DNA of 23,528 nucleotides, taken from assembly GCA_010093815.1 (NCBI GenBank), contig ML996595.1. One strand, written 5' to 3'. Source of the stretch: Pseudovirgaria hyperparasitica. Taxonomy: Eukaryota. The notes beneath the pieces are model-generated. The model ran no database searches, was not told the origin of the DNA, and worked only from the letters and a program-made list of their open reading frames with translations. Made by a program: the position numbers and the translations under genes. Below are positions 1 through 23,528 of the stretch, in pieces. The number at the start of each line of letters is the position of its first letter. Within the stretch, counting starts at the first letter, position 1.

Positions 1-198
1 TTCTACTTAGTTTATATTCTAATAACATAAGATCTATACTAGTCTAAGTCTATACTATTATATATAATAAGTATAAGAATAATAATATTATTTTTTAAGT
101 AGATAAAGTTATACTCTATAGATATATATCTTCTCTAGTTAAAGCTATTTTACTTTATAAGAAATTCTTTATAATTATCTCTCTAACTAGACTCTATT

Positions 199-477
199 TG
201 TAAGAATAGAGTTATTAGATAGTAGTATAGTTAGATAGAATAATAGGGTGTATTCTATTACAGAACAAATTACTACCGAACCCTTTTAGTAGGAATCTAA
301 GAGTATATATATAAAGGGACGCCGATCTATCTAGCACGTGACTATTTACCGCCCTTCACGTTACGTCCTAACCCTATTAGCTAAGGTATATATAGGTCGG
401 GTCCTACCTAAGGCTAAGTTCTAATAATTATCCCTTCCCTCTAGGAAGCTACCCTTAGCGACCTAGATTATTACCTA
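199..477 (-). mobile_element. Truncated Ty3/Gypsy copy: 3' LTR (199-426), PPT and about 50 bp of internal sequence
   Basis: 199-426 aligns with the 228-bp LTRs at 3483-3710 and 10639-10866. 427-477 aligns with 3711-3761, after which similarity stops abruptly. Confidence 0.93.
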
Positions 478-489
478 ACAATTAGGAGC

Positions 490-514
490 CGTTCTTTCGA
501 TATACGAAAGAACG
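490..514. repeat. Perfect inverted repeat (10-bp stem, 5-nt loop)
   Basis: CGTTCTTTCG-ATATA-CGAAAGAACG, 12 bp inside the junction. Confidence 0.9.
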
Positions 515-944
515 TTACACGGGCCTAGGCGGTAACCATGCACGACTCTTAGTAGAAAAACTAGGTAGTCGAAAGACACCGTAAGGCAGAGTCGAAAGGC
601 AGCCCTTCCCACGCCTATATCCGAATAATTTTTATATATTAAGAAATCGCATGGTCGAAAGTTATGTCTAGCTAACTTATAATTATTATTTTCACGGAGG
701 GGGTGGCGAAGAATATACATGAAAACTACACATTTTTCGCGATTTTTACTTTGATTTTCCCAACCGTGCACGATCGGTACCTAGGTATACTACACGCCAA
801 CCTACGTATACGTCTAAGGACCTTAGTAATCCTTATAGAATCGCGTACTCTAAGACACCTCTAGGATCGCTAATTCTAATCCATTCTACTACTCACGAAC
901 TTTATAAGCTATAGCACCCCCCTTAGTACCGCTTCCTAATATAG

Positions 945-2650
945 ATGGTATACGTTAAGCATGGGACATTATATTTAAACTTTTCCCTATCGGCGGGAGC
1001 GATAGAGCTTAAGCCGTCTTCTTCCGACCGTTATCGTTTCCTAGCCCGCCACTATTTATCGTACGATTACTAGAGGCAGCGGCTCGTTAGCTGAACGAGT
1101 AATAGATTCTAGCCTATTTACACGTTACTAATACGAATAATAACTCGCCTAATAACGATAAAGAAGACGATTTCGTTCCTAACACATGCCTACCGCCTCC
1201 GATATCTCCCCTACCCTCTTAATAATCTTATATAACTTCTAGCACCACGGTAGCTCTTCGTATAGTACTAGCGTAACTAGAGATAATAGTCTATAATACT
1301 AATTAAGAGCGAGAAGAGGATAACGAAGAAGAGCGTTAGTCTATATATCCCCCTAGAAAGCGGCGCCGTAACGATATATCTAACTAGAACGAATAGTTAA
1401 CTACGAGAACTCCGCTAACGACCACGAGGGTAAGTAATAAAATCCGGGCTAAGTTAAGAGTAAAGCATGAGGCTATGCTTAGGGAGGTTATGGAGCCATT
1501 TACTAACCCCGATAGCCCGTCATCACGGAACGAATATAAAGCATAGCTCCGTGTAAATGTAAGTTATCTTCGTTAGATAGGCATATTATAACACTTCCCT
1601 AAAGATATAAATATGGTTAGATAACTTCTTAATCGCGTATTAGAGATCGGTTCACCGTTAACGCTACTTTACTTTAGATTACTACTATAAGAATAGCGAG
1701 ACGGTAAGACGGTAGACATAGCGCCTCATAGCCTTAATCCCCTATAGATTATTATTAGGGATACGACGTTAACTAGGGAACGCTTAGTATATACATTTAT
1801 AGACTAGGCTAGTATACTCTACTTTAAGATCGTTAAGCTAGTACATACATCGCGTCTTATCGGGATTAGACGTCGCCTAGCACTCGCGGATATATATAAA
1901 GCTATAAACGCTACTAAGAAGGCACTAAAAACAGACCGTACATTTACCCTTAGCACTAGGCAAGGCATCCGGTTAATTATGAAGGCTCGCCTATATGCCC
2001 GTATTAATTAACTTATAGGAGATCATGCGCCAAGTCTAGAACAACCGTAGAACCTAGATATCGATATATGTATATAGTAAGAGGAGGCCTTTAAGCGGAT
2101 AAGACAGTGGAAATAAATAAACGATTAGTTAAGTTATAGCGCGCACTAGGCGTTAATCCGCGAGAGGTTTAGCGACGGGTTATTCGTTCTACTACCACCC
2201 GAAATTACGGACTCTTTCTTCTAGAAGATAAGGGTTAGTATACTAGAGGACTTCCTAGGCCTCGTAGACCGATGTTATCCATGGCTTAGACGACTTTATT
2301 ATAGTATTAAGCCATATTTACATTAGATTTTAAATGGAGACATTACGCTACCTAGGCAGTTCCCGATCGAGAGAATAACCTTAGAAAATATTACGAATAT
2401 AGCGCTAGAGTAGTTTATAAATCTAATTAACCTATAAGACCATAGCCTAGGGCTAAGTACACCATAGGACATGCGCACTATAGATAATAATAAGGTAGAT
2501 TAGAGAATAAAATACACTAATTTAGTAGCGACTATACTAATAGTAGAATACCTTAGCCGAAGATCGGGGCTAGTAGTAGCTATTGATTTCCTACGGCACG
2601 GCCGTCGAAAACCAAAGGACCTAAAAACTCCTTACTCTAGAGCCGTCTAG
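945..2650 (+). pseudogene. RIP-inactivated gene of unknown function (ORF1); boundaries approximate, probably spliced
   Basis: Protein-like frame at about 1140-1430 (acidic/Pro-rich, RKRRR) and about 1628-2650 (includes *ALIRERFSDGLFVLLPPEITDSFF at about 2147-2221), with mostly RIP-type stops. Intron-like gtaagt at about 1430 ... actaac ... tag at about 1515. Confidence 0.55.
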
Positions 2651-2745
2651 AATCGCCGTTTCTACACCCATCTATAGGAATATAATTATATGTATTATAG
2701 TCTACTCCCGACGCCAACCTACTAACACTATATAAATATATATAG

Positions 2746-3482
2746 ATGTCCGTAGATTTACCACTAGTCGTCGACCTTAACACCGGAGTAATTATCTATC
2801 GAGATTATAAGCGCGCCATCCTCCTATCCGCACTAGACCGCCACCTCCTTTAAGAATACCGAGGAATAAGACCGAAGTATCGTAAGATTATTAAAAGCTA
2901 TATTTACTCACTTAGTTATACCGCTACTATAATCGACGACCTTTAAATACCCGCTGCCCTATCACGGCCTATAAGGTATATTCCGGTTAAGAGAGGGTTC
3001 TAATACATTATTAAGAACTACGGATTAGTTCTTGGCCTTTTAAAGAATCTTAAATCATATATTAAAAACGAACATATAGCGTTCTTTAATGGGCGTAGAG
3101 GGGCTCCACCTAGAGCGGACGATAAGACACGTGGATATAGAGATAATGTACCATACTAATGCCTATATAATATAGGCCGGTTGAACCGCCTTATCCCGAT
3201 TGTAATACGTACCACTACATACACTCGTACACCAATTAACACTATACTCGATTAGCTCTAGTTAAATTAGTAGAACGTCCTTAAAGACGAAGGTCGTATA
3301 GTATAAACCGGCGCTATCGACGAAGTTAATCCATGGCTAGAACGTATAAAATTCATTAAGTACTTCCAAGGTATGGATGTCCTTATACTTACTAATATCC
3401 TAGAGGTGCCTACCGAAGGGCCGCTAAAGATAGTATCGTCTAGTCTAAGAGTTCTATTCCACTAAGCCCATGAGACAGTAGG
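2746..3482 (+). pseudogene. 5' part of the Zn-finger/YR-like/RecQ helicase gene (DUF3505-like C2H2 N-terminus)
   Basis: ATG at 2746. II[C]RD[C]KRAI..ALDRHLL.E[H], GF.[C]....[C]G...[H]IKNEH and EVNPWLER (brackets mark de-RIPed residues). The frame rejoins at 10872 once the Gypsy and one TSD copy are removed. Confidence 0.8.
3478..3482 (+). repeat. 5-bp target site duplication GTAGG (partner at 10867-10871)
   Basis: Identical GTAGG immediately outside both LTRs. Confidence 0.95.
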
Positions 3483-3710
3483 TATAAGAATAGGGTTATT
3501 AGATAGTAGTATAGCTAGATGGAACAATGGGGTGTATTCTATTATAGAACGAATTACTACCGAACCCTTTTGGTAGGAATCCGAGAGTATATATATAAAG
3601 GGACGCCGATCTATCTAGCACGTAACTATTTACCGCCCTTCACGTTACCTCCTAACCCTATTAGCTAAGGTACGTGTAGGTCGGGTCCTACCTAAGGCTA
3701 AGTCCTAATA
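3483..3710 (-). repeat. 3' LTR
   Basis: Direct repeat of 10639-10866, adjacent to the PPT. Confidence 0.95.
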
Positions 3711-3726
3711 ATTATCCCTCCCCTCT
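3711..3726 (-). promoter_or_regulatory. Polypurine tract
   Basis: AGAGGGGAGGGATAAT on the - strand, abutting the 3' LTR. Confidence 0.85.
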
Positions 3727-4194
3727 AGAAAGCTACCCTTAGCGACCTAGATCGTTACCTATCCCTATATCTCTATCCTAAGTCTCGTAAGACCTTAGTC
3801 GTTCTCCACGCTTTATCTTAGATACTTACTAATATTCGCCGATCTAAGATTCATATAAGCGTTTTCCTAATAAACTAGATTTTATCCATCTTAACTTCTT
3901 ATATAGGTGAGATTGCCTAATTAGGCCTAGCGTATCACGTGATATGATTAGGTAAGCCCGGGTGCTACCTATATTAAAATCTTTTCTTAGAAATATTCCT
4001 TTCTTTAAAAAACTTCTTAACTCTTTATAGAGTTTTTTAGATTATTAGGTATATTACCCGATCCTTATAGACATAGATTTATATAGATTTACTACTATTT
4101 AGTGCGATTTACGTAATTTACTAATTTTCGTACCGTCCTTAGCTAGAAATAACATAATTCGCAATAATCCGTATAAATTAATAATAATTATAAT

Positions 4195-5176
4195 ATGGTT
4201 TCCCGAAATCTCGACGCTCTAAAGTAATTAGCGCGGAAACAGGCGCCTTCGAATAATCCCTATCTTATATACGTTACCGACATGTCGAAAGCCATTAATC
4301 TACCCCAACCTAGGCCGGGCTCTAATAATCTAGCTATATATTATTATGGTTGTCGCTTTCCGTCGTACATTACTCACGGTAGTACTAAATCTATAATATA
4401 CGGTACTTACATAACCAAGAAGCGTTATTACTTATAGGTATTTAAGTAAGTTCGAAGAACTTTACGTAGATTTACTTATATTAGTATAGATTACTACTAG
4501 GCCTCTAGTAACCCCTACTAATAAGGAGCGTGGTACCACCGATCGCAACGCCTTAGAGAAGGCTTTCTACGAGCTATATACCTAAGGTAAGGGTTACGCC
4601 TAGGAGTACGATTCTAATAAGATCCATAAGGGTTTATCGGAATCTACTATAGCTATTATTACCGCGATTACTAGGTAATATCGTTTTTCTTAAATCGTTA
4701 TAGATTCTTACTAATATATATTAATCTCTATAATAGTACTAAAATCTCTGCCACTTCGGACTTCTTTCTACACACCAGCGATATTAAAATTCCTAGAAAA
4801 GGTTCTAGTAAAAAGGCTAAGGTTCCTTCCTCGCGCGTGCTAAAGAGCCGTAAATTTAGGGAAGATGGCTCTGATCTGGAAGTTTCTATACTAACGGTAT
4901 GTGGTTCTATACCGATCGTTGAATCTTTTCGCTGATTTATATAATTCTTAGCGTGCCCGCGCCGGTCCGTCCCTCTCCGTCCCGGGTTCCGCCGCTCTAT
5001 AGGTTTCTATAGAGGAGTTTATAGCTATAAGGCGCGCTATATAGAATTTATAGCGTCGGAACGAAAGGCTAGAGACTTATATTATAAAGCTCTATACTAT
5101 GCTAAACAAGAACTAGCAGAAGGAATTAGATGTAACCATCGCGGTAATTAGTACTTCTACTCCTACTCCGACTTAA
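4195..5176 (+). pseudogene. Extra antisense, intron-containing gene inside the retrotransposon (possible Cys-rich N-terminus, coiled-coil-like C-terminus)
   Basis: ATG at 4195 (MVSRNLDALK.LARKQAP). Clear 55-nt intron at 4897-4951 (GTATGT...GCTGAT...TAG) that joins frames. Probable intron at about 4675-4724. Unexplained frame change near 4441. Stop at 5174-5176. Confidence 0.6.
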
Positions 5177-5532
5177 TTAGTTTAGATCTATACCGATCGG
5201 TACTAATATATCTCTTTTATCTAGCGTTTTGGTTTTTTCGGTTTCAATTTTAAAGCGATCTTACTTCTTCTAGATAGATTAGTGCGAGTTTATATAGATC
5301 TATATAGATCTTTATATTTTCTTTTAGCTTTCTTAATTTCATCTTTCTTTAATAATAACTTCTTTAATCTCTTTAGTAATCTATACCGATCTATACCGAT
5401 CGGCACCGATTTTCGATGTCTATTTCTCTTAGTGAATCATTTTTCTAAGTCTCTTTTTTAGTTAAATTTTTTAAAGTTCTAAGTTTGAACTTTCTAAGGA
5501 AGTTCCTCAATTCCTTGGAATATTTTAAAGAT

Positions 5533-8500
5533 CTATGTCTCTTTCACCTTCTTCCTTTTAGGCGGCCGTCCTCGGCGCCGAACTATACTAAAAAACGTCG
5601 AATTACCGTACTTTAGTATAATTCTCTGCGATTCCGCGGCTTCCTTTGCTAATCGCTACTTATATACTAATATCGCTACTTTACTAATGTTTATTACAGG
5701 TTCCCAAGTATCTTCGTTAGGATTATACCCTTTCTAACGAATTTTATATAGCCACGTGCTATCTTCGGCACGTTATTAGCCTAGTATCTACTTAACTTCG
5801 TAGATATCCGCACCTCCTTACGTAACTACTTTATGTAACGTCTATTTAGAACGATCCGGTAACGATAAGGCATGGAATGGCTCGAGAAGCGTAATATAGA
5901 ACACATTGTGTATCTTTAACGTGGGAGGGAGTTTTAACTCATACGCCTAGTTATTAATTACACGAGTAACCTTAAATAGACCTATCATCGTGTAGTTAAG
6001 CTTCTTCTTCGGCCTGATACTACGAATATTTTTGCTATTTAGTAAAACTTTATCTCTAATATTAAAGATCATGGGCTTTCTACCCTTATTATAGTGCGAT
6101 TTACTATAATCTATAGCATCTTATAATAACTTTATAACGTTTCTTTACGTTTAGAATAGTTCTATTATAATCTCCGTCGCCTTAACGTTAGGCTACTCTG
6201 ATTTATACTAAGTTCCCATGAACTACGCTTTATGGTTTTAACCGAAGTTTACTTCGAACGGACTTACGTAGGTTAACGTATGTCGGCTATTATTATACGC
6301 GAATTCCGCGACATAGACTAACCTTACCTAGTTATCTTGCTTATAGTTGTAATATGCGCGTAAATACGCCTTAACTATCTAATTCTACCGCTCTATCTAC
6401 CTATCTGTTTATGGGTGGAACGCGGTGCTAAGTTTCCGCTTAATTCCTAGTATATAGTAGAAATCCTTCTAAAACTTAGACGTTATCTACGGACCTCTAT
6501 CCGAAACTATGCCGTTCGGTATACTATAGAGCCGAACTACGTCACGAAGTAGTATATCTATAAGATCCGGTACTTGGATCGTCTTTCTTATAGGGATATA
6601 GTATAACATCTTTATAAATCTATCTAGAACTACGAGTAAACTATTATAAACATGCCTAAGATACTTACTTAGGGGTAGATCTATGATAAAATCCATCGAT
6701 AATTCCTTCCATGCTTCCTTTGGCATAGGTAATGGCCTTAATTCGCTATATAGCAAGTGTCTATGCACTTTCGTATGCTGGCAAACGTTATACGTTTTTA
6801 CGTAGTCTTTTATATATTTATAAAGACCTAGCTAGTCGTACGTCCTTCGGATTAAATCGACCGTCCTTATAACGCCGAAGTGCCCTACTAACGCGTAATC
6901 GTACTATTCCCTTAAAACATCGATTCGTAAGCCGCCTTCCGGCACGTAGAGTCGGCCTTAGAAGTAGATCGCGTCTAATCGTCGTTCCCACCTTAATAAC
7001 CACGGCGGTTCTATAGCTATTCCCTTTATACTTATGACTTTCTTTACTAATATATCGGAATTCTAGGTAGATTTAATTAAGTCTTCGAGGATTTACTCTG
7101 TTTCTTAGACGTTAGTTTAGATTACTTAATGCCCGCTCTAATTCCCGCGGAGAGTCGCCGAAAGTGTCCTAGCTTCTAGCACTCTATTAGATAACTAGTC
7201 TTTTAGTATCCGTAGTATAGCATAGTCTAAATTACACCGACTATCTACGTTATTCTACGACGATTTCTCGTAATCTTCACGCCGTGATAGAGGATCTACT
7301 TTATTCTCTCTTCTAGCTTTATATAAGATTTTAAAGTCAAATATTAATATCCACTTAGCCTAACGTACTTATCGGCGATTAAGGACCTTAGTTAACATAA
7401 AGTAACGTAGATTTGCGTAATCCGATAACAATTCAATCTAATATACGGAGCCTTCTAAATAATATCGCTATTGCTTAAAACTCTCGATAATTATGAGTAG
7501 TTCCTGGTCGTGCGTATTATAACGCGTCTCTACATCCGCCATTTTACGGGAAAAGAAGGCGACCGGGTGCTATTATACCTTGTCTTTCATATCTTTATAC
7601 AGTTAACTAATAATTCCAGCAATTGCGAATCTAGATGCGTCTATTTCGACCCGAATGTGCTTCTCGGGATCGAAATGCCTAAGAATCGGCGTAGTTATAA
7701 AGTAATTCTTTAACGATCGGAACGTATCTCGCGCTTCCGGCGTTAACTATATCTCGACCGACTTAGCTTTGCGCTATGCTCGCCCACCTATGGGGATTTT
7801 ACCGCCATTCTCTATGAGTTTATTAAGCGGCGCCGTAATTCATAAGAAACCTATAATAAATTTACGATAATAGTTCACGAAACCTATAAACGTCCTGATT
7901 TAACGTATAGTAGTAGGTTCTAGCCATTCTATAATGGTCTTGACACGCTCTGGCTCCATTTTAAGGCCGCTGTGTGTTATAATAAAGCCGAGAAACCCAA
8001 CTTCTTATTAGTGAAACTTATATTTAGATAACTTTACGTAGAGTTTATGCTATCTTAAACGATTTAGTACCGATTTCACGTGTTCTTCGTGATCCTACAT
8101 GCTATCGGAGTAAATTAGTATGTTATCGAGGTAAACTACGTAGATCACATTAAGTAATCCTATAAGTATAGTATTAATGTATCCTTAGAACGCTCCTGGC
8201 GCATTTATTAGCCTAAACGGCATAATAGTATACTTAAAATAACCATATCTAGTCCGAAATGCGGTTTTCCACTTATCTCCGCGACGGATTCGAAGCCGGT
8301 AATATATATCTCGCAAATCTAGCTTCGTAAAGTACTTTGCCTTCGTTAATTAGTCTAAAGATTTACTAACTAACGGTAATAGATAACGATTCTTCTTAGT
8401 TACCGTATTTAGTACTCGATAGTCGACGCATAGATATAAACTTCCGTCTTTCTTCTTCACGAAGAGAATAGGTGCGCCGGCTAATGACGTACTATAATGT

Positions 8501-9300
8501 ATCTAGCCTCTTCCGAGATATTCTTCGATATATTTATAAAGAACTTCGAGTTCTAGTCTCGAAAGTAGGTAAAGTAGACTATAAGGGACGTCTACTCCCT
8601 CTTCGAGCTTGATCTTTAGCTTATACGGTCTATGGTCGGGGAGAAGTAACGCGTCTCCTACCGAAAACACATCCGTGTACTGCGAATATACGTCGGGTAG
8701 CGTGTCTTTACCCCGATTATTACTATCCTCTTCGTCTTCGTCGACGATTAATAGGGATATAAGGTAGATTAGCGATAATCGGGTCCGCACGGCGAGGTTC
8801 CATGCCTCCTTACTAATGGTTGCGACTTGCTAGTATAATTTACCGCGATGTCGACGGAACGTTAATGTCTCCTTCTAAAAATTAAGGATTGGATTTAGAC
8901 GTTTAAGCTAAGGCATCCCTAGAATCATATTCTATTAGCTAATATTAGCCACGATGAATTTATTAGATATCTACTATTTTATTATCTTTAAGTCATGAAC
9001 TTCGTAATTCGTTATAGTTTTACCTAAAGTTCTAACTTTATGTCCATTAACTACGATAGTTCGGCTAACTTTACCGAGATCGTACGATAATCTACACTCC
9101 TTGGTAAGAATCGACGAAATATAGTTATCTTCTACACTAGTGTCCACGAGGGCCTATATAGTTTTATTACTATTTACTATGGGTAACGATACTTTTAGTA
9201 ATATTAGGTCTTTACTCGCCGGAAGGCGCTACGGCTTCTCCTAAGTATATATAATTTAGCTAAGAACGCGGTTAGGTCTCGCGTACTAGCCTATTCTTTT
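5533..9300 (-). pseudogene. pol: pol: protease, reverse transcriptase, RNase H, integrase, chromodomain, AT-hook
   Basis: All motifs are in one frame: ALVDT (D at 9144), VVYLDNILIY (Y at 8133; RIPed YLDD), WKELSMDFI...IVSDRG in the integrase, YKIR*KGYNPNEDTWEP at about 5750-5700, and RRRGRPPKRKK before the TAG at 5535-5533. Confidence 0.95.
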
Positions 9301-10604
9301 TTCGGATTCTTATAGTTAGGCGAAATATATCCCTTTTCTCTATACTTATAGTAATAAAGTGCGCTATGATCCTACTATTTTGCGATAGGCGTTATATTTA
9401 AGCCTATGCCTTATCCTTTTCCGCGTTAGGAACCACCGCCTTAATTGTTTCGGTGTCCTCTTAACGCGTTTCTACCCCGATTTACGCTCTTCTAGTGTTA
9501 ATCGCGGTAAGGTTACTCTTGATCGAACGTATTCGATCGACCTCGTTTCTAACCCGTGTGGGGTTCGTTAGTTTTACCTAGAGAGCCGCGTTCCTTAAGG
9601 ATGCGGTAGTGTTCGTTAGCTTTCTCCTCTAATTCGTATAGATAGTTAAAACTTAATAATACTATTCCTAATCTTTCGTGGATTAACGGGAGTAGTGCTT
9701 CGCGAAACTAGAATATACAAATATTTTCCTATAGTGTAGGGATATTATCCTAGAGGTTTTATAGGTATTATAGTAGTTAAGTAGGTGTCTAGTTCGGTCG
9801 TTATACCACGCTTCTTAACTTAGATAGTGCCTTTCTTTCGCGTTCTCCGTTAGTTCCGAGGGTATTTAGTATAAATATAGCTAAATGTTCCTAGGTTGTC
9901 GCCGATAGTGGCTTGACTTCCTTCTATCTATTCTATTGATCGCGGGATTGTAAACCTAAGTAACGTTCTCCGAATGAAATGCGTTATGCTTCGGTAGAAA
10001 AGAGCATAGGGTTATTAAGGAAGTACTTCTCGCAGTCTCTCTTCCAATCTTTCTACTTCTTTTGGTTCTTCCCTATAAATATAGTCGGATCTTTAGGTTT
10101 TAGCACACCTAAGGAAGGAGTAGGGTAAATCGGCAACGAAGCGGCCGGGTATACGGTAGATTATCGCAACTCTAATGGTGGGTGAACTAATTCCGCCTAA
10201 ATTAGTATAGGAAGTCGTCCATCTACTATCGTTCCGCGTAGTCTTTTAAGAGACTCGTTAAGTTCTTATCGTTTTACGAGGAGTTTCGCACGTTCGGTCT
10301 ATTCTTTAAGGATCTATATCTCTCGGGCTTGATTAGCGATATGCTCCTGTAGTTCGGCGATTAATGGTTGCGATTCCTTGTGTAGCTCTACCACGACTCG
10401 TTGTCTAGCTTCCTATCGTAGGAAGTCGCTTAGTGTATCTACTATTTCCTTATTAGAAAGTTCCGTGATTCGGTCGGACATCTCCACTTCTCTATTAAGA
10501 ACGGCCGGATTTAATACCGATTATAGAGAATCCCTATTATTTAATGTAGTGTTACTTGTCCCTATAGTGGATCGTGTCGACCTTCTTAGTTCTAGTTAGA
10601 CCAT
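9291..10604 (-). pseudogene. gag: gag with CCHC zinc knuckle
   Basis: ATG at 10604 (MV.LELRRSTRST) is in frame with the TAG at 9293-9291. RIPed [C]YK[C]REKG[H]ISPN[C] at 9353-9312. pol is in the -1 frame, with an A6 run at 9302-9297. Confidence 0.85.
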
Positions 10605-10627
10605 CTTAACTATAGTACTATATAGGG

Positions 10628-10636
10628 AGTAATTCG
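10628..10636 (-). promoter_or_regulatory. Self-priming-type primer binding site
   Basis: Starts 2 nt inside the 5' LTR boundary and is the exact reverse complement of LTR positions 10706-10714. Confidence 0.7.
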
Positions 10637-10638
10637 AA

Positions 10639-10866
10639 TGTAAGAATAGGGTTATTAGATAGTAGTGTAGCCAGATAGAATAATAGGGTGTATTCTATCA
10701 TAGAACGAATTACTACCGAACCCTTTCGGTAGGAATCCGAGAGTATATACACAAAGGGACGCCGATCTATCTAGCACGTGACTGTTTACCGCCCTTCACG
10801 TCATCTCCTAACCCTGTTAGCTAAGGTACGTGCAGGTCGGGTTCTACCTAAGGCTAAGTCCTAACA
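10639..10866 (-). repeat. 5' LTR (least RIPed copy)
   Basis: TGTAAG...CTAACA ends, 228 bp, TATATA at 10744-10749. Confidence 0.95.
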
Positions 10867-10871
10867 GTAGG

Positions 10872-13800
10872 CGCTTATAATAGACTACTATGTCTAGAAG
10901 TAGCGCGTTCTATAATAGAGCCCGGGCTATAGCGACCTCTCGCACGTTATTAGAACTAGAAAATATTCCGCGATTACTCGAAGCATCTTTAGCGTCTTAT
11001 TATCGGGGCCATCCAAGCGTACTAGAATCTCTACTACCTCCCGGCTTTAGTCTTTAACGCTAAGACTAAGGCGTGTATTACTCGGCTTCTAGACTACATT
11101 ACTACGGAACAGCCATCCGGCGAGAGTAATAGTAGCTCCGACTCTAAACCCGAGACGAGCGTAACCAACGACTATCGTAGAGTAGAAGGTAATCTTAGCG
11201 AGTGGGATCTGGAAACACGTCGGGCAAAACTATACGAGGTGTTTAGTATCTAAACCCGCCCTCTTTCTCGCATCGCCTACCTTTATATATAGCTTATTAT
11301 TGTATTACTACGATAGACGCTATATATATACTCATTCGAGGCCGCACTAGTCCTATTATCCGGCCTACTATATGTAGATCGAAACGGGGGCTTCCTTTCA
11401 CCATAGAACTATACGTCTACTCTATTAGTACTTATTAAGTTCTCCCGCCTTATTATCCTTGAGTGGGCCATCTAGAAAGTCTTCTATAAGTAAGCGGGTA
11501 GTACTATAGATGTCCTCGGATATCTCTCACCATTTATTAACTAGTATCTCCTCCGCGGTAGTCGCGGTATAGTTGGATGGTAGATATAACTTAGAGCTTA
11601 CGGTCTTAAAATCGTGGGTAACACAGCCATAGACGCAAAGATATAGTAGGTTAATGATATACTTACGTATAATGCATATATAATTCTAATGAATGTATTT
11701 AGAGGGATGGTCTCTAGCTTAATAAATCGAATAGCGCGAACATTATACACTAATATTCTTCTACTATCTTCTATAGAGAGAGTACTAGTAATCCTATAGT
11801 AGTCACTTACGGATAATACGGCTGATAACATAATCGGGTATAGCTTCCTTTAGTTAGCGTGCCTCTAGAAGTAGTCCTCATGGTTTAGAAGGCGAGTTAA
11901 AAAGGACTAGAATATATAGTTAGCGTTCTTTACTAGAGGAGAGTTAGATACGTAAAAAGTATAAGACTAGCTTAAATAGATTCGAGTCTTTCTTAGTTAG
12001 CTACTTATCCTTATCTATATAATAGCTAGATAGCCTATACGTGGACTAGAAATCCTAAGTATACGGTACCGTAATACGCGATAGGGTGATATACGTAATA
12101 TTATTCTTTATAGTAATAAGCTTTACATTATAATAAAGTACTATAAAGGGTATACACGTAAAGGAGATATCCGCCTAATTCTTCGATATCTACCGACGGT
12201 CGTATATAATATTCTAATATGGTATCTTTGGTTGGTCATCCTGTGGAAGGAACAACTCGAGAGATTCATAGATCTAACATAGATAGTCGTCCCTACACAT
12301 ATATGGCTATCGCCGTACTAGACTAGCAAGCGTATAAGCCATGCGATAAGGGAATAGATACATCTTGGTATAGGAGTAGTTAATATAGGTATCGCAGACT
12401 ATCGTTAAGTCGCGATTGTAATTATAAAGCGTAAGCTTTAGAAGTACGAGATTAACCATGTAGACGAGGCCGATAAGGATAGTCTATAGGACGAGGACTA
12501 GAATCTGGGTACCCGAGATAATAGTCTAACCGCTATCCTTAATAAGTAAGCTGGTTATAGTATAAAGATTGTCTAGATCGCGTATAGTTATAATATAAGT
12601 AGCCCGTTTAGTGCGGTAAAGATAGTAATAGAGAGGTACTTCTAGGTTAGTCGCGCATGGTAGCACGAGATCGGGGTGCCTATGTTCGATAAGGTTACGC
12701 CTAGCTAGACGCGAATTTTATAAGCACGGGCTTATTATTAGGCTATACTCCGGGAGAAGGACCCGTATAAGGCTATTAAGGTCGTACTCCGTAACGAAAA
12801 CGCTAGAATACGACCCTAATAAGAAAAGGTATTTACCGGGCTAGTCGAAGGCCGTAGTCCGATACTAGTTATATAGCTAACTACCTTAGGTAAAAGTCTA
12901 CCTTTCATATTAGCTACGTTAATGGTACTAGACGGAGTAATACTAGTTATTATCCCGCTAAAGGCCCTTCGAGATAACCTTATCCGCCGTTATCATAATG
13001 GTAGTATTACTATAGAAGTATTCGACCCTACGCACCCCCCTCACGGGACGTCTATTATTATTATTACGCCCGAGTCTATAAAAGGCGAACTGTTTATATA
13101 GTTCATGAACTATATAAACAGCCTAGGACTACTCGACCGTGTGATTGTCGATAAGTACCACTATATTATTATTAACGACTAGTTCCGGCCGGCCTTTCGC
13201 GACATCCAAATAATGGTCGACCTAGAGGTGTAGATTATACTCCTAAGTATAACCCTGCCACCTAATAATGAAGTAGGGCTATGGAAAGCTATACGTGTGA
13301 ACGCTAGAGATATGTTTATCTACCGCAAAGCCATAACTCGGCCTAATATTACGTATGCGCTTGGGAGCCTATCTAAGAAGGCTCGAGGTACCCGTAGTTA
13401 AGCGGAATACGTGCGACGTGTTAGATAGGGCATTACCGGTAGATGTCTCGTCTTTACGCCTATGGTTATATAAGCTATTAGCCTCGTAGGGGAGCTTAGT
13501 TACGATATATACTATCGAGAGAGTATAGCTAAGGAGTAGGTCCTTAACGGATTCATCGCCGAAGAAGAAGGTATTATAGTTACTATAAACGCTCTCGGCC
13601 TAGGTGTTAACCTAGCTGCCATTCGCGTCGTGATACACTTAGGCGCTCCTTCTTTATTCCTAGACTATATATAAGAAAGCGGCCGGGCCGGTCGCGACTA
13701 CCTAACGAGAAGCCTCGCCATCTTCGTAAAGATAGGAGAAGCCACTACTAAGGACGCGATAATACTTACTTATATAAACTAGATAGGGTGTCGTAGGGTG

Positions 13801-14775
13801 TTCCTAGACGAGTATCTCGACGGGTCGTTTAGTAGAAAGAGCTGTGACGGGGTTAAAGAGAAGTGCGATATATGCGATCCTACCCTATCGACATTTCTAC
13901 TATATTTAGAGACCCTCTAGGAGGATCTAGAATTAGCGATTCTAGACCTTCCTAGTAGCTCGCCCGTAGGTTCCTTAAACAGTTAACCCGACCTACTCTA
14001 GACCGATTAACCGTCGCGCTAGCCGCCTTATACGTGGAATAAGATAAAACGAGCACGTGTATATAGTAATAGTATAGGCGAGGTAGGAAGACCAGCGAAA
14101 GGGCGGGTATTAGAACTTTCTAGTGCGCGTCTAGACGAAGATTACGTAGGCGAGGACACTTATAATTAACGAATGTTTATATAACAATAGTCTATGAAAC
14201 TAGTAGCATAAGAACGTCGTCTATAAAATAGATAATATATAAGTCTCGTCTAGTTATTATCCGAGTAGAGATAATGGTGGGCTAGTTATTACGATGTATA
14301 TAGTACTAATAGTAGAGTCTATACTACGCACTACTTAGATAATAGACGACTTATAGACATGGTTAAGCGTATACTAGCCGACTAAATGCGAAAGAGTAAT
14401 GTCATGCCTAAATACGTGTACTACTTCACCTATTACTAGCTATAAATTCTATGTCCGTGGTAGGAGCCTAGACCGGAGGGATAACTAGGGTTCCGTCGGC
14501 TCCCGGGAAATATTAAGTATATATAGAAATTCGGTTTATATCGAGCTCTTAGCGTAATAGTAGTCCACCTATCTAGACGATAGGCTACCCGGTTGGAAGG
14601 GTTTGGAATTTCGAAAACGGGCTAACTACCAATGGTAATAAGAGAAGGTGCATGGGACTCTAGTAAATTAGCCCGTTAGCTATAGCGTAAGCGGCGAGAG
14701 GGGGCGTATGAAATTATGAATGCCATTCTAGAATTTAATTAGGGCACTCCACTAGTTGTAGATGTTAGTCGATAG
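10872..14775 (+). pseudogene. 3' part of the YR-like/RecQ-family helicase gene (telomere-linked-helicase-like)
   Basis: Single frame. YR-like motifs: PIRGLEILSIRYRN (R at 12040), KYYKG (K at 12145), ADYR*VAI (R at 12403), *AG[H]S...IAY (12547-12585). RecQ motifs: GKS (12889), IITPES, VIVD[EC]H (13150), ALGLGV, [Q]ESGRAGRD (13672-13698), and the RQC zinc motif CRR...C...CDIC (13789-13875). The end is approximate. Confidence 0.9.
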
Positions 14776-15073
14776 GGTCGGTGGGATTTATAGTTATTAT
14801 AGTTTAAGTCTAGAAGTATATAAAGTCTATAGAGCATCTTAATACCTATAGGTAACGTCCGTAAGTTAGTGCTCTTAATCCACGTCGCCCTATGTTAAAT
14901 AGAATATAAAGAGGGAGACGTAAAAAGGATTCTCCTAGTAACGTAGTTGCGCATTTAGTATAAGAGTATAAGAACTAGGATCTATAACCTTAACTATAGG
15001 GCACCCTATAAACAGCGATTCCTAGAGTAGAGGCTGGAATTTCTAACAAAACCGATAGGTTAATTTACTTTAC

Positions 15074-15200
15074 TTGTGACACGTTATGACGTAACGTAAG
15101 GAGGTTGTATAATAACACGTGACAAGACCCAAAATATATATTTATATATATTATTTCCGTTAACTCTCTCTATCTCTCCTATATCATTTTACTATTTTCT
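15074..15200 (+). promoter_or_regulatory. Putative promoter of the SNF2 gene
   Basis: Clustered TGACGT/CACGTG motifs, a TA-rich box and a CT-rich tract 70-200 bp upstream of the ATG at 15273. Confidence 0.35.
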
Positions 15201-15272
15201 TACGTAATCTCATTTTTTCGACATATATATATTCAACCCACCGATCGCCGTTTATAGACCCTTCTAGAGATC

Positions 15273-18200
15273 ATGGCTCCTTTTCTTCTAGTTAACATTC
15301 AAGCATAAGAGGAAGAAGATGATAATGATTTTCTCGATCCGTTTTTAGATACAGCTACTAAAGAGATTCGCGGAACCAGAGTAGCGTTATAGAAGAAATA
15401 TACCATCTTATCCGCTCTTGTCGTAGGTAGTAGCTTAATAGGCTATAATTCTAAAGCCATGGAGCGATTTCTTAAGGTCGCTACTATAGAGGAGGAAGTA
15501 GGCGAAGTAGGAAAAGGCGCATCTATCGAGCTAAAGCCGGGAAAAGAGGCTAGACAGGAGCGTAAAAAGGAACCTAGGCTGGAAAAGGACCGTCGCCTTA
15601 GTAAGATTGCCTCTAACCTCGGAATTAGCGTGGTTAAAGCAGCCATTTTATTCTAGGATCCTGAAGTTAACGCCTTACTTAATGAATACTATATAGAGTT
15701 CTTTAACCCGCGGATTCTAGAAGGTTTACATCCGTTTAGCTAGTTTACTTTAGCTATGGAACTTATTAAAGAAGACCGTGCCTATTACCTTATAGTAACA
15801 GCCGCTAGTCGTAGTGAATAGGAAGATTACTAGTAGCACGCGTCTCTTATTCTCCGGATAGATCTTAAGCTATCTTCTAATTGTACGAATCCTCTTTCGC
15901 GAATGCGTATGTTAGAGAACGATAAATATCTTCTATTTAACGATGTACTTAAATACCGACGCCATGCCCGTAACTAAGGGTAAGAATACGAGGATAACTT
16001 TCGTATAAAAATTATCTATACTAACGCGAGGTAGATGTCTATAATGCCTCGGAAAGTTCCTACTAACTAGGTTCCCCCTACTCATCTACTAATTACTCTA
16101 TAGACCCGTCTAGGATCGACGATTATAGGCCCTTCTAAGAAAAAAGCTAGAAGGCGTTTAGATTAATACTAAGCCGCCGATAGTAACTCTACCACTAACC
16201 GGAATAGGGAACTTGGTAAGAATACTAGCGATACTATAGATTAGGACCCGATGGAAGACATCTAAGCGATAGATCCGAACTCGCTCCTTAACGTACCCAT
16301 GCTAGATGTACTAGCTATACTAGATACTACTATAAAAGAAGGACCTATGGCTGCTCTAGTAAAACTAAAACGTTCCTTAAAGCCTATAAAGGTACTAAGG
16401 AAAAAATTGCCCGAGCACCATACTAAGGCGTGGACTAATATATAGAAACGCGGTCTAAATCCATTAGGAGCATTAATAGATACCTATAATAATCTAGAAT
16501 TTATAGTCGAAGACGAGGGTATTAATATAGGCGATCGGCGTACGTTCGCTAGGTTATATCTCGAGAGTCTCCCCTCTAAAGAAGAGCTCTAGACTACGCT
16601 TACGGTAACTTATAAGGATCGTAATGTCGTTAATCCGGATTATCTTAAACTAGGAACATGTCTATACTACTCTTACCTTACTATTAAGAATCTTATAAAG
16701 GGCTTAAGCGGTACTTAAAAGATCTCCGAGATTAAAACTAACGAGATTATTCAAGTAAATAATAATAAGGCGGTAATTACCGCACGCATTAACACGGATC
16801 TTAGTAATATAGTGCTAATTATGGATCAGTTAAAGTCGGGTAGCGAGAAGAGAAGTAAACTATAGGATTGGTTAAATGACTAGAGTAATAACGGCGCCGC
16901 CTAACCATAAGACTATATTATAGCCGTGGTGGGTCTCCGAGTCACTAGTACCTAAAAACCTTAGATTCTTAATATAAATCCTAGCGTTACTCTATATTAG
17001 TAGTAACTTATAGGAGCTTAGTAGCTCCGAAAGAGTATGGATAGTTCGGTTTTACGGGGTGTAGTATTAGTAGATAGTGTCGGACTAGGTAAAACATTTA
17101 TACTTTTAGCGCACTAGCTACATATAAGTTCCTTCCCCTAGTGGCCTCTAGAATCGCCGATTCTAGACGCGCCTATATATATCTAACTAAAATGTAGTTA
17201 ATTAATAAGCGCATCGCTAATTGCGAGAAGGGTATCCTAGTATCTCCTCCGAAGCCCGCCCTACTATTAGTACCCGTAAATCTTCTTACCTAAACCGCCG
17301 AGTAGATTATAGACTTTTCCTTGCTCTTCCGTATTATTACTAGTTACGGCGATAGTAGGGTCGGAAAATCAGCTACTAGTACTACGCGTTTAGTAGGTAT
17401 CTTAATATAGAAGAGTTAGTACTTTAGACCGGAGGAGATTAACGCCCGTACTATTATCTTAATGTTCTACGCAACGTTTAACGCCCGTTATAGCCTTACT
17501 AGGTAGAGGGAGGAAATACGAGGGTACGCGGAGTTCTAGAACATTAAATCTAGAAATTAGGACGCCGTCGCATTGGTAGAAATGAAATATATAGAGAAGT
17601 AGCATTTTCTATATAATGCCCCTTGGAACCTCGCTTAGTACTTTAACTATACGGTAGCTAATGAAGTATACGGCTTCCGGAATGTTAACTCTACGACTAA
17701 CCGGTCTATCTACGAGCTTAATATTAAACACTACATCCTCGTGACTAGTACTCCCGTCTATAACTTCGCTAGTAATATATAGGGTCTTCTTAAAGTTATA
17801 TAATAGAGCGCATCCCTCGACGATTATTTTAACGGTATTTCCGGTATATAGCCGCCATTTAAGGCGAAGTCTAACCTATATAAGTTTCTATCGATAATAG
17901 TAAGACTATATCCGGACGTTTCGCAGGAAAAACTAGATCGCGTCCTAGGTATATGTCTAACTTCTCCGGCCTTTAAGTACTAGTGCCTAGGTTCCGGCCG
18001 TAATAATCCTAAGCCGCCATTAGAGCTGGTGCAAGGCTAGTGCTTAAGTATAATATACGGAGTATTTGTACTTCGCCGCACGAACGACTCATGGTATGGC
18101 GATAATAATGCTACTTTGATCCGTAACTATATTCCGCGGGCCGAAAGGGTATAGATTAAAGTAGCGTATCCACTAGAGGTGTAGGCTAAGTATAATAAGA

Positions 18201-19762
18201 TTAGCGAGGAGACCCGAAAGAAGCTTGTTTAGCCGAATCCTCACCGACCCTCGGAATTAAGCCTGAACTCCCGTATACAGCGGAACTTAGTGCTAATGTC
18301 TACTATTATCTATATTAGGTATTCACACTTTTTCATGCGTAGGGACATAGTAGCGTTAAGGAAAGATAATGAATAGAAGCTAAAATTCCCTCGTCCTGGC
18401 TCTAAGAACGAGAGCCCACGTTAGATATACGCTTTCCTACTAAACATCGCCTAAGCTCGTAATCGAAGCCATCCTAAGGGTGGACTTACTAAGCTAGTTA
18501 ACGAAGTAGAGAACGTGCTAGTAGTACTACTAGGTATTCTATTTAACTAGTCCCCTCGGCTCGCAGCACTCGCTATATAAGCTATAACGTAGTACTTTAA
18601 GTACTAGGAGAAGGGCATCGTATAGGTGTAATATCCTATTGAGCGTGAGTTAGTATATTATATATTACGGCTAATAGGCTTTAAGTACGTCGGACGCGTC
18701 TTTGCTAAAGACGACGCGCTAACTAGATAATAAAAGTATAGACTATTTAACTAGAAGATGGACTCTACCTTTAATAAGACCACGCCTAACGACATTACCG
18801 GTAATAAGGATGACCTACTAGAGGCGCCTAGAATCGCCGATCCTAGTGCGTTCTTAGACGGCGATAATATCTATTAGGACGACATTAATAGAGTTCCCTC
18901 CCGGATCGATTGGTTTATTAATATATGCGGAATTATAGGGGTTGGTTTTAATTTATAGAAGGCGAATAGAAATGTTTATTTCTTTTCTTATCCAGCCAAT
19001 CTCGCTCTCCTACGGTAGCTCTTGGGTCGCATATTTCGACTTAAACAGCCCTTACCAACCCTGCTTTCTAAGTACTATATGCTAAACACATGGGCATCTG
19101 AAATGTCCATGGCCATGACTCGCCGAGCATTGCCTAAGATGTTTACTACTCTATCTAGTCTCGTGGATGGTACCCTCGATACTACTCTCGATATTATCGT
19201 TCCGTCTATCCTTAAGGGCTGGTATCCTATAATTAGAGATGTATACTATAATTTCGGTCTAATTATCTATAAAGACGATCCGGAGTTTAAGAAGCTATGT
19301 AAACCGGAATCCACGGCTGTTCCCGTGCTTAAAGTCATAAAACGCCTCCTAATATTTAACCGTAGTATCGTTATTAACTAAAGCGAGGGGCTAGGTATTA
19401 CCGATCTAACGGAGAGGGCTACTAGTATATTTAATATTATTAGTAACACTATGCGCCGCCCTAATAACCGCCTAGATAAGGACCCTACCAAGCGTAGTAC
19501 CTATGGTTATGGTAAGGACGAGGTAGATAGTAGAGATAGGATCCATTCGCTGCGAGAAGCCAGCGAGAAAATAACATTATTAAGATCTATATTAGAGCCT
19601 ACGATCCGTATAATATAGTTAATCGAAGACTATAAAGACCTCTTCCTAATAGAACACGCTACCGAACGATTCGTTAATAAGGACTAGACCACTTATATAG
19701 TAGAGTAGTTTATAATAGATAAGATACTAATAAACATAGATAGAGATAATAATAAGGCTTAA
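15273..19762 (+). pseudogene. SNF2-family (SF2) ATPase with a long N-terminal extension
   Basis: Motif I VLVDSVGLGKT (17064-17096). Phase-0 intron at 17124-17197. Ia KPALLLVPVNLL; II VANEVY = VA[DEAH] (17660); III TSTP.YN = T[G]TP (17744); LRRT (18071); V GVGFNL (18938); VI [Q]LLGRIFRLKQ (19016-19048). Confidence 0.88.
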
Positions 19763-20453
19763 CTATCTTCTAGGAGGGATTGGAATCGGCGTTTCTAGTC
19801 GCGTCTATGGTTAGTACTTTTCTTTAATAGCGTGTATTTATATTCCACTAGTTATTTCATTATGTTCGTAGCTACTAGTATCTTTCCTTTAATAGTCTAT
19901 ATAAGGATAGTCGTCCTCATGGCTTATTACATCTCCTTACTTTCATAATCGACGCCTAGTTAAATATTATTATAATTTCCAATACTATCTCACACACTCC
20001 GTTAAGCATTCCTATACTCGTTTTCTATACCTTTAAAACGTGGTTCCACTCCGTACTAGAGGCGTCTAGAAACGTCAAGCGCCGACAGCCTTTTACTTCT
20101 AGTAACATCTTAGTATACGTAAGTATAGGCTTCGAACTAGTATTACGTTATTCCGACTTACGCGACGTAAGAGAGGGTTCATTTTATTTACTTAGTATTA
20201 CTTCACTTCACTACTTATCTATATTATGTCCGGTTTATTAACCTCTATTTACTTTTATAATGTTACTATCTAAACGAGACTAGCTTGGTATTCGCACGAA
20301 GGTATATGAATATATACCACCTTATAATTTCCTCTCTCCTATATTAACTTACTTACTCTCGTATACGTTAACAAGTCTTATAATTCGTTCGTTTATCTCA
20401 TTAGCAATCGCAATTCATAGACGCCTCTAAATAGATTATATAGGTTTAACAAA

Positions 20454-23444
20454 ATGGCAGGCGATTAGAGCCTTCCAACCAAGCCAAGCAAAGGAAAAGG
20501 GAAGGCGGTATAATTAGCTCCGCCACCCGTAGAAGATACTAGACCTTCGGAACCGGCTAAAACTTCTAGATCCATACGCCATGCCTAATAGACACTTTAA
20601 GACCTAAACAATCTAGTAGGGAACAATCGTTTCTATCAATCTTATAAAAAACCAATACCGTCACGCATGAATAGCGTAAAGTTCATGGTCAGTAATATTA
20701 TATAGATACTAGAGAAGGACGTCTGTTTAGTGAACGCTACGCAGAGGCAATTAGATGCCAAGCGTTTCGGTAGCATTAACGTAGTTATCCGTAAAGGAGC
20801 CGGTCCGGAACTCGTGACCGCCCTCACAGATTATAAGGTTTTAGAATCCAAGGAAATTCTAGTAACAGAGCCATATAATCTTAATATAAAAATCATTATA
20901 CACGTGGCTATACTAACATGCATAAAGACGAAGTCGGATATAAAAAAACGTCATAACGTCCTAAGAGGTTTATACAAAAGCATCGTCGAAACTACGGTTA
21001 ATTATTAGGACCCGGATATTAGTAGCGTCGCTTAGATTCTTTATCCTATTCTCGGAATATTAAAGTATAGATAGGCTATAGACGCCGGAGCCTATTCTAC
21101 CCTTCTCGGTATACGAATGGCTTTCGAGGACTCTAATAATAATAAAATACCATTCAATATCTTACTCGTCGTGCCATTGGCGGAGGATATACTTAATATT
21201 ACACCTATTATCTAGTGGGTTTCTAATCATACGAATTACTATCATCTACTAACATCCTTTAGTATTATATTCCCGTCGATCGAAACGCGCGCCATTAAGT
21301 TTCTAGGTATATTAAATCCCGGCTTTAGTAATCCTTGGGATCAGCGATTCCAATACCCGCGCATTCGTTATTATATACACTCTATAGTCTTTCCCTATAA
21401 CCGTCTAGGATCGACGATTCTAGACCCCTCTTAAGATATACATATTCCCTATAACCGTCTACGATCGACGATTCCAGGCCCTTCTTAAGATATACATGTT
21501 CTATACTAACCGTCTACCGTAGAACTACCTATCTAATACACACCGATAACACCTCGTGTACATACGGCTCGCGCCACTAGTATTAAGTTAGCTCTATCTT
21601 AGGAAGTTTACACTAACCGTACACGTTTCGTTAAGGATATAATTAGGGATAACGTTATACATAGTCGAGCCGTAGTAGCCCGTCCTCTAGTAACTAATAA
21701 ACCATCCCCCGCGAAGAAGAAGAAGAAGAGTTCTAAGACTAAAAATACCGCCGATCCTATTATAAGTAAGACCGGTAAAACGTCTAAGACCGCACCGCCA
21801 CTTAAGAATAGTATAGTAGTAAAAGAGCCAACTATAGAAACGCTATACCCTACTACGGAACCATCTTCGGTAAAGGAACCCGAAGATAATACTAATGATT
21901 TAGGTTCTACACCTCCGCCTATAGATAGCGAACTTCCTAATAATCCGGATTCCGAACCCGATACCTCTAACTTACTACTACCGCGAACACCGTTAAAATC
22001 CAAAGCCCAGAAAGTAGTTAGAACGCCATCGAAAAGATTAAAGGTAAACCAAACCGATACCGCAAAGCCGACTAGCACTACTCTAGTTATAGCCGCAGCT
22101 ATAAAAAAGGCCAAAGCGCCAAAGCGCAAAAAAAACGATAGTAACTTTATAATCTCTAACGACCCAAAGCTTCCTAGTAGGTGTCTACGACCTTAGGCGA
22201 TAGCTTTCTTCATCAATCGACTAGTAATAGGTAAACCTATTATCTACCGCTCGGTTAGACACTACTACGTCACATAGTTCTAGTTAGCTATAGCAGAGAG
22301 AATTTCGCGTCTCGAGAATTAAGGCAAGCTCTATACTAGATTTACTTTTATCGCGAAGATTATATATATACTAGGTGGCGCTAGAGCGGGCGGCTATAGA
22401 CCCAATACCTACATCGATCTACACTTCCACAGCTCTAAGGAATACTACCGTTTGATTCCACCCTATAAGCGGCTCGAGAGACTTACGTGGAGCCCTAAAA
22501 TTCTCGTAGAGGGTCTTCGTCTTCGGCTCGCCCAGCCCGTATATAAAGAACCTAGATTCGAGACTCCTACTAATTATTAGGAGCGACAACTCGCCGTACT
22601 TCACCAACTTAGGGAGTCGCTCGGTCGTCTAATTTTCTATGATTATTAGTCTAACATTAGCTTTACGTATTAGCTCGCCATATAGTAAGTTCGGGATAAG
22701 CTAAAGTATAACAATCCCAACCTTAACCCGCCTAAGGAAGTCGACGAGAGTAACGAAGAGGATTTATTACGTCGCATAAAGCCGCCAGCCAACACCACCG
22801 AAAAGTCTTCTATAGCCGAAGTAACTATAAGGAAGAAGCGTATAGCGTCGCATAGCGATTTAAGTAAGGCCGTTAAGCGCGTTAAACTTAGTAATAAGAT
22901 ACTAGAGGAGGCACTAGAATCAGCGATTACAGACGCCTCTAAGGTTTTAGATAATATGCCCGACAACACTATACGGATAAACCCCCTAGACCCCCTCGTA
23001 GACTCTAGTACTATTTCTAAGGAACGTGTGGAATCGCCAATTCCAGGACCTTCTACGGACCTTAACCCTCCTCCTGTTTTTCCTTTAATCACGCTAACCA
23101 TACCGACCATTACTACCACGTTATCGTATACATCTCCTAAGGGCACCAATACTATCGCATCGGATAGTAAGGGTGATTCTAGGTCGCGGATCTTAGATCC
23201 ATCTAAACAGCCAACGATCGATACACAGCCTAGCATGCCTAATAGTGGCATTATCATTAACCAAGACCGGCCGCTTACCACCTAGGTATAGTATCTCACT
23301 AATTATGGCCCTTTTAAGGACGAACACGCAGTTTAAGAACTTTACTATGATATAGCGTTCCCTGGATCTAACCTAGATTTCCCGCCGCCCTCATTAGTAG
23401 ATTCGACCGACCCTAATAATATCAACATAGACTTAAGTAGTTAA
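20454..23444 (+). pseudogene. Macrodomain protein (domain at about 20676-21180) with long Lys/Pro/Ser/Thr-rich regions
   Basis: One frame from the ATG at 20454 to the TAA at 23442-23444. Motifs: VKFMV[GD]I...CLVNA...FGSINVVIRKGAGPEL...VTEPYNL..KIIIHVA...LRGLY...YPILG. Possible intron at about 21367-21522. Confidence 0.72.
21391..21498 (+). repeat. Tandem duplication, 2 x 54 bp plus a partial third unit
   Basis: ttccctataaccgtcta(g/c)gatcgacgatt...cttaagatatacat starts at 21391 and 21445; each unit carries one palindrome copy. Confidence 0.92.
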
Positions 23445-23528
23445 AGGGTTGGGTTTTTCTTAAGTGCGGACATGCGTATAAGATTTAAGTAGTTATTAGT
23501 AAATTATAATCTAGTACTAGGGTAGGCC

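Follow-up and report, generated by a model that had tools for sequence, protein, structure and literature searches.

The telomere-linked helicase (TLH) family and its 'TLH domain' were reportedly described by Rehmeyer et al. 2009. TLH genes are reported from 1998 onward at fungal chromosome ends, and also in a choanoflagellate. Two preprints describe proteins with two N-terminal C2H2 motifs, a conserved domain of ~250 aa immediately preceding the helicase, and RecQ motifs, and give the TLH domain no function (bioRxiv 10.1101/2024.02.27.582403, 10.1101/2022.03.07.483234). The 2024 preprint still states TLH function as undetermined and contains 0 occurrences of 'recombinase' or 'integrase' (bioRxiv 10.1101/2024.02.27.582403). 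No literature link between the TLH domain and recombinases was found; subscription journals and bioRxiv supplements lay outside the search, and an earlier description is possible. Fungal elements that carry tyrosine recombinases (YRs) include the Cryptons and Starships.

The window analysed here, by which we mean the whole 23,528-nt stretch of DNA, contains a TLH-like gene (Table 1) in which all three parts of the TLH family are recognisable but, unlike in that family, decayed and split; no telomere repeat lies within these 23.5 kb, and TTAGGGTTAGGG is absent from the window with one mismatch allowed. The plus-strand frame that starts at window position 10201 (P0001, 10201-14802) has 94 in-frame stops among 1534 codons, the stops are of the kind produced by repeat-induced point mutation, and the copy is AT-rich (GC 0.35-0.44). 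The window copy is thus a dead pseudogene, so that nothing functional resides in situ. A Ty3/Gypsy LTR retrotransposon (3473-10917) splits the gene and parts the fingers from the remainder. Its internal part gave Pfam matches to RVT_1 (1.4e-25), RT_RNaseH_2 (1.5e-21), Integrase_H2C2 (1e-10), rve (7.8e-5), SH3_Tf2-1 (1.5e-14) and Chromo (5e-4). BLASTP with protein P0003 follows the gene across this insertion: residues 102-271 match window frame 1 (nt ~3040-3483, E 8e-7), the match breaks at residue 271 (nt 3483), and it picks up at residue 282 (nt 10894) within an alignment to P0001 of 1056 columns (E 3e-103, 27% identity). When the N-terminus was sought directly upstream of 10201 in the other two frames, nothing was found, because the retrotransposon had inserted there.

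Table 1 Features of the TLH-like pseudogene and the inserted retrotransposon, in window coordinates.
Feature	Position	Strand	Remarks
5' part of TLH-like pseudogene	2746..3483	+	ATG at 2746; degenerate OrsD/C2H2-like fingers ~2782-3003
LTR of Ty3/Gypsy retrotransposon	3473..3761	.	direct-repeat family D1, flanks pol region
Internal part of Ty3/Gypsy retrotransposon	3762..10628	-	stop-riddled; Pfam matches
Second LTR of the same retrotransposon	10629..10917	.	family D1, 76% identical to reference copy
3' part of TLH-like pseudogene	10894..14802	+	P0001 residues 232-1534
Helical domain upstream of catalytic domain	11245..11631	+	= P0129 residues 10-136; five helices in model
'TLH domain' remnant, tyrosine-recombinase/topoisomerase-IB-like catalytic domain (predicted)	11635..12678	+	= P0129 residues 138-491
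Box-I-like R-x-x-E	12040..12051	+	R614 = 12040-12042, E617 = 12049-12051
Candidate hairpin Lys K649	12145..12147	+	YHKGY in intact relatives
Second Arg R735	12403..12405	+	x-[YW]-R-[H/N/E]-x-A-I-A-I-S-R in intact relatives
H(Y)-x8-Y	12556..12585	+	Y786 = 12556-12558, Y795 = 12583-12585
RecQ helicase core, degenerate	12775..13878	+	Pfam Helicase_C 3e-07

An earlier note on this DNA had described fingers, recombinase-like motifs and a complete RecQ core in one frame. The phase is indeed the same modulo 3, but the zinc fingers, which gave a weak Pfam OrsD match (E 0.0062, below cut-off), lie 7.4 kb upstream of the rest of the gene and are not contiguous with it, being cut off by the Ty3/Gypsy element. 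The RecQ core is recognisable (P0001 residues 859-1226 match solved RecQ, RECQ1 and WRN chains at ~1e-11 by sequence comparison) but degenerate rather than complete. The motifs themselves are where the note had placed them, upstream of the RecQ core. P0001 reads PIRGLEILSIR, KYYKG, ADYR and AGYSIKIVxIAY, in the order R-K-R-(H)-Y, with all of these residues inside 12001-12600, a stretch in which 11 of the 200 codons are stops. The His that the note had supplied in AG[H]S is a Tyr in the window (Y786, codon TAT), at a position where most relatives carry His, and Tyr795 is the candidate nucleophile.

The family comprises 4382 cluster representatives (E ≤ 1e-3; clusters at 50% identity). Intact relatives, with E values of 2.6e-46 at best, carry OrsD and helicase domains; their Pfam architecture consists of OrsD, ~700 unannotated aa and DEAD/Helicase_C (RecQ). 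In full, the architecture runs from OrsD/C2H2 fingers through a helical domain and the TLH domain to a RecQ helicase and a Cys-rich tail. The combination of C2H2 motifs, TLH domain and RecQ in one protein is that described for the TLH family. A helicase-less ORF with OrsD and the TLH domain, followed by an F-box ORF, was also seen, and the module therefore occurs without RecQ as well.

Conservation was read from alignments of 89 relatives (A2), 94 relatives (A3) and 37 short or helicase-less forms (A4), together with a further alignment, A1, in which the box-I Arg and Glu, the candidate Lys and the second Arg are all invariant. In A2, R284, E287 and R415 are invariant and K319, H451 and Y460 are at least 90% conserved; in A3, R269 is invariant and R149, E152, K182, H302 and Y311 are at least 90% conserved; and in A4, R149, E152, K182 and R269 are invariant, with H302 and Y311 again at least 90% conserved. 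This conservation stands out against a mean column identity of only 17-18% across the 89-94 representatives. All five motif positions of A2 fall within the 31 columns, out of 516, that are invariant or at least 90% conserved, for which a rough, post-hoc estimate of chance is (31/516)^5 ~ 8e-7. Among 18 relatives read by eye, the equivalent of Y786 is His in 16 (Tyr in P0104 and P0331), while the candidate nucleophile position is Tyr, nine residues on from it, in all 18. The conserved R, K, R, H and Y that the earlier note had looked to intact homologues for are thus present across the 89-94 cluster representatives, including the His where the window copy has Tyr.

The His of the recombinase HxxR motif, which the note had been unable to see, was found in only 1 of these 18 sequences, the residue three before the second Arg being Q in seven, S in four, A in three and Y, L, R or H in one each. 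Its absence is therefore a genuine family feature. A second conserved Lys lies nine residues after the YHKGY Lys, and either could equal the hairpin Lys. Judged from the alignments, the TLH domain keeps a conserved, putatively catalytic Arg-Lys-Arg-His-Tyr set without the HxxR His.

Sequence-level searches gave no recombinase. Neither PF00589 nor PF11917 (DUF3435) was matched at E ≤ 1 by any of nine intact proteins (Pfam), and the window frame was likewise free of recombinase matches. PDB sequences were searched with P0147 by phmmer and with an A4-based HMM profile; no YR came up at E ≤ 10, just weak C2H2 matches on the N-terminus (E ≥ 0.027). Profile-profile comparison by hhalign, with A2 against the P1 Cre and lambda Int and with A4 against a 20-sequence Cre-family alignment, returned probabilities of 0.1-0.3% (0.14% for A4 against the Cre-family profile). 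A protein-atlas lead to a bacterial cluster (rank 30, score 0.85; PF00589 on 17% of members) was not counted as support.

The connection emerged from predicted structures. AlphaFold models of two intact relatives (pLDDT 87.6 and pTM 0.85 for model 1; pLDDT 88.4 and pTM 0.88 for model 2) show the catalytic fold of YRs and type IB topoisomerases, the earlier note having anticipated a YR fold. A fold search with the domain model against 48,161 chains, unfiltered, found 28 chains at Z ≥ 5, of which 25 are titled recombinase, integrase, topoisomerase I or Ndc10; the remaining three (6z01 'DNA Topoisomerase', SroF and MrpR) we take to have the YR fold as well. The first unrelated chain appeared at Z 4.7, and a 516-aa model gave the same result. 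The best match is the archaeal Xer 4a8e (Z 11.1, rmsd 3.3, 164 aa, 16% identity), a Z of ~11 being moderate; values under 8-13 can by the tool's own caution reflect a common arrangement. VIA-align Z values were 10.4-11.1 for Xer, 9.0-9.7 for Cre and 7.5-8.1 for type IB topoisomerases. Foldseek agreed in ranking, with YRs in the top rows (best E 6e-3, probability up to 1.00), but not in significance: there was no match at E ≤ 0.001 for either model, though recombinases lead both lists.

The box-I Arg begins the helix that follows a long helix and the second Arg lies near a helix N-terminus in both models, and the candidate Lys is flanked by strands E173-180 and E191-196 in model 2. Confidence is lowest in both models over the His/Tyr stretch (pLDDT 52-72; 54-72 over H-x8-Y). 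The residues appear to sit where YR topology places them, and their equivalence to the catalytic residues is judged from their order, their spacing and the secondary structure around them. The predicted structures thus support a YR fold with a catalytic set in the TLH domain. The helical domain upstream, possibly the equivalent of a core-binding domain, gave only generic helical-bundle matches when searched alone, and some two-domain alignments take it in (XerH 226 aa, TelA 231 aa, rmsd 4.8-6.8).

Compared with the Xer, Cre and integrase YRs of PF00589, the TLH domain has a like predicted catalytic fold (Z 11.1 for Xer, 10.4 for XerH, 9.7 for Cre and 6.5 for lambda Int) and has in common with them the R-x-x-E-L Arg, a candidate Lys flanked by two strands, a second Arg with His after it, the His nine before Tyr and an upstream helical domain. 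It differs in having neither an HMM or profile match nor the HxxR His, in an estimated ~95 additional residues that separate the first helix from the box-I helix, and in an acidic insert before His/Tyr; the protein as a whole is eukaryotic and carries OrsD fingers and, usually, RecQ as fusion partners. Protelomerases scored below Xer and Cre (TelA Z 4.9 with the domain model and, over 231 aligned aa, 6.0 with the 516-aa model; TelK Z 3.9), and a telomere resolvase is not favoured as the closest relative.

Type IB topoisomerases, whose N-terminal domain was not recognised here, have the same superfold and show R-K-R-H-Y without the recombinase His-II, as the TLH domain does. The domain could accordingly be read as a topoisomerase-like swivel that nicks and reseals one strand and frees torsion while RecQ unwinds, a single-chain counterpart of RecQ-Top3 pairs or of reverse gyrase that would serve the host in recombination-based telomere maintenance. 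Its residue pattern, its fusion to a helicase, the position of 4 of 77 loci at telomeres with the gene directed to the chromosome end, and the Z of 7.5-8.1 for bacterial 3m4a, Leishmania 2b9s and variola 2h7f are all in keeping with this reading, which we nevertheless consider unlikely. Topoisomerases (6.4 for both human topo I and vaccinia) score below Xer, Cre and integrases (Z 8.4-11.1), and R-x-x-E-L, R-H-x-A and G-H-x8-Y look like boxes I and II of recombinases. The domain also occurs without a helicase, and very high copy numbers with decayed copies are more in line with a selfish repeat than with a host enzyme.

The YR fold also occurs without catalysis, as in Ndc10, a non-catalytic eukaryotic protein of the CBF3 kinetochore complex (Z 5.9-6.9). 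By analogy with Ndc10 or phage repressors, the TLH domain might have been kept as a DNA-binding scaffold that targets RecQ to subtelomeric DNA without cutting. MrpR and SroF (Z 5.3-5.7) add to the likeness, and the missing HxxR His, the lack of sequence-level membership in PF00589 and the low model confidence at the His/Tyr segment would all fit. Unlike Ndc10, however, the TLH domain keeps catalytic-type residues, all five of them invariant or at least 90% conserved at the low overall identity of the 89-94 representatives, which is unexpected for a pure scaffold, and the catalytic YRs reach Z 11.1, clearly higher than the 6.9 of Ndc10; we regard this reading as quite improbable. Chance resemblance of the motif order in a low-complexity, mutation-degraded frame could be suspected from the AT-rich, stop-rich window copy, in which the His had been inferred, but we give it a negligible probability, as it is already contradicted by residue conservation in intact relatives and by a fold search that independently returned recombinases and nothing else.

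Chromosomal position and element ends were examined in metagenome loci. In 4 of 77 loci the contig ends in a TTAGGG array towards which the gene is directed, most contigs being too short to tell, and some relatives thus adjoin such arrays as TLH genes do. One of these four (L079) carries an intact ORF of 1677 aa that has every residue of the set and lies 1.26 kb from the terminal array. It is also one of two loci, out of 11, with flanking direct repeats (32 nt, 5703 apart; in the other, L063, 234 nt, 5783 apart). The other nine loci examined had no flanking direct repeats, and no consistent element termini therefore emerge. The 'Captain' of Starships is DUF3435, that is, PF11917. TLH-type genes resemble Cryptons and 'Captain' as multi-copy fungal genes for what is predicted to be a YR-fold enzyme, but differ from them in the Pfam result for PF11917, in the fusion to RecQ and OrsD and in having no defined element ends. 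Of the integrase- or resolvase-helicase that the earlier note had envisaged as a mobile-element enzyme, the YR-like catalytic set fused to RecQ is supported, whereas mobile-element status does not follow from flanking repeats in so few loci.

Taken jointly, the evidence makes it probable that positions 12001-12600 of the window correspond to the catalytic half of a TLH domain, in decayed form, and that the intact family is a YR-fold strand-exchange or junction machine. From sequences and models we infer the enzymatic activity, substrates and biological role of the intact members, and their part in mobility. In these proteins, the Tyr would attack DNA to give a covalent 3'-phosphotyrosyl intermediate and afterwards reseal the break. 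The fused 3'-5' RecQ motor may feed the TLH domain, or migrate branched or paired DNA for it, which would make the protein a self-contained machine for strand exchange or junction processing at chromosome ends. The most plausible use of such an activity would be to spread and maintain the TLH repeat. A more tentative proposal, possible though in our judgement doubtful, is that TLH genes are the enzyme genes of an unrecognised class of eukaryotic selfish elements, in which the YR module, with or without RecQ, would transfer or copy the element to chromosome ends, or resolve the recombination intermediates through which this happens.

A recombinase-like build of the TLH domain could explain what TLH genes at chromosome ends do. 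The predicted fusion of a conserved DNA breaking-rejoining domain to RecQ offers a concrete, testable mechanism for these genes, and the 4382 representatives add to the tyrosine-recombinase superfamily a very large eukaryotic branch that is unlabelled in sequence libraries. This would bear on subtelomere remodelling in plant-pathogenic and other fungi. If the selfish-element proposal is true, the families of subtelomeric helicases in fungi and in a choanoflagellate would be mobile DNA and not host telomere-maintenance genes.

The TLH-like (telomere-linked helicase) gene lies in AT-rich DNA (GC 0.35–0.44) with just four ORFs of at least 100 aa across the 23.5-kb window. On the + strand, in the frame of nt 10201, it forms one long homologous frame (P0001) with 94 stops in 1534 codons, and its similarity to intact relatives starts at residue 232 (~nt 10894). 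Nearly all of the stops are TAA or TAG, as C-to-T and G-to-A decay would give, so the decay appears RIP-like. An earlier note had proposed a tyrosine recombinase (YR)-like R-K-R-H-Y set upstream of RecQ at 12001–12600, where this frame contains 11 stops in 200 codons. Reading of the frame and the DNA recovered PIRGLEILSIR, KYYKG, ADYR and AGYSIKIVxIAY in that order, so that every listed element was present, except that the His bracketed in AG[H]S is a TAT (Tyr) codon in the window. Downstream, the RecQ core is recognisable (Pfam Helicase_C, 3e-07), and P0001 residues 859–1226 match solved RecQ, RECQ1 and WRN chains at ~1e-11.

The absent N-terminus, of which nothing was found directly upstream of nt 10201 in the other two frames, is located 7.4 kb away, where residues 102–271 of the relative P0003 match window frame 1 (~nt 3040–3483, E 8e-7). 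The gene halves are separated by a retrotransposon with RVT_1 (1.4e-25), RNase H, integrase and chromodomain matches in Pfam, and across the insertion P0003 passes from residue 271 to residue 282. The N-terminal fingers, which had been placed in the same frame as the rest, do share that frame modulo 3 but are split off by the Ty3/Gypsy insertion. A third LTR copy at 189–477 is 91% identical to the first LTR of the element, and the likeness of the two runs on briefly past the repeat.

A ~50-nt repeat, built around a 23-nt palindrome whose 11-nt arms flank a single base, occurs at four sites, versus 0 expected from 100 shuffles. One copy precedes the TLH ATG by 79 nt, another is in the linker past the RecQ zinc-binding motif and a third inside an SNF2-like remnant, with unrelated flanks; the repeat may represent a small mobile element or a site for protein binding or recombination. 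The remnants of at least one other gene hold a GxGKT-type motif with a weak SNF2-related match (E 0.0037, below the cut-off), and a Macro domain scores above the cut-off (E 4.9e-6); SNF2 ATPases that carry a macro domain show a similar pairing.

Further features of the window
Feature	Position (nt)	Strand	Basis
ATG of the 5' part of the TLH-like gene	2746	+	DNA read
Weak OrsD match	~2782–3003	+	Pfam E 0.0062, below cut-off
Ty3/Gypsy LTR retrotransposon, stop-riddled, between gene halves	3473–10917	-	Pfam and direct repeats
LTRs bounding the retrotransposon	3473–3761; 10629–10917		289-nt direct repeats
Palindromic repeat core	2645–2667; 13925–13947; 17146–17168; 21403–21425		at most 3 mismatches
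Palindromic repeat, weaker copies	16096; 21445; 22900		
Decayed remnant(s) of other gene(s)	~17100–17810; 20730–20997	+	

With the decayed region as query, 18 intact proteins were retrieved (best E 2.6e-46), eight with OrsD (PF12013) and a helicase, three with a helicase without OrsD and seven with OrsD alone. At E ≤ 1e-3, an exhaustive search with the relative P0002 gave 4382 representatives, of which 2091 also passed E ≤ 1e-10. The source names of relatives indicate many Ascomycota, among them Aspergillus, Alternaria, Pyrenophora, Histoplasma, Hortaea and lichen fungi, and existing annotation calls relatives RecQ helicase or hypothetical. In eight of the 18 intact proteins and the relative P0330, Pfam labelled OrsD and helicase domains only, left ~700 residues between them unlabelled and returned neither PF00589 nor PF11917 at E ≤ 1. 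This architecture equals that of telomere-linked helicases as given in 10.1101/2024.02.27.582403 and 10.1101/2022.03.07.483234: a pair of C2H2 motifs, then a conserved 'TLH domain' of ~250 aa that directly precedes the helicase with its RecQ motifs.

Template-free AlphaFold2 models of two relatives, P0129 (516 aa, alignment A2; pLDDT 87.6, pTM 0.85) and P0147 (366 aa, alignment A3; pLDDT 88.4, pTM 0.88; the domain model), had their lowest confidence (pLDDT 52–72) in an acidic loop and in the helices that carry His and Tyr. For neither model did Foldseek give a match at E ≤ 0.001; ranks 1–10 for the 516-aa model were all recombinases (best E 0.051), and for the domain model (best E 6e-3, probability up to 1.00) recombinases or topoisomerases I made up 33 of 35 rows among the matches listed. 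VIA-align of the domain model with 48,161 representative chains, without the Foldseek pre-filter, gave moderate Z values, Z below 8–13 being flagged for helical proteins: archaeal Xer 4a8e, 11.1 (rmsd 3.3, 164 aa, 16% identity); XerH, 10.4; XerA, 9.9; Cre, 9.7 (17% identity); XerD, 9.4 and 9.1; integron integrase, 8.7; bacterial topo IB, 8.1; variola topo IB, 7.5; Ndc10 and Flp, 6.9 each; lambda Int, 6.5; TelA, 4.9; and the first unrelated chain, 4.7 at rank 31. Z ≥ 5 was reached by 28 chains, all of the YR/topo IB fold: 25 by title, and three (6z01, SroF and MrpR) that we assign to it. The order was unchanged for the 516-aa model, where this superfamily took all of ranks 1–13. In the models the first Arg starts a short helix following a long helix, the Lys is flanked by two of the strands in a three-stranded sheet, the second Arg is near a helix N-terminus and the His and Tyr are on the last short helices, from which we infer that the candidate catalytic residues are placed as in recombinase topology. 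No sequence comparison gave a recombinase link, whether by Pfam, by searching PDB sequences with phmmer and with an HMM profile, or by hhalign with Cre, lambda Int and a Cre-family profile as targets. Recombinases head both Foldseek lists and the VIA-align ranking, and the TLH domain very probably has a YR-type fold.

Conservation of the proposed set extends to intact homologues. In A2 (89 sequences, P0129 numbering) R284, E287, R302, R332, P351 and R415 are invariant and 25 columns, including K319, K328, H451, Y460 and R462, reach at least 90%; in BLASTP, R284 aligns with R614 of the window frame, K319 with K649 and R415 with R735. In A3 (94 sequences, P0147 numbering) R195, P214 and R269 are invariant and R149, E152, K182, H302 and Y311 reach at least 90%, while in short or helicase-less forms (A4, 37 sequences) R149, E152, K182 and R269 are invariant and H302 and Y311 reach at least 90%. 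By eye in 18 printed sequences, the candidate nucleophile Tyr is present in all 18 and a His nine residues before it in 16; the relatives P0104 and P0331 have Tyr in place of that His, like the window. The residue three before the second Arg is Q in seven, S in four, A in three and Y, L, R or H in one each; as this position is variable, the His of HxxR, noted earlier as not evident, is truly absent from the TLH-like family.

The case for catalysis rests on this conservation, which makes a catalytic TLH domain reasonably probable. A topoisomerase-like swivel coupled to RecQ is a less probable alternative, with topo IB chains among the structural matches, below the Xer proteins and Cre. Also less probable is a non-catalytic DNA-binding scaffold of the YR fold, set against the conserved residues; non-catalytic members of this fold exist (Ndc10).

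A metagenome contig scan confirmed 419 relatives and retained 77 loci. (TTAGGG)n was found at four of these (L022, L038, L079 and L080), always on the gene's strand at the downstream contig end, which means that the gene is directed at the chromosome end. L079 and L080 seem to represent a single element from two samples. The intact 1677-aa ORF of L079 (783–5816) ends 1.26 kb short of the terminal array and contains OrsD, DEAD, Helicase_C and a weak RecQ_Zn match, with the full R, K, R, H-x8-Y set. Directly upstream of it, a degenerate 7-nt array at 595–755 (CCCACAA, CCCGTAA, CCCATAA) resembles a variant of the telomere C-strand that runs in the reverse direction to the terminal TTAGGG array, and there are short GGGTTAGGGT seeds at 6026 and 6731. 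At L038 (10001–10989), the terminal TTAGGG array begins 35 nt past a TLH-domain match that is cut short after query residue 290 of 366; this resembles a chromosome break within the gene that was healed or capped with a new telomere. At L005 (8510–13120 of a 26.8-kb contig), an 864-aa ORF with OrsD and the TLH domain ends in a stop before any helicase and is followed by an F-box ORF, so the recombinase-like module exists without RecQ too; this intact copy has Tyr for the His of H-x8-Y. Flanking direct repeats, each pair ~5.7–5.8 kb apart, were present at L079 (32 nt) and L063 (234 nt) and at none of the other nine of 11 loci examined, which gives no consistent evidence for TLH element termini. 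Minisatellites flank many TLH-like genes in the contigs, as expected of subtelomeric DNA, with arrays of period 11–105 nt at L034, L036, L032, L063, L071, L061 and L075.

A search of the literature outside subscription journals, bioRxiv supplements and database annotations found no link between the TLH domain and recombinases. The available text of 10.1101/2024.02.27.582403 gives TLH function as undetermined, with 0 occurrences of 'recombinase' or 'integrase', and both words are absent from the 2025 FoTeR paper. In the catalytic reading, the conserved Tyr of intact TLH proteins would cut and reseal DNA and the fused RecQ motor would supply or migrate the DNA substrate, making the protein a self-contained strand-exchange or junction-processing machine at chromosome ends. 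Such a machine would most plausibly help the TLH repeat to spread or persist; a role in mobility itself is tentative and, in our judgement, somewhat improbable. In our view, TLH-type proteins add to the tyrosine-recombinase superfamily a large eukaryotic branch that is unlabelled and fused to RecQ.
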